From Polyangiaceae bacterium (GTDB lineage Bacteria > Myxococcota_A > Polyangia > Polyangiales > Polyangiaceae): a DNA stretch of 64,000 bases. Shown here in pieces: positions 1-64,000 of the stretch. A program made the translations under genes and the position numbers. A model generated the notes under the pieces. That model saw only the letters and a list, made by a program, of their open reading frames with translations. It was not told the origin of the DNA and made no database searches. The stretch spans positions 510 through 64,509 of the forward strand of contig DASVWO010000297.1 of NCBI GenBank assembly GCA_036393165.1, written 5' to 3'. Every line of letters begins with the position of its first letter. Position 1 is the stretch's first letter.

Positions 1-279
1 GCCGCTGTACACGAAGAAGCCGACGACCCCGAAGATGAGCAGCGGCAGGAGCGCCGACACGACCCCCAGGCCGGCACCACGGCGCACCGGCATCGCGATC
101 GACTGGGGACCGGGTTCCCCCGGCGCGATCACGATGATCGGCTGCACCGGCTGGGGAGGCGGCGTGGGCGCGCTGCCGGCGAGCGGGAAGCTCTGCTTGC
201 AGTACGAGCACGTGGCGACGGTCTGCCCGGGGTGTACCTGCGCGAGCGCGCCGCAGTTGGGGCAGTTCCACGGAGTCAT
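1..279 (-). CDS. zinc-ribbon membrane protein, partial (N-terminal part only; gene runs off the window)
   Basis: ATG at 279 on the minus strand. Translation is MTPWNCPNCGALAQVHPGQTVATCSYCKQSF (CxxC...CxxC), then a Pro-rich spacer and a hydrophobic segment LGVVSALLPLLIFGVVGFFVY. Strong G/C third-position bias. Absent from the ORF track because it has no stop inside the window. Confidence 0.5.
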   Translation of the reverse strand, partial: MTPWNCPNCGALAQVHPGQTVATCSYCKQSFPLAGSAPTPPPQPVQPIIVIAPGEPGPQSIAMPVRRGAGLGVVSALLPLLIFGVVGFFVYSG

Positions 280-446
280 GACGGCCGCTGCTGCATGATA
301 CCGGCTCCCCGGGAGCGACCGCTCGCGAACCGTTTCGCGAGCCTCGCGAGCCGCCGCGAACACATTCCGCGGGACGTGCGACGATTCGCGTGGCGCGAGA
401 AACTCATCCGGGAACGGCCGTTGCACCAGGCGCGGGCCTCCCCGCC

Positions 447-1430
447 ATGCGCTCCGCGTCCTTGGCAGCAGCGGCGACCGCAGTCGCCCTCTCGCTCGTC
501 GGCGCAGCGTGCGGCATGTCGCCCGGGTCCGAGGAGAGCGTCGGTCGAACGAGCTCCGCGTCCACGGTCGGCGGCTGCACCTGCGTCACGAGCGGGACGT
601 GCACCGACGAGACGTTCTCGAACGTGCCGGCCGATGGGGCTTACTACATCACGACGTTCGGCGGAGGGTCCGACACCCAGTCGATGGCGTGCGGCGGGAC
701 GGCCGACGGCACGTGGGCGTACGTCGCCGACGAAGCGCGCTTCGGGTGCGGCGCGAAGCTGCAGATATCGGCGAACGGCAAGAGCTGCGTCGCCCAGGTG
801 TCCGACTGCGGTCCGAACCGGTGCGTCGAACAGGCCGCGGCGAACAATGGCTGTGCGAGCAACTATCCGATCATCGACGCGAGTCCGTTCATCACGCAGT
901 ATCTCTTCGGCATCACGAGCTCGGGGTGGAGCGATCACACAGCAGTCACCGCGGTCCTCGTCGACAGCTCGACGGCGATCGGATGCCCCGGCGGGCCGGT
1001 GAACACGCCGCCCGATGCGGGGGCGTCGAGCAGCAGCAGCGGCAGCTCGAGCGGCAGCGGCAGCAACAGCGGAAGCAGCAGCGGTGGCAGCGGCGGCGAC
1101 GACGCGGGCGACAGCGGCTCGGGAGGCAGCAGCAGTGGCGGTAGCGCCAGCGGCAGCGGAGGGGGAAGCGGAGGAAGCAGCGGAGGATCCAGCGGTGGAT
1201 CGAGCGGCGGCACGACGAGCAGCGGGTCGAGCGGGGGTTCCAGCGGAGGAGTCGCCAGCAGCGGCGGCAGCACGGGTGACGACGGAGGAAACGCCCCGTC
1301 CAGCAGCGACTTCGGCCAGAACGGCGGCGCGGCGGGTTGCTCCGCCGGTGGGGACGGCCGCGCCGACACCATCTTCGGTCTCGCGATCGCCACGCTGACC
1401 CTCGCCGGCATCTCGCGGCGACGGCGCTCG
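447..1430 (+). CDS. secreted lipoprotein with suspected RlpA/barwin-like (DPBB) domain, long Gly/Ser linker and MYXO-CTERM-like tail; 3' end unresolved (no in-frame stop until 2279)
   Basis: Part of ORF 390..2279. Signal peptide plus lipobox MRSASLAAAATAVALSLVGAAC. Domain segment GAKLQISANGKSCVAQVSDCGPN...IIDASPF. About 90 aa of G/S linker. Tail GCSAGGDGRADTIFGLAIATLTLAGISRRRR. Translation after RRRR is Arg-rich junk that overlaps minus-strand genes. Confidence 0.6.
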
Positions 1431-1449
1431 CGGGCCACGCCCTGGCGGC

Positions 1450-1794
1450 TCACCCCGCTCCAGCGTCGGCGGCGCTCTCGTTTCGAGGGTCGCAGTCGTA
1501 GATGCCCTTGTCGCTCGTCCACGTGCCGCAGGGATCGAGCTGTCCCGTCGGTGCCGTCCACGACGGGATCTCGGGCGACGCGACGACGCGCACGCACCGG
1601 CCATGCTCGGCGAAAGCGTCCGGCGGGCACTGCGGGGCCGGAGCCGCCGAAGGCACGGCCTCGACGGTTTCGTCGCCGAGATCGGGAATCACCACCACCC
1701 GCGCGGCTGCCGGAGCCTGCACCATCTCGGCGGTGCCGCCGCCGCACGAGGCGAGCGCCAGGACGAGCCCGATCCGCTTCACGGCGCGACACAC
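1450..1794 (-). CDS. small hypothetical lipoprotein
   Basis: Inner part of ORF 1450..1860. GTG start gives MCRAVKRIGLVLALASCGGG (lipobox). High GC3. Lies 43 nt downstream of the preceding minus-strand gene. Confidence 0.55.
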   Translation of the reverse strand: MCRAVKRIGLVLALASCGGGTAEMVQAPAAARVVVIPDLGDETVEAVPSAAPAPQCPPDAFAEHGRCVRVVASPEIPSWTAPTGQLDPCGTWTSDKGIYDCDPRNESAADAGAG

Positions 1795-1837
1795 GTTTCT
1801 TGGACACGGCAGGACCCGGTGGCCCTTGGGCCCTTCG

Positions 1838-4102
1838 TCAAGGGCTCCGCACCCCGACACGCGCCGCCAGCTCGTCGCCTTTCCAGTGCTGCAGCTGCGC
1901 CCGCATCTCGGCGATCGACGCCGCGCCCGGCACGTTGTTCCTCGGAGTCGCGTACTCGAGCCGCTCGTTGTCGTCGGTCGAGATCAGCGCTGCGCGCGGG
2001 ACGTGCGCCTGGACGCACACGTCCTCCACGAATGCATCGATGGTGTCGTCGGCGAGGATCAGGTCGTCCAGGTCCGAGGCGGCTCGCGGGTGCGCCACGA
2101 GCGGGGCGAGCGACGAGACGAGCATGCCCTGCTCTCCGCGGACGAAGAACGCCCCGTGGGGGAAGACGGCACGCGCCGTCGCCATCTGGCTCGCGATGTC
2201 GACCAGCGTGGTGTGGTGCAGCTGGATCCACTGCGACAGCACGCCCCCTTCGCTCAAGCGTCCGGCCGCCGTGGCGTAGAACTCGCGGTTGTACAGGTTC
2301 GCCGCACCCGCGAACCAGATGCTCGTCAGCTCGATGGTCACCAGATCGTAGCGATCGCGGCCCACGAGCAGCAGGTTGCGCCCGTCCTCCTGCACGAGCC
2401 TCACACGCGTATCGCCGAGCACGCCGCGGTTGACGGTGGCGAAGAAGGAGCGCGCTGCCTCGGCGATGCCGGGCGACAGCTCGGCGACGTCGATGCGGGC
2501 GAACGGATAGTCCGAGAGGGCGGCCAGCGTCGTGCCCGTCCCGAGCCCGACGACGAGCGCCCGGTCGAAGCGCGGCACGAACATCGCAGGAACGTCCGCG
2601 AAGCCCCGCTGCGCCTGCATCTGAGGACCGTCGTCCCCCTGGTACTTGCCGTTGGTCCAGAGCGTGTGTCGCCCGGCGGCTTCCGTGACGGTGACGACGC
2701 CGCCGTGCACGTCCTCGTGCACCCATGCGACGCGGCCCTGCTCGGGCTGGGGCGCGAAGTACACGTTGGCGCCGCTCGCGAGACGCGCGAGGTCCCAGCG
2801 CGGGGCCAGCACGAGGGCGCCAACCGTGGTGGCCGACAGAACGAGCACGGTTCGTGATCGGACACCTGCGACGACGAGCGCCGCCGCGACGTAAGCGAAC
2901 GCGATCCCTGCACACGCACGTTGGGACCCCAGCGCCGGCAGAAGGACGTAGCCGCCGAGGACGGACCCCGCCACCGAGGCCACGGTGTTCACGGCGGTGA
3001 CGCGACCCGTCTGCGCGCCGCGATCCGGCCGGGGAGCAAGGGACGAGAGCACGAGCGGGAACGTCGTCCCCATGCAGGTGGCGGGGACTCCGATGGCCAT
3101 CGCCGCCACCACGCCGCGAACGGCTTCCCGCCCCGTCCATGTCGCGACGGATGGACCGAACCCGACGAACACCTCCGGCAGGCGATCCCACACAGGCAAC
3201 GTCGCCGCCAGCGCGAGCCCGGACATCGCGAGGCTGACTGGCAGCGCCCCATCCCGCGCCTTCCGTTCGAGGAGGCGGGATACGCTCGCACCGGCCGCCA
3301 GCGCGACCAGGAACACGGCGAGCACGAGGCCGAAAACGTAGACGCTCGTGCCGTCCACGAGGGCGAGCAGGTGGACGAACACCACCTCGCCCGCGAACAC
3401 GAAGAGTCCGGACGCAGCGGCGGCGACGAAGAGCGACGTCGGCAGCGGCTTCACGGTGACTCGGTTCGCGTCGGCCGGCGTCGCATCCGCGGGGACCTCC
3501 CCGGCACGCGAGAGAGCGATCGCGGCGACGCCGATGGCGACGCTCACGCACGCGCCCGCCCGCAAGCTCATCGAGAGGCCGAGGGTGGGGATGATCACGT
3601 ACGCGCCGAGCAGGGAGCCGATGGCGCCTCCCGCCGTGTTCGCCCCGTAGAGCAGCGCGACGCGCGACGCTGCCACGCGCGCGACCAGCGGCAGCGTGGC
3701 TCCCATCGCGAGCGTCGGCAGCAGGACTACGGCGCCCGCGAGCCCTCCGCGAATCACCTCGAGCACCACCAGTGACGAGGCGCCGGCAGCGACTCCGACG
3801 TACAGGCGCGCGACGCCGGCGAAGAGCCACGGCGCCAGGGCGCAGGCGACGCCCACGGCGATCTCGAGCCCGCCATACAGGAGGAGCGGCCTGCGGATGC
3901 GCGCGTCCCACCTCGCGATCAGCGCCGCGCCGAGCGCCAGGCCCGCCATGAAAGCGACCAGCACGGCGCTCGACGCGTGCGCCGTCGCGCCGAACGTGAG
4001 CGACAGGTACTTGAAGAAGATGACCTCATCGAGCAGTCCCACCGCGCCCGACGCCAGATACAGCGCGGCGAGGGGCCAGCGCAGACGTGCCACTCCTGTC
4101 AC
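1838..4102 (-). CDS. fused polytopic membrane / spermidine synthase-like protein
   Basis: ORF 754 aa. Multiple N-terminal TM helices. C-terminal class-I methyltransferase/spermidine-synthase-like segment VVGLGTGTTLAAL...DLVTIELTSIWFAGAANLYNREFY. Confidence 0.8.
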   Translation of the reverse strand: MTGVARLRWPLAALYLASGAVGLLDEVIFFKYLSLTFGATAHASSAVLVAFMAGLALGAALIARWDARIRRPLLLYGGLEIAVGVACALAPWLFAGVARLYVGVAAGASSLVVLEVIRGGLAGAVVLLPTLAMGATLPLVARVAASRVALLYGANTAGGAIGSLLGAYVIIPTLGLSMSLRAGACVSVAIGVAAIALSRAGEVPADATPADANRVTVKPLPTSLFVAAAASGLFVFAGEVVFVHLLALVDGTSVYVFGLVLAVFLVALAAGASVSRLLERKARDGALPVSLAMSGLALAATLPVWDRLPEVFVGFGPSVATWTGREAVRGVVAAMAIGVPATCMGTTFPLVLSSLAPRPDRGAQTGRVTAVNTVASVAGSVLGGYVLLPALGSQRACAGIAFAYVAAALVVAGVRSRTVLVLSATTVGALVLAPRWDLARLASGANVYFAPQPEQGRVAWVHEDVHGGVVTVTEAAGRHTLWTNGKYQGDDGPQMQAQRGFADVPAMFVPRFDRALVVGLGTGTTLAALSDYPFARIDVAELSPGIAEAARSFFATVNRGVLGDTRVRLVQEDGRNLLLVGRDRYDLVTIELTSIWFAGAANLYNREFYATAAGRLSEGGVLSQWIQLHHTTLVDIASQMATARAVFPHGAFFVRGEQGMLVSSLAPLVAHPRAASDLDDLILADDTIDAFVEDVCVQAHVPRAALISTDDNERLEYATPRNNVPGAASIAEMRAQLQHWKGDELAARVGVRSP

Positions 4103-4117
4103 GCGCCGGAGCTTAGA

Positions 4118-4618
4118 TCAGTTGCGCCCGTCGGCGCGCGCGACCACGTCGCCCGCCGTTTCCGGCCAGAAGCCAGGGCCCGGACCGCGCGACGACACGA
4201 GGGCGCGCTCGAACTCCTCCATGGTGCCACCCATGCGCAGGAGCGCGTCGCGGTCGGCGAGCGTCTCGATCATCGGCATGAGCCCCACCTCGTCGCCCTC
4301 CACGTGGCGCTCGAACACGGAGTCGAGGCGCGCGATGGCGATCCCGAAGCTCGTCTCGTCCTCGATCCCGCCGATGACGCCGAGAAGCGAATCGAGGGCG
4401 CGCTCGATCTCGAGCGCGAGCCCGCGCACGCCCAGCAGCTGCTCGGCGTACGGATAGAGAACGAGCTGCTCGACCGTCGCGTGCGCCACGAGCTCCTCGG
4501 CCAGCTGCACCACACGCGGGCGGCGGCAACGTGCATCGACCTGGAGCGTCGCGATGCGGCCCTCGATGCTGCGGTGCCGTCGACGCAGGATGTCCGTGAT
4601 GGGCGCGGCTTGGACCAT
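4118..4618 (-). CDS. hemerythrin (HHE cation-binding) domain protein
   Basis: ORF 166 aa. Pattern H...AHATVEQLVLYP...FERHVEGDE is typical of hemerythrin-like four-helix proteins. Confidence 0.65.
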   Translation of the reverse strand: MVQAAPITDILRRRHRSIEGRIATLQVDARCRRPRVVQLAEELVAHATVEQLVLYPYAEQLLGVRGLALEIERALDSLLGVIGGIEDETSFGIAIARLDSVFERHVEGDEVGLMPMIETLADRDALLRMGGTMEEFERALVSSRGPGPGFWPETAGDVVARADGRN

Positions 4619-4675
4619 GCGGGGGCTCTTGGCTCACCCTGCTTGCATCGAGCGTTCCGCCTCCCTGCTCGAGGT

Positions 4676-5974
4676 TCAGCGGACGTGCACGGGGAGCGCA
4701 CGCGACCAGACACCCCCGAGCACGTCGTAGGCGCGGACCAGCACGACGCGTCGACCGGCGCGCTCGTAGCGATGCTCGCACGCGAGCGGCAGGGGCCGCG
4801 CTCCCTGCCGCGCGAGACACGAAGCACAGCGCAGCAGCTTCCCCTCGTGCTCCCAGTCCACGCACCACCCGTCGAGCCACTGGGACCAGTGCTTCACGCC
4901 CACGGCTGCGCCAGAGGCACGCGCGCGCGCTGGAGGCGCGAACGAGGTGATCTCGACGTGGCAGCGTTTGCCGTCGAGGCGTGCGCGCGCACGGAGCGCT
5001 CCCGCCGACCGCGCGCCGTCCACCTCGAGCACGAACGGCGCCGTGGAGGGGAGCCGGAGCAGTCGCCGGCGCGTCGCGTGCACCGCGACCGGCGAAGCGT
5101 CGCACGCGATCCATCGCCTCCCGAGCTTCTCGGCGACGACCGCGGTCGTCCCCGACCCGGCGAACGCGTCGAGCACCAGGTCCCCCGGGTCGCTCGACGC
5201 GGCGACGATGCGGGCCAGAAGCGCCTCGTTCTTCTGCGTCGGGTAGCCGACCTTCTCGCCGGAGAAGGACATGATCTGGATGCTGTCGAGGCGATCGGCC
5301 TCGCTGGCGTTCCAGACGTCCTCCAGGGGGTGCCCCTTGCCGCGTGGCGGAGAGCCGTCGCGGCGTGCGTAGCCGGGCGGGTACGGCACGTACGCCTTGT
5401 GAAACGTGCGGGGCCGGCCGCCCTTCGCGTAGAAGAGAATCGTGTCGTGATTGCGGATCCAGCTGCGCGCCTGTGACTTGAAGCCGCTGATCCAGCCGAT
5501 GCGCCACACGATCTCGCGCTGGAAGGCGGAGGCACCGAAGATCTCGTCCAGCACGACCTTCGCGTAGTGCGCCACGTGAGCGTCGAGATGCACGTAGAGG
5601 CTGCCGCCGTCGGCGAGGAGCCTCCGAAGAAGCGAGGCGGTGTCGGCGAACATCGCCAGCCACCCGTCGAGGTCGCCCGCATCACGGTAAGCCGGTACGG
5701 CGACGCGAGCCTCCTTCGGCGCCCCGGGGATCGACGCCAGGTAGTCGAACGAGCCGCCGGTCCCGTACGGAGGATCCACGTAGACGAGCGCCACGCGGCC
5801 TTCGTGCTCCGGCAGCAGGCTCGCGAGCACCCGGCGCGCCTCCCCGAGGACGAGCCGGTTGCGCCACGCGCCGCTCTCGCCGGCGTCGCCGTGGATCTCG
5901 TCGATCCTCAGCGACGCACGACGCGCGGCGCGCGCCGCTCCCTCGCGCTTGCCTTTCCAGAGAAGCTCCGGCAC
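4676..5974 (-). CDS. site-specific DNA methyltransferase, beta-class (Mod-like, probably N6-adenine), with extra Cys/Trp-rich C-terminal domain
   Basis: ORF 432 aa. N-terminal LLWKGK. Motif IV VYVDPPYG comes before motif I LDAFAGSGTTAVVA. About 110 aa of unassigned C-terminal extension. Confidence 0.85.
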   Translation of the reverse strand: MPELLWKGKREGAARAARRASLRIDEIHGDAGESGAWRNRLVLGEARRVLASLLPEHEGRVALVYVDPPYGTGGSFDYLASIPGAPKEARVAVPAYRDAGDLDGWLAMFADTASLLRRLLADGGSLYVHLDAHVAHYAKVVLDEIFGASAFQREIVWRIGWISGFKSQARSWIRNHDTILFYAKGGRPRTFHKAYVPYPPGYARRDGSPPRGKGHPLEDVWNASEADRLDSIQIMSFSGEKVGYPTQKNEALLARIVAASSDPGDLVLDAFAGSGTTAVVAEKLGRRWIACDASPVAVHATRRRLLRLPSTAPFVLEVDGARSAGALRARARLDGKRCHVEITSFAPPARARASGAAVGVKHWSQWLDGWCVDWEHEGKLLRCASCLARQGARPLPLACEHRYERAGRRVVLVRAYDVLGGVWSRALPVHVR

Positions 5975-5986
5975 CGAGGCCGTAGC

Positions 5987-7303
5987 TTACTTGCCGATGT
6001 AGGAACCGAGGTCGCGCTCTTCGCTCACGGCGCGGAGCTTCTTCAGGGCCGCCGCCTCGATCTGCCGCACGCGCTCGCGCGACAGATTGAACGACTTGCC
6101 GACCTCCTCGAGCGTCTGCCCGGGGCCGCCGTCCATGCCGAACCGCAGCTTGAGGAGCTGCTGCTCGCGCGGGGTCAGAAGGTCGAGCAGGGCGCGCGTC
6201 TGCTTCTGCATACGCTCGGTCGCGATCTGCTCGTCGGGCGCCGGCGCGCGCGTGTCGGCGACGAGATCGCCGAGCTGGCCGCCGTCGCCATCGTCGCCCA
6301 GGGGCGCCTCGAGGCGGAGCGGCTCGCGCACCAGGCCACGAATCGCCTTCACCTTGTCGAGCGGCAGCCCGCTCTCCTTGGCCAGACGCTCGTCGCTCGG
6401 CTCGCGGATCCCCTGCTGGAGCAGCGTGCGGCGCACGCGCTCGAGCTTGTGACGGCTCTCGAGCAGGTGCACCGGGACGCGGATGGTCTTGCTCTGGTCG
6501 GCGATTGCGCGCGCCATGGCCTGGCGCACCCACCACGCGGCGTACGTGGAGAACCGGTGGCCACGGCGCCAGTCGAACTTCTCGACGGCGCGGATGAGGC
6601 CGAGCTGGCCTTCCTGCACGAGGTCGTGCATGTCGAGGCCCTGGCCGACGAAGCGGCGCGCGTAGGTGACGACGAGACCGAAGTTGGCCCCGACGAACTC
6701 GTGCTGCGCGCGCGAGGACGCGTTCATCCCACGGACGAAGCCGCGGCGCGCCCGGTCGTCCGCACCCTTGCTGCGCGCCTCGCGAGCCAGACGGGTCAGC
6801 GCCGTGCGCTCGAAACGCGCCTCGGCGAGCTCCATGGCCACGCGATCGCGGCGGCGGCGGCGGCGCTCGCGCGTCCGCTCGTCACGCGTGGGCTTGGAGC
6901 CGATGGCGGCCGCGCTGGCGGCACGCTCGAGCACCTTGGCGAGCTTCTCGGAGCCCGCATCCGCGTCGGCACCCTCCTCGGCATTGCGCAGGAGCTCGGA
7001 CGGCAGAGCACGCCCGTTGCGAACCTCGTCCGCGAGCGAGCGCAGAGGCCCGGCGACAGACGGCGACCCCAGCAGCGCGTAGAGCGCGTCCCGCTCACCC
7101 GTTTCGATGCGACGGGAAAGTTCCACCTCTTCCTCGTGCGTCAGCACGCGGCGTCGAGGCGGACGCACGGGCAAATGGCTGGCGGCAGGCGTCCGGTCGT
7201 TGGCGGGCGCGCCGGGGGGGGCTGCGAGTGTCTCGAGCCCGAGCAATTCCTGGCTATCGAGATCCTCTCGCTTCGGGGCGAGGGCGGAGTTGGGAAGGTT
7301 CAC
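5987..7303 (-). CDS. RNA polymerase sigma factor, RpoD/SigA family
   Basis: ORF 438 aa. Region 2 [29 protein letters not shown]. Region 4 [28 protein letters not shown]. Confidence 0.9.
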
Positions 7304-7586
7304 GTTTTTCTTGCTTTAGGATGCCGAGCCGGGGGGTAGGGTCGCGCGGGACTTGGGGCAACAGGCCCCTGGTCCCAGGGGTCCACCCCGCGGAGGGTGT
7401 ACGTTAAGCACGCAGGGGCGTTTCGCCATGCCCCACGTTCGGGACTTTTTCAAGTCTCATCACGCGGGAACGGACCCGGCAGTCATGAAATATCGCTGGG
7501 TTACATTATTCTGTTTGTGTGGCGGGGCCCCTCCCCCGCCACTCCCCGTTGGCATTTCTTCGTCGTGGCCGCGTCACAATTTCGCG

Positions 7587-8870
7587 TCAGCGTTTCGTCA
7601 CGATGAGATGGGCGTGCGAGTCCTTGTCCGGGTACCCGTAGCGGAACGGCAGATCCCGGCTGGGCTGAGCGGCGAAGAGCTTCTTGAGGTCGTCGGCGTC
7701 GCGCTTGTCGGGGTCGCCGAAGGGTGAGGGTCCGTCGAAGGTCCCGTACGTCTCCTGCGTGAAGCCGGCAGGAGCGGCGATGCGGGGCGGAAGACCGGTC
7801 GAGTCCGAGATCATCCAGTCGGTGTGTTCGACCAGCCAGCCGCGGATGAGCGAGAAGTGGTCGTTCCACAGCAGGTGCGTCGCCGCCTTCGTCATCGCCG
7901 AGACCTTCGCCCCACGCGCCGTCAGGTACGCCAGCAGCGACGGGTCGGCCTTCAGGTGCACGTCGTCGAGGTTGAAGCTCACGTGGCGAAGCACCTGCAC
8001 CGGCGCGTCGGCCACTCCGGCGCGCCTGAAGCGCAGCTCCGCGTTGGCGAAGAGGGCGTGACGGTCCCCCGGCCTCTTGGCGGCATCGATGTCCGCCTGC
8101 GTGACGTACGCGAGCGATCCATCGGCCTTGAGCCGGAAGTACCTCAGGCTGACGGGCTCTTCTCCGTGCACCACGAGGGCCGCGAGATCGAAGACGATCT
8201 CTCCGGGCAGCTCGGTCTTCGACTCTTTCTCGAGATTCTCGGTCCGCGAGTGCGCCTTCTCGAACAGCCGCTCGAGATGGGCCCGGTGAACCGCGAGCTC
8301 GTGCGCGAGGAAATCCGGGGCGAGACGGTCGATCGGCCTGATGTCGCCGGCGGGCTCGAGCGAGATCGTCGTGATCTCGCTGGCGTCCGGGAACGTCGCC
8401 AGTGCGCTCACCAGGTCCCCGCCGCCGAACGGATACACGACGACCCCCGGCAGCTCCTTGGGACGGAGCGCCGCGATGAAGGGCTCCGCGACGTCCACCC
8501 AGCTCTTCTTGTAGTCCGCGTAAGCCCGCGAGAGCTCATCGCAGTGCTTCGCCACAACGTTCGCATCGAACCGCGCTGGCAGGTCCCCCGACGCCCCGCA
8601 CGCCGCCACCCGATAGAGCACCTTCGCCTGCGCGACGAAGTCGAGCCCCTCGAGCGGCGGATCCGGGGTCGCGGCCGTGGTCGCGGTCCCGGTCGGGGTC
8701 GGGGTCGGGGTCGCGGTGGCGGTCGCCATCGCGGACCCGGACCCGGATTCGGCCGCGGTGACGGCCGCGGGGGCGGTCGCCGGGTTCGCCGTCGACGACG
8801 CCGACGTCGTCTCCGGCGCCTTCGCGCACGCCGCCCCCAGCGCCAGCGCGACCATCCACCCCATCCTCAT
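7587..8870 (-). CDS. hypothetical lipoprotein with Thr/Pro/Ala linker
   Basis: Inner start of ORF 7587..8996 gives MRMGWMVALALGAAC (lipobox). Its ATG overlaps the stop of the upstream permease (ATGA at 8867-8870). Linker ATATATPTPTPTGTATTAATP. No family recognised. Confidence 0.7.
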   Translation of the reverse strand: MRMGWMVALALGAACAKAPETTSASSTANPATAPAAVTAAESGSGSAMATATATPTPTPTGTATTAATPDPPLEGLDFVAQAKVLYRVAACGASGDLPARFDANVVAKHCDELSRAYADYKKSWVDVAEPFIAALRPKELPGVVVYPFGGGDLVSALATFPDASEITTISLEPAGDIRPIDRLAPDFLAHELAVHRAHLERLFEKAHSRTENLEKESKTELPGEIVFDLAALVVHGEEPVSLRYFRLKADGSLAYVTQADIDAAKRPGDRHALFANAELRFRRAGVADAPVQVLRHVSFNLDDVHLKADPSLLAYLTARGAKVSAMTKAATHLLWNDHFSLIRGWLVEHTDWMISDSTGLPPRIAAPAGFTQETYGTFDGPSPFGDPDKRDADDLKKLFAAQPSRDLPFRYGYPDKDSHAHLIVTKR

Positions 8871-10189
8871 CGAGCCCTCTCCTTGCGGCGTCCCGCCATC
8901 GTGAACGCAACGTAGGCTGGAATTCCCGTCGCGACGACGGCAACCGCACCGAGCACCGGCCGCGCCCCGCTCGCCAGCACGTTCCACAGCACCCACACGT
9001 TCGCCGCGATGAACGCGACGGGCACGAGGGGATACCCCGGCACGCGGAACGGCCGCGCCGCGTCCGCCCTCCGCACGCGCAGCACCAGCACGGCCGCCAC
9101 GGTCAGCGTCGAAAACGCCAGCATCGCCGACGTCGCGAAGCTGAGGAGCTCCTCGAATCGCCCGCTCAGCAGCTCGACGAGCGCGATCGCGGCCTGCGCC
9201 ACGAGGGCGATCGCCGGCACCTGCTCCTTGCCGTGCACCTTGCCGAGCGGGGAGAAGAACACGCCGTCGACCGCCATCGCCCGGTAGATCCGCGGCCCGA
9301 CGAGCACCGACGCCTGCATCGACGAGAGCACGCAGAGCGCCACGAGAGGCATCAGCATCGCCGTCGCCGTCTGGCCGCCGAGCGCCAGCGCCGCGGCCCG
9401 CGCCGGCTCCTCGCTCGCGGCGAGGTCAGCCATCGACAGCCCCCGCAGGTACACGGCGTTGACCGCGACGTAGAGCGCCACGCACAGGCCAGTGCCGAGC
9501 GCCAGGGCCCGGCCGAGCGCCCGGGTCGGGTCGCGCATCTCGCCCGTGACGTACGTCGCCGCGTTCCACCCGCTGTACGCGAAGAAGACCGGGATGAGCG
9601 CCGACGCGACGCCTCGCGCCGAGTCCCCCTCCACGAAGAGCGGCGTGAGCCCGCCGCTTGCACGGTGGCGCACGAGCGCCCCCAGCGCGAGCAGCCCGGC
9701 GAACGCGAGCAGCTTGGCGCCCGAGAGCACGTTCTGCGTCCACTTGCCCGGCCGCAGTCCGGCGATGTTCACCGCGGTGAGCGCGACGATCGCCGTCGCC
9801 CCGAGCGTGACCTCCGCCACGCGGCCCGAGACGCCCAGCATCGACGCCATGGTCGCGCCGAAGCCCGCGGCCAGCGCCGCGATTGACCCGGGGAACGCCA
9901 CCCAGAAGCTCGTCCACCCGCTCAGGAACCCGAGAGGCGGGCCGTACGCCTCGCGCAGGTAGACGTATTCGCCTCCCGAGCGCGGGTAGAGGCCCCCGAG
10001 CTCTCCGTTGCTCAGCGCACCGGCCAGGGCGATGGCCCCGCCGAGCAGCCACGTCCCGAGAAAGGCGGCCGGCGATCGCACCGCCATCGCCACCGCCTGG
10101 CTGACGAGGAAGATGCCGGCGCCGACGATGCTGCCGACGACGATGAACGAGGCGTCGAGCACGCCCAGGCCACGCCGGTCCTCGTGCAT
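8867..10189 (-). CDS. APC-family amino acid permease
   Basis: ORF 440 aa, about 12 TM. N-terminal GVLDASFIVVGSIVGAGIF is typical of amino-acid/polyamine/organocation transporters. Confidence 0.85.
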   Translation of the reverse strand: MHEDRRGLGVLDASFIVVGSIVGAGIFLVSQAVAMAVRSPAAFLGTWLLGGAIALAGALSNGELGGLYPRSGGEYVYLREAYGPPLGFLSGWTSFWVAFPGSIAALAAGFGATMASMLGVSGRVAEVTLGATAIVALTAVNIAGLRPGKWTQNVLSGAKLLAFAGLLALGALVRHRASGGLTPLFVEGDSARGVASALIPVFFAYSGWNAATYVTGEMRDPTRALGRALALGTGLCVALYVAVNAVYLRGLSMADLAASEEPARAAALALGGQTATAMLMPLVALCVLSSMQASVLVGPRIYRAMAVDGVFFSPLGKVHGKEQVPAIALVAQAAIALVELLSGRFEELLSFATSAMLAFSTLTVAAVLVLRVRRADAARPFRVPGYPLVPVAFIAANVWVLWNVLASGARPVLGAVAVVATGIPAYVAFTMAGRRKERAR

Positions 10190-10219
10190 GCGACCGCCGT
10201 CAATACCAAGCTCGGCCCC

Positions 10220-10786
10220 TCAGCGCGAGCGGGACCGCTGGGCGAAGCGACGCGCGAGCACGGGCGCGACGAAGGTGAGCAGCAGCACGGCGGCAACCGT
10301 CAGATCGATCGCCCTCCCGACGGCGACGCGGTCGCGGAGCACGCCGAAGGCGAACCCCACCCCCACGAGACCCCCGACCTCCACCACGCCCGCCAGCGCA
10401 TCGATCGCCAGGAAGCGCCCGAAGGGAACGCGCGAAGCGCCCACGGCGAAGTACACGAAGCCGCGGAGGCCCACGAGGAAGCGCGCGAGCACGATGGCCC
10501 GGGCGCTGCTTCGCTGCACGAGCTCCTCCCCCCAGATGCGCCAGTGCTCCGGCAGCATGCGCTGTCCGAAGCGCGTGCGCAGGATGCGCGCCAGGAGCAG
10601 CCGGCCCACCCAGTAGCTGACGACGTCGCCGATCACGCACGCGAGCAGGCCCGCCGCGGCGGCGCCGACGACGGTCACGCTCCCGAGGCGAGCGGCATAG
10701 CCGGCGCCGAGGAGCGTCGCTTCTTCCGGGATCGGAAGAAACGCGGTGCTCAGGGTGGCGAGGAAGATGACCGCGTAGAGGCGCAA
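10220..10786 (-). CDS. DedA/VTT-family membrane protein
   Basis: Inner TTG start of ORF 10220..11110 (upstream part is Arg-rich junk). Sequence LRLYAVIFLATLSTAFLPIPEEATLLGAGY...VIGDVVSYWVGR. Confidence 0.7.
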   Translation of the reverse strand: MRLYAVIFLATLSTAFLPIPEEATLLGAGYAARLGSVTVVGAAAAGLLACVIGDVVSYWVGRLLLARILRTRFGQRMLPEHWRIWGEELVQRSSARAIVLARFLVGLRGFVYFAVGASRVPFGRFLAIDALAGVVEVGGLVGVGFAFGVLRDRVAVGRAIDLTVAAVLLLTFVAPVLARRFAQRSRSR

Positions 10787-10827
10787 GATTGGGTAATCTC
10801 CAGAGGCTCGGCTCCCGGGAGGATCGC

Positions 10828-12162
10828 ATGTCCACGAGTCGTCACGCGTGGGTGCTCGTCGTCGTGCTCGGATGCTCGTCGTCCAGCGCCACCACGGGCA
10901 GCTCGCCGCAGGGGAACGGCGACGGGGCCGCGGGGGATGGGCAGGTGGAAGGCGGCACGCCGGACGGCCAGGCGGAAGCCGCCGGCGACGACGGCGGGAA
11001 GCTCGATGCCACCCGCGACGGCGTCGGCGTCGTCCTGCCCGACGGGTCGGGTGGGTCGGATGCGACCGCCGATGGCCCGACCGAGGCCTCCACGACCGAC
11101 GCCGGCGCACGCACCCCCTTCCCCTCGGTCACGGTGCACGGCTCCGGCGTCATGACGAACATCAAGCTGGTGAGCCTCGTCGCGTCCAACGACACGAACG
11201 GATCGACGCTGCTCTCGTTCGGCGACGCGCTCGTCGCCAGCCAGTGGTGGAAGACCGTGAGCGCCCCGTACGCGGCCGGGCCCATCGCGTCGCACACCAA
11301 GCTCACCGGCGCCGCGCTCACCGCCAACGTGACGGTCGACGACATCCAGACCTTCATCACGTCGACGCTGACCGCGCAGAGCCAGCCGGCACCGGACGCG
11401 AACAGCCTCTACGTCCTGTACCTGCCGCAGAACGTGTGGGTCGTGGACCCGACGACCAACCAGCCGAACACCGACTGCCAGTACTACGAGGGCTTCCACT
11501 ACTACGACCTGAACAACCAGAACTTCATCTGGGCCATCGCCCAGCAGTGCCCGATGGGCGGCGGCATCCCGGGCCTGACGACGGCCGTGCAGTCGGCCAC
11601 GCACGTCGCGAGTCACGAGATCCTCGAGGCAGCCACCGACGTGCACGGCACCGACGGATGGTCACTCGACTGCGGCAACGACAACCCGCCGAACTGCACA
11701 CCCTGGGTATACGTGCCTGCCTTCCCGGGCGAGATCGGCGATCTCTGCGCCTGGACGCAGACCACCGAGGCTGGCTTCGTGTTCACGCGCATCTGGTCCA
11801 ACGCCGCGGCCGCTGCCGGGGGCGACCCCTGCATCCCCGCCGGCGCGTCGCCGTACGTGAGCGCCGGCACGACGCAGAGCTGGTACACGATCGCCGCCGG
11901 GCAGACGCTCCAGGTTCCGGTGACCGGCTGGGCGCCGAGCGCCTCGCCGGCGTGGCAAATCTACAGCTACGCCGGCTACGACCCGAAGAGCGAGTTCACC
12001 GTGTCGCCAAACGCGTTCGAGTCGCTCGGCGTCGCCACGACCAACAGCTTCACGGTGAGCGCGCCCACGACGGCCGTGTCCGGCGACTACGTCGTGGTCG
12101 ACGTCGCCAGCTACACGGCCACCGAGATTCACCCCTGGGCCGTCGGCTTCTACGTGCCGTGA
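10828..12162 (+). CDS. hypothetical secreted lipoprotein
   Basis: ATG at 10828 gives MSTSRHAWVLVVVLGCSSS (lipobox). High GC3. Contains SHEILEAATD, but no family confidently recognised. Confidence 0.7.
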   Translation: MSTSRHAWVLVVVLGCSSSSATTGSSPQGNGDGAAGDGQVEGGTPDGQAEAAGDDGGKLDATRDGVGVVLPDGSGGSDATADGPTEASTTDAGARTPFPSVTVHGSGVMTNIKLVSLVASNDTNGSTLLSFGDALVASQWWKTVSAPYAAGPIASHTKLTGAALTANVTVDDIQTFITSTLTAQSQPAPDANSLYVLYLPQNVWVVDPTTNQPNTDCQYYEGFHYYDLNNQNFIWAIAQQCPMGGGIPGLTTAVQSATHVASHEILEAATDVHGTDGWSLDCGNDNPPNCTPWVYVPAFPGEIGDLCAWTQTTEAGFVFTRIWSNAAAAAGGDPCIPAGASPYVSAGTTQSWYTIAAGQTLQVPVTGWAPSASPAWQIYSYAGYDPKSEFTVSPNAFESLGVATTNSFTVSAPTTAVSGDYVVVDVASYTATEIHPWAVGFYVP

Positions 12163-12407
12163 CGCGGAACACGCGGTCCGCCGCGCTCACTCAGGGTGAA
12201 GCGCAAGAACCGCGCGTCGCAGGTCTCGCACCGGAAGGGCAGCACTCCGAACCAGGAGTAGAAGCGCTCAGCTCCCCGCCTCGCCGAACGCCGCGTGGAT
12301 TCACTCTCACAACGCGGACACCGGATCATTCACTTGGCGTAGCACGCGCGGTCCAGCCCGCCGGTGACGTTCGTGCTTGGGTCCGGTGAACATGGCGGAC
12401 TCTAGCT

Positions 12408-13811
12408 TCAGGGGTTGAAGTCTTCCGGTCTCACCGGAGCGTGATCGGTCGACGCCGGCTGAGGCGCAGGCTGCGCAGCGGGCGCGGCGGCGGGCTTCTT
12501 CGCGGCGGCCTTCGCGCCCTTGCTGCCCTTCGTGCTCTTCGGAGCCGGCGTCGCGTCCGGCGTGGGGGCCGGAGCCGGCGTGGTCTTCGCGGCCTGCGCC
12601 TCGGCGACACCGACCGGCGGCACGGTCGAACCCGGCTTCACGTGCGGGCGCACCTTTGCGGTCGCCATCGCCACCTTCGGATCCGTCTGCTCGGGGATCG
12701 CGACCGGCTCGATGCGCTTCCACCCGTTCTTCGCGAAGCCGTCGAGCAGCGCGTCGAGCGTGTCCTCCTCGAAGGACAGCTCGTCCTTGGTGGACGAGAT
12801 GGAGCCGAGCAGGCCGAGCGCGTGGCCGACCCAGTTCTTGGTGCGGCTGACCGTCTCGCTCGTCAGGTCGCCCATGCTGATCTTGCCCATGTCGTCCTTC
12901 GAGAGGCCGTTGAGCGTGATGGCCGGGGTCATGCCGTCGAGCGTGACGTTCGGCTGCAGGCCCTGGAGCGACGGACGCTTGCCGGTCTGCTCCTCGATGA
13001 TGTCGGCCACGAAGACCGGGACCATCGCCTTGACCGAGTCGAGCATGCTCGTGACGGCCAGCGGGTAGCGCACGGCGGCGGCGCCGTCGGCGATCGTGGC
13101 GTCCTCGACGGCCTGGCGGAGGTTCACGAGGGCATTGGCGACGGCGTCGCGCGCGTCGGCCGGCGTCTTGGCGGCGGCGTCCTTGGCGCCGTCGAGGAAC
13201 TTCTTCTTGAGCGGGTCGACCTCGTCCTCCTTGGCGGACTTCTGCTTCTTGAGGTCGTCGACGTTCTTGTCGTGCGCCTTCTTGTCGGCGTCGCTCACGT
13301 CCTTCGCGTCGCGCGCGTTCTTCTCCTGCTCTATCTGCGCGTCGAGCTGGGAAATCTCGTCCTCCTTGGCCGTGATCGCGGCGTACTGGTCGCCGAGATC
13401 CTTGGACACGATGCCGAGCACGTTGGGCGAGCTGCCATCGGTGCTCTGGACGTCGCTCAGCGTGCGGAGCCACACCTCGGCCGCGACGATGCGGGCGTGC
13501 GACTGCGCGTAGAGCGGGTCCTGCGTGAGCGCCTTCATGTCGGCGGCGGCGTCCTCGGGCTTGGGGCCGACGTTCTTGAGCCAGTCGGAGTCGGGGCTGG
13601 CCGGGGTCGAGTTGAGCAGGCGGTTCACCTGCTTCGACGTGGCATCGGCCGCATCCGCGCGGCGGACGACCACGGTCATGGGCGCGGGGTCCTTGATGGC
13701 CCAGGCGACCTTGGGATTCGCCATGGCGCCGAGCGCCCCGCATCCCGTCATCACAGAGAGAAGCCCGAACAGCGCGCAGCCCGTCGCCGCGCGACCCCAG
13801 ATGGTCGACAT
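12408..13811 (-). CDS. hypothetical lipoprotein, Asp/Lys-rich central region and Ala/Pro/Lys-rich tail
   Basis: ORF 467 aa. MSTIWGRAATGCALFGLLSVMTGCG lipobox. Good coding bias. Confidence 0.7.
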   Translation of the reverse strand: MSTIWGRAATGCALFGLLSVMTGCGALGAMANPKVAWAIKDPAPMTVVVRRADAADATSKQVNRLLNSTPASPDSDWLKNVGPKPEDAAADMKALTQDPLYAQSHARIVAAEVWLRTLSDVQSTDGSSPNVLGIVSKDLGDQYAAITAKEDEISQLDAQIEQEKNARDAKDVSDADKKAHDKNVDDLKKQKSAKEDEVDPLKKKFLDGAKDAAAKTPADARDAVANALVNLRQAVEDATIADGAAAVRYPLAVTSMLDSVKAMVPVFVADIIEEQTGKRPSLQGLQPNVTLDGMTPAITLNGLSKDDMGKISMGDLTSETVSRTKNWVGHALGLLGSISSTKDELSFEEDTLDALLDGFAKNGWKRIEPVAIPEQTDPKVAMATAKVRPHVKPGSTVPPVGVAEAQAAKTTPAPAPTPDATPAPKSTKGSKGAKAAAKKPAAAPAAQPAPQPASTDHAPVRPEDFNP

Positions 13812-14023
13812 GTTCCTTTAGTCCTCCAGCCCGCCCTACCCCAGACGCGCTGCGCACAAATACGGTGGTCCTGGACGGATCTTCCCTCCCGTCGATCGCG
13901 AAATGTCGCGACGGGAGCCAGCGAACGGGCGCGATGGGGCGCCGGCGGACCAGGCACAAGTGAGCGGAATGACGAGAGGTTCGCAGGCTCGAGAATGGCA
14001 CCGCGGGTGCACTGGGGGAGCGC

Positions 14024-14896
14024 ATGAAGTATTTGCCGCTGCTCTGCGCGTTGTCGCTCACCGCCGGATGCGGGCCGAGTGCGGGTGGCGACGCTGCGGG
14101 GTCCGGTGGAAACGACGCGTCGGAGGACGGCGGACCGCCGTCCGTCGAGGAGGGCGGGGGCGGTGCCATGGACGGCGCCGGCAACGTGGAGGCGTCAGCC
14201 CCCACCGATGGCGGTCACCATGACGCGGGGGACGCCGGTCGCCCCCACGACGCGGCGGCGGAAGCGGCACCCGTGTGCGGCAAGCACCTGACGGTCGTCT
14301 TCTCGGTGGGCACCGGCGCGGGATCGCTTGCCAGCCACGCGAGCAGCTGCTGGACAGTCGTCGACGCGGATGGTGCCGCCAACCCGCAGTGGCGCAAGTG
14401 CAGCACGAGCAACTTCGTCGTCGGCAACCCGAATGCGCCCAACTGGGCCTTCGACGACTCGAATCCCGATGCCCCGCTGAGCGAGGACCAGTCGTTCCTC
14501 CAGCAGTGCGCGGCGGGATCGACCGGCGAGGGATTCGAGTACCTCGCGTACCGCGGAAGCTGGCGGCTCATGTTCCCGGCAACGCACCTGAAAGCGTTCT
14601 TCGCCGAGGTCTACACGAGCGACGACGAGGTAGACGACCTCTGGTCGCAGCCCGGCGTTTACTCCGGCAACTCGCAGCTGGCGAATCACACCGTCTACCC
14701 GATGATCAACATCGGCCCGCGCAACCCTCCGTCGAACGTTGCCACCGTGATCGAGAACGGTGCGCTCTCCATGTGCAAGACGGTGAAGGACGGCGGCATG
14801 CTCGGCGTCTACGTCGGCGAGTGGAACCTACCGATGCCGTCGAGCGACCCCCGCATCCTCGCGCTCGCCAAGGCGCTCGACGCGTGCACGAAGTGA
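14024..14896 (+). CDS. hypothetical lipoprotein
   Basis: ORF 290 aa. MKYLPLLCALSLTAGCG lipobox. GGGGAG RBS 5 nt upstream of the ATG. Confidence 0.7.
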   Translation: MKYLPLLCALSLTAGCGPSAGGDAAGSGGNDASEDGGPPSVEEGGGGAMDGAGNVEASAPTDGGHHDAGDAGRPHDAAAEAAPVCGKHLTVVFSVGTGAGSLASHASSCWTVVDADGAANPQWRKCSTSNFVVGNPNAPNWAFDDSNPDAPLSEDQSFLQQCAAGSTGEGFEYLAYRGSWRLMFPATHLKAFFAEVYTSDDEVDDLWSQPGVYSGNSQLANHTVYPMINIGPRNPPSNVATVIENGALSMCKTVKDGGMLGVYVGEWNLPMPSSDPRILALAKALDACTK

Positions 14897-14957
14897 TGGG
14901 CGCGGCAGCACCGCCCTCCCCAGGAACGGGACCGCTATCGACACTGGTCCTCCGCTT

Positions 14958-17309
14958 TTACGACTCGGCCCGCGACGCATCTCGGGGCGTCAGGCGCAGC
15001 GTCGCGCGGGCACGGGCCCGCACAGTCTCGGGCGTCCACGCGATGGAGAGGCCTTCGCCACGCTCCCAGAGGGGCAAGAGGTCGTCGTAGTGAGGAGAGA
15101 ACGGGTTGCCGGACTCGCCGCCAGCGAGGACCCAGCGGCTCGCCTCCCAGTTGCCGACGTCCATCACGGCGCGCATGTTCGGGATGCCGATGGCGTTCCC
15201 GAAGGGGTCGGCGGGATCGACGGATCCCTGCGGGATGGTGCTGGCATCGCCGCCGACGAAGAGAGGACCGCGGTTGAAGACGCGGTCGAGCGGACGCTTG
15301 GAGCCGACCGCATGAACGAGGACGAGCGGGCGGACCTTGCCCCAGGCCCACGCGTCCGGATTGGAGCCGGCACGCTGCGTGAGCTGCTGCACGACGTGAG
15401 AGAGGGCGTCGGCGATCTCGGCGGGCCAGCCTCGGGCGAACCACCCCTGGGGCTGCTCCTTCAGGAGACGCGCGATGTGGTCGCCACGACGGAGCGCCAT
15501 GTGGCTGTGGGGGAGGACGACGTTGAAGCCCTCGCCGAGGACGACGCGCCAGGATCGAGGCGCCTTCGCGCGCGTCGCCCGCACCGTCATCTCGGCGAAG
15601 AGCAGCGCGTAGACGCTCGCGGCCGCGGAATGGGAGGACATCTCGCCGTTCCAGTCCTCCAGGAGCTTCACGGCGCCGGCAAGGCGTGACCCGGCATGCT
15701 CGCGTACGGCGGCGAGCAGCGGCTCTCGCAGCGTTCGCCATAGGACGGTCGTGCGGTCCACCTGGAGCTTCAGCGTGGAAGCGACGTCCCAGTCCTTGCG
15801 CTCGGCGAGCGACTCGATGATGCGCGCGTAACGGTGGCCATCGAGCCAGTCGGCGCCGAGGAAGCCCGGAGTCGTGACGTCGCTCTTGCCGGGAGCCTGG
15901 TTCGCGCTCGCGACGAAGCCCTCGGGCGGGTCGACGCGTCGAGGCATCTCGTCGAACGGACGCGGCGCTTCCTTCCACCCCAGCGACGTGTCCCATCCCG
16001 GCGTCGGCAGGGTGCCGTTCGCCTTCTTGCGCACGGGCGTGTCGCCGATCAGCTGCCACGCGATGTGTCCGTCGACGTCGGCGAAGACGCGGCTCTCGGA
16101 GAGGAAGGGGTACGACGCGTAGACCTTGCGCGCCTCGTCGGCGCTCTTGGTGCGGAAGACGCCGTACGCACTGAAGGGCCGGCGCGCCATCCACGTGCCG
16201 CGCAGCGAGAGGGCCGCGCCTTCGCCGCCGAGCACCGGGCTGACGATGGGACCGCGTGGCGTGACGAGCACGCGCTCCACGACTTCCGCCCCACGCTTCA
16301 CGCGGATGCGCTCCTCGCGCACCGTGCAGGGGACGTGGCGACCGTCCTCGAGGACGCTCGCGCCGTCGGCGCCGATGCGCTCGAGGAACAGATCGGTGTT
16401 GTCGACGTGCCCCGCGGTGATGCCCCACGCGACGCGCTCGTTGTGGCCGCACGACACGACCGGCTGCGACGGCATGCACGCGCCGGTCATGGCCCACGCG
16501 GGCGTGCGCACATGCGCGAGGTACCAGTGCGCCGGCAGCGCGGGCGACAGGTGGGGATCGTTCGCGAGGATCGGCCGACCCGTGGAGGTGCGCGAGGGGG
16601 CGATGGCCCAGTTGTTCGATGCGCCAGCGAGGCCCGAGACCGCGACCGCCTTGGCGGCGTCCGCCGCGAAGGCCTCCGCCGCGCGCACCATCTTCACGTC
16701 CACGTCCGCCCGATCGCCGAGGAGCGACGGCGCTCCCCACTCGAGCGCGGCGAGCGCCTCGGGACCATCGTCGTGCAGGATGCGCAGGCGCGTGAGCTCC
16801 GCATCCCAGTTGGAGCAGAGCGCGAAGGCGAAGAAGTGCAGCACGGCGATCGCGTCCGACGGCTCGAAGCGCGTCGGCTCGGCGCCGAGCAGCACGTGCT
16901 CGTGGGGCTTTCGCGGGAGGCCCAGACGCACGCCGTCGTTGATTCCGCGGGCGAACGCGTCGAGCTGCGCGCGCGTTCGCTCGTCGGCGAGCGGAAGCTG
17001 CTCCCGCGCGATGCGGTCGAACCCCACGCGTCGCGAGAGGCGATCGACCGGGAGCATCTCCGCCCCGACCACCTCGGAGAGCGTCCCGTGCACGAGGCGC
17101 AGCAGCATTTCGAGGTGGAACGCGCGGTCCTGCCCCTGGCAGAAGCCGAGCCCGTAGAACGCGTCGGCGTCCGTCTGCGCCTCCACGTACGGCACGCCGT
17201 GCTCGTCGCGCCGGATGACGACGTCGCGATCGATCCCGCGCACCTCCAGCGTGCCCTCCGTCCTCGGAAGGCGCGCACCCAGCAGCAACCGGAAGAGCCC
17301 CCGCAGCAT
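14958..17309 (-). CDS. penicillin acylase-family Ntn hydrolase (possible N-acyl-homoserine-lactone / lipopeptide acylase)
   Basis: ORF 783 aa. Autoprocessing/nucleophile motif GASNNWAIAPSRTSTGRPILANDPHL. Confidence 0.88.
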   Translation of the reverse strand: MLRGLFRLLLGARLPRTEGTLEVRGIDRDVVIRRDEHGVPYVEAQTDADAFYGLGFCQGQDRAFHLEMLLRLVHGTLSEVVGAEMLPVDRLSRRVGFDRIAREQLPLADERTRAQLDAFARGINDGVRLGLPRKPHEHVLLGAEPTRFEPSDAIAVLHFFAFALCSNWDAELTRLRILHDDGPEALAALEWGAPSLLGDRADVDVKMVRAAEAFAADAAKAVAVSGLAGASNNWAIAPSRTSTGRPILANDPHLSPALPAHWYLAHVRTPAWAMTGACMPSQPVVSCGHNERVAWGITAGHVDNTDLFLERIGADGASVLEDGRHVPCTVREERIRVKRGAEVVERVLVTPRGPIVSPVLGGEGAALSLRGTWMARRPFSAYGVFRTKSADEARKVYASYPFLSESRVFADVDGHIAWQLIGDTPVRKKANGTLPTPGWDTSLGWKEAPRPFDEMPRRVDPPEGFVASANQAPGKSDVTTPGFLGADWLDGHRYARIIESLAERKDWDVASTLKLQVDRTTVLWRTLREPLLAAVREHAGSRLAGAVKLLEDWNGEMSSHSAAASVYALLFAEMTVRATRAKAPRSWRVVLGEGFNVVLPHSHMALRRGDHIARLLKEQPQGWFARGWPAEIADALSHVVQQLTQRAGSNPDAWAWGKVRPLVLVHAVGSKRPLDRVFNRGPLFVGGDASTIPQGSVDPADPFGNAIGIPNMRAVMDVGNWEASRWVLAGGESGNPFSPHYDDLLPLWERGEGLSIAWTPETVRARARATLRLTPRDASRAES

Positions 17310-17318
17310 GGTCCGGCC

Positions 17319-18974
17319 CTACTTCTTCTCGAACAGACCGCCGTACGTCTCGCGAAGGCGCGTCTTGAGGAACTTGCCCGTCGACGTGCGCGGGATCTGC
17401 TCGACGAACACGTACGCGTCCGGCAGCCAGAACTTGGCGAAGTGCCCCTCCAGGTGCGCCACGAGCTCCGCCTCGGTCACGATCATTCCCTTCTTGGCCA
17501 CCACCGCAGCGATCGGCCGCTCGTCCCACTTCGGGTGGCGCCCCGCGAACACCGCCGCCTCGAGCACCGCCGGGTGGCTCATGATCGCGTTCTCGAGCGC
17601 GACGCTGCTGATCCACTCGCCGCCGCTCTTGATGACGTCTTTCGACCGATCGTTGATGCGGATGTAGCCGTTGGCGTCGATGGTCACGACGTCGCCCGTC
17701 TTGAACCAGCCGTCCTTCGTCCAGCGGTCCTTCCCCTCGTCACCGAGATAAGAGGCGGCGACCCACGGGCCGCGCACCTCGAGCTCCCCCATCGTCTCGC
17801 CGTCCCACGGGAGCACCTTGCCCGCGTCGTCCGTGTGACGCGTCTCGACGAACGGCACGGGGAAGCCCTGCGTCGCGCGGATGCGGAAGCGCTCCTCCTC
17901 GCTGCCATCGGCGAGCGATCGCTTCACCTGGGCGATGCTCCCCAGCGGCTGCGTCTCGGTCATGCCCCAGGCGTGCAGCACGGTGAGGCCGTGGCGCTTC
18001 TGGAATCCCTCCATCATCGCCGGCGGCGCCGCCGAACCGCCGACCACCATGCGGCGCAGCTTCGAGAGATCCCACTTCTTCGGGTTCGCGTCGAGCAGCG
18101 CGAGGATGCCGAGCCAGATGGTCGGCACGCCGCCGGCGCAGGTGACCTTCTCGGCCGCCATGAGATCGAGGATGCCCTCCGGATCCAGCTTCGGCCCCGG
18201 GAACACCATCTTCGCGCCCACGAGGGCGCACGTGTGCGGCAGCCCCCACGCGTTCGCGTGGAACATCGGCACGACCGGCAGCACCGTGTCGTTCATCGAG
18301 AGCCCCAGCGCATCGGCGGCGGCCGAGGCAATCGCGTGCAGCACGCTCGACCTGTGGCTGTAGACGACGCCCTTGGGATTCCCGGTGGTGCCGGACGTGT
18401 AACAGATCTGCGCCGCCGTGTTCTCGTCGAGCCTGGGCCAGTCGTAGTCGTCGCGCTCGGGCGCGATGAGCTTCTCGTAGTCGGTCATCCCCTGCGGCGT
18501 GCCGCCGCCGTCGTCCATCACGATGGTGTGCCGGATGGTCGGCACCTGCGGCGCGAACTGCTCGTAGAGAGGCAGGAGCGACTTGTCGACCAGCACCACG
18601 CTGTCCTCGGCGTGCCGCGCGATGTACGCGATGTCGTTCGGGTGCAGGCGCAGATTGAGCGTGTGCATCACGGCGCCCATCATCGGCACCGCGAAGTACG
18701 CCTCGAGGTGCCGGTGGTGGTTCCACGCGAGCGTCGCCACGCGATCGCCCGACTTGACCCCGAGCCGCTCGAGCGCGTGCGCGAGCTTGGCGGCGCGCCC
18801 GTAGACGTCGGCCCAGGTCTGGCGGTGCAGCTCGAGGTCGGCGCCGCGGCTCACGATCTCGGTGGTGCCGAAGTGTCGACGCGCACGATCCATCAGGTGG
18901 GTGAGCGTCAGGGGGAAATCCATCATGCGGCCGGGCGTCATGGGCCGCGATGGTACGCCCATCGGGAGTGGCAT
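17319..18974 (-). CDS. AMP-dependent acyl-CoA synthetase (fatty-acid--CoA ligase)
   Basis: ORF 551 aa. AMP-binding motif ICYTSGTTGNPKGVVYSHRS, and GEWISS...P. The true start may be one of the internal Met codons (18941 or 18926). Confidence 0.88.
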   Translation of the reverse strand: MPLPMGVPSRPMTPGRMMDFPLTLTHLMDRARRHFGTTEIVSRGADLELHRQTWADVYGRAAKLAHALERLGVKSGDRVATLAWNHHRHLEAYFAVPMMGAVMHTLNLRLHPNDIAYIARHAEDSVVLVDKSLLPLYEQFAPQVPTIRHTIVMDDGGGTPQGMTDYEKLIAPERDDYDWPRLDENTAAQICYTSGTTGNPKGVVYSHRSSVLHAIASAAADALGLSMNDTVLPVVPMFHANAWGLPHTCALVGAKMVFPGPKLDPEGILDLMAAEKVTCAGGVPTIWLGILALLDANPKKWDLSKLRRMVVGGSAAPPAMMEGFQKRHGLTVLHAWGMTETQPLGSIAQVKRSLADGSEEERFRIRATQGFPVPFVETRHTDDAGKVLPWDGETMGELEVRGPWVAASYLGDEGKDRWTKDGWFKTGDVVTIDANGYIRINDRSKDVIKSGGEWISSVALENAIMSHPAVLEAAVFAGRHPKWDERPIAAVVAKKGMIVTEAELVAHLEGHFAKFWLPDAYVFVEQIPRTSTGKFLKTRLRETYGGLFEKK

Positions 18975-18997
18975 GGGCTAGGATGCGCGCTCCTTCC

Positions 18998-19894
18998 ATG
19001 ATCCGCATCCGCCGCCTCGCCTTCTCGCTCCCGTTGCTTGCCCTCGTCCTCGTGGTCCTCGCCTGCACCAAGCCGGGCGACGACTGCACCGACACCCCCG
19101 GCAGCTGCAAGAGCAAGACGACGCATTTCGTGTGCGTGAACAAGAAGTACGTCCTCGAGACGTGCAAGGGTCAGAACGGCTGCAACGACGACGGCAAGAC
19201 GCTCGTGTGCGACTCGTCGAAGGCCGACGTCGGCGACGGCTGCGGCACCGAGGGCTCGCGCGCCTGCTCGATGGACGGCAAGCAGGAGCTCCGCTGCCGC
19301 GACAGCAAGTTCGCCATCGAGTGGGGCTGCCGCGGCGGGTGCACGCTCGACCAGAACGGCAACCCGAAGTGCGCGCCGATGGGCGAGGTGGGTCAGCCGT
19401 GCCGGGCGGACTCCTTCGCGTGCGACGCCGACCAGAAGACCGAGCTCTCGTGCGTCGACGGCAAGTACGCCGTGCACCGCACCTGCCACGGCGCGCGCGG
19501 GTGCGAGACGGCGCCGGGCGGCGGCATCCGTTGCGACCGCACCAAGGCCACCGACGGCGAGGCGTGCCTCGAGGAGGGACGCGGCGCGTGCGACCTGGCG
19601 CAGCAGTACGTGCTCGTGTGCCAGGGAGGGAAGTTCACCAAGACGATGGACTGCCTCGGGGCGCTTCACTGCGAGCTGCCCGGCAACTACAGCGTGCGCT
19701 GCGACAAGAGCATCGTGCCGCTCGGCGAGGCATGCACCGAAGACGGCGCCATCTCGTGCACGCCCGACGGCAAGCAGGTGTCGTGCAGCAGCGGCAAGTG
19801 GGACATCGACAAGAAGTGGAAGCCGAAGAAGGGCGAGACCTGCGCGAACCGCTACCGCGTCAGCTACGAGACCGAGAAGTTCGAGCCGCGCTGA
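18998..19894 (+). CDS. Cys-rich repeat lipoprotein (about 4.5 tandem ~55-aa modules)
   Basis: Inner ATG of ORF 18950..19894 gives MIRIRRLAFSLPLLALVLVVLAC (lipobox). Repeated pattern G.(P/A/G)C..(E/D)G..(A/S)C..DGK.EL.C.DGK......C.G..GC.......(V/I/P)(R/K)C. Confidence 0.75.
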   Translation: MIRIRRLAFSLPLLALVLVVLACTKPGDDCTDTPGSCKSKTTHFVCVNKKYVLETCKGQNGCNDDGKTLVCDSSKADVGDGCGTEGSRACSMDGKQELRCRDSKFAIEWGCRGGCTLDQNGNPKCAPMGEVGQPCRADSFACDADQKTELSCVDGKYAVHRTCHGARGCETAPGGGIRCDRTKATDGEACLEEGRGACDLAQQYVLVCQGGKFTKTMDCLGALHCELPGNYSVRCDKSIVPLGEACTEDGAISCTPDGKQVSCSSGKWDIDKKWKPKKGETCANRYRVSYETEKFEPR

Positions 19895-20094
19895 GTCCAG
19901 AGATGCCCCTGCAGCCTGCGCTGGATGGGCCCGTGGAACGGGATGCACAGCGACGGTACCGTCACCTGCACCGGCGGCTCCCGACCTGAAGACGTTCTAC
20001 GCGCAGAGCTCCCCGGGCCAGACGACGCGCATCTCCCTCGCCGGGCGCGAGGTGAAGCGCACGTGCATCGGGCCTCCTCCGCCCGCGCCTGCGC

Positions 20095-21450
<1,356 letters not shown>

Positions 21451-21464
21451 GCCCTCCGTGGGAA

Positions 21465-22459
<995 letters not shown>

Positions 22460-22463
<4 letters not shown>

Positions 22464-23791
22464 CACTGCACCGAGACGGGCGCCGTCTCGTCCATGTTCG
22501 TCTTGCCGTCGCCGAGCTGCCCGAAGTCGTCCGACCCCCAGCACTGCACGTTGGGCGTCGCGAAGAGCGCGCACGTGTGGAAGCCGCCGGCCGTCAGGCT
22601 CTCGGGGTAACCGCCGACGTTGGACACGTTGACCGGTGTGCTGTGGTTGGAGGTGTCGCTGTTGCCGAGCTGCCCGGAGCCGCCCTGGCCCCAGCAGAGG
22701 ATGCCGCCCGTGGTGACATCGCTCGCGCATGCGTGCTCGCCGCCCACGGCGAGGAGGGTCGCACCCGTCGCGCCTTGCACCTGCACGGGCGTCGGGCTCG
22801 AGCTCGTCGAACCGTTGCCGAGCTGCCCCGACGCGCCGCTGCCCCAGCACAGCACGTCGCCACCGGCATCGTCGCCGACGAGCGCACACGAGAAGGCCGT
22901 GCCCACTCCGATCGCCGTGGCCCCTGCGACACCGGCGACGGCCGTCGGAACGAGGACACCAGCGTCCGGCGTCACGTTCCCGTTCCCGATCTGTCCCGAC
23001 GAGTCGTCCCCCCAGCACGCGACGGTGCCGTCGACCATCAGGGCGCACGCGTGCTGGTAGAAGGCGGCGACCGCCTTCGCGGCGCCCCCGAGCTGCGCCT
23101 TCACCGCCGTGAGGCTCATCATCGACGCGCCGTTGCCGAGCTCCCCGAGCAGCCCGTCGCCGACGCACCACACGTCGCCCCCCGATACGACGGCGCACGT
23201 GAAGGCCTCACCCGAAGCGATCGCGATGGGAGCCGACGGGAACACGCTCGTCGGCACGGGCGCCGGCGAGTCGGCGTCCACGATCCCATCCCCCAGCTCT
23301 CCCAGGCCGCCCTTGCCGGCGCATTCACCCCCGCCTCCGTCGCGCGCGAGCGTCGCGCACGTGTCGTGCGCGCCGGCGAAGAGATCCGCGAGTCCCGGCG
23401 ACATCGCATACACCGGCGTGGCCGAGCTGGCTCCGGTGCCCGTTCCGAGCTCCCCGAAGTCGTCGTTCCGTCCCCAGCACTTGGCGTAACCCGTGTCGCC
23501 GAAGAAGGCGCACGTGTGGAACTTTCCGGCGGTCACCTTCGTCACCGAGCCGGCGTCGGCGGGGTACACGATGCCGGAGTCGCCTGCGTCGATCGGCGGA
23601 GCTCCCTCTCGCGCGTCGCCGCTGGGCGGCCCATCCGTACCCGATTCCGCCGGCGTTGCATCGACGCCACTCCCCGCGTCCGCATCCATCGCGCGGTAAT
23701 CGCGGTCGATTCCGAAGATCGAGGTGCAGCTCGCACACGCCGCGAGAGCCGCGAGCGCGAGCGTGAGGGCAGCCGCGGTCCTCGGTCGCAT
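22460..23791 (-). CDS. RCC1-repeat (seven-bladed propeller) lipoprotein
   Basis: Inner ATG of ORF 22460..23818 gives MRPRTAAALTLALAALAAC. Seven repeats of type CWG.(N/G/D)..GQLG(N/D)G. Confidence 0.85.
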
Positions 23792-23816
23792 CGTTTCCAA
23801 TGGTAACCTGTGCGTC

Positions 23817-25259
23817 ATGTCCGCGGCCGCCGTCCAGCCGCTCGTCGTCGGCCGCTACGCGATCTTCGACCGGATCGCGGCCGGCGGCATGGCGAGCGTG
23901 CACGTGGGGCGGCTCGTCGGCGAGGGAGGCTTCGCCCGCACCATCGCGGTCAAGCGGCTGCACCCCCAGTTCGCGCTCGATCCCGAGTTCGTCGCGATGT
24001 TCCTGGACGAGGCGCGGCTCGCGGCGCGCATCCGGCACCCGAACGTCGTGGCGACGGTGGACATCGTGGTCTCCAACGGGGAGCCGCTGCTCGTCATGGA
24101 ATACGTGGACGGCGAGTCGCTGTCGTCGCTCCTTCGCGCCGTGCAGGACCGCAGCACGCGCGCGCCCATCGACGTCGTCGCGGGCGTGATGACGCAGGCG
24201 CTCGCGGGCCTGCACGCGGCGCACGAAGCGAGGAACGACCTCGGCGAGCCGCTCGGGCTCGTGCACCGCGACGTGTCGCCGCAGAACGTGCTCGTGGGCA
24301 CCGACGGCGTGGCACGCGTCCTCGACTTCGGCGTCGCCAAGGCGCTGGGCAAGCTGCACACGACGCGCGAGGGGCAGCTCAAGGGCAAGCTCGGTTATCT
24401 CGCGCCGGAGCAGATCGCCGGCCACGCGGTGACGCGACGGACCGACGTGTTCGCGGCGGCGGTGGTGTTCTGGGAAGCGCTCGCGGGGCGAAGGCTCTTC
24501 TCCGCCGACAGCGAAGGAGGCGTCCTGCAGCGAATCATGGATGGCGACGTGCAGGCCCCGAGCGTGCACGCGCCCGACGTTCCCGCGGAGCTGGATGCCG
24601 TGGTGCTGCGAGGTCTCTCGAAGGAGCCCGCGGACCGCTTCGACTCGGCGGCAGAGATGGCCGAGGCGATCGAGCGCGCCACGCCCGCGGCGACGGCTCG
24701 CGCGATCGGACAGTGGGTGTCGGATCTCGCGGCGCCGACGCTCCAGGCGCGCGCGCGGCTCATCGAGTCGATCGAGAGCAGCACGGCGGGGCAACCCGCG
24801 TCGTCGCGTTTGCCCACGCCACCGGCGGTCATGGCGGCACCGACGATCCCGGATGCCAGGGAGGCCGGTCCGCAGACGAGCATCTCGGTCGCCGCGGACC
24901 GGGAGCGCCCGCCGCCGCCTGCGAGGCGATGGTCGTGGGCGTGGATCGGGCTCGGCGGAGCCGTGATGGGCGGAGCCGTGGCGAGCGCCATCCTGCTCGG
25001 TCGGACGCAGCCGCGCGATGCGGCGCTTCCTTCGGCAGTCGGAACCCCCGCGACGATGGCGCCGGCGCCCATGCCCATGGAATCGATTGCTCCTCCGGAT
25101 CCCGCCGTGGCTAGCGCCCCGCCGATCGCGTCGTCGTCGACCACCACGCCAGCACCAACTGCCCCGAGCCATGGCGCAGGGAGGCGTCCGGCTCGACCAA
25201 GGCCGGCATCCCCTCCTCCTTCTCCGCCGGCGCCTTCGAGCATCTACACGCGCGAGTGA
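23817..25259 (+). CDS. Hanks-type serine/threonine protein kinase, single TM, Pro-rich C-terminal tail
   Basis: Inner ATG of ORF 23724..25259. Glycine-rich nucleotide-binding loop GRYAIFDRIAAGGMASVHVG. Motifs AVKRL, HRDVSPQNVLV, DFGVAK and GYLAPEQ. TM segment WSWAWIGLGGAVMGGAVASAILL. Confidence 0.9.
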   Translation: MSAAAVQPLVVGRYAIFDRIAAGGMASVHVGRLVGEGGFARTIAVKRLHPQFALDPEFVAMFLDEARLAARIRHPNVVATVDIVVSNGEPLLVMEYVDGESLSSLLRAVQDRSTRAPIDVVAGVMTQALAGLHAAHEARNDLGEPLGLVHRDVSPQNVLVGTDGVARVLDFGVAKALGKLHTTREGQLKGKLGYLAPEQIAGHAVTRRTDVFAAAVVFWEALAGRRLFSADSEGGVLQRIMDGDVQAPSVHAPDVPAELDAVVLRGLSKEPADRFDSAAEMAEAIERATPAATARAIGQWVSDLAAPTLQARARLIESIESSTAGQPASSRLPTPPAVMAAPTIPDAREAGPQTSISVAADRERPPPPARRWSWAWIGLGGAVMGGAVASAILLGRTQPRDAALPSAVGTPATMAPAPMPMESIAPPDPAVASAPPIASSSTTTPAPTAPSHGAGRRPARPRPASPPPSPPAPSSIYTRE

Positions 25260-25272
25260 CGCGCCGGGCGCA

Positions 25273-26994
25273 TCAGCGCGCGCCGACGCGCTGGAGGCAT
25301 CGCGCCTCGCCCGCTGCATCGCCCCGCGCCCGGTATGCTCTCGCGAGCGCGATCCACGCGGTGTCGTAGGTGCGGTCCGCCTCTCCCGCCCAGCTCCACG
25401 GATCCTCCGGCCGCGTGCGGTCGCGGTGGAAGCGTTGACCCCACTCCTGGTTCGTCCATTCGAGGACCTCGGGTTCCAGCATCGGTTCGCCGGGCGGCAG
25501 CACGAGAGACACCGTGCCGATGGCCTCCGTCTGGAATCCGTCGGGGGTGAGCTGCTCGAGGGAATCCGTCAGATAGACCTGCCGCCCCGAGCTCGCCTCG
25601 GCTGCGACGAGGCCCTTCGCCTCGCTCCCCACGGGCACGCCGTCGCCGAGTGCCGACGCGATCCGCGCGCGGTACCAGTCGGTGCGGAGCATGCCGGCAT
25701 CCACGTAGGTGACGTCGCGGTGGAGCCCGAGCACTTGCTGCTCGACGAGGAAGCCGAAGAAGCGGTGATCGCCCGATCCGACGACGATGGCGCGAGGCGG
25801 CAGGCTCTCGAGCGTGTCCTCGAGGTAATGCTCCACCGTCGGGCGCTCGTACTCGGCGATGCGCGGGGGCCCGCGCCACGCGTCCACCAACATGGCGACG
25901 ATCGCGGCGCCGGCTGCGATGCGCTCCCGGGCATCTCGCGGCGCTCGCTCGAGCATGGCGTCGACACCCCACGCGAGCGGGATCGACAGGAGCAGCAGCG
26001 GCAGGATGTGCATGCGCTCGATGATGAGCGCGTAGATGCCGACGGGACGCCCGACGACGGTCGCGAGGACGGCGGGCCCTGCGAGCAGCCAGCTCACCGC
26101 GACGGCGACGCCTCCGCCGCGGTCGCGACGGAACCCGCGCACGAGGCCGAGCACCGCGATGGGCAGGCCGATCCATAGCGTCGCGACCGCGAGCGAGTGC
26201 CCCATCGCGGAGAGATGCGCCACGGGGACCGGCACGCGCGTGTCCTCGGCCCGGAGGCTCCAGTAGTCCGTGCGGAGCAGGTGGTGGAAGAAGCCATGGG
26301 CATCCATCGGCCCGCCCCACACCCAGCGACCCTCCGGATGCCGTGACGCCCAGACGACGTAGTCGTATGGCGCGAGGCCGAGCACCAAGGCGGCACCGGC
26401 GAGCAGCCACGAACGGGGCCGCCCTGCCCTGCCCTCTTCGCTCCAGGCGCGCACCACGGCCAGCAGCCCCACCGGCGCCAGGGCGAGGAACGTCGGGTGA
26501 TGGCTGAGCCCCAGGCCCACGACGAGCCCCGCGGCCACGATGCGACGCTCGCCCCTGAGCGGACACGCCGGGCCAGCAAGCGCGAGGAGACCGGCGCAGA
26601 GCACGGCGTTGAGAGCGAAGACCTCCGCCTGGGTCGCATAGATCCACGTGAGCGGCGCGAACGCATACACGACGCAGGCGACCGCCGAAGCCCCGCGCGA
26701 CGCCCCCCAGCTCCGGCACGCGGCGTACAGCAGGCCCACGGCGATCGCGCCGACGATCGCCGTCACCCGTGCCGCCGCGAGCGACGGCGTCGCACCGGGC
26801 ATCCACGACATCGCGCGCATCAGGAGCGTCCACAGCGGATACCCCGGGGGATGCGCGACCCCGCCGAGCGCGAAGAGCGCCGTGAACTCGCCCGCATCGC
26901 CGCCGAGCACGTACGGGCACGCGAACCCGAGATACGCGACGAGCGCGGCCCCCACGAGGGCCACGGGCACGTCGATGCGCGTGCGGCCGGTCAT
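25273..26994 (-). CDS. DUF2723 (TMEM260-like, glycosyltransferase-fold) polytopic membrane protein
   Basis: ORF 573 aa. N-terminal GGDAGEFTALFALGGVAHPPGYPLWTLL signature. About 10 TM plus a soluble C-terminal region. Confidence 0.7.
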   Translation of the reverse strand: MTGRTRIDVPVALVGAALVAYLGFACPYVLGGDAGEFTALFALGGVAHPPGYPLWTLLMRAMSWMPGATPSLAAARVTAIVGAIAVGLLYAACRSWGASRGASAVACVVYAFAPLTWIYATQAEVFALNAVLCAGLLALAGPACPLRGERRIVAAGLVVGLGLSHHPTFLALAPVGLLAVVRAWSEEGRAGRPRSWLLAGAALVLGLAPYDYVVWASRHPEGRWVWGGPMDAHGFFHHLLRTDYWSLRAEDTRVPVPVAHLSAMGHSLAVATLWIGLPIAVLGLVRGFRRDRGGGVAVAVSWLLAGPAVLATVVGRPVGIYALIIERMHILPLLLLSIPLAWGVDAMLERAPRDARERIAAGAAIVAMLVDAWRGPPRIAEYERPTVEHYLEDTLESLPPRAIVVGSGDHRFFGFLVEQQVLGLHRDVTYVDAGMLRTDWYRARIASALGDGVPVGSEAKGLVAAEASSGRQVYLTDSLEQLTPDGFQTEAIGTVSLVLPPGEPMLEPEVLEWTNQEWGQRFHRDRTRPEDPWSWAGEADRTYDTAWIALARAYRARGDAAGEARCLQRVGAR

Positions 26995-27012
26995 CCGAGC
27001 CGCAAGTCTACG

Positions 27013-27795
27013 TCACGGCCTCCTCAGACCCGCAGCGTTGGTGAGCAGCATCTCGCGCACGGCGGCAGAGCGCTCGCGCGCGACCGGCACGTGCACCCCC
27101 TGCCCTGCGCCGGCCACGCCGGCGCCCACGAAGAGCTTCGTCTCGTGGCCGTCGCGCTCGAGCTCCTTGATGTGCGCCGCGTTCACCAGCCAGTTGCGGT
27201 GCACGCGGACGAACGCCCGCCCGAACGACGTCTCGACCGCCGCGAGCGACAGGTCGATGTCGAACGTCCCGTGCAGCGTGTGCACGAAGGTCAGCCGGTC
27301 CGCCGCCTCGAACGCCCAGATCTCCGGGGGCTCGAGGAAGACGAGGCTTCGCTTCCGTCGCGCCACGATGCGCGTCGGTCGTGCGGCCTCCGGGACCGCC
27401 CCGCGACGCTGCTGCAGGCGCTCGAGACACTTCACGACGCGTTCCTCGCTGAAGGGCTTGAGCAGGTAGTCGACGACCCCCAGCTCGTACGCCTCGAGCG
27501 CGTGCTCCTCGAACGCCGTCGCCAGCACGAACATGGGCGCCCGCTCCGCCGACACGAGGCCCCGCACGAGCGACAGCCCGCTCTCGCCGCGCGCTGCACC
27601 GTCGATCTGCACGTCGACGAACGCCACGTCGATGCCCAGGGCCGATTCGTCCCCGCTCAGCGCCTGGCGCGCGTCCTCGAGACTACCTACCGCGCCCACC
27701 ACCTGGGCGAGGCCCGACGTCTCGAGCAGCTCGACGAGGTAGTTGCGCGCCGGCCACTCGTCCTCGACCACCAGGGCGCGAAGGGGCCGAGGCAT
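27013..27795 (-). CDS. LytR/AlgR-family response regulator (receiver + LytTR DNA-binding domain)
   Basis: ORF 260 aa. ALVVEDEWPARNYL receiver. FVRVHRNWLVNAAHIKEL LytTR. Confidence 0.88.
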   Translation of the reverse strand: MPRPLRALVVEDEWPARNYLVELLETSGLAQVVGAVGSLEDARQALSGDESALGIDVAFVDVQIDGAARGESGLSLVRGLVSAERAPMFVLATAFEEHALEAYELGVVDYLLKPFSEERVVKCLERLQQRRGAVPEAARPTRIVARRKRSLVFLEPPEIWAFEAADRLTFVHTLHGTFDIDLSLAAVETSFGRAFVRVHRNWLVNAAHIKELERDGHETKLFVGAGVAGAGQGVHVPVARERSAAVREMLLTNAAGLRRP

Positions 27796-27796
27796 C

Positions 27797-28864
27797 TCAG
27801 GCCCCCTGCGCGACGCGCGACAGCTCGACGATCGACCGCGTCCCCTCGGGAGACGACTCGAGGCGCAGCGAAGCCGCCGGAGCCTCGAGCTCCAGCCGCC
27901 GCCTCACCGCGTGCAACCCGAAGGCGCCCGCGCGCACATCGGAGTCTGGCATGCCCGGTCCGTTGTCCTCGACGGTGCAGACCAGCCCCCCGCCGTCGGT
28001 CATGCGAGCCCGCACGACCACGCACCCGTCGCCGTCGCCCCTTCGCAGCGCCCCGTGCTTCACCGCGTTCTCCACGAGCGGCTGCAAGAGAAGTCGCGGC
28101 AGCACTGCGCGCTCGGCGCCCTGCGCGACGTCCCACTCGAAGCGGAGCGCCCCGCGGTGGCGCGCCTCGAGGATCTGCGCGTACCGCCGGAGCCACGCGA
28201 TCTGCTTCTCCAGCGTCTGCGTCTCGCTCGTCTCCTGGACCGCCTCGCGCAGGAGCTCTCCGAGGCAGACGAGCAGGCGCCGCGCCTCCTTCGGCTCCTC
28301 GGTGACGAGGCCCGCGATGGCATTGAGCGTGTTGAGGAGGAAGTGCGGCTCCAGGTGCGCCCGCAACCTGGCGAGCTCGGCCTCGCTGCGAAGCTGCGCC
28401 GCCTCCAGCGACCGGATGCGTGCGCTCTCGACGGCGAACGGATACGCGTACGCGAGCGACCACAGACCGAAGTAGAGCTGCGCGTTGAAGATGCCGAAGA
28501 GCGTCGTCCGGAAGAAGCTCACGCCGTTGGGGAAGTGGAGGCGAAGCTCGGGGACCTGCGTCGCGACGAGCCCGTAGAGCAGCCCGAAGGCCACGCCGAT
28601 GCCCGTGGCGATCGCCGCACCCATGGCGAGCGCCTGCACGGCGGTGGTGTCGCGCCGGACCGCCCACCGGAACGACGTGGTCAAGGCGAGCATCAAGAGG
28701 GGCAGCTCGAGCGCCATGAACGCGAACCTGGCGAGGATCCGCGCGCTCTCGCGGCCCGCGACGACGTCTGTGGCCAGCTGGAGGAGCACGACGGCGGCGA
28801 CCACCACCAGGCCGATGACGCGGCGTTTCCTCTGCTCGCGCTGAAGCGATGCGCTCATGACCAT
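27797..28864 (-). CDS. LytS/YehU-type sensor histidine kinase
   Basis: ORF 355 aa. N-terminal TM helices. HFLLNTLNAIAGLV (His_kinase family). LQPLVENAVKHG and DNGPGM (HATPase). Confidence 0.85.
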   Translation of the reverse strand: MVMSASLQREQRKRRVIGLVVVAAVVLLQLATDVVAGRESARILARFAFMALELPLLMLALTTSFRWAVRRDTTAVQALAMGAAIATGIGVAFGLLYGLVATQVPELRLHFPNGVSFFRTTLFGIFNAQLYFGLWSLAYAYPFAVESARIRSLEAAQLRSEAELARLRAHLEPHFLLNTLNAIAGLVTEEPKEARRLLVCLGELLREAVQETSETQTLEKQIAWLRRYAQILEARHRGALRFEWDVAQGAERAVLPRLLLQPLVENAVKHGALRRGDGDGCVVVRARMTDGGGLVCTVEDNGPGMPDSDVRAGAFGLHAVRRRLELEAPAASLRLESSPEGTRSIVELSRVAQGA

Positions 28865-28950
28865 TTAAGCGTACAACGCGCCGCGAAAACGTGGAGCCCT
28901 GCCGGTCCGAAGGGTGGCGCCGTCCGTCCGTCTCTTTCGACGGCTCGTCG

Positions 28951-28976
28951 CTTGCCCCGCTCACGACCGGGGCAAG
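28951..28976. promoter_or_regulatory. perfect 9-bp inverted repeat (CTTGCCCCG-N8-CGGGGCAAG) in the divergent HK / efflux-operon intergenic region
   Basis: Read directly from the sequence. Located 26 nt upstream of the OMF start codon (29002). Confidence 0.35.
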
Positions 28977-29001
28977 GCGGCATCTTAATGGGAGAAAGAC
29001 G

Positions 29002-30360
29002 ATGGGACACGCTCGCTTCCTGGCTGCAGCTCTTGCCCGTGCCTCGGCGGCCGCGCTGGTCGCGTGGCCGACCAGCCCGGCCATGGCCCAGGAGCAGAGC
29101 CATGCCACCCGCGTGCTGACGCTCGCCCAGGTCGAGCAGGTCGCCTCGCAGCAGCCGCAGATGCTGGTCGCGCGGGCCAACGCGGAGGTGGCCGAGGCGC
29201 AGTCGGGCCAGGCTCATGCGCCGATGCTGCCCCAGGTGACCGCGCAGGCCGGGTACACGCGAGAGACGGGCAACTTCGCGCTCTCGCCGGCGCAGGCGGC
29301 CGCGTTCAACCGTCCCGGCGCCACGGCGCCATCGACGTCGCTCACGACGTCGTACAACTACTGGAACTTCGGCATCACGGCGTCGCAGCTCATCTACGAC
29401 TTCGGGCAGACGCCGGATCGCGCCAAGGCGTCGAGCCTCAACGCCGAAGCGCAGCGCGTCGCCGAGCGCACGACGCGCCTGCAGGTGATGCTGACCGTAC
29501 GGCAGGCGTACTTCAACGCGCGCGCGATGAAGGACCTCGTCGACGTGGCGAAGGAGACGCTGGACGATCAGAACAAGCACCTGATGCAGGTGCAGGGCTA
29601 CGTCCAGGTGGGCACCCAGCCGCCGATCGCCCTCGCGCAGCAGAAGGCCGGGGTGGCCAACGCGATCGTGCAGCTCATCTCCGCGCAGAACAACTACGAG
29701 ACGGCCAAGGCGCAGCTCAATCAGGCTGCCGGCATCACCGGCGGCACCGACTACGAAGTCGGCGACGAGCAGATCCCGACGGTGAACGACGAGGACCAGC
29801 CGCTCGAGACGCTCTACGCGAAGGCCATCGCCGCACGCCCCGAGCTGGCGACGCTGTACAAGGAGCGAGAGGCGCAGGAGGCCACGGTGACGTCGGCCAA
29901 GGGCGGGTACGGGCCGACGCTGTCGGCGAACGCGGGGATCACAGCCGTCGGGTACGCGCTCGACACCATGGCGCCGAACTGGTCCATCGGCGCCCTCCTC
30001 AACTGGCCCATCTTCCAGGGGGGTCTCACGAAGGCCACCGTGCGGCAGGCGGAGGCGCAGCTCTCGAGCATCGACGCGCAGACCGCGCTGCAGGAGCTCC
30101 AGGTTCGCCTGAGCGTCGACTCGGCGCGGCTCGCCGTGAAGGCGGCCAAGGCGACGATCGGCGCCGCCGAGGACGCGGTGAACAGCGCGCGCGAGCAGCT
30201 CCGGCTCGCAGAGCAGCGCTACTCCACGGGGGTGGGCAACATCATCGAGCTGGGAGATGCGCAGGTGGCCTACACCGCCGCCTCTGCACAGCTGGTCCAG
30301 GCGCGCTATGGCCTAGCAAGCGCCCGTGCGCAGCTCCTGGCTGCACTGGGAAGGACATGA
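29002..30360 (+). CDS. TolC-like outer membrane efflux factor
   Basis: Inner ATG of ORF 28891..30360. Signal MGHARFLAAALARASAAALVAWPTSPAMA. Two OEP-type coiled repeats (ARANAEVAEAQ..., LQELQVRLSVDSARLAV...). Confidence 0.85.
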   Translation: MGHARFLAAALARASAAALVAWPTSPAMAQEQSHATRVLTLAQVEQVASQQPQMLVARANAEVAEAQSGQAHAPMLPQVTAQAGYTRETGNFALSPAQAAAFNRPGATAPSTSLTTSYNYWNFGITASQLIYDFGQTPDRAKASSLNAEAQRVAERTTRLQVMLTVRQAYFNARAMKDLVDVAKETLDDQNKHLMQVQGYVQVGTQPPIALAQQKAGVANAIVQLISAQNNYETAKAQLNQAAGITGGTDYEVGDEQIPTVNDEDQPLETLYAKAIAARPELATLYKEREAQEATVTSAKGGYGPTLSANAGITAVGYALDTMAPNWSIGALLNWPIFQGGLTKATVRQAEAQLSSIDAQTALQELQVRLSVDSARLAVKAAKATIGAAEDAVNSAREQLRLAEQRYSTGVGNIIELGDAQVAYTAASAQLVQARYGLASARAQLLAALGRT

Positions 30361-31583
30361 TTCACGAGAACCCCATCTCTGCACCGACTCGTGCAGACGA
30401 CGCGCCGCGCCGGTCGTGGACGACGCGCGTCGTGCTCCTGGTCATCCTCGCTCTGCTGGTCGCAGGCGGGATCATCCTGGTGCGCTCCCGGTCGCGCGCG
30501 GCGGCGGCCGCTGCAGCCGCGGCGGCGAGCGCGATGCAGAACCGCGTGATCCCGGTCACGACGGCGGACGTCGTCCAGCGCGACGTGCCGGTGTGGCTCG
30601 AGGGGCTGGGGAACGTCGCCGCGTTCTACACGGTGACCGTCAAGACGCAGGTCGACGGGCGCATCGACAGGGTGCTCTTCAAGGAGGGGCAGCGCGTCAA
30701 GAAGGGCGACGTGCTCGTGCAGATCGATCCTCGCCCGTTCGCCATACAGCTCGAGTCGGCGCAGGCGGCCCTCGCCCGCGACCAGGCGAACCTCAAGAAC
30801 GCGCGGCTCAACCTCGATCGCTACAAGACGCTGAGCCAGCAGAACCTCATCGCGGTGCAGCAGTACACCGACCAGCAGGCGAGCGTGGACCAGCTCGACG
30901 CGCAGCTGCGCTCGGACCAGGCGACCATCGACGCGGCGAGGCTGAACCTCGACTACGCGCGCATCACGTCGCCCATCGACGGCGTCACCGGCGTGCGCCT
31001 CGTCGACCCCGGCAACGTCGTGCACGCGTCCGACCAGGGGGGCCTCGTGGTGGTCACGCAGCTCGATCCGATCGCCGTGTTCTTCACCTTGCCGGAGGAC
31101 GACCTGCCCGAGATCAACCAGGCGGCGTCCGGAGGGGCGAAGCTCGACGTCGAGGCGCTCAGCCGCGACGGCGACAAGCCCCTCGGCAAGGGCACCCTCT
31201 CGGTCGTCGACAACGAGATCAACCAGCAGACGGCGACCATCCGGCTCAAGGCCATCTTCGACAACCCGCAGTCGATGCTCTGGCCGAATCAGTTCGTCAA
31301 GGCGCGCCTGCACCTGCAGACGCGGCAGAACGCCATCGTGATCCCCGCGGCTGCGGTGCAGCACGGGCCGAACGGCACCTTCGCGTACGTCGTCGGGGCG
31401 GACCAGACGGCGCAGGTGAAGCCGCTCGACGTGCTCGCGACGCAGGGGGACCTCGCGGTGATCAAGAGCGGCGTCGCCCCCGGTGACCACGTCGTCATCG
31501 AGGGGCAGGCGCAGATCCGTCCGGGGGCGCACGTCTCGCCCAAGCCCGCGGCGTCGGCCGCCCCGGCATCGAGTACGAGATGA
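30357..31583 (+). CDS. mdtA: RND efflux membrane fusion protein (MdtA-like)
   Basis: ATG overlaps the OMF stop (ATGA at 30357-30360). TM anchor, then QVDGRIDRVLFKEGQRVKKGDVLVQIDPRPF (lipoyl/hairpin motif). Confidence 0.85.
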   Translation: MIHENPISAPTRADDAPRRSWTTRVVLLVILALLVAGGIILVRSRSRAAAAAAAAAASAMQNRVIPVTTADVVQRDVPVWLEGLGNVAAFYTVTVKTQVDGRIDRVLFKEGQRVKKGDVLVQIDPRPFAIQLESAQAALARDQANLKNARLNLDRYKTLSQQNLIAVQQYTDQQASVDQLDAQLRSDQATIDAARLNLDYARITSPIDGVTGVRLVDPGNVVHASDQGGLVVVTQLDPIAVFFTLPEDDLPEINQAASGGAKLDVEALSRDGDKPLGKGTLSVVDNEINQQTATIRLKAIFDNPQSMLWPNQFVKARLHLQTRQNAIVIPAAAVQHGPNGTFAYVVGADQTAQVKPLDVLATQGDLAVIKSGVAPGDHVVIEGQAQIRPGAHVSPKPAASAAPASSTR

Positions 31584-34500
31584 AGCTCGGCGGCGTCTCC
31601 GAGCCGTTCATACGGCGGCCGGTCGCCACCACGCTGCTGATGGTGGGCCTGCTGCTCGTGGGCCTCGCGGCCTTCACGCAGCTCCCGATGTCGGCGCTGC
31701 CGCAGGTCGACTACCCGACCATCGTCATCTCGACGTACCTGCCCGGCGGCAGCTCCGAGACGATGGCCTCGGCGGTGACGACGCCGCTCGAGCGGCAGTT
31801 CGGGCAGATCCCGTACCTGACGCAGATGACGAGCGTCTCGAGCTTCTCGTACTCGAGCATCACGCTGCAGTTCGATCTGGACCGCAACATCGACGCCGCG
31901 CAGCAGGACGTGCAGGCCGCGATCAACGCCGCCTCGAGCTACCTGCCCCCGCAGCTGCCGACGCCGCCCACGTACTCGAAGAGCAACCCGGCCGACCAGC
32001 CGATCCTGACGCTGGCGATCAGCTCCGACGTTCTGCCCCTGGCGGACGTGGACGACGTCGCCGACTCGATCATGGCGCAGAAGATCTCGCAGGTCTCCGG
32101 GGTCGGCCTCGTCACGATCAACGGCGGACAGAAGCCGGCGGTGCGCGTGCAGGTGGACCCGGAAGCCCTCGCCGGCACGGGGCTCACGCTCGAGGACGTG
32201 CGCGCCGCGCTGGTGGCGGCCAACGTCAACCAGCCCAAGGGCAACATCGACGGGCCCCGGCAGGACTTCGCCCTTGCGACGAACGACCAGCTCTACAAGG
32301 CGGCGGGCTTCAAGCCGCTGGTGATCGCCTACGCCAACGGGTCGCCGGTCCGCCTGTCGGACGTGTCCAACGACGTCGACGGCGTCGAGAACGACCAGCT
32401 GGCCGGCTGGGCCAACGACAAGCGAGCCATCATCCTCAACGTCCAGCGCCAGCCGGGGGCGAACGTCATCGCCGTCGCCGACCGGGTGAAGGCGCTGCTC
32501 CCGCAGCTCCAGGCGTCGCTCCCGCAAGGGGTCGACGTGAAGATCCTCAGCGACCGGACCGAGACGGTGCGCGCGTCGGTGCAGGACGTCGAGGAGACGC
32601 TCGTCATCACGGTGGCGCTCGTCGTCGCCGTCATCTTCCTCTTCCTCCGCAACGTGCGCGCCACGATCATCCCGAGCATCGCTGTGCCGCTGTCGCTCAT
32701 CGGCACCTTCGGCGTGATGTACCTGCTCGGCTACAGCCTGAACAACCTGTCGCTCATGGCGCTGACCATCGCGACGGGGTTCGTCGTCGACGACGCGATC
32801 GTCATGATCGAGAACATCGCCCGCTACATCGAGGCGGGCGACAAGCCGTTCGAGGCGGCCCTCAAGGGCGCCGGGCAGATCGGGTTCACGATCGTGTCGC
32901 TCACGGTCTCGCTCGTCGCGGTGCTCATCCCGCTGCTCTTCATGGGTGGGCTCATCGGGCGGCTCTTCCGCGAGTTCGCCGTGACGCTCGCGGTGTCCAT
33001 CGGCGTGTCGGCGATCCTCTCGCTCACCCTGACGCCCATGATGTGCGGGCACCTGCTGCGGCCCGAGCCGAAGGAGCACGAGCGCGGGGCCGTCTACCGG
33101 TGGTCGGAGCGGGCCTTCGAGGGGATGATCGCCCTCTACGATCGGGGGCTGCGCGTCGTCCTGCGCCACCGGCTCGCGACGCTGCTCGTGACCATCGGCA
33201 CGCTGGTGCTGACGTTCGTCATGGCCGTCTGGATCCCCAAGGGGTTCTTCCCGCAGCAGGACACCGGGATGATCCTCGGCATCTCGCAGGCGGCGCCGGA
33301 CGTCTCCTTCCCCAAGATGATGGACCTGCAGCGCCAGCTCGCCGACGTGGTGCTGACCGATCCGGACGTCGCGAACGTGGCGTCCTTCATCGGGTCCGAC
33401 GGCACCAACGCCACGACGAACAGCGGCCGTCTGTCCATCACGCTCAAGCCGCTCGACGAGCGGCACGCGTCGGCGCAGGACATCGTCGCGCGCCTTCAGC
33501 CGAAGCTCGCGCAGGTCCAGGGCATCCAGGCCTACCTGCAGCTCGTGCAGGACCTCACGATCGACAGCCGCATCGCCCGCACGCAGTACCAGTACACGCT
33601 GGAGGACGCCGACCCGACGGAGCTCGCGACCTGGGCGCCCAAGCTGGTGAACGAGATGCGCGAGGAGCACGTGCTCCAGGACGTCGCGAGCGACCAGGAA
33701 TCCTCGGGCCTGCAGGTGGCCATGACGATCGACCGCGACACGGCCTCGCGCCTCGGCGTGTCGCCCCAGGTCATCGACGACACGCTCTACGACGCGTTCG
33801 GTCAGCGGCAGGTGTCGACCATCTTCACCCAGCTCAACCTGTACCGCGTCATCCTCCAGGTGAAGCCCGAGGAGGCGAAGAACCCGGCGATCCTCGACCG
33901 CATCTTCGTGCGCGCCGTCAACGGCTCACCCGTGCCGCTCAGCGCGATGGTCCGCTGGACCACGAGCACCGCGCCGCTCGCGATCAGTCACCAGGGCCAG
34001 TTCCCGGCGGTGACCATCTCGTTCAACCTCGCGCAGGGCGAGTCGCTCGGCGACGCCGTCACCGCGATCAACGACGCGCAGGCGCGCATCGGCCTGCCGC
34101 CGAGCGTGCACGCGCACTTCGTCGGCAGCGTGGACGCGTTCAACCAGTCGCTGGCGAGCGAGCCGCTGCTCATCCTGGCGGCGATCATCACGGTCTACAT
34201 CGTGCTCGGGGTGCTCTACGAGAGCTACATCCACCCGATCACGATCATCTCCACGCTGCCGTCGGCCGGCGTGGGCGCGCTGCTTGCGCTGTGGATCGGC
34301 AAGACGGATTTCAGCGTCATCGCCCTCATCGGCATCATCCTGCTCATCGGGATCGTGAAGAAGAACGCGATCATGATGATCGACTTCGCGCTCGAGGCCG
34401 AGCGCGATCAGGGGCTCTCGCCGACCGAGGCGATCCACCAGGCGTGTCTGCTGCGCTTCCGGCCCATCATGATGACGACGATGGCCGCGCTCCTCGGCGG

Positions 34501-34696
34501 GCTCCCGCTGGCGCTGGGCACCGGCATGGGATCCGAGCTGCGCCGTCCGCTCGGCATCTCGATCGTCGGCGGCCTGCTCATCTCGCAGGTCCTGACGCTC
34601 TACACGACGCCCGTCGTGTACCTCTACATGGAGCGCTTTGCGCGCTGGCTGCGCCCCGCGCGGCGACCGGGGGCGGTGGCGGAGGCGGCGCCGTGA
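31580..34696 (+). CDS. mdtB: RND multidrug efflux permease, MdtB-like
   Basis: ORF 1038 aa. N-terminus FIRRPVATTLLMVGLLLVGLAAFTQLPMSALPQVDYPTIVIST...TPLERQFGQIPYL resembles enterobacterial MdtB from my recollection of that sequence. ATGA overlap with mdtA. Confidence 0.9.
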   Translation: MKLGGVSEPFIRRPVATTLLMVGLLLVGLAAFTQLPMSALPQVDYPTIVISTYLPGGSSETMASAVTTPLERQFGQIPYLTQMTSVSSFSYSSITLQFDLDRNIDAAQQDVQAAINAASSYLPPQLPTPPTYSKSNPADQPILTLAISSDVLPLADVDDVADSIMAQKISQVSGVGLVTINGGQKPAVRVQVDPEALAGTGLTLEDVRAALVAANVNQPKGNIDGPRQDFALATNDQLYKAAGFKPLVIAYANGSPVRLSDVSNDVDGVENDQLAGWANDKRAIILNVQRQPGANVIAVADRVKALLPQLQASLPQGVDVKILSDRTETVRASVQDVEETLVITVALVVAVIFLFLRNVRATIIPSIAVPLSLIGTFGVMYLLGYSLNNLSLMALTIATGFVVDDAIVMIENIARYIEAGDKPFEAALKGAGQIGFTIVSLTVSLVAVLIPLLFMGGLIGRLFREFAVTLAVSIGVSAILSLTLTPMMCGHLLRPEPKEHERGAVYRWSERAFEGMIALYDRGLRVVLRHRLATLLVTIGTLVLTFVMAVWIPKGFFPQQDTGMILGISQAAPDVSFPKMMDLQRQLADVVLTDPDVANVASFIGSDGTNATTNSGRLSITLKPLDERHASAQDIVARLQPKLAQVQGIQAYLQLVQDLTIDSRIARTQYQYTLEDADPTELATWAPKLVNEMREEHVLQDVASDQESSGLQVAMTIDRDTASRLGVSPQVIDDTLYDAFGQRQVSTIFTQLNLYRVILQVKPEEAKNPAILDRIFVRAVNGSPVPLSAMVRWTTSTAPLAISHQGQFPAVTISFNLAQGESLGDAVTAINDAQARIGLPPSVHAHFVGSVDAFNQSLASEPLLILAAIITVYIVLGVLYESYIHPITIISTLPSAGVGALLALWIGKTDFSVIALIGIILLIGIVKKNAIMMIDFALEAERDQGLSPTEAIHQACLLRFRPIMMTTMAALLGGLPLALGTGMGSELRRPLGISIVGGLLISQVLTLYTTPVVYLYMERFARWLRPARRPGAVAEAAP

Positions 34697-37600
34697 ACAT
34701 CTCGGCCCCGTTCATCCGGCGGCCCATCGCGACCTCGCTCCTCGCCGCGGCCGTGATGCTCGCGGGGATCCTCGCGTACATGCGCCTGCCCGTGGCGCCG
34801 CTGCCGCGCGTGGACTTCCCGACCATCCAGGTGAGCGCGCAGCTTCCCGGCGCGAGCCCCGAGACGATGGCGTCCTCGGTCGCCACCCCGCTCGAGCGCC
34901 GCTTCGGCCGCATCGCCGGGCTCACCGAGATGACCTCGTCGAGCACGCTCGGCGGGACCTCGATCACCCTGCAGTTCGACCTCGACAAGAACGTCGATGC
35001 GGCGGCGCGCGACGTCCAGGCGGCCATCGCGGCGGCAGGCGGCGAGCTGCCGCCGAACCTTCCGATGAAGCCCACCTACCGGAAGGTGAACCCGGCGGAC
35101 GCTCCGATCCTCATCCTGACGCTCACGAGCCGCACCCTCTCGCTCCCCAAGGTGTTCGACGCGGCGAACACCGTCCTGGCGCAGAAGATCTCCCAGGTCC
35201 GAGGCGTCGGGCAGGTGATGGTCGCGGGCGGCCAGCAGCCCGCGGTGCGCGTGCAGTACGACCCCGCGGCCATCGCCGGCATGGGCATCGGATCCAACGA
35301 CGTGCGCGGCGCCATCCAGTCGAGCACCGCCGACGAGGCCAAGGGAACCATCTCGGGAGCCACGCAGCAGTCGAGCATCGGGGCGAACGATCAGCTGCTC
35401 GAGGCGCGCGGATACCAGCCGCTCGTCGTCGCCAACGACGGCCAGTCCACCGCGCAGCTCGGGCACGTGGCGAAGGTCTACGACGACGTCGAGAACAACC
35501 GCGTCGCCGGGTGGGCCGACGGCGAGCGCGCGGTCCTCATCCTGGTCTTCAAGCAGCCCGAGGCGAACATCCTCGAGACGAACGAGCGCGTCCTGTCGGT
35601 CATGCCGACGCTCATGACGTCGGTCTCGCCGGCCATCGAGCTGACCGTGTCGAGCGACCGCACCAAGACGATCCGCTCGTCGGTCTTCGAGGTCCAGAAG
35701 ACCCTGGCGATCAGCGTCGCCCTCGTCGTGCTCGTGGTGTTCGCCTTCCTTCGCTCGCCGCGCGCGACGATCGTCCCCACCGTATCGATGCCGCTGTCGC
35801 TCCTCGGCACCGTCGGCATCATGTGGCTCCTCGGCTACAGCATCGACAACCTGTCGCTGATGGCCCTCACCATCTCGACGGGGTTCGTCGTCGACGACGC
35901 CATCGTCGTGACCGAGAACATCATCCGCAACATCGAGCGCGGCATGGGCCGGCTCGAGGCGACGCTCGACGGGGCGAAGCAGATCGGCTTCACCATCGTG
36001 TCGATCACTGTCTCGCTGCTCGCCGTGTTCGTCCCCGTGCTCCTCATGGGCGGGATCGTCGGGCGCCTGTTCCGCGAGTTCGCCGTCACCCTCAGCGTCG
36101 CCGTCGCCACCTCGGCGCTCGTGTCGCTCACCGTGACGCCCACCTTGTGCTCGCTGATGCTGCACACCGAGGCGCAGGAGAGCCACGGGCGCGTCTACCT
36201 GTTCTTCGAGCGCGCCTTCGACCTCATGCTCGCCTTCTACGAGCGCGGCCTCGTGTGGGCCCTGCGCCACCGCAAGACGATGCTCCTCGTGACGCTCGCC
36301 ACGGTGGTCGTCAACGTCTTCCTCTTCATCAAGACGCCGAAGGGGCTCTTCCCGAACCAGGACACCGGCATGCTCATGGTGAGCAGCGAGGCCGCGCAGG
36401 ACGTGTCGTTCGAGGAGATGTTCCGCCTGCAGAAGCAGGTGAACGACGTGCTCACGAACGACCCGGACATCGAGCACTACGTCGCGTTCATCGGCTCCGG
36501 CGGCTTCGGCACGGGGAACACGGGGCGCGCCTTCATCCAGCTCAAGGAGAAGCCCCCGCGCACGACGACGGCCGACCAGGTGATCGCGCGCCTGCGCGGC
36601 AAGCTCGGGAAGATCGCCGGCATCTCGGCCTACCCCATCTCGCGTCAGGACGTGAACGTGGGCGGGCGCCTGAGCCGCACGCAGTACCAGTACACCGTGG
36701 AAGACGCGAACGTGGAGGAGCTCAACACGTGGGCCCCGCGCCTCTTCGACGCGCTCCGGAAGCTGCCGCAGCTCAAGGACGTCGCCACCGACCAGCAGAC
36801 CAACGGGCTGCAGCTCGACGTGGACATCGATCGCGACACGGCCTCGCGCCTCGGGGTCACGGCCGCCGCCGTGGACGCGGCGCTCTACGATGCGTACGGC
36901 CAGCGGTTCGTCGCGACGACGTACACGCAGCTCAACGAGTACCACGTGGTGATGGAGGCGGCGGCGCCCTACCGCGACGCGCCCGACTCGCTCGACGGCA
37001 TCTACGTGCGCAGCACCGGCGGAGGGATGGTGCCGCTGCGCGCGATCGCCAAGGTGAGGCCGACGGCGACGACGCTGGCGATCAACCACCAGGGCCAGTT
37101 CCCGGCGGTGACCATCTCCTTCAACCTCTCGCCGACCGCGTCTCTCGGCGACGCGGTGGACGCCATCAAAGGGGCGGAGCTGGCGATCCACCTGCCGCCG
37201 AGCATGCACGCCGACTTCCAGGGAACCGCGCAGGCGTTCACGGCGTCGTTGCAGAACGAGCCGGTGCTCATCGCCTGCGCGCTGCTCGTCGTCTACATCG
37301 TGCTCGGCGTCCTGTACGAGAGCTACGTACACCCGGTGACGATCCTGTCGACGCTCCCGTCGGCCGGCATCGGCGCCTTGCTGGCGCTCATGCTCTTCGG
37401 GGTCGATCTGAGCGTCATCGCCATCATCGGGTTGCTCCTGCTCATCGGGATCGTGAAGAAGAACGCGATTCTCCTCGTGGACTTCGCCATCGAGACCGAA
37501 CGCAACGACGGGGCGACGCCCGAGGACGCGATCGTGAAGGCCTGCTCGCTTCGCTTCCGTCCGATCCTCATGACGACGTTCGCGGCCCTCTTCGGGGCGC

Positions 37601-37809
37601 TGCCGCTCGCCTTCGGGCAGGGCCTGGGCTCGGAGCTCAGGCAGCCGCTCGGGATCACGATCGTCGGCGGGCTCTTCGCGTCCCAGCTGCTGACGCTGTA
37701 CACGACGCCGGTCGTCTACCTCGCGCTGGAACGGCTTCGCCTGTGGGTGCGCGGCAAGTCGCACGCGAGCAACGCGCCCCCGGGTGATGTCATCGAATCC
37801 ACCGCGTGA
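34693..37809 (+). CDS. mdtC: RND multidrug efflux permease, MdtC-like
   Basis: GTG at 34693 overlaps the mdtB stop (GTGA). FIRRPIATSLLAAAVMLAGILAYMRLPVAPLPRVDFPTIQVSAQLPGASPETMASSVATPLERRFGRIAGL resembles enterobacterial MdtC from my recollection of that sequence. Only the last 1038 codons of ORF 31483..37809 are genuine. Confidence 0.9.
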   Translation: MNISAPFIRRPIATSLLAAAVMLAGILAYMRLPVAPLPRVDFPTIQVSAQLPGASPETMASSVATPLERRFGRIAGLTEMTSSSTLGGTSITLQFDLDKNVDAAARDVQAAIAAAGGELPPNLPMKPTYRKVNPADAPILILTLTSRTLSLPKVFDAANTVLAQKISQVRGVGQVMVAGGQQPAVRVQYDPAAIAGMGIGSNDVRGAIQSSTADEAKGTISGATQQSSIGANDQLLEARGYQPLVVANDGQSTAQLGHVAKVYDDVENNRVAGWADGERAVLILVFKQPEANILETNERVLSVMPTLMTSVSPAIELTVSSDRTKTIRSSVFEVQKTLAISVALVVLVVFAFLRSPRATIVPTVSMPLSLLGTVGIMWLLGYSIDNLSLMALTISTGFVVDDAIVVTENIIRNIERGMGRLEATLDGAKQIGFTIVSITVSLLAVFVPVLLMGGIVGRLFREFAVTLSVAVATSALVSLTVTPTLCSLMLHTEAQESHGRVYLFFERAFDLMLAFYERGLVWALRHRKTMLLVTLATVVVNVFLFIKTPKGLFPNQDTGMLMVSSEAAQDVSFEEMFRLQKQVNDVLTNDPDIEHYVAFIGSGGFGTGNTGRAFIQLKEKPPRTTTADQVIARLRGKLGKIAGISAYPISRQDVNVGGRLSRTQYQYTVEDANVEELNTWAPRLFDALRKLPQLKDVATDQQTNGLQLDVDIDRDTASRLGVTAAAVDAALYDAYGQRFVATTYTQLNEYHVVMEAAAPYRDAPDSLDGIYVRSTGGGMVPLRAIAKVRPTATTLAINHQGQFPAVTISFNLSPTASLGDAVDAIKGAELAIHLPPSMHADFQGTAQAFTASLQNEPVLIACALLVVYIVLGVLYESYVHPVTILSTLPSAGIGALLALMLFGVDLSVIAIIGLLLLIGIVKKNAILLVDFAIETERNDGATPEDAIVKACSLRFRPILMTTFAALFGALPLAFGQGLGSELRQPLGITIVGGLFASQLLTLYTTPVVYLALERLRLWVRGKSHASNAPPGDVIESTA

Positions 37810-37886
37810 GTGTGCTAGCTTCTGCTACGTCGGTGAATCCCGGTTCACGGGATGAAACGCCGCTTGCAGCTGCCCGAAAGGTGACG

Positions 37887-39125
37887 ATGGCCGCATCGAC
37901 CGCGACGACCGTGGAGACCCTCGCCAAGGAGCCGAAGGAGGAGACCACCACCACCGGGCGGAAGAAGAACCGGACGCGCCCCTACCTCATCCTGGGCGTC
38001 ATCGTGACGGCCGGCGTGCTGGGCTACGGCACCTTCACGTGGGCGACGCGCGGCAAGGAGAACACCGACGACGCGCAGGTGGACGCCGACGTGGTGATGG
38101 TCTCGACGCGCGTGTCGGGCACGGTGCTGCACGTGCACGCGTCGGACAACCAGAAGGTCACCAAGGGCCAGCTCCTCGTCGAGATCGATCCGGCGGACCT
38201 CCAGGCGAAGGAGAAGGAAGCCGAGGCGCAGCTCGCCCAGGCGAAGGCGCAGGCCGATGCGGCGGACGCCCAGGTGGGCATCGTGTCCGCCACCGCCAAG
38301 GGTGGTCTCTCGGCGGCACGCGCGCAGCTCTCGGGATCGGCGAGCTCGGTGCAGACGGCGGACGCGCAGATCCAGTCGGCCAAGGCGGCTCTCGCCCGCG
38401 CGCAGGCGCAGGCGGCGCAGGCGGACACCGACCTCGCACGCGACCAGGCGCTCTTCCGCGACGGGGCGATCCCCAAGGCGCAGATCGATTCGGCGCAGTC
38501 GACGGCGGACGGTGCTCACGCGGCGGTCGCGCAGGCGCAGGCGGAGCTCTCGTCGGCGCAGGAGAGCAAGACGACCGCGGTGTCGCGCATCGCCGAATCC
38601 GCCGCACGCGTCGAGCAGAGTGCTCCGGTGGACGCGCAGCTCGCATCGGCACGTGCGAACGCGGAGCTCGCGCATGCGAGGGTGGACGCGGCGGAGGCCC
38701 AGCTGGCCCAGGCCAAGCTGCAGCTCTCGTACACGCGCATCGAGGCTCCTGCCGACGGCGTGCTCTCGAGGATGTCGGTGCGCGAGGGGCAGCTGGTGCA
38801 GGCAGGCCAGATGGTCGTATCGGTCGTGCCCGAGGCGACCTACGTGGTCGCCAACTTCAAGGAGACGCAGGTGGGCGCGATGCACGCGGGGCAGCGCGCC
38901 GAGATCACGGTGGACGCCTACCCCGGGCGCACGTTCGAGGGCCGCGTGCAGAGCACGTCGCCGGGCACCGGTGCGCGCTTCTCGCTGCTGCCGCCGGACA
39001 ATGCGTCGGGCAACTTCGTGAAGGTGGTGCAGCGCCTCCCCGTGAAGATCACGTGGGCCGACGTCCCTGGCGACGTGAAGCTCGCCGCGGGGATGTCGGC
39101 GGACGTGACTGTGATCACGCGCTGA
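37887..39125 (+). CDS. HlyD/EmrA-family membrane fusion protein (no cognate inner-membrane pump adjacent)
   Basis: ORF 37806..39125. ATG 37887 has GAAAGG 7 nt upstream. An alternative GTG at 37806 overlaps the mdtC stop (GTGA). TM anchor, then DADVVMVSTRVSGTVLHVHASDNQKVTKGQLLVEIDP, a long Ala/Gln coiled-coil, and FVKVVQRLPVKI. Confidence 0.85.
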   Translation: MAASTATTVETLAKEPKEETTTTGRKKNRTRPYLILGVIVTAGVLGYGTFTWATRGKENTDDAQVDADVVMVSTRVSGTVLHVHASDNQKVTKGQLLVEIDPADLQAKEKEAEAQLAQAKAQADAADAQVGIVSATAKGGLSAARAQLSGSASSVQTADAQIQSAKAALARAQAQAAQADTDLARDQALFRDGAIPKAQIDSAQSTADGAHAAVAQAQAELSSAQESKTTAVSRIAESAARVEQSAPVDAQLASARANAELAHARVDAAEAQLAQAKLQLSYTRIEAPADGVLSRMSVREGQLVQAGQMVVSVVPEATYVVANFKETQVGAMHAGQRAEITVDAYPGRTFEGRVQSTSPGTGARFSLLPPDNASGNFVKVVQRLPVKITWADVPGDVKLAAGMSADVTVITR

Positions 39126-39143
39126 GGGGTCGGGGTCGGGGTC
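39126..39143. repeat. three tandem GGGGTC hexamers immediately after the HlyD stop codon
   Basis: Read directly from the sequence. Same unit and orientation as the 17-unit tract at 40121..40222. Confidence 0.6.
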
Positions 39144-39232
39144 GCGTGGCAGGCTCGTGCCGCCCTGCGGGCGTCACTGCGCCTGCAGGGACTAGGGGAG
39201 CTCGCCTCGGCGCTTGGGTATGGGGCTCGCCG

Positions 39233-39278
39233 CATGATTGCCCGCTCCTTTGCTGGGCGAAAGGAGCGGGCAATCATG
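39233..39278 (+). promoter_or_regulatory. perfect 19-bp inverted repeat with 8-nt loop that pairs the RBS (AAGGAG) and ATG of the downstream four-helix-bundle gene
   Basis: CATGATTGCCCGCTCCTTT (39233-39251), loop GCTGGGCG, AAAGGAGCGGGCAATCATG (39260-39278). The right arm ends in start codon 39276-39278. Confidence 0.6.
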
Positions 39279-39608
39279 CGTAAGCTGCCACACCAGAAGC
39301 TCTTGGCGTACGAGGTCGCGATGAAGCTGCTCGAGAGCGTGCGCGACGCGAGGATTCGGGATTCGCACTTGAGGGACCAGGCGATGCGCGCTGCGAAGAG
39401 CGCGGTGCTGAACACCGCCGAGGCGGCTGGGCGCGTCACGCGGGCCGACAAGGCACGCGCCATCACCATCGCGCGCGGAGAGGCCTGCGAGGCCGCGGCT
39501 GCCGTCGAGGTCGCGGTCGCAGCCGGCGAAGCCGATGCCACCAAGCTCGATGACGTTCTGGGCCATGCCGATCGCTTCGTCGCCCTCGCCACGGGCTTCC
39601 TTCGCTGA
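39276..39608 (+). CDS. four-helix-bundle protein (23S rRNA intervening-sequence protein / Avd family)
   Basis: Inner ATG of ORF 39234..39608. The sequence LLAYEVAMKLLESVRDARIRDSHLRDQAMRAAKSAVLNTAEAAGR...ITIARGEACEAAAAVEVA matches the family pattern (LRDQ..RAA.S...NIAEG......F..IA.GS..E). Confidence 0.75.
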   Translation: MRKLPHQKLLAYEVAMKLLESVRDARIRDSHLRDQAMRAAKSAVLNTAEAAGRVTRADKARAITIARGEACEAAAAVEVAVAAGEADATKLDDVLGHADRFVALATGFLR

Positions 39609-39617
39609 GCGAGCGAG

Positions 39618-39647
39618 GCGGCTGCCGGCAGCGACGCCGGCAGCCGC
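39618..39647. terminator. 12-bp perfect stem / 6-nt loop hairpin between the two convergent four-helix-bundle genes (candidate bidirectional terminator, no U-tract)
   Basis: GCGGCTGCCGGC-AGCGAC-GCCGGCAGCCGC read directly from the sequence. Confidence 0.45.
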
Positions 39648-39653
39648 ATTCCG

Positions 39654-39991
39654 TCACCGCGGCAGCGCGCGGAGCATGCGCTTGATGCGGACGGCAAGAG
39701 AGAGGATCCCTGCGGCGCCGCCGCCCTCGACGACGCCGAGGGTGGCAGCGAGATCGACGGCGCCGACGACCTCGTGCAGCGAGTTGTTCGCGATCTCGAA
39801 GTGACGGCGCCGCACGCCCGCGCTGTCGCTCGGCAGTCCCTCGCAGATACCGAGGAACGTGCTCTTGCTCGCGCGACTCGCCTGGTCACGCAGCTCCGCA
39901 TCGCGAATGCCTGCCTCGTGACGCATCGCGCGAGCTCCTTCGCGGCGCCGTAGATATCCAGCCTCTGAAAGGGGAGAAGGTTGTCGTTCAT
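39654..39991 (-). pseudogene. four-helix-bundle (Avd / 23S-IVS family) gene interrupted by a frameshift near 39926-39930
   Basis: The N-terminal MNDNLLPFQRLDIYGAAKELAR is in the frame of ORF 38918..40495. The rest, MRHEAGIRDAELRDQASRASKSTFLGICEGLPS...FEIANNSLHEVVGAVDLAATLG, is in the frame of ORF 39654..40283. The span of 338 nt is not a multiple of 3. Confidence 0.65.
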
Positions 39992-40120
39992 GTTTGCGGC
40001 TCCATGCCCCCACCCAGCGAAATGACCGTGACAGCGAACAATGGCTCCCATCCTCCAGCGAGGAGCTGGCGCGGTCCTTTCGCGCTCGGCATGGAGCCGC
40101 AAACATGAACGCCCACCCGC

Positions 40121-40222
40121 GAGGTCGAGGTCGAGGTCGAGGTCGAGGTCGGGGTCGAGGTCGGGGTCGTGGTCGGGGTCGCGGTCGCGGTCGGGGTCGC
40201 GGTCGGGGTCGCGGTCGCGGTC
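40121..40222. repeat. 17 tandem hexanucleotide units (GAGGTC/GGGGTC/GCGGTC/GTGGTC), non-coding
   Basis: Read directly from the sequence. Ends 11 nt from the stop codon of the response-regulator gene. No start-bearing ORF with coding-like composition spans it. Confidence 0.8.
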
Positions 40223-40233
40223 GCGACGCCCCC

Positions 40234-40926
40234 TCAGAACTCTTCGTCGCTCGGCGTCTCGGTGAACCGGTACCCGACGCCACGTACCGTCTCGACGTAG
40301 CGGCCGACTCCCTTGAGCTTCTCGCGCAGACGCTTCACGTGCGTGTCCACGGTGCGCGTCGTGATGTCCGCCTCGATGCCCCAGATGTCGTTGAGGAGCA
40401 CCGACCGCGTCTGCACGCGGTTCTTGCGCTCGTAGAGCGTGACGAGCAGCTTGAACTCGAGCGTCGTGAGCATCACTTCCTGCCCGCCGACCCACGCGCG
40501 GTGCGCCGCCGGATCGATGCGCAGGTCGCCGAACTCGATGAAGCCGGTGGCCGGCGTCTCCGTGCGTCGCATGACGGCCGCGACGCGAAGGAGCAGCTCG
40601 CGCACGCTGAAGGGCTTGACCACGTAGTCGTCGGCCCCGAGCTCGAAGCCGACCACGCGGTCGATCTCCTCGCCCTTCGCGGTCACCATGATGACCTTGA
40701 TGTCGCGCGTCGCCGGATCCTTCTTGAGCGTCTTGCAGACCGCCGTGCCCGTCGTGTCGGGCAGCATCAGATCGAGGAGGATCAGGTCCGGCTGGTGCTC
40801 GCGCGCCAGCCTCAGGCCCTCGGTCCCCGTGGCCACGAGGGTGACCCGGTGGCCTTCCTTCGTGAGGTTGTACTCGAGGACTTCGCGAAGATCCGCCTCG
40901 TCTTCGATCACCAGCACCCGCGCCAT
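40234..40926 (-). CDS. OmpR/PhoB-family response regulator (orphan, no kinase adjacent)
   Basis: Inner ATG of ORF 40234..40956. MARVLVIEDEADLREVL...DLILLDLMLPD...DDYVVKPFSVRELLLRV. Winged-helix VDTHVKRLREKL...VRGVGYRF. Confidence 0.9.
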   Translation of the reverse strand: MARVLVIEDEADLREVLEYNLTKEGHRVTLVATGTEGLRLAREHQPDLILLDLMLPDTTGTAVCKTLKKDPATRDIKVIMVTAKGEEIDRVVGFELGADDYVVKPFSVRELLLRVAAVMRRTETPATGFIEFGDLRIDPAAHRAWVGGQEVMLTTLEFKLLVTLYERKNRVQTRSVLLNDIWGIEADITTRTVDTHVKRLREKLKGVGRYVETVRGVGYRFTETPSDEEF

Positions 40927-41000
40927 GGCCCTCTGTTTAAGACAAAACGGACGCAAAGGCTCGACGATCGTGTAGCGGTTGTGTGACGTCTCGTCTCGCC

Positions 41001-41423
41001 ATGGTGGATTCCATCGTCGTTCGATCCGGAGTGCTGGTGCCCGAAGAGGCCATGGAGTTCCACGCCGTTCGCGCGGGCGGCCCCGGAGGCCAGAACGTCA
41101 ACAAGGTCGCCAGCAAGGTGGAGCTCCGTGTGTCGCTCGATCGCATCGTGGGTCTGGACCCTGATGCGCGCGCACGTCTTCGCTCCCTGTGCGCCGGGCG
41201 TCTCGATGCGGACGGGCGCCTCGTCGTCACGAGCCAGCTGACGCGAGACCAGCGCAAGAACCTGGATGATGCGCGCGACAAGATCCGGGGGCTCGTCGCG
41301 CAGGCTCTGTTCCGTCCCAAGAAGCGACGCGCCACCCGTCCCACACGTGGCTCGGTGGAGCGACGCCTGTCGGACAAGAAGCGTCGCAGCATGAAGAAGT
41401 CGGACCGGCGCGGCGATCACTGA
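41001..41423 (+). CDS. arfB: alternative ribosome-rescue factor ArfB (peptidyl-tRNA hydrolase, GGQ motif)
   Basis: ORF 40983..41423. AVRAGGPGGQNVNKVASKVELR and a basic C-terminal tail KKRRATRPTRGSVERRLSDKKRRS, as in YaeJ/ArfB. Confidence 0.85.
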   Translation: MVDSIVVRSGVLVPEEAMEFHAVRAGGPGGQNVNKVASKVELRVSLDRIVGLDPDARARLRSLCAGRLDADGRLVVTSQLTRDQRKNLDDARDKIRGLVAQALFRPKKRRATRPTRGSVERRLSDKKRRSMKKSDRRGDH

Positions 41424-41466
41424 CGCGCCACGCGGCACGCTGGTTGCTCGATGGAGGGCAGCCGTC

Positions 41467-43224
41467 GTGCTTCGCTTGCTTTCCGTCGCCGGCACCGCCG
41501 TCGCCCTCGCTGCGTGCAGCGGCTGGCATCCCCGCTCGCAGGTGGACTTCGCGGTGGTCCCACCGATCGACGGCACCGCGCTGCGCTATCGCGTTCACTC
41601 GCTGCGCGGCGACTGGACGCGCGAGTTCATGGTGAATCGCGAGTCCTTCGCGGAGCTTCGCACCATCGCCGGGCGGCAGTACGCGATCGGCCTGCTCGGC
41701 ACCCATACGTGGATGCGGGTGGGAAACCGCGCCCCCGTCGAGGTCGACGGCGATCTCGCCGCCGACGAGCGACGAGAGGCGGCATGGATCGGCATGCGCT
41801 TCGCCGAGCCGCAGCCGGGCGAGCACATGGAGCTCGAATCCTGCGCCAAGGAGGTGTGCACGTTCGTGTACACGCCTCGCGACGGCCACGCCTTGTGGGT
41901 GGACGTGGACCGCGGGACGCGGCGCCCCCGCTCCTTCGACTGGGTGACGCAGAACGACGCGATCGAGAGCTGCGACGACGTGACCTGGAGCGAACGCGAC
42001 GGGGTGCTCGCCGTCGCGTCGGCCACGTGCAGCGCCATCGTGAACGACGTCGGGCGCGAGACGACGACGTGGACGCTCGAGGAGCGCACCCCCGCGCCGC
42101 TCGCGCCCGAGTGGGCGCGCGTCGATCCCGACGAGATCGTCCCGCTTCCGGAGCTGCGCGATGCCGCTCGCTTCCCGATCGCCGATCCGTCGATGCGCGT
42201 GTACGTGCCCGTGGAAGCCGGAGGCAGCGATCGCGCGCAGCTCGTGCTCGACACGGGCTCGCCGGTGACGGTGCTCTCGCGGCGCTTCATCGACGCGATC
42301 GGCGTCGTCCCCTCCCCCGATCCGCCGATGCACGTGCACCCGCCGTGGCTCCCCGAGGACACGTACGACACCGCGCTCGTCGATCGCCTCGTCATGGGCG
42401 ACGTGGAGCTGCACGGTGTGCAGGTGCTCGTGCCGCGCAACGACACGCCGTTCGACGACGACGAGGCGGGGCTTCTCGGCATGGACGTGATGCGGCGGTT
42501 CGTCGTCGACGTGGACGGCCCGGCGAGCGAGCTTCGCATCTGGGCGCGCGATCGCTTTCCTGCGGCGGACGGCGCGTTCGCCGACATCCCCTTCTGGGGC
42601 GCATCGCACAGGCGCGTCGTCGTCGCTGGCGACGTCGACGAGGTCGGCGCCATCCCCATGCTCCTCGACACGGGGGCTCCCTTGAACATCGTCGTGGGCG
42701 GACCGGCGATGCACGCCGCGCATCCGCGCAGCCGCGACGACGACGCCGTGCTGCGCGAGGACGGGAGCGCCTCCGACTACGCCACCGAGGTGAACGGCTT
42801 CCACCTCGGCCCCTTCGGCTTCGGCCGCACGCCGGTGTACGCCCACGATCGCGTGCCCGATCTCTCCTTCCTCGACGACGACAGCGCCCTCGTGGGCCTC
42901 GGCGTCATGCGGCACTTCCGCCTCGCCTTCGACGCCGGCCGCGGCGTGGTGCACGCCGCCCCCGGGCCGAGCTACGTCGTGCTCTCGCGCCTGGGGATCG
43001 AGATCGACGAGCGCGCGGGCCAGCCGGTCGTCACGCGCATCGTGGACGGCGAGCGTTCGTGGAACCAGCCGCTGCGCGTCGGCGACGTCGTGCGGCGCGT
43101 GGACGGTCGCGCCGTGTACTCGCGCAACGAAGCTCTGTCGGCCGTCGCGAGCGCGAGCCGCGCCGTGCGCCTCACGGTGGAGCGCCAGGGCAACCGCATC
43201 ACGCGCACCCTCGCGCTCTACTGA
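41467..43224 (+). CDS. lipoprotein with two retropepsin-like aspartyl-protease lobes (two DTG motifs) and a C-terminal PDZ domain
   Basis: ORF 585 aa (GTG start). MLRLLSVAGTAVALAAC lipobox. LVLDTGSPVTVL and MLLDTGAPLNIV. C-terminal VTRIVDGERSWNQPLRVGDVVRRVDGRAV (PDZ-like). Confidence 0.7.
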   Translation: MLRLLSVAGTAVALAACSGWHPRSQVDFAVVPPIDGTALRYRVHSLRGDWTREFMVNRESFAELRTIAGRQYAIGLLGTHTWMRVGNRAPVEVDGDLAADERREAAWIGMRFAEPQPGEHMELESCAKEVCTFVYTPRDGHALWVDVDRGTRRPRSFDWVTQNDAIESCDDVTWSERDGVLAVASATCSAIVNDVGRETTTWTLEERTPAPLAPEWARVDPDEIVPLPELRDAARFPIADPSMRVYVPVEAGGSDRAQLVLDTGSPVTVLSRRFIDAIGVVPSPDPPMHVHPPWLPEDTYDTALVDRLVMGDVELHGVQVLVPRNDTPFDDDEAGLLGMDVMRRFVVDVDGPASELRIWARDRFPAADGAFADIPFWGASHRRVVVAGDVDEVGAIPMLLDTGAPLNIVVGGPAMHAAHPRSRDDDAVLREDGSASDYATEVNGFHLGPFGFGRTPVYAHDRVPDLSFLDDDSALVGLGVMRHFRLAFDAGRGVVHAAPGPSYVVLSRLGIEIDERAGQPVVTRIVDGERSWNQPLRVGDVVRRVDGRAVYSRNEALSAVASASRAVRLTVERQGNRITRTLALY

Positions 43225-44699
43225 GCCTGCAGCGCCACGACGACCGCTCCAGCCGTCCCGTAGTTGAGCACGTAGAGCCGATCGCCCACGAGCACCGGAT
43301 CGAACGCCCCTGTCAGCGAGTAGTTCCCGAGCTGCATCCCGCTCGTCAGCGAGAGGACCGCGATGCCCATGCTCCCGGTGACGACAAGCGTGTTGCTCGA
43401 GGTCGCCGCCGCCAGCGTCGTCGGCGCGAGGCTCGCCATGGGCTCCTGCGCCTGCGGGCAGGAGAGGAAGTCCACCGTGTTCTGGTCGTACCCGTGCTGC
43501 CCGGCTCCCTGCACCATGGTCGACCACGCCGCCTTGCCGGTCATCGCATCGAACGCGAGGACGTGGTCGCTCGTCGCGACGATCACGAGCCCGGCGGCTT
43601 GCACCGGAGGCGACGTGCTGACGGCCTGCGCCATCGCCTGAATCGGCGCAGACCAGGCGATGCTTCCGTCCGTCTCGCTGCGCGCCACGAGCGCCGGCCC
43701 CGGCTCGATGCCGTAGACGTGCCCGTCCCCCGCGCTGATGGCGCTGTTCGGCGTGGACGGGACCGACCACTTCTTGGTGCCGCTCGCCGCATCGAACGCG
43801 TACAGGCCCGAGGGGAACATGAACGTCACTCCCGCGTCGGCGGGCTCCAGTCCACCCTGCGGCGCGCCCACCTCGTAACGGGGCGCGAAGTACAGGACGG
43901 TCCCGTCCACGGCGAGCCCGCCGTTCTCGTCGCCGATGGCCGGCTGACACGCGCCCTGCTGGTTCGCCTTCCACGCCATCTGCCCCTTGGTCTGATCCCA
44001 CGCCCCCACGAAGGCGCCCGGACCGTCGCCGTGGGTGACATCCACGACGTAGAAGCGGCTCGTGTCCGCCGCCGTCTGTCCCCACCAGTCGACGCCGCTC
44101 GTGTGCGCGAGCCCACCGTCGCCGACGTCGACCTGGTAGACGCCGTCGTCCTGGATCATCACGTAGCCCAGGCCGACGGAGAGCCAGTTGCCGTTGTCGA
44201 AGTCGGCGCCGCCGTGATAGCGCCAGGTCCGCGCACCTGTCGCGGCGGACACCTTGTCCGCGCTGGGCACGGTCCCGAGCTGCATGTGCACGTAGAGCGA
44301 TGTCGTGTCTGCCACCTCGTTCGCCGGCACCCCCGCGAAGCCCCCGTCCGGCGAGGGTGGCGGATAGCGCCACAGCTCCTTGAAGGAGGTGTGGATGCAG
44401 GCGCTCGAGGCGGACGTGCGTCGCGCGTCGTGCCCGTAGGTGCTCCACGCATCCGGGTTCGCCGGCGGTCCGTGACAGGGAGGAGGAGGTCCGGCCTCCG
44501 CCTCGGCGGTGCCCGAATCTCCGGCCTCGGACGCTCCGTCGACCGGCGCGATCCCGTCGACCATCTCCGGCCCGTCATCACTCATCGGGCCGCCCTCTGC
44601 GCTCCCCTGGTTGCTCGACGTGGTGCCGCATCCGGCGTCGACACCGGCGACGAGCACCACGACACCCCCGAGGATCGACGCGACCAGAAGGCGTTGCAT
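43218..44699 (-). CDS. PQQ-like (BamB-like) beta-propeller repeat lipoprotein
   Basis: ORF 493 aa. MQRLLVASILGGVVVLVAGVDAGC lipobox. Recurrent W/G-rich beta-propeller blades (G.VY....DG.L.A.DA.TG...W). Confidence 0.65.
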   Translation of the reverse strand: MQRLLVASILGGVVVLVAGVDAGCGTTSSNQGSAEGGPMSDDGPEMVDGIAPVDGASEAGDSGTAEAEAGPPPPCHGPPANPDAWSTYGHDARRTSASSACIHTSFKELWRYPPPSPDGGFAGVPANEVADTTSLYVHMQLGTVPSADKVSAATGARTWRYHGGADFDNGNWLSVGLGYVMIQDDGVYQVDVGDGGLAHTSGVDWWGQTAADTSRFYVVDVTHGDGPGAFVGAWDQTKGQMAWKANQQGACQPAIGDENGGLAVDGTVLYFAPRYEVGAPQGGLEPADAGVTFMFPSGLYAFDAASGTKKWSVPSTPNSAISAGDGHVYGIEPGPALVARSETDGSIAWSAPIQAMAQAVSTSPPVQAAGLVIVATSDHVLAFDAMTGKAAWSTMVQGAGQHGYDQNTVDFLSCPQAQEPMASLAPTTLAAATSSNTLVVTGSMGIAVLSLTSGMQLGNYSLTGAFDPVLVGDRLYVLNYGTAGAVVVALQAQ

Positions 44700-44756
44700 G
44701 GGTCCTCATGGTACGCCCCCTGCGCCGGGGGTAACCTGAAGCCTGTGGTACCCCGG

Positions 44757-45254
44757 GTGTTGAGCGCACTGCTCCTGGGCTCCTCGCTCTTCGCCCTCGC
44801 TCCCGGGGCCTCGGCGGCCGAGAGGGGGAAGATCGACGTCGACGTCGTGAACGCCGACGTCCGAAACGTGCTCCGCCTCTTCGCAGACGTGGGCCACGTG
44901 AACCTCGTCCTCGGCGACGACGTCTCGGGCATGGTCACAGTTCGATTCGTGAACGTGCCGTGGGAGATCGCGATGCGCTCGGTCCTGTCCGTGAAGGGCC
45001 TCGCGATGGAGCGCACGGGGAACATCATTCGTGTGCAGAAGGCCGAGGCTTTCGCGAAGGAAAGGGCAGCGCGCCTGTCGGCCCACGAGCTCTGTGTCGC
45101 GACTGCACCGCTTCAGACCCAGATCATTCGCCTCTCGTATGCTGATCCCGAGCAGGTTGCAGCCATGATCCGGCCCACGTTGACCAAGCGTGGAAGCGTG
45201 ATCGTGGACACACGAACGAACACCCTCCTCATCATCGACGTGCACTGCGACTGA
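44757..45254 (+). CDS. secretin N-terminal fragment (PilQ/GspD-like N0-N1 domains only; the C-terminal secretin pore domain is missing)
   Basis: Last ~165 codons of ORF 41451..45254. Signal LSALLLGSSLFALAPGASA. IDVDVVNADVRNVLRLFADVGHVNLVLGDDVSGMVTVRFVNVPWEIAMRSVLSVKGL...GNIIRV and IIRLSYADPEQVAAMIRP...GSVIVDTRTNTLLIID, then a stop. Start could be GTG 44745, GTG 44757 or TTG 44760. Confidence 0.7.
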   Translation: MLSALLLGSSLFALAPGASAAERGKIDVDVVNADVRNVLRLFADVGHVNLVLGDDVSGMVTVRFVNVPWEIAMRSVLSVKGLAMERTGNIIRVQKAEAFAKERAARLSAHELCVATAPLQTQIIRLSYADPEQVAAMIRPTLTKRGSVIVDTRTNTLLIIDVHCD

Positions 45255-45260
45255 CTCTGC

Positions 45261-45657
45261 GGCGCGGATGATCCGACGGCCTGGCGCACGACTGGCGCTG
45301 GCGCCTGCGGGATGATCCGGTCGCGTGGCGCATACGCCTTCACAGGCACGATGGCTGACGTGAAATGGTGGCGCCCGTACACCGGCGATGCCCTGGTTTG
45401 CGCACGATGACTGGCGCAGTTGGATCGCATCATCGTCGCTTCCCCCTTCAATCTCTGTCGCAGAGTGACCCAACCCCACGGCCTCTTCGCTTCTCATCTG
45501 GCGCACTTGGTTGGCTCCAGTGGCGCAGTACGTCGCGACTGGAGCGCCACGATGCGAAGCACGATGGGCCGGATCGACATCCCTCCCCGGGTCACTTCAG
45601 CCGATGTGCGCCACGATGTAGCCGATGTGGCGCAGGATAAACGGGGTGTCTGCGCCA
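45261..45657. promoter_or_regulatory. array of TGGCGCA/TGCGCCA heptamers and CACGATG motifs in a lower-GC non-coding island
   Basis: Exact TGGCGCA at 45282, 45326, 45412, 45499, 45521 and 45628. Exact complement TGCGCCA at 45607 and 45651. One-mismatch copies at 45293, 45299, 45369, 45398 and 45543. Five CACGATG. Imperfect 28-nt direct repeat 45261-45288 / 45305-45332. Confidence 0.6.
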
Positions 45658-45714
45658 GAGTGCGTGACATCCACGGGTCCTGGTGCTTCGCTGTGAGCCA
45701 CAGGAGAGGGACAA

Positions 45715-46266
45715 GTGAGCCTCGTTCGCATCCTGAAGGACCCGGCGCTGCTCGTGCACGCGCAGCAGGCGCTCGGGTGCAGCCAGGAACAGCTGGGAAG
45801 TGTGGCAGGCGTCTCGCGTCGCACCGTCACGCGATGGATCTCGGACGGCTCGTGCCCCAACATCGTCGAGTGGGCTCACATCGCCAGGGCCGTCTACCCG
45901 AAGGATCGTGCGCTGTGCGAGAGGATCGCCAAAGCGATGGGCGAGTCCCTGATCACCCTGGGGCTCGAGGCTCCTGCGCCTCCTCCTCCACCTCCCACGC
46001 CGGTGCTCCTAAATCCGACGCCTCCCGGACCTCCTCCCCGGCCCTTCCCACCCACGAACGATCTCGTGGACTCCATCGTGTGTGCCGCGGCGGAGGCGAT
46101 CGGATCGCCGCCTGGATCCATGCGTCCGGCGCTCATCGCCGCGTTCGATCGCACGGCGTCCCTGGGTCTCGACGTGGAGGAGGTCCGCTCCGGACTGCGA
46201 AGGACGCGGGAACCTACGGCGAGGCAGCGCTCTCGGACCGGGAGGCTCCCGGGTCGATCCCGCTGA
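45715..46266 (+). CDS. Xre/Cro-like HTH transcriptional regulator with Pro-rich linker and unknown C-terminal domain
   Basis: ORF 183 aa. GTG start with GGAGAGGG 5 nt upstream. HTH CSQEQLGSVAGVSRRTVTRWISDG. The 3' end overlaps the convergent P450 gene by 53 nt. Confidence 0.65.
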   Translation: MSLVRILKDPALLVHAQQALGCSQEQLGSVAGVSRRTVTRWISDGSCPNIVEWAHIARAVYPKDRALCERIAKAMGESLITLGLEAPAPPPPPPTPVLLNPTPPGPPPRPFPPTNDLVDSIVCAAAEAIGSPPGSMRPALIAAFDRTASLGLDVEEVRSGLRRTREPTARQRSRTGRLPGRSR

Positions 46267-47641
46267 CCACCCGCGGACGACGCGCGGGACCCTCGACGAT
46301 CACCTCGGTGCCTCCCTTGGGCACGATGGTGAACCCGCGGAGGGAGACCTCTGCAGGCGCGTTGTGCCGCTTGCGCATCGCGATCCGGGTGATCACCGTC
46401 GCGAGCACGATGCGCAGCTCGTAGAGCGAGAACGTCATCCCCAGGCAGCGGCGGGCGCCGCCGCCGAACGGGTACCAGGCGTAAGGATCCGGCTTGGTGT
46501 CGACGAAGCGCTCCGGCTTGAACGCATCCGGCTCGGGGTAGACCGACGCCAGGCGGTGCGTGAGGAAGGACACGGGAACCAGGAGCTCGCCGGCGGGGAT
46601 CTCCCACCGACCGAGCTTCACCGGCTTGCTGATCCTCCGGCCCACGGCGGGGACGACCGGACGGAGGCGCAGCACCTCCTTGATCACCGCGTCGAGGTAG
46701 GGCAACGGCTTCTCCGCATCCGACGCCTCGATCTCGCGGCGCACCTTCGCCTCCACCCGCGCGTCACCCAGGATGAAGTCGAAGCTCCAGCAGAGCATCG
46801 TCGCGGTGGTCTCGTGCCCGGCGACGAGCAGCGTGACCAGCTCGTCGCGGATCTCGCCGTCGGTCATCGGCTGCCCCTGCTCGTCGCGCGCCTCGAGCAG
46901 CATCGAGAGCACGTCGTTGCGCGGTGGCTCGCCGCGCGCCCGCTCGCTGCGTCGCCGGTCGATCTGCCTGTGGATGAGCGAGTCGGCGTGCGCCAGGTCG
47001 CGCAGGAAGCCGTCCCACGGGGACAGACCGAAGAAGCGCTTGCGCAGCGGCGGCATCGTGAAGAGCGCCGACATCGCCGACGACTGCCGATCGAGGATGC
47101 GCGTGAGCGCGTCGCGAAGGTCGCTCAGCTGGCTGCCCTCGTCCACGCCGAAGACGGTGCGCAGGATCACCTCGAGGGTGATGCGCTGCATGTGCGGGTG
47201 CAGCGAGAACGGCTTGCCGCGCGGCCACGCGTCGACGACGCGCTCGGTGACCTCGCGCATGATGCGTCCCCACGCAGCGACGCGCTCACCGTGGAACGGA
47301 GGGAGCAGCAGCTTGCGCTGGCGCACGTGCTCGGCGCCGTCGAGGAGGAGCACCGACCGCGACCCGAGAAGCGGGCGCAGGATGTCGTTCGCCTCCCCGG
47401 CGCGCATGACGTCGGGATCGCCCGTGAAGATCTGGCGCACGAGATCGGGGTTCGCGATCTCGACCTCGCGTCCCACGAGGAACGTGTCCACGGTGAACAC
47501 GTCGCCGTAGCGGCGCGCGCAGCCGTCGAGGAACTCCACGGGGCGCGTGAGGAAGAGCGCCGTCTGAACTGCCTTGGGAAGCGGGGGGCCGGGCGGGAGC
47601 CGCATACCCATGAGGCTTGGGGTCGAACGGCGCGCCGTCAA
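46214..47641 (-). CDS. cytochrome P450
   Basis: ORF 475 aa. Heme-ligand loop FGGGARRCLGMTF. The conserved I-helix (oxygen-binding) segment AGHETTA. EVLRLRP (ExxR). Confidence 0.9.
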   Translation of the reverse strand: MTARRSTPSLMGMRLPPGPPLPKAVQTALFLTRPVEFLDGCARRYGDVFTVDTFLVGREVEIANPDLVRQIFTGDPDVMRAGEANDILRPLLGSRSVLLLDGAEHVRQRKLLLPPFHGERVAAWGRIMREVTERVVDAWPRGKPFSLHPHMQRITLEVILRTVFGVDEGSQLSDLRDALTRILDRQSSAMSALFTMPPLRKRFFGLSPWDGFLRDLAHADSLIHRQIDRRRSERARGEPPRNDVLSMLLEARDEQGQPMTDGEIRDELVTLLVAGHETTATMLCWSFDFILGDARVEAKVRREIEASDAEKPLPYLDAVIKEVLRLRPVVPAVGRRISKPVKLGRWEIPAGELLVPVSFLTHRLASVYPEPDAFKPERFVDTKPDPYAWYPFGGGARRCLGMTFSLYELRIVLATVITRIAMRKRHNAPAEVSLRGFTIVPKGGTEVIVEGPARRPRVVSGIDPGASRSESAASP

Positions 47642-47659
47642 GGCGCCCGTGAGCAGGCG

Positions 47660-47842
47660 CTACCTGGGGGGCAACATCAGGTCGAAGACGATGGAGTCCA
47701 GCGTCGGCCGCGAGGGCGGCGGCACGGGGTCGACCAGGGTCGTCCGCTCCTCCTCGTCGACGATCGTGTCGGCTGCCTCCCGCCCCCCGAGGATGGAGTG
47801 GATGACGAACTCCTTGATGGTCGGCGGTCGCTGGAGGCCCAT
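47660..47842 (-). CDS. small hypothetical protein (60 aa; 67 aa if ATG 47863 is used) directly upstream of the P450
   Basis: C-terminal part of ORF 47660..48292. MGLQRPPTIKEFVIHSILGGREAADTIVDEEERTTLVDPVPPPSRPTLDSIVFDLMLPPR. Strong G/C third-position bias. AAGGGGGG about 10 nt upstream of ATG 47842. Stop lies 18 nt before the P450 start. Confidence 0.5.
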   Translation of the reverse strand: MGLQRPPTIKEFVIHSILGGREAADTIVDEEERTTLVDPVPPPSRPTLDSIVFDLMLPPR

Positions 47843-48347
47843 GACGCTGAATCCCCCTTGCATCGCCGGGGCCGCCCAACCTGCACCAATGATTGCGCGC
47901 ACATGGCCGAAGAGGTCCGGGGGCTCTCCCCCTCCCCCGCGCGGCGTAGCGCCCCCTATCTGCGTCCGGGCACGCAACTGACGCCGCCGCCAGCCGATGA
48001 GGGGGCAGAGGGACGAACGATGTTTGCCTTGCGCATGACCATGAGACTCCACGGCCCCGTCGACATCCTCGAAAGGGATCTCGAGGAGGCCACCACCCCC
48101 GCGGCACGGGCCCGCATCCTCTGGAAGCTGGCGTTGAGCCACGATCCGGGGGTGATCACGACCCTGGCGCCCTACCTCGCAGGCGCAGAGTGCGAACGGG
48201 TCGCGGCCCTGAGGGGCATCCTGCACTTCGGAGAGGACGCGCGCGCTCCCATGCTCGACATCCTCGCGGACCCGAGACGGCGAGAGCTCCACGCAGGCGC
48301 CCTGCGCGTTCTCGCGGCCATCGTCCGCGCATGGCGCCCTGATCGCC

Positions 48348-49613
<1,266 letters not shown>

Positions 49614-49674
49614 CGGCCGGTGGCCTAGCACGCCCGCTCCTCGTCCGAGTCACGCTCCGGCGGCTCCCTCGCGT

Positions 49675-50049
49675 TCAGCTCGCTCGGGGGGCGTGGAGGC
49701 CGACGGCGTTGCCCTCGGTGTCGACCACGATGGCGAACGAACCGTGCTCACCGATGTCCGTCTTGGGGACGGCGACCTTGCCTCCGGCGCTCTGCACGCG
49801 GGCGATGCACCCGTCGAGATCGCGGCCGGCATCGAGGTAGACCAGCGTTCCCTGGCCCCACGGCTGGCGCTTGCCGTCGCTGACGAGAGCGCCGGAGACG
49901 GCCTTCTCGTCGTTGCCGGCGAAGATGGCGTGGGGGACGCCGCCGAAGACCTCGCGCTTCAGCGGGCGGGCGAGGACCGTCTCCCAGAAACGGGTGGCGC
50001 GGTCCATGTCACGGGCGGGGATCTCGAACCAGTTGATGGCGTGGCTCAT
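49675..50049 (-). CDS. VOC-family (glyoxalase/bleomycin-resistance fold) protein
   Basis: Last 124 codons of ORF 49675..51303. MSHAINWFEIPARDMDRATRFWETVL...GEHGSFAIVVDTEGNAVGLH. Confidence 0.75.
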   Translation of the reverse strand: MSHAINWFEIPARDMDRATRFWETVLARPLKREVFGGVPHAIFAGNDEKAVSGALVSDGKRQPWGQGTLVYLDAGRDLDGCIARVQSAGGKVAVPKTDIGEHGSFAIVVDTEGNAVGLHAPRAS

Positions 50050-50105
50050 GGTGGTGCAGCTCCTTTCGAGAGAGCACCCTAAGGCCGAGCTGCGACAGCC
50101 TTCTG

Positions 50106-50852
50106 TCAGGATCCGGACGACGGCCGACCACGCGTCATCTCGCCGATGAGAACCCCCGCGGCGACCGCGACGTTGAGCGATTCGACGGCCCCACTTCCGC
50201 GGATCGAGACGACGGCATCGCACTGCGCCCGGATCCGCTCCCCGAGCCCCTCCACCTCGTTGCCCAGCACGAGCACCGTCGGCCTCTGGAACGCGTAACC
50301 GGCGACGTTCGTCGGTGAGTGCCCGTCGGCGCCGACGACGCGCACACCGCGCGCGCGAAGGCGCGAGAGCGTGTCCGCGAGATCCGTCGTGCGCGCGAGC
50401 CCCACGTGCTCGGCACCGCCCTCGGCCACGCGCACGGCGACGGGAGCGAGCCCCGGATGCGGCGCCGGTGCGCCGAGCAGGCACGCGTCGACGCCGAAGA
50501 AGGCGGCGCTCCGCAGGATCGCGCCCACGTTGTACGGGTTGCGCACGCGGTCGAGGGCGAGGCACGTGCCGCGATCGCGCAGGAGCCGCTCGGCCAGGTC
50601 CGCCGCCGGCAGCCAGCGCCTCGGACGCGTGGCCACGAGCAGCCCCTCGTGGTGCTTCGACTGGGCGATGCGATCGAGCTCCCCCTCGCTCGCCTCCTGG
50701 CACGGGATGCGCCTCGACGCGGCCCACTTCGCGAGCGACGTCACCTCGCGGCGCACGGCCCGCGAGTAGGCGACCCGCAGGATGTCGTCGGGTCGCTTGC
50801 GGAAGACGGCGAGCCCCGCGTGGAGCCCCTGCACGACCTCGCTCTCGTTCAC
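50106..50852 (-). CDS. TrmH/SpoU-family RNA 2'-O-methyltransferase
   Basis: Last ~248 codons of ORF 50106..51659. LDRVRNPYNVGAILRSAAFFG, VLVLGNEVEGL and SIRGSGAVESLNVAVAAGVLI. GTG start overlaps the stop of the upstream Cys-rich gene (GTGA at 50849-50852). Confidence 0.8.
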   Translation of the reverse strand: MNESEVVQGLHAGLAVFRKRPDDILRVAYSRAVRREVTSLAKWAASRRIPCQEASEGELDRIAQSKHHEGLLVATRPRRWLPAADLAERLLRDRGTCLALDRVRNPYNVGAILRSAAFFGVDACLLGAPAPHPGLAPVAVRVAEGGAEHVGLARTTDLADTLSRLRARGVRVVGADGHSPTNVAGYAFQRPTVLVLGNEVEGLGERIRAQCDAVVSIRGSGAVESLNVAVAAGVLIGEMTRGRPSSGS

Positions 50853-52024
50853 ATGCACTGGTTCTGGCCGTTGCACGTCGTTCCGCCGTTGCACACGCCG
50901 CCGGCGCAGCAGATCTGGCCGCTCGCGCCGCAAGCGGTGCACGTTCCCGCCGTCGGCTTGCAGGCATAGCCCACGCTGCACCAGTAGCCGCCCGGGTTGT
51001 TGGCGAGGCAGCACGGCTCGTTGGGTCCGCCGCAGCCGGCGCACGTGTTGTTCTGGCACGAGGTGAAGGGCGCGGTGCACTCGACGTTGTTTCCGCAGCA
51101 CGGCTCGCCCGGACCGCCGCAGGTGCCGCCGCCGCACGCGCCGTTCTTGCACGCGCCCGTGCCGCCGCCGCACATGGCTCCGTTGCCGACGCAGGTGCGC
51201 GTCGATCGGTCGCAGCAGCCCCCGCCGTTGCAGGAGGATCCATCGCAGCACGGCTGCCCGGGGCCGCCGCACGCCGCGCACTTGTCCTGGCTGTTGCAGG
51301 CATCCCCGGATGCGACGCAGAAGTTGCCGCTCCAGGAGTTGCCGTTCATCGCGCCCACGCAGCACGCCTGGCCGTCCGACCCACAGCCGGAGCACGTGCT
51401 GTTGTTGCACATCCCGAGCTGCATCGAGCCGCAGCTTCCGCCGGAATTGGCGCACACCCCGTCGACGCAGCACCGCTTGCCGGTGCAGGAGTCGATCGCG
51501 CAGCACGGTTGCGCCGGGCCGCCGCAGGTGGCGAGCGTCCCGTCGACGCAGACCGTCGTTCCCGTGCCCTCGCCACGCGCGAGGCAGGTCCCACCGCTGC
51601 AGCAGCCGCCTCCCGTGCACGCCGTGCCGTTGCAGCATGCCTCGCCGGGCTGTCCGCACGGACTGCCTCCCGAGGAAGAGCCGCTGCTGCTGCCGGCGCC
51701 GCTGCTGCTCCCACTGCTGCTGCCGGCGCCGCTGCTGCTCCCGCTGCCGCTGCTGCTGCCGCTGCTGCTCGCGCTACCGCTGCTGCTCCCGCTGCCGCTG
51801 CTGCTGCCGCTGCTGCTCGCGCTGCCGCTGCTGCTGCTCCCGCTGCCGCTGCTGCTGCCCGAGCTGCTGGACGACCCGTCTCCCCCCGAGTCGCCGCCGG
51901 TGGACGCGTCCTCGGTGGATCCGCCGCCCTGGTACTTGTCGAAGTTCAGCCCGCAGGCGCTGAAGAGGGCAGCAGCCGCGATCGCCGCGACGACCCCCGG
52001 GCGCAGGAGAGCCATTGGATTCAT
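50849..52024 (-). CDS. lipoprotein with ~90-aa Ser/Gly linker and an extremely Cys-rich repeat domain (7 x CG-x3-(Q/E)-x-CC modules, 52 Cys)
   Basis: ORF 391 aa. MNPMALLRPGVVAAIAAAALFSAC lipobox. Modules CGQPGEACC, CGGPAQPCC, CGSDGQACC, CGGPGQPCC, CGGPGEPCC, CGGPNEPCC, CGASGQICC. Confidence 0.75.
   Translation of the reverse strand: MNPMALLRPGVVAAIAAAALFSACGLNFDKYQGGGSTEDASTGGDSGGDGSSSSSGSSSGSGSSSSGSASSSGSSSGSGSSSGSASSSGSSSGSGSSSGAGSSSGSSSGAGSSSGSSSGGSPCGQPGEACCNGTACTGGGCCSGGTCLARGEGTGTTVCVDGTLATCGGPAQPCCAIDSCTGKRCCVDGVCANSGGSCGSMQLGMCNNSTCSGCGSDGQACCVGAMNGNSWSGNFCVASGDACNSQDKCAACGGPGQPCCDGSSCNGGGCCDRSTRTCVGNGAMCGGGTGACKNGACGGGTCGGPGEPCCGNNVECTAPFTSCQNNTCAGCGGPNEPCCLANNPGGYWCSVGYACKPTAGTCTACGASGQICCAGGVCNGGTTCNGQNQCM
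51660..51930. repeat. imperfect tandem GCTGCTGCC/GCCGCT-type repeats encoding the Ser/Gly linker
   Basis: Near-identical 30-50 bp blocks are visible in the sequence. Similar low-complexity tracts at about 1015-1290 and 59463-59790. Confidence 0.7.
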
Positions 52025-52036
52025 TCTACCCCATTC

Positions 52037-52822
52037 TCAGCCGCCCGCGCTCGTGTAGCGGCCGATGGATCGCAGCCACACGGTGCGAGAAAGGCCGAGG
52101 GCCAGGGCAGCGCCGGCGATGGAGGCCGCGAGCGTGCCCGGCCGCAGCCAGCCGAGGAGCGCCTCGGCGGGGTACGTCGTCATGAGCGCCAGCGGGATGA
52201 TGAACGTGAAGAGCGCGCGGACGACGCCGCGGAAGACGCCGATGGGCCAGCGCGCCGCGTCGAACACCGCGATGAAGAGCTGCGTCAGGTTGTCGATGCG
52301 CACGAAGTAGAAGGCGGCGCACACCGTCACGATCCACACGGAGTAGAGGACCACGACGGCGACGAGCATCGCGACCGTCGCCATCGCGACGTCGGTGGCC
52401 GACGGGGAGCGCCCGATGAGGTGGAACCCCCACGCGAAGACCGCGATCGACGAGACCACGTTGACCGCGCGCCACGGCTGGAAGCGCGTCGTCGACACGA
52501 GGAACTGCGCGTCGGCCGGCTTGATGAGCACGAAGTCGAGGGTGCCCTTGCGAATGTGCTCCACGACGGCGACGAGGCTCGGGTTGATGGCGCCCTCGAG
52601 CACGCCCTGGAGGAACGTGAACCAGCCCATCACCATGAGCGAGTCGCCGAAGCTCCAGCCGGCCACCGAGGGGCGCAGCTTGTAGACGACGTAGAGGGGC
52701 ACGATGGCCGTGGCCATCCAGAAGACTTCGATGAAGCCGTCGAGCAAGAAATCGGCGCGGTACTGCATCGCCAGCACGAGCGAGATGCGGAGCTGCACGA
52801 CGAGGAGGCGCAGGTATCTCAT
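52037..52822 (-). CDS. ABC-2 family transporter permease
   Basis: ORF 261 aa, about 6 TM. QYRADFLLDGFIEVFW...TLDFVLIKPADAQFLV is typical of the uncharacterised ABC-2 permease pair. Confidence 0.75.
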   Translation of the reverse strand: MRYLRLLVVQLRISLVLAMQYRADFLLDGFIEVFWMATAIVPLYVVYKLRPSVAGWSFGDSLMVMGWFTFLQGVLEGAINPSLVAVVEHIRKGTLDFVLIKPADAQFLVSTTRFQPWRAVNVVSSIAVFAWGFHLIGRSPSATDVAMATVAMLVAVVVLYSVWIVTVCAAFYFVRIDNLTQLFIAVFDAARWPIGVFRGVVRALFTFIIPLALMTTYPAEALLGWLRPGTLAASIAGAALALGLSRTVWLRSIGRYTSAGG

Positions 52823-52834
52823 CGAGGCGCGCCC

Positions 52835-53641
52835 TCACCCTCCGTAGGCGGCGAACTGCCGCAGCCCGCGCCGCCACGCCAGGTACGTCGCACCGAGGCC
52901 GAGGACGACCCAGCCCCACTGGCGCGCGAGGAGCTGGAGGATCTCGGCGTACGACGTGTGCACCCCGGTCATGATCTCCACGGGCAGCCCGATCTGGTAG
53001 CGGAAGGGCAGCCAGTCGACGATGGCGCGCAGGCGCCCGGGGAAGAGCTCGATGGGAATGAGGTAGCCGCTCAGGACGAAGAAGAAGACGAGCCACGCGT
53101 CCATGAGCTTCATGCTGCTCTCCATGAAGAAGGCGAAGCAGCCGATGACGAGGTTCACCGAGAGGGTGATGAGCCACGCTCCGAGGATCGACACCGCCCA
53201 GAGCGCCCAGGCCCCCGGATCGTGCGTGACGGCGTCGCGGCCGACGACGGCGAGGGCCACGATGGCGAAGGGCACCGAGACGAGCGCGCGGAACGGCATG
53301 CTCGCGAGGCTCTCGGCAGCGTAGGCCCAGAGCGGGTGCACGGGCCGGAGCATCCGCATGGCCAGCGTGCCGTTTCTCACCTCGAAGTTCATCTCGTAGA
53401 ACGCCCAGGAGCTCGCGAGCTGGCGCACGATGAACGTCGCGAGGAAGTAGGCGACGAACTGCGCCTGCCCGTAGCGGCCGATGGGCTGGTTCTGCGCGAC
53501 CGCCGTCCAGAGCGCGAGCATCACGAGGGGCATCGTCGTGGCGAGGATCCACACGATCATCTCGGCGCGGTACGCGACGGCGTCGGCGAAGCCGGTGCGC
53601 AGCAGCGTCGGGAACGCGCGAACCGTGGCCCGGACGCTCAT
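52835..53641 (-). CDS. ABC-2 family transporter permease (second subunit)
   Basis: Inner ATG of ORF 52835..54127 overlaps the ATPase stop (ATGA at 53638-53641). AVAYRAEMIVWILATTMPLVML..., about 6 TM. Confidence 0.75.
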   Translation of the reverse strand: MSVRATVRAFPTLLRTGFADAVAYRAEMIVWILATTMPLVMLALWTAVAQNQPIGRYGQAQFVAYFLATFIVRQLASSWAFYEMNFEVRNGTLAMRMLRPVHPLWAYAAESLASMPFRALVSVPFAIVALAVVGRDAVTHDPGAWALWAVSILGAWLITLSVNLVIGCFAFFMESSMKLMDAWLVFFFVLSGYLIPIELFPGRLRAIVDWLPFRYQIGLPVEIMTGVHTSYAEILQLLARQWGWVVLGLGATYLAWRRGLRQFAAYGG

Positions 53642-54657
53642 GCGTGATGCCTCGCGAAGAGCTCGCTCATCACTTCCTCGAGCGGCGGGTTCTCGACGGT
53701 CAAGTCGCTCACCGGGAGCTGCGCCAGCGCCTGGGTGACGACGCGGTTGACCGCGTCCTTGTGCACGTCGAGCACGCTCTCGCCGGCGCCGTGCCGCACC
53801 ACCGTGCCGAAGGACGCGAGGTCGGCGCGTTCGACGGGGCGGGAGAAGCGGAAGACGATGCGCTTGTCGGGCCGGATGCGGGCGACGAGCTGCTCGAGGG
53901 GGCCGTCGTACACGAGCAGGCCCTTGTCGATGACGATGACGCGCGGGCAGAGCCGCTGCACGTCCTCCATGTAGTGGCTCGTGAGGAGGATCGTCGCGCC
54001 GTAGCGGGCGTTGTATCCCTCGACGAAGTCGCGCACCGTCGCCTGCATCGACACGTCGAGGCCGATGGTGGGCTCGTCGAGGAAGAGCACCTTGGGCCTG
54101 TGCACGAGTGCCGCCGCGAGCTCGCACTTCATGCGCTCGCCGAGCGAGAGCGTGCGCGTCGGCTTCTTGACGAGATCCCCGAGCTGGAGAAGCTCCTCGA
54201 GCTCGCGCATCGTCTCCTGGAACTGGGCCCGCGGCACGTCGTAGACGGCGCGATTGAGCTCGAAGGTGTCGCTCGGCGGCAGGTCCCAGAGCAGCTGCTG
54301 CTTCTGACCGAGGACGAGCATGATCTTCTTGAGGAACGCGTCCTCGCGGCGGAGCGGCTCGTGACCGTCGACCGACACTTCGCCCGACGTCGGGTGCAGC
54401 AGGCCCGAGAGCACCTTGAGCGTCGTCGTCTTGCCGGCGCCGTTGGGACCGAGGAACCCGACGCGCTCGCCGGCGGCGATGTCGAAGTCGATGCCGTCCA
54501 CCGCAGCGACCGTCTTGTACGTGCGGCGGAAGACCGAGCGGAGCGCGGCAGCGACGCCCGGGGCGCGCTCGTGCACCTGGTAGTGCTTGCGCAGCGCCCT
54601 GACGTGGATCACTCCGGCGTGTTTACTCGCTTTGCGCGGCAAAGGCAGCTGGAGCAT
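53638..54657 (-). CDS. ABC transporter ATP-binding protein
   Basis: ORF 339 aa. Walker A GPNGAGKTTT. Signature LSLGERMK. Walker B VLFLDEPT. Confidence 0.9.
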   Translation of the reverse strand: MLQLPLPRKASKHAGVIHVRALRKHYQVHERAPGVAAALRSVFRRTYKTVAAVDGIDFDIAAGERVGFLGPNGAGKTTTLKVLSGLLHPTSGEVSVDGHEPLRREDAFLKKIMLVLGQKQQLLWDLPPSDTFELNRAVYDVPRAQFQETMRELEELLQLGDLVKKPTRTLSLGERMKCELAAALVHRPKVLFLDEPTIGLDVSMQATVRDFVEGYNARYGATILLTSHYMEDVQRLCPRVIVIDKGLLVYDGPLEQLVARIRPDKRIVFRFSRPVERADLASFGTVVRHGAGESVLDVHKDAVNRVVTQALAQLPVSDLTVENPPLEEVMSELFARHHA

Positions 54658-54668
54658 GCTCGTCTCGC

Positions 54669-55841
54669 ATGCTTCGCTTTTCTAGGATCGGACTTGTCTT
54701 GCCGTTTCTCGCCGCCTGCGGCGGGGCCGTCACGAGCCCCGGGGGATCGCCTCCAGAGGCCGACGCTGGAGGAGGCGGCGTGCACCCGCTGACGTGCACG
54801 AAGCTCGTCGTCGGAGGGCCGGTGCAGCAGGTCTCTCAGGCGCCGCCGCCCAACGTGATCCTCACTTCGGTTGCGACCGGGCCGAACGGCGTGCTCGTGG
54901 GGATGTACGGCGTGGAGCGGGACCCGCCGGGGACGTTGTTGGTGCGCGACGTGGGGTTCGACGGAGCGCCCGTGGGCGAACAGGGAATCCCAGGCCTCGC
55001 GTGGGAAGGCCGCCTCGACGAAGGCTTCGGACACGCGGGCGTGGCGGGAGGTACTCCCTGCTCCTTTCGGGCGCTCGATGCCAGCGGTGCTCCGCCGACC
55101 GGCGCGAGCGTGCCCATTACCAGCTACGGCTGCAGCCTGGTGCGCGCGACGTCGTCGGGGTTCTCGATCGTGACGACGGGCGATCCGGCGGGCCCGTCGC
55201 TCGTGGCGACGGATGCGGCGGGCAAGACGCTCGCGAGCGTTGCCCTATCGACGGGCGGCGTGCCCACCGCGTGGACGGCGCTGCCCGACGGGTCGCTCTT
55301 CCTCGCCTCGGTATCCCCCGCGCTCGACAACTGCCTTTGCCCGACCCAGTTCTACGTGCAGCACTACGATGCGGCGGGTCACTCGCTGGCTCCCCAGCAG
55401 CAGGGAGGCATCACGTGGCCCTCCACGAGCATCGGGGTCGCTGCGATGGGAGCCGGCAAGGTCCTCGTGGCGAGCACGCCGGTGCGTGGTGCGCAGCTCG
55501 GCGTGCAGGCCTTCGATGCCGACGGCGACGCGATCGGGCCCGTGAACGCGATCGTGGCGGCGGATGCCGGAGGACCGATCGGTGCCCGCAACGTGGACCT
55601 CGCGGCGATCGACGAGAACGTCGCGATCGCCGCGTGGGTCGAGACGACAGGGACCAACGAGTCTCACGTCGTCGGGCAGGCCCTCTCGAGCACGGGCGCG
55701 CCGCTGTCGCCTCCCGTCACCGTGGCGACCGCACTCGGATTGCACCTGCACGTCGTGGCGACGCCGACGGGCGCGCTGGTGGTGTGGGATCAGCAGGGAG
55801 GCGCCCCCGTGAGCGCGGCCCCGCTGCGGTGCGCCGACTGA
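54669..55841 (+). CDS. hypothetical lipoprotein
   Basis: ORF 390 aa. MLRFSRIGLVLPFLAACGG lipobox. Coding-like composition. No family recognised. Confidence 0.65.
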   Translation: MLRFSRIGLVLPFLAACGGAVTSPGGSPPEADAGGGGVHPLTCTKLVVGGPVQQVSQAPPPNVILTSVATGPNGVLVGMYGVERDPPGTLLVRDVGFDGAPVGEQGIPGLAWEGRLDEGFGHAGVAGGTPCSFRALDASGAPPTGASVPITSYGCSLVRATSSGFSIVTTGDPAGPSLVATDAAGKTLASVALSTGGVPTAWTALPDGSLFLASVSPALDNCLCPTQFYVQHYDAAGHSLAPQQQGGITWPSTSIGVAAMGAGKVLVASTPVRGAQLGVQAFDADGDAIGPVNAIVAADAGGPIGARNVDLAAIDENVAIAAWVETTGTNESHVVGQALSSTGAPLSPPVTVATALGLHLHVVATPTGALVVWDQQGGAPVSAAPLRCAD

Positions 55842-55847
55842 ACCCTC

Positions 55848-57401
55848 TCAGTCGAGGACCCCTTCCCTCACCCACTCCCCGAACCTCTCCCCCATCATGA
55901 GCGCCGTCAGGTTCGTGTGCGCGCTCGGGATGGTGGGCCAGAGGCTCGCGTCGGCGACGACGAGCCCCTCGACGTGTCGCACCCGGCCGCGTCCATCCGT
56001 CGCCACCTCGGCGTCGCTCGCGTCGCCGGCGCCCATCGGCACCGTGCTGCACGGGTGGTAGCTCGAGTCGCAGAGGCGCGTGACCCACGTCTCGACCCCA
56101 CCCGGGCGATCGATCTCGGCGGGCCTCGGCCAGAAGAAACGGGCGAGCGCGCGCATGGGCGGCGTGCGCGCGAGCTCCCTGGCGAGCGTCATGGCCTCCA
56201 CGGCGCGCTTGCGGTCGCGATCGTCCACGAAGAGGTTCGACTCGATGCGCGGTCGGACGCGCGGGTTCGCCGAGGGGAACGTGATGGATCCGGTCCCGTA
56301 CGACTTGCCGACGCTCGCCATGATGCTCACGAGCGGCAGGGCCCCGTACGGGTGCGGCACGACCGACCCGACCTGCATGAACATGTCGTTCCTCGGCCCG
56401 AGGCTCGACGTGTAGCGGAGCACCGTCTGGATGAAGGGCCGCCCGTTCGTGCGGTGCGGCTCGTGCGGGCGAAGGAAGATGGCGCACCCGGGGTGGTCGA
56501 GGAGCCTCGCGCCCACCGAGGGCAGATCGACGACGAGGTCCACGCCGAGCCGCTCCACGACGCGCCGTGGCCCGATGCCCGATCGCAAGAGGATGCCCGG
56601 CGTGGACGTCGCCCCGGCGCAGAGGATCACGCGGCGCGACGCGATGGTGTGCACGCGGCCGTGCGTCTCCACCTCCACCCCGACGACCCGCCGGTCGCGA
56701 AGCAGCACGCGGCGCACGAGCGTGTCCGGACGGATCCTCAGCCCCCGTCGCGCGCGCACCTCCGTCACGAGGTAGCAGCGCGCGGCGCTCATGCGCACAC
56801 CATTCACGAGGTTCATCGCGTGCGGTCCGACGCCCGTCGTCGTCGGATCGTTCGAGTCGGCGCACGGCTCGTAGCCTCGCGACGTGCAGGCATCGACGAA
56901 CGCGCGCTGCCAGGGAGCGAGCTCCTCCGGCCTGTGCCTCCGGATCGGGATGGGCCCCTCCTGCGAGTGCCACCCGCTCTTCACGTCGAGATCGTTCTCG
57001 AGCCGTTTGAACGCGGGCAGAACTTTCTCCCATGCCCACTCGCGCAGACCGAGCGACGCCCACTCGTCGTAGTCGTGCGGCTGCCCGCGCAGAGCGATGC
57101 ACGTGTTGACCGCCGACGAGCCGCCGACGACGCGACCTCGCGGAAACCAGAAGAGAAGCCGCGACTCTGGACGCGGGCGATGAAGTTGTCCCCAGTCGTG
57201 CCGGCGCATCGAGTTGCGCGTGCCGTCGCGCAGATCGTCGGGGATTCCCTGTGGGTCCGGGTAGTCAGGCCCCGCCTCGAGCAGCAGCACGTCGCGCCGA
57301 TCCCCCTCGGTCGCGCGAGCCGCGAGGACGGCTCCCGACGAGCCGGCGCCGACGACGATCGTGTCCGCGTTCACGGTTCGAGATGCTAGTGTGCCCGGCA
57401 T
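55848..57401 (-). CDS. GMC-family FAD-dependent oxidoreductase
   Basis: Inner ATG of ORF 55848..57533. DTIVVGAGSSGAVLAARA (FAD fold). GGSSAVNTCIALRG. C-terminal YHPCSTVPMG. Confidence 0.88.
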   Translation of the reverse strand: MPGTLASRTVNADTIVVGAGSSGAVLAARATEGDRRDVLLLEAGPDYPDPQGIPDDLRDGTRNSMRRHDWGQLHRPRPESRLLFWFPRGRVVGGSSAVNTCIALRGQPHDYDEWASLGLREWAWEKVLPAFKRLENDLDVKSGWHSQEGPIPIRRHRPEELAPWQRAFVDACTSRGYEPCADSNDPTTTGVGPHAMNLVNGVRMSAARCYLVTEVRARRGLRIRPDTLVRRVLLRDRRVVGVEVETHGRVHTIASRRVILCAGATSTPGILLRSGIGPRRVVERLGVDLVVDLPSVGARLLDHPGCAIFLRPHEPHRTNGRPFIQTVLRYTSSLGPRNDMFMQVGSVVPHPYGALPLVSIMASVGKSYGTGSITFPSANPRVRPRIESNLFVDDRDRKRAVEAMTLARELARTPPMRALARFFWPRPAEIDRPGGVETWVTRLCDSSYHPCSTVPMGAGDASDAEVATDGRGRVRHVEGLVVADASLWPTIPSAHTNLTALMMGERFGEWVREGVLD

Positions 57402-57588
57402 GTCCACGCGACGTTCGCGCGCACCTCGGTCACGCAAGTCCCGCAACTCCGACGTCCCGCAGACCGACGTGGCGGCCACCACGCCCGCGACCGATTCCAT
57501 CGCGCAGCTCGTGGCCGAGCAGGTGGACCCCACGCAGACGGGCCAGCTGCGCGCCCTCGAAGCCGGCTGGGACGAGCTGCTTTCCTAG
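57400..57588 (+). CDS. small hypothetical protein (62 aa), basic N-terminus and acidic C-terminus
   Basis: Inner ATG of ORF 57361..57588. MSTRRSRAPRSRKSRNS...SIAQLVAEQVDPTQTGQLRALEAGWDELLS. GC3 is very high in the second half. Its ATG shares the CATG tetranucleotide with the divergent GMC start codon. Confidence 0.45.
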   Translation: MSTRRSRAPRSRKSRNSDVPQTDVAATTPATDSIAQLVAEQVDPTQTGQLRALEAGWDELLS

Positions 57589-57590
57589 TC

Positions 57591-58586
57591 CTACGGCGCG
57601 GCGTGCGCCGAGTCCCATAGGCGCTTGCAGAAGCCCGCGTCGAACACGGGCCCGCAGAGCTGCTTGGCGACGTTCTCGAAGACGGGCTTCCACTGCGCCT
57701 TCTCGGCGTCGGTGGACTCGTAGGCGATCTTGCTCGCCTTCATGCGGGCGAACGCCTGCGCGTCGAGGTTGCGGATGGTGCGGCCGAGGCGCTCGTTGAC
57801 CTCGCGCCCGCGCTCGAGGAACGACGTGCGCTGCGCCTCGGTGAGGGAGCGAAGGCGCGGGCTCGACATGATGAACGCGCCGATGCCGAACGCGGTGGTC
57901 GTCGTGTTGATGTGCGTGATGCGCGACGCCCACTGGAGCTGCTCGGCGACGAGCGGCGGCACGGTCATCACGTTCACGTCCGCTCCGAGGTGCGGGAGGA
58001 TCTCGGCGACGCCGAGCTGGCGCGGCGTGAGCCCCCCGACGGTCGCGAAGACCGCCGGTGAGATGGGGTCGCCGGGCAGCGTGAACACGCCCTTGCCCTG
58101 AAGGTCGTGCGGGGTGCGCACCTCGAAGCCGATCGACATGGTCTTGGCGGCGCCGACGTCCCCCCAGCCGAGCACCGTGAAGCCCTTGGCCTCGAAGTCC
58201 CGCGCGAGATCGTCCTTCACCAGCTCGCGGGCGCGATCGAGCTGCGCCCAGTTCGAGAAGAGGCCGGGGAGCTGGAACGCGAGGACGTTCATGACCCCGG
58301 TCTGCGCCAGGCCGTTCGCCGTCACGGCGGCGGCATCGAGCTGCCCCGAGCGGATCTTCTCCACCATGAGCTTCTCGTCGCCCGCCTGCCCGTTCCACGC
58401 GAAGTCGAGCGTCACGTCGCCGTTCGTCTCTGCGGCGACGGCGGCTGCCCACTTCTTCAGCTCCTTCCCCCACGAGGAGTCGCCGGGGGCGAGGGTCCCG
58501 ATCTTGAGCGTCACCGCGGCATCGACATTCGACGACGCGAGGAGGACGGTCAGGGCGGAGAGCAGGACCGCGATGCGAGACGGCAT
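57591..58586 (-). CDS. TRAP-transporter DctP-family solute-binding protein (no DctQM adjacent)
   Basis: ORF 331 aa. Signal MPSRIAVLLSALTVLLASSNVDA. LKIGTLAPGDSSWGKELKKWA...MVEKIRSGQLDAA. Confidence 0.7.
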   Translation of the reverse strand: MPSRIAVLLSALTVLLASSNVDAAVTLKIGTLAPGDSSWGKELKKWAAAVAAETNGDVTLDFAWNGQAGDEKLMVEKIRSGQLDAAAVTANGLAQTGVMNVLAFQLPGLFSNWAQLDRARELVKDDLARDFEAKGFTVLGWGDVGAAKTMSIGFEVRTPHDLQGKGVFTLPGDPISPAVFATVGGLTPRQLGVAEILPHLGADVNVMTVPPLVAEQLQWASRITHINTTTTAFGIGAFIMSSPRLRSLTEAQRTSFLERGREVNERLGRTIRNLDAQAFARMKASKIAYESTDAEKAQWKPVFENVAKQLCGPVFDAGFCKRLWDSAHAAP

Positions 58587-58602
58587 GCGGTCCTATCTAC
58601 CA

Positions 58603-59883
58603 CTACAGACCGGCAGTGGAGACGGGGCCGGTGTCGACGACCTCGAAGTCGCTGCCGTGGACCTTGCCGAAATCGGTCGAGATCTGGCCCATCAGGTTCG
58701 TCCAGCCGTCGTCGCTGTCGCCGCTGATGAACCAGTTGCTCCCGTTGTCGGCGAGGATGATGCCGTACTGCTTCATCGCCGTCAGGATGACGAGCGACGG
58801 GCCGGTGAACGATGAGGTGTCGAAGCTCGCCTTGAGGCGCAGGCGCAGGCCCATCGGGGGCAGCGATGCGTTGCTCGAGCCGGCGGCGTGCGTCGCCGGG
58901 TGGATGTAGCCGTTGTACGAGCTGGCCATCGTGAAGCGGATCGCGTGGTTGATGGCGCCCGCGTTGACCTCCGCGACCTTCACGAGGCCGGGGAGCACGG
59001 GCAGCCCGGCGGCGTCGGCCGAGGTCCATCCGTCGGGGCGCAGGTTGTTCGAGGAGAGATCGAAGACGGCGCCTGACCCGCAGCTCCAGCCCGGATTGCT
59101 GTACGTGCTGTCCCAGGTCTCGTAGAGCTTGCAGCTGCCCGAATCGACGACGAGCACGTGCATGTCGCCGCCGGAGCCCGCGCCGCCCTCGACGAGCGCG
59201 TTGGCCGGGAACGGGTACGGCCCCGGATCGCTCTCGTCCGCGTACTGGAACGTCATGGGCACCATCGTCTGGCTGCCGGGGACGCTCTGATACGGGATGC
59301 CATAGTGGTCGCTCGACCAGTCGCCCCAGTCGGGATGCAGATGCGTCGTGGGCGCCATGTTGGCGATGTACGTCGCCGAGTTGGAGTTGAGCGGCAGGCT
59401 GTCGACGCGCGTGTTCCACGGGTTGTCGGCCGGGAAGAGCTGGCAGCCACCGATGGTCGGCAGGCTGCCTCCGCTGCTGCTCCCGCCGCTGCTGCTGCCG
59501 GAGCTCCCGCCGCTGCTGCCACCACTGCTTCCACCGCTGCTGCCGCCGCTGCCGCTCCCGCTGCCACTGCCGCTGGATCCGCCGCTGCCGCTGCCGCCGC
59601 CGCTCGAACCCCCGCTGCTGTTCGATCCGCCGCTGCTGCCGCTGCTCCCGCCGCTGTTGCTGCCGCCGGCGACGCCGCTGCTGCTGCCGCTGGCGCCCCC
59701 GCTGCCGCTGCTGCTGGTGCTCCCACCGGAGCTGCTGCCGCTCGAACCGCCGCTGCTGCCGGCGCCTCCTCCATCGTCCCCTGCTCCGAAGGGCGAGCCC
59801 TGGGTGCCCGTGGCGTCGGACGCACATGCACCGAGGAGCAACCCGGCGGCGGCAGTGACGGCGAAGACAGAAGCAGTTCGCAT
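58603..59883 (-). CDS. lipoprotein with ~110-aa Gly/Ser linker and a conserved-looking C-terminal globular domain of unknown function
   Basis: ORF 426 aa. MRTASVFAVTAAAGLLLGAC lipobox. C-terminal domain CQLFPADNPWNTRVD...HAIRFTM...YIHPATHAAG...YGIILADNGSNWFISG. Confidence 0.75.
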   Translation of the reverse strand: MRTASVFAVTAAAGLLLGACASDATGTQGSPFGAGDDGGGAGSSGGSSGSSSGGSTSSSGSGGASGSSSGVAGGSNSGGSSGSSGGSNSSGGSSGGGSGSGGSSGSGSGSGSGGSSGGSSGGSSGGSSGSSSGGSSSGGSLPTIGGCQLFPADNPWNTRVDSLPLNSNSATYIANMAPTTHLHPDWGDWSSDHYGIPYQSVPGSQTMVPMTFQYADESDPGPYPFPANALVEGGAGSGGDMHVLVVDSGSCKLYETWDSTYSNPGWSCGSGAVFDLSSNNLRPDGWTSADAAGLPVLPGLVKVAEVNAGAINHAIRFTMASSYNGYIHPATHAAGSSNASLPPMGLRLRLKASFDTSSFTGPSLVILTAMKQYGIILADNGSNWFISGDSDDGWTNLMGQISTDFGKVHGSDFEVVDTGPVSTAGL

Positions 59884-60041
59884 GACGTTCCTCCGGGCGG
59901 CCCCTACTTCAAGCCACGGACCAGCCCACCCGTCGCACCGCGCCCACGCGATTCCGCGCGGTTGCCCTCCACTGGACCCCTTCGACCCTGATCTCCCCGA
60001 TCACCCGCCGATCGACGCGATCAGCCTGGGCCGGCGTCGCA

Positions 60042-60611
60042 TCATGTGTGCACGACGACGCGCGCCCGCGGCTCTCCGAGCAGATCGCGCACCGCGGCGA
60101 CGAGCGCCGCCCCCTCACCGGCCCCCGCGTCGAGATGCAGCCGGACGTCCGAGGGGCCGCGCTGCTCCACGGTCACGTCAGCGACGCGTACCGCCAGATC
60201 CTCCTCGCCCAGCCCCCGCAGATAGCCGACGAGAGCCTCCACGAGCGACGTGGCTCCCGCGCCGGGAGGCTCGTCCCGATACGCGCCGTGCTCGGCGTGC
60301 ACCTGCGGCTCCCAGCGCAGCACGAGATCCGTGAGCGCCTCCCCCGGCCGGCTCGCGATCGTCGCCGACACCGCCGCGCAGATCGCATCGATGATCCCCG
60401 GCGCAGCACGCAGCGCTCCGAGCCTCTCCGCGTCCAGCGCGAGGATCACGTGATGCCCCTCGACCGGCCCGTGGCTCGACTCCCAGCGCGTCACCCCCGG
60501 CGTCATCGAGAGCGTCCCGTGCGCCAGCGCATCGCGCACGCGCACGTCGGCGTGCGCATCGAGTCCCTCGATGGTCGCCCGCCGCAGCTCCTCGGGCGTC
60601 CAGCCGCTCAC
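60042..60611 (-). CDS. hypothetical cytoplasmic protein, translationally coupled to the SPFH gene
   Basis: Last 189 codons of ORF 60042..61376. GTG start overlaps the SPFH stop (GTGA at 60608-60611). No TM, no motif recognised. Confidence 0.55.
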   Translation of the reverse strand: MSGWTPEELRRATIEGLDAHADVRVRDALAHGTLSMTPGVTRWESSHGPVEGHHVILALDAERLGALRAAPGIIDAICAAVSATIASRPGEALTDLVLRWEPQVHAEHGAYRDEPPGAGATSLVEALVGYLRGLGEEDLAVRVADVTVEQRGPSDVRLHLDAGAGEGAALVAAVRDLLGEPRARVVVHT

Positions 60612-61468
60612 TTGCGCATCTGGGCGTGCGCCGGCTGCTCTTGCTCCACGTCGTCCTCGCCCTTCACGCGCACGTTGCGCTGCTCGCCGCTCGCCATGGC
60701 GGCGGCCACGCCCGCGGCACCGTGCACGTCCGCGTAAGGCTTGGCCAGGTCGAAGATCACCTTGCTCGTCCCCTGCGACGAGAGGTTCTGCAGGGCCTCG
60801 AGCCGCCGCAGCTCCATGGCGCCGGGCGACTCGGACAGGATGCGCGCGGCCTCGGCGAAGTTCTTGGCGCTCTCGAGATCCGCCTGGCTCTTGATGATGA
60901 CGTACTGCCGATCGCGCTCGGCGATCGCCTTGCGCGCGATCACTTCCTGCATCTGCGGCGGGAGCTGGATGTCCTTGAGCGCGATGAGCTCGATGTGCAG
61001 GCCCCACTGCGCGACGAACTGCTCGACCGCGGCGCGCACCTTGGCCGCCACCTGCTCGCGGTGCGTGAGCAGCTCGTCCAGCCGGGTCTCGCCCGCCACG
61101 TCGCGCAGCACGACACGCGCGCGGTCCCACACGGCGGCTTCGAAGTTCTCGACGTTGAGCACCGCCTTCTGCGGGTCCACCACCTTGTAGTAGATGACCG
61201 CGTCGATCGAGGCCGTCACGTTGTCCTGCGTGATGACCTGCTGGTAAGGAAGGTCGCGGTTGCGGATGCGCGTGTCGATGCGCACGAGCCGCTGGAACCC
61301 CGGCAACACGAGCGTCAGCCCCGGCTCCACGCGCCCGGAGAGCTTGCCGAGCGTGAAGCGCAGCGCCGTCTCCCACTGGTTTATCTGGCGGATGGACCGA
61401 AGGAGGTAGATGCCCGCGACGATCGCCGCGGGAATACCGAAGACGATGGAGATCGGATCTGGCGGCAT
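60608..61468 (-). CDS. SPFH/Band-7 (stomatin/prohibitin-like) membrane protein
   Basis: Inner ATG of ORF 60608..61519, with GGAGGA upstream. TM anchor, then INQWETALRFTLGKL...PGFQRLVRIDTR...QVITQDNVTASIDAVIYYKV. Confidence 0.88.
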   Translation of the reverse strand: MPPDPISIVFGIPAAIVAGIYLLRSIRQINQWETALRFTLGKLSGRVEPGLTLVLPGFQRLVRIDTRIRNRDLPYQQVITQDNVTASIDAVIYYKVVDPQKAVLNVENFEAAVWDRARVVLRDVAGETRLDELLTHREQVAAKVRAAVEQFVAQWGLHIELIALKDIQLPPQMQEVIARKAIAERDRQYVIIKSQADLESAKNFAEAARILSESPGAMELRRLEALQNLSSQGTSKVIFDLAKPYADVHGAAGVAAAMASGEQRNVRVKGEDDVEQEQPAHAQMRK

Positions 61469-61493
61469 CTGGCTTCCTCCGAGCGTAGCCCCG

Positions 61494-62696
61494 TCAGAGG
61501 GTCTTTGCCTCAACCGCAATCACCGAGCCTTCGAGGGCCGCGATCTCGGCGATCGCCTCCGGCGTAGGCGTCTTGCTCAGTCGTATGGCGGCGACCGCCG
61601 TCCTGGCGCCCTGGAAGATCGTGTTGCTCATGTCCTCCACGTTGGCGCCATGGTTGCGCAGGATGCCGAGCACCGACGCGAGCACCCCCACCTTGTCGTA
61701 GTGGCGCACCACGAGCTGGCACTCCGCCGGCGCGTGCTCCTCGACGTTCACGACGTTGGGGACGCGCCCGGTCTGCAGGAACTCGCGGCAGATGCGCACC
61801 GTCTCGGCGGCGATCGCGTTCTGCGCCTGCTCGGTGCTCGCCCCGATGTGATGCGTGCCGGCGAAGACGCCGCCGGCCGACGCGATGGCCGGGCGGAACT
61901 CGGCCACGCCCTCGGCGGGCTCCGGGTCGAACACGTCGAGCCCCACGCGAATGCCCCTGCTGCTCATGGCCGCGGCGAGCGCAGCCTCGTCGACGATCCC
62001 GCCGCGACTCGTGTTGACGAAGATGGTCCCCGGCTTCATCCGCGCGAAGACGTCCGCGTTGAAGAGGCGCTTCGTCTCGACGGTCTGCGGCAGGTGCACG
62101 CTGATCACGTCGGCGCGCGAGACGAGCTCGTGCAAGGTGGCGCAGCGCTGGATGTGATGCGGCCGCGCCCCCTCCTCGTCGAAGGGGATCGACCACGCGA
62201 GCACGTGCATGTCGAAGGCGCGGGCCCTGCGCGCCACCTCCATCCCGATGCGCCCGAGACCGGCGAGACCGAGCGTGCGCCCCTTGAGGCCGTCGGCCTT
62301 GCCGTACTCCTTCTTGTTCCAGCGCCCGGCGCGCAGGTCGGCCGTCGCGTCGGCGATGCGTCGGTCCACGGCGAGGATGAGGCCCATCGCGAGCTCGGCG
62401 ACCGCCACGCTGTTCTTGCCCGGGCAGTTGCTCACGAAGATGCCGCGCTCGCTGGCCGCGACGACGTCGATCGTGTCGAATCCGGCTCCCGCACGGACGA
62501 TGAGCGCGAGGCGCGGAGCGCGCTCGATCGCCGCACGCGTCACCTTCTTGCTACGCACCACGAGGATGCCGGCGTCCCCGATGCGGGCCGGCAGCTCCTC
62601 GGCCGAGCACTTCGGATCGTGAGTCACCTCGAGCCCGAGAGCGCGCAGTTCGTCGACGCACTGGGGCGGCAAGTCGTCCGCGATGAAGAGCCGCAT
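61494..62696 (-). CDS. serA: D-3-phosphoglycerate dehydrogenase-type 2-hydroxyacid dehydrogenase with C-terminal ACT domain
   Basis: ORF 400 aa. GLAGLGRIGMEVARRA (NAD fold). C-terminal VVRHYDKVGVLASVLGILRNHGANVEDMSN (ACT-like). Confidence 0.8.
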   Translation of the reverse strand: MRLFIADDLPPQCVDELRALGLEVTHDPKCSAEELPARIGDAGILVVRSKKVTRAAIERAPRLALIVRAGAGFDTIDVVAASERGIFVSNCPGKNSVAVAELAMGLILAVDRRIADATADLRAGRWNKKEYGKADGLKGRTLGLAGLGRIGMEVARRARAFDMHVLAWSIPFDEEGARPHHIQRCATLHELVSRADVISVHLPQTVETKRLFNADVFARMKPGTIFVNTSRGGIVDEAALAAAMSSRGIRVGLDVFDPEPAEGVAEFRPAIASAGGVFAGTHHIGASTEQAQNAIAAETVRICREFLQTGRVPNVVNVEEHAPAECQLVVRHYDKVGVLASVLGILRNHGANVEDMSNTIFQGARTAVAAIRLSKTPTPEAIAEIAALEGSVIAVEAKTL

Positions 62697-62742
62697 GCCC
62701 CTACGCTACCGCGTTGGATCGAGAGTTGCTCGAAGCCCGGCC

Positions 62743-62976
62743 ATGGCACGAGGAAGCAAGTCCAAGTACACGAGCAAGCAGAAGCGCAAGGCGCACGACA
62801 TCGAGAAGGGCTACGAACGGCGTGGCGTGTCCACCCGCGAGGCCGCCCGGCGCGCTTACGCGACGGTGAACAAAGAGGAGGGGGGCGGCAAGAAGAGCGG
62901 CTCGGGCCGCGGCAAGACGCCCAAGCGTTCCTCGTCGCGCAAGGGCGCCAAGAAGAGCAGCTCGAAGAAGAAGTAG
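62743..62976 (+). CDS. small Lys/Ser/Gly-rich basic protein
   Basis: Inner ATG of ORF 62683..62976. MARGSKSKYTSKQKRKAHDIEKGYERRGVSTREAARRAYATVNKEE.... Confidence 0.55.
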   Translation: MARGSKSKYTSKQKRKAHDIEKGYERRGVSTREAARRAYATVNKEEGGGKKSGSGRGKTPKRSSSRKGAKKSSSKKK

Positions 62977-62997
62977 CGCTATGCTCGGCACGTCAGC

Positions 62998-63996
62998 GTG
63001 CCGCGCACCGCGTTCGTCACCGGAGGGACCGGGTTCCTCGGTCGCCACGTCGTCGAGCAGCTCGTCGGCGCCGGCTGGCACGTCGTCGCGCTTCATCGCG
63101 CGAGCTCCGACGTGCGCGGCCTGAAGACGTACGACGGCGTTCGCCTGGCGGAAGGATCGATCGTCGACCCCGGTTCCCTCGGGCGTGCGATGCCCGAGGG
63201 GTGCGACGCCGTCTTCCACATAGCCGGCAACACGAGCCTCTGGAGCGGCGGGAACGCCGAGCAGACGCGCGACAACGTGGACGGCACGCGCAACGTCGTC
63301 GAGGCGGCGATCGCGAAGGGCGCGAAGAAGCTCGTGCAGACGTCGACCCAGGGCTCCTGGGGCGAGGTGCACGAGAACCCCTTCGACGAGACGACGCAGC
63401 AGCGAGGGGGCGAGTCGTGGATCAACTACGAGCGCACGAAGTACCTTGGAGAGCTCGAGGTGCTGAAGGGCGTCGAGCGCGGCCTGCACGCGTCCATCCT
63501 CTGCCCCGGCCACATCATGGGCCGCTACGACACGCACAACTGGGCCACGGTCATCAAGCTCGTGGCGACCGAGAAGCTGCCAGGCGTGCCTCCCGGCGAG
63601 GGCACCTGGGGTGATGCGCGTGAGATCGCGAGGGCGCACCTGGCGGCCGTCGACACGGGGCGCGACGGTGAGCGCTACCTGCTCGGCGGCGTGCACGCGA
63701 GCTACCTGGATGTGGTGCAGATCATCGCGCGCCTGACGGGAAAGAAGGTGCCGCGCAAGGCGACGCCCGTCTGGGTGATTCGCGTCCTCGGACGCGTGTC
63801 GCAGTGGGGTTCGTACTTCACGCGGAAGGCGCCGACGATCACGCCCGAGATCGCCGCCGCCACGGCTCGCCCCCCCCTCCTCTTCAAGAGCGACAAGGCG
63901 ATCCGCGAGCTCGGCTACCGGGTTGTCCCTCTCGAAGAGACCCTCCGCGACGCTTACGAGTGGTTGAAGAGCGAGAAGCTCGTCCCCGTCGCCTGA
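62998..63996 (+). CDS. NAD(P)-dependent epimerase/dehydratase (extended SDR family)
   Basis: ORF 332 aa. AFVTGGTGFLGRHVVEQL (Rossmann fold). YERTKYLGE (YxxxK). Confidence 0.85.
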   Translation: MPRTAFVTGGTGFLGRHVVEQLVGAGWHVVALHRASSDVRGLKTYDGVRLAEGSIVDPGSLGRAMPEGCDAVFHIAGNTSLWSGGNAEQTRDNVDGTRNVVEAAIAKGAKKLVQTSTQGSWGEVHENPFDETTQQRGGESWINYERTKYLGELEVLKGVERGLHASILCPGHIMGRYDTHNWATVIKLVATEKLPGVPPGEGTWGDAREIARAHLAAVDTGRDGERYLLGGVHASYLDVVQIIARLTGKKVPRKATPVWVIRVLGRVSQWGSYFTRKAPTITPEIAAATARPPLLFKSDKAIRELGYRVVPLEETLRDAYEWLKSEKLVPVA

Positions 63997-64000
63997 TTCA

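Follow-up and report, generated by a model that had tools for sequence, protein, structure and literature searches.

What is the function of a 460-bp gap (45255-45714) that carries no gene of its own but is packed with copies of a single heptamer? In the 64-kb window, that is, the whole stretch of DNA analysed here, this gap holds exact copies of TGGCGCA at 45282, 45326, 45412, 45499, 45521 and 45628, exact copies of the complement TGCGCCA at 45607 and 45651, and five copies of CACGATG, all at the counts and positions that an earlier note on this DNA had given. One-mismatch copies of the heptamer numbered seven rather than the five counted there. The direct repeat recurring 44 bp apart that the note described was found as a 23-nt unit with 83% identity, together with the inverted pair TGCGCCA-N14-TGGCGCA. 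When both strands were counted, 43 heptamers were detected in the window, 8 of them within 0.7% of the sequence. The rest of the window predicts 0.25 exact copies per gap, in line with the previous estimate of well under one, and the Poisson probability of finding eight or more is 3.4e-10. No other 460-bp stretch contains more than three. The objection that the heptamer might be equally dense in ordinary non-coding DNA did not hold within the window, since its density elsewhere is 0.17 per 460 bp in non-coding-like DNA and 0.27 in coding DNA. As had been read from the letters, the gap is less GC-rich than its flanks (62-65% vs ~70%) and contains no coding-like ORF, with stop codons in every frame and no GC3 signal. 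A search of the literature on the TGGCGCA motif and on comparable myxobacterial systems returned nothing specific, and no known consensus corresponding to the motif was found in the papers checked.

Analysis of the spacing between heptamers revealed that about 14 of them fit a lattice of 21.66 bp, with an rms error of 0.45 bp over 435 bp and 20 steps. This lattice had been overlooked by the earlier note. Successive heptamers are separated by 22, 44, 43, 43, 44, 43, 22, 22, 22, 42, 21, 23 and 43 bp. In a Rayleigh test of periodicity carried out on four orthologous loci, the observed value was reached by only 0-21 of 2000 random placements. The sequence logo of the heptamer showed exactly seven informative positions with flat flanks, which would suit the binding of one helix-turn-helix (HTH) domain per site. 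Tandem Repeats Finder did not detect the array, because only 7 of the ~22 bp of each unit are conserved. The array, delimited by the lattice fit, the Rayleigh test and conservation, and its occupied nodes, all assigned by comparison with the orthologues, are the following:

45260..45700, unstranded: whole phased array, 21 nodes (0-20), 14 of them occupied
45260..45266, + strand: node 0, degenerate CGGCGCG (TGGCGCA in three orthologues)
45282..45288, + strand: node 1, TGGCGCA, exact copy
45326..45332, + strand: node 3, TGGCGCA, exact copy
45369..45375, + strand: node 5, TGGCGCC (TGGCGCA or TGGCGCT in the orthologues)
45412..45418, + strand: node 7, TGGCGCA, exact copy, invariant in all orthologues
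45456..45462, + strand: node 9, weak variant TGTCGCA, also present in 3 of 4 orthologues
45499..45505, + strand: node 11, TGGCGCA, exact copy
45521..45527, + strand: node 12, TGGCGCA, exact copy, invariant
45543..45549, - strand: node 13, AGCGCCA as read on the + strand
45565..45571, - strand: node 14, degenerate TGGGCCG (orthologues TGCGCCG, TGCGCCT and the further-degenerate TGCGTCT)
45607..45613, - strand: node 16, TGCGCCA, exact copy
45628..45634, + strand: node 17, TGGCGCA, exact copy
45651..45657, - strand: node 18, TGCGCCA, exact copy, 6 bp upstream of the putative -35
45694..45700, - strand: node 20, TGAGCCA (TGCGCCA in three orthologues), covering the predicted +1

The orthologue set comprised four independent loci with 82-88% protein identity. 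Across these loci the site columns are 88% identical vs 41% for the spacers, and the offsets of the sites agree within ±1 bp (within ±2 bp at node 9), so that the array appears as a phylogenetic footprint. Orientation is conserved as well: distal sites are forward and proximal sites reverse, with the switch near -230, and the order of the proximal sites is identical in the clade of the window and in that of L007. CACGATG, which the earlier note had treated as a second motif, was kept in none of the orthologues; we rejected it as such, and it is flank sequence specific to the window. Both flanks match those of the window in L001, L003, L005 and L006, which are thus syntenic. Upstream of the gap, at ~44745-45254, lies a gene whose stop codon is identical in all orthologues; its product, of 169-171 aa, carries a signal peptide as well as STN and Secretin_N domains. 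What had been called a secretin fragment is a conserved small gene that stands alone. A 1267-aa 'secretin' ORF was rejected as a read-through artefact.

Downstream of the gap, a 183-aa protein is encoded that consists of a five-helix Xre-type HTH domain (residues 10-74), a proline-rich linker (~75-113) and a three-helix C-terminal module (114-163) with the conserved motif DLVDSIVCAAAEA. Pfam assigned HTH_3 (28.5 bits, cut-off 23) and Xre-like-HTH to this protein. Its profile matched the solved structures of MbcA, HigA and P22 C2, and Foldseek retrieved lambda cI, C.Kpn2I and C.BclI, in both cases over the HTH part only. The C-terminal module was modelled alone with a pLDDT of 92; a fold search with it gave no match with E < 2, and sequence searches gave nothing beyond the HTH. 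No other part of the protein is conserved as well as this module between clades that differ in DNA specificity, and within it VCAAAE, with a conserved Cys, is invariant. Searches of curated family libraries gave no name for the regulator, for which NCBIfam, PADLOC and PHROG have no model. The gene, defined by Pfam, the family alignment and structure models, and the elements found ahead of it are listed here; those of the promoter were read by eye, and the promoter as a whole also falls in a conserved block:

45664..45692, + strand: putative sigma-70-type promoter of the regulator gene
45664-45669, + strand: putative -35, GTGACA
45684-45685, + strand: TG of a putative extended -10, in a 17-bp spacer ending in TGC
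45687-45692, + strand: putative -10, TTCGCT
45703-45706, + strand: ribosome-binding site GGAG, just after node 20
45715..46266, + strand: Xre-type regulator gene, 183 aa, GTG start

On this basis, transcription of the regulator gene is predicted to start near 45699. The promoter-like block between nodes 18 and 20 is kept in two subclades that share 55% protein identity, and the other spacers are not; a sigma-70 consensus scanner reported no promoter at its thresholds. A terminator scan found none between the upstream gene and the array. The resemblance of TGGCGCA to TGGCAC led us to consider a sigma-54 -24/-12 element, which was rejected by eye, as no -12 TTGC is present at the right distance in the orthologues.

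The family of the regulator comprises 362 clusters (50% identity) at E <= 1e-30 and ~980 at E <= 1e-10. We analysed 53 non-redundant loci from Polyangiaceae genomes assembled from metagenomes and from soil metagenomes. A clear upstream array phased at ~21 bp was present in about two thirds of them, and the remaining third or so had weak or degenerate arrays when scored with a simple detector. In the 53 loci the upstream phasing power at 21 bp had a median of 10.6, whereas 152 control blocks gave 5.0 (p = 8e-13, Mann-Whitney). Arrays comprise 12-30 sites over 250-700 bp. L085 and L076 follow an exact 21.000-bp lattice, and L076 contains seven near-identical whole 21-bp units, which points to growth of the array by duplication. 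The array and the Xre gene are the only parts common to paralogous loci, whose neighbours differ. In the window, the neighbours of this unit are the STN/Secretin_N gene and a P450; we rejected a link of either to the array, both being confined to orthologous loci. An all-against-all comparison of 252 neighbouring ORFs identified no partner gene (ParA, antagonist or toxin) that recurs across non-orthologous loci.

Does the heptamer follow the protein? Loci with the xSRR class of recognition helix carried a mean of 5.3 TGGCGCA and 0 TGGCGGG per upstream region, vs 0 TGGCGCA and 5.4 TGGCGGG in the xSSL class. SRRT pairs with TGGCGCA and SSLRT with TGGCGGG. Among proteins with CSxRT helices, whose words begin with TGTC, CS[TS]RT pairs with TGTCAGC and CS[EP]RT with TGTCCGG; LERRS pairs with GGTACCT and RTGQRW with TGGCGCC. 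This co-variation, which rests on about five independent specificity switches and whose statistics are not phylogenetically independent, protein and array being inherited together, supports the suggestion of the earlier note that the 45715-46266 protein is the factor that binds the array.

Taken together, these data make it probable that the gap serves as a multivalent DNA target dedicated to the Xre protein encoded directly downstream, which would thereby repress its own promoter. [quoted passage not shown] With its long proline-rich linker, the protein could dock its HTH in either orientation, and we infer that the conserved three-helix C-terminal modules would hold neighbouring molecules together. 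Because a single 7-bp word is found thousands of times in a genome this large, only the phased array would constitute a unique, high-avidity address. In the promoter of the regulator gene itself, the last nodes would lie on either side of the -35 and over the +1, and in a sister clade one node lies inside the promoter spacer; assembly at these nodes should therefore shut the promoter off, resulting in cooperative negative autoregulation. Arrays may have grown by tandem duplication of the 21-bp unit, with the spacers drifting afterwards.

Autoregulation in its simple form needs 1-3 operators, not 12-30, and the array may serve another purpose. Conservation of the C-terminal module across specificities, as seen in the alignments, would be explained by an external partner common to these proteins no less well than by self-assembly. 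We entertain, as a tentative extension that we hold to be possible but clearly less probable, that these loci are 'address plus reader' modules, in which each paralogue would polymerise on its private two-turn lattice of 12-30 heptamers and whose main job would go beyond autoregulation. The nucleoprotein body built in this way would be large and either one-faced or superhelical, and the invariant C-terminal module would recruit a shared partner or act as a signal sensor. Such a body might work as a bistable epigenetic switch, insulate transcription, provide a replication-coupled dosage sensor or a titration sink, or, with no motor, mark a centromere-like site in myxobacterial chromosomes of >10 Mb.

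Several other explanations have to be weighed against self-repression through a multivalent operator. That the array is primarily a centromere-like or chromosome-landmark site, on which a wrapped or filamentous complex of the segrosome type would chiefly position the DNA, pair it or organise it into domains and would regulate its own gene only incidentally, seems rather unlikely to us; ParR/parC, TubR/tubC and the omega heptads would be its analogues. In its favour, the cis site and its trans factor form one inherited, self-contained unit whose specificity is private and co-varies; the 12-30 sites, spread over 250-700 bp, are far beyond regulatory need; a period of 21.66 bp, slightly off 2 x 10.5 bp, would give a gentle superhelical path; the highly conserved C-terminal module could offer a docking site to a shared partner; and centromere-binding proteins are known to repress their own promoter too (PMC6009700, PMC3074150, PMC5016525). 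Nevertheless, no gene recurs beside the module, be it for a ParA, ParM or TubZ-type motor or for anything else, the family was absent from 72,556 plasmids, and the loci are chromosomal with conserved synteny. In addition, the fold is Xre and not ribbon-helix-helix or ParB, and the repeats are non-contiguous, with 14 unconserved bp between them. Binding of the array by a different factor, such as a global regulator or a nucleoid protein that controls the Xre gene, is less probable still. The paralogues L006 and L007, which belong to one metagenome-assembled genome, both have TGGCGCA, and the word is hence not strictly private; however, the heptamer differs between clades and tracks the residues of the recognition helix, and the module comes with no second linked gene. 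Since arrays of TGTCAGC, GGTACCT, TGGCGGG and TGGCGCA each precede a different paralogue, a single global factor cannot explain them.

The options offered in the earlier note were a multi-operator region, an iteron-like element, arm-type recombinase sites and transposon ends. A multi-operator or iteron-like array of binding sites stands as a description; the other two found no support, as the flanks are syntenic and no recombinase or transposase recurs beside the array. A reading of the gap as an actual iteron-type origin, or as the copy-control locus of a replicon that has been integrated or survives as a relic, would account for the ~22-bp phasing, the use of both orientations, a cis-encoded binder with clade-specific specificity and the overlap of the sites with its predicted promoter. 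We consider it very improbable, given that Pfam and NCBIfam gave HTH_3 only and no Rep-type initiator domain, the lowest GC of any 30-bp segment in 45100-45800 is 50%, which leaves no AT-rich unwinding element, and there is no excess of GATC. No DnaA box was found within one mismatch, and the two candidates that appear when two mismatches are allowed seem to be chance matches. Moreover, phasing across loci is 21.0-21.7 bp, but only 7 of the ~22 bp per unit are conserved, the family has no relatives on plasmids or in phage and viral-contig collections, and housekeeping-type genes lie in synteny on both flanks. There is slightly less to be said for recognition at the RNA level, with UGGCGCA and UGCGCCA paired or bound in a structured RNA, a protein-sponge RNA or a long regulatory 5′-UTR. 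Forward copies in the 5′ half could pair with reverse copies in the 3′ half, and the array is not cut off from the upstream gene by a terminator, but identical helices would make such pairing ambiguous. No known RNA family covers the region, as Rfam 15 searched at E <= 10 returned only two chance matches, both outside the array; minimum-free-energy z-scores of -1.0 and -0.9 on the two strands indicated no excess stability, and the covariation term of the consensus fold was unfavourable (+3.5). Mixed orientation, variants with a palindromic core (GGTACC) and the two-turn period argue for duplex DNA, not RNA, as the recognised form. The least probable explanation of all is the end of a mobile element, arm-type sites, decayed coding sequence or chance composition. 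Transposon ends and attP arms do have several phased sites each, high-GC coding DNA often contains CTGGCGCA as a codon string for Leu-Ala-Gln/His, and the 43 copies in the window exceed the 16 in shuffled sequence. Yet synteny is kept on both sides in the absence of any transposase or integrase, the sites occur in all three frames with spacings that are not multiples of 3, in a gap with stops in every frame and no GC3 signal, spacers are randomised while heptamers are conserved, and chance is excluded (P ~3e-10).

A previously unnamed protein family has been defined whose DNA targets would be readable directly from the genome, giving a natural table of recognition-helix residues and heptamer words. 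The pairs could serve as ready-made orthogonal regulators and operators for high-GC hosts and as a clean system for studying the evolution of HTH specificity. They would also exemplify extreme multivalent specificity, a lone 7-bp word being meaningless in a genome of >10 Mb and unique when placed on a helical lattice, and the geometry suggests testable hypotheses on higher-order nucleoprotein assemblies in myxobacteria.

How does this array compare with known systems? Its layout does not match that of a classical Xre/cI operator, in which a dimer binds a palindrome or paired half-sites at 1-3 operators. SinR joins an Xre-type DNA-binding domain to a helical oligomerisation domain and recognises 7-bp sites of varied number and orientation (PMC3163267). 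The regulator described here, like SinR and also SlrR (GTTCTYT), would combine an Xre-fold DNA-binding domain, which in SinR is monomeric on its own, with a helical C-terminal domain and an asymmetric 7-bp word present in several copies and both orientations, and SinR likewise gains avidity from binding at multiple sites (PMC3163267). In contrast, SinR uses a handful of irregular sites at its targets (eps, tapA), whereas here 12-30 sites lie on a two-turn lattice ahead of the regulator's own gene. The three-helix module also has no detectable relative and follows a proline-rich linker of ~40 residues; it gave no match to the SinR/SinI helical hook, and no SinI-like antagonist gene is linked. 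A second likeness is offered by the P2 C repressor, an Xre-fold protein that binds 8-bp direct repeats spaced 22 bp centre-to-centre and spanning the -10 (PMC2995052). Both systems share an Xre/cI-type fold, short non-palindromic repeats at two-turn spacing, repeats spanning the core promoter (predicted in our case) and specificity classes that vary among relatives (PMC2995052). P2-like C repressors nonetheless have only two half-sites, in a phage immunity region, and no C-terminal module, unlike the at least 14 sites in both orientations of this chromosomal array, whose family has no phage relatives.

Plasmid centromere-binding proteins bind arrays of repeats and repress their own promoter (PMC6009700, PMC3074150, PMC5016525). 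Like ParR/parC, TubR/tubC, the omega heptads and SopB/sopC, the present array consists of short repeats (7-12 or more) upstream of the gene for the binder; it would double as the operator, tolerates direct and inverted sites as the omega heptads do, shows co-evolving specificity and is proposed to support a higher-order filament or wrapped complex. It differs in that no gene for a motor NTPase is linked, the family is not found on plasmids, the binder is Xre and not ribbon-helix-helix, winged-HTH or ParB, and the informative 7 bp are separated by ~14 unconstrained bp. The iterons of R6K, RK2 and P1 are repeats phased at ~21-22 bp with a cis-encoded, autoregulating binder and replicon-private specificity. 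The array shares with iteron/Rep systems its phasing of ~21-22 bp, both orientations and a cis-encoded binder, but it has no Rep domain, unwinding element or DnaA boxes, conserves 7 bp per unit and resides in a chromosomal, syntenic context. An iteron-like example is also provided by the 11/12-mers of RctB on Vibrio cholerae Chr2 (PMC11711613). In its geometry this array, chromosomal and without a linked motor, resembles plasmid centromeres and iterons more than it resembles operators.

The six TGGCGCA, two TGCGCCA and five CACGATG copies that an earlier note had listed in the gap between the STN/Secretin_N gene and the Xre-type regulator gene (45255-45714) were all found at their coordinates, as were its repeat at 44-bp spacing and its inverted pair, and the gap is indeed a lower-GC island (62-65% GC against ~70% in the surroundings). 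Counting on both strands gave 43 heptamers (TGGCGCA or its reverse complement, TGCGCCA) in the 64-kb window, and 8 of them are crowded into 0.7% of the sequence. From the remainder of the window, 0.25 heptamers would be expected per 460 bp (Poisson P(>=8) = 3.4e-10), and the maximum in any other 460-bp stretch is 3. Ordinary intergenic DNA of the window is not equally dense, because elsewhere there are 0.17 copies per 460 bp in non-coding-like DNA and 0.27 in coding DNA, and the enrichment therefore stands. CACGATG, which had been proposed as a second motif of the array, was conserved in none of the orthologues and was dropped.

When one-mismatch copies were included, successive sites were spaced 22, 44, 43, 43, 44, 43, 22, 22, 22, 42, 21, 23 and 43 bp apart. 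A least-squares fit placed them on a regular lattice with a period of 21.66 bp and an rms error of 0.45 bp across 435 bp, on which nodes 0, 1, 3, 5, 7, 9, 11, 12, 13, 14, 16, 17, 18 and 20 are occupied. Rayleigh-type periodograms had maxima at 21.7 and 10.85 bp, and the best power was matched by 21, 0, 1 and 0 of 2000 random placements for the window and three orthologues. Since the lattice period equals two turns of B-DNA, the sites lie on roughly one face of the helix. Some near-copies lie off the lattice (TGGCGCT, TGGCGCC and TTGCGCA at 45293-45305 and 45398-45404); no orthologue has them, and these window-specific copies probably arose by drift or recent slippage.

The closest relatives of the regulator (82-88% protein identity) lie on contigs with a common gene order, namely the STN/Secretin_N gene, a gap of ~460 bp, the Xre gene and a convergent P450 gene. 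Alignment of four independent gaps gave a pairwise identity of 88% in heptamer columns and 41% in spacer columns, the latter being about the random level for such composition, and site offsets from the start codon were constant to ±1 bp (±2 at node 9). Words and offsets are kept while spacers are near random, and selection therefore acts on words and spacing, not on the intervening sequence. This phylogenetic footprint is that of protein-binding sites on duplex DNA; neither a protein-coding gene nor an RNA gene would be expected to give it. The regulator gene (+) and the cytochrome P450 gene (46214-47641, -) overlap at their 3′ ends by ~53 bp (46214-46266), an overlap kept in relatives (9866-9918 in the orthologous locus L001).

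The gene upstream of the gap had been described as a secretin fragment. GC3 frame analysis shows that its 1267-aa ORF (41451-45254) reads through several real genes and is an artefact of the long open frames that 70%-GC DNA contains. The genes supported by GC3 phase are:

Genes upstream of the gap
41395-43224, + strand, gene
43218-44705, - strand, gene orthologous to a PQQ_2-domain gene in L001
about 44745-45254, + strand, short STN/Secretin_N gene

The short gene product carries a signal peptide, an STN domain and a Secretin_N domain, and its match to a 428-position PilQ model is limited to positions 3-151; it is a stand-alone small secreted protein that has just the N-terminal (N0/N1) part of a PilQ/HofQ-type secretin and lacks its barrel. 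The gene is no fresh truncation; orthologues in four metagenomic relatives are 170-182 aa long, show a mean column identity of 89% and share its ...DV(H/S/N)CD stop. The orthologous locus L006 lacks the PQQ_2-type gene that the window and L001 carry between the 41395-type and STN genes, a single-gene presence/absence difference between close relatives. A match to Rfam weev_FSE, a viral frameshift element, inside the STN gene (44835-44861; 26.8 bits against a gathering threshold of 40, E = 0.26) is almost certainly due to chance. Elsewhere in the window, tandem repeats rich in GCTGCT, GGTCGG or CGAGGT (51680-51859, 59464-59761, 21795-21888, 40120-40223, 8664-8780 and 1031-1082) have periods of 6, 12, 18, 24, 30 or 48 bp, and several lie inside GC3-supported ORFs, the others just outside. 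Both this placement and the periods, all multiples of 3, suggest tracts of low-complexity peptide, with no relation to the heptamer array.

A profile search with the regulator family gave 14 loci in species genomes, labelled Polyangiaceae (10) or 'uncultured delta proteobacterium' (4), and 67 further loci from metagenomes. The 14 were all in metagenome-assembled genomes, with none in cultured isolates and up to three paralogues per genome. An exhaustive search gave 362 clusters (at 50% identity) for E <= 1e-30, rising to 978 for E <= 1e-10. Almost every one of the 150 best matches listed covers both regulator domains, and no model in NCBIfam, PADLOC or PHROG names the family. Using tblastn with the window's neighbouring proteins, STN, PQQ and P450 genes were confined to orthologous loci, and all-against-all comparison of 252 neighbouring ORFs gave no gene common to the non-orthologous ones, and the STN/Secretin_N gene lies outside the array module. 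What recurs is the regulator gene and, upstream of it, a gap of 250-700 bp with 12-30 phased heptamers; array and regulator gene are exclusively linked. The median best 21-bp phasing power was 10.6 upstream of 53 non-redundant loci and 5.0 in 152 blocks taken as controls on those contigs (Mann-Whitney p = 8e-13), with a power of at least 8 in 66% and 15% respectively. Among individual family loci, forward and reverse sites alternate over 14 nodes of an exact 21.000-bp lattice in L085, 12 palindromic-core sites stand one per 21 bp in L045, and ~30 sites cover ~700 bp in L076. In the last, seven copies of a whole 21-bp unit (caacaagCCCGCCAttcgcgt), almost identical to one another, occupy -396 to -249 from the gene start; they are a recent tandem duplication and show the way in which arrays expand.

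Comparison across the family showed that regulator and word co-vary:

Recognition helices and heptamer words
GVSRRT(V/M)TRW with TGGCGCA: 22 non-redundant loci, mean 5.3 exact TGGCGCA and 0 TGGCGGG
GSSLRTVQR(W/Y) with TGGCGG(G/C): 7 non-redundant loci, mean 0 TGGCGCA and 5.4 TGGCGGG
..RTGQRW with TGGCGCC: L046, L017
GCS(T/S)RT..RYY with TGTCAGC: L035, 11 exact copies
(G/D)CS(E/P)RT..RYY with TGTCCGG: L040, L057
GLERRSVMKW with GGTACCT: L045

From clade to clade the heptamer changes with the recognition helix, although this amounts to only about five independent switches, and protein and array are co-inherited. This co-variation is our strongest argument that the adjacent protein reads the array. 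The structure model of the regulator, a confident one (pLDDT 82.6), contains:

Domains of the regulator in the structure model
residues 10-74, five-helix HTH
residues about 75-113, proline-rich linker without secondary structure
residues 114-163, three-helix C-terminal module (pLDDT 92 when modelled alone)

Sequence and fold searches matched the HTH only (lambda cI, P22 C2, controller proteins and HigA/MbcA antitoxins) and gave no match with E < 2 for the C-terminal module. Within the family, no part is better conserved than this module, with V-C-A-A invariant and P, R and R conserved. Its segment DSIVCAAAEA (residues 119-128, window about 46069-46098), which includes the invariant Cys, is the most conserved of all across clades of differing DNA specificity and may be a partner-docking or redox/ligand-sensing surface.

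In a logo of 269 sites from 17 loci, exactly seven positions are informative (1.2-1.5 bits each) and the flanks have at most 0.15 bits, as would suit a single HTH in a single major groove. Site orientation is non-random; distal sites face the gene and proximal sites face away, changing near -230. The proximal order is common to the window clade and the L007/L024 clade (55% protein identity):

Proximal sites (window clade; L007/L024 clade)
node 13, -172; about -169, reverse
node 14, -150; about -148, reverse
node 16, -108; about -105, reverse
node 17, -87; about -85, forward
node 18, -64; about -62, reverse
node 19, unoccupied; about -42, forward
node 20, -21; about -20, reverse

Between nodes 18 and 20, both clades carry (G/C)TGACA, a 17-bp spacer ending in TGC, and T(T/C)nnnT, which we infer to be the -35, extended -10 and -10 of the regulator promoter. 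A consensus scan returned no promoter at the scanner's thresholds.

Predicted promoter in the window
45664-45669, -35
45684-45685, extended -10
45687-45692, -10
near 45699, predicted start

Node 18 (45651-45657) lies a little upstream of the putative -35, and node 20 (45694-45700) lies over the predicted +1, just ahead of the ribosome-binding site GGAG (45703-45706); the L007 clade has an additional site within the putative spacer. Occupancy of these sites should keep out RNA polymerase, which points to negative autoregulation.

We consider it probable that the regulator is a multivalent autorepressor. One HTH would bind each heptamer, the flexible linker would permit either orientation, and C-terminal modules would couple neighbours into a one-faced assembly. 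Single 7-mers turn up about every 1.8 kb in window DNA, so that specificity would come from avidity across the lattice, and the end of the assembly would cover the regulator's own promoter, giving cooperative repression. Arrays would grow by duplication of a 21-bp unit, as the seven units in L076 show, followed by spacer drift. The data themselves establish the lattice, the footprint, the linkage and the co-variation; binding and its stoichiometry, what the C-terminal module does, where transcription starts and whether regulation is negative are inferred.

The surplus of sites, the self-contained module and the conserved C-terminal module would also suit a centromere-like or landmark function, but this is unlikely given that the array has neither a linked motor nor plasmid association. 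That another factor binds the array is quite improbable, clade-specific words being hard to reconcile with it, and an iteron origin is less likely still, with no Rep protein, unwinding element, DnaA boxes or mobile context. We give very little credence to an RNA element, since Rfam, folding, covariation and the mixed orientation of the sites contradict it, and least of all to a mobile-element end, decayed coding sequence or chance, against which synteny, frame analysis and statistics speak.

Literature searches gave no description of the motif or family. By analogy, the nearest functional counterpart of the regulator is SinR, which joins an Xre-type domain to a helical oligomerisation domain and uses 7-bp words varied in number and orientation (PMC3163267). 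The nearest geometric precedent for the array is P2 C, a protein of Xre fold that binds 8-bp direct repeats set 22 bp apart over the -10 (PMC2995052), and plasmid centromeres and iterons resemble the array in scale and regularity (PMC6009700, PMC3074150, PMC5016525, PMC11711613). None of these systems unites all the features of the array module, which has an Xre-fold regulator, 12-30 minimal sites on an exact two-turn lattice, specificity that co-varies across the family, and a chromosomal setting in which it stands alone without a motor.
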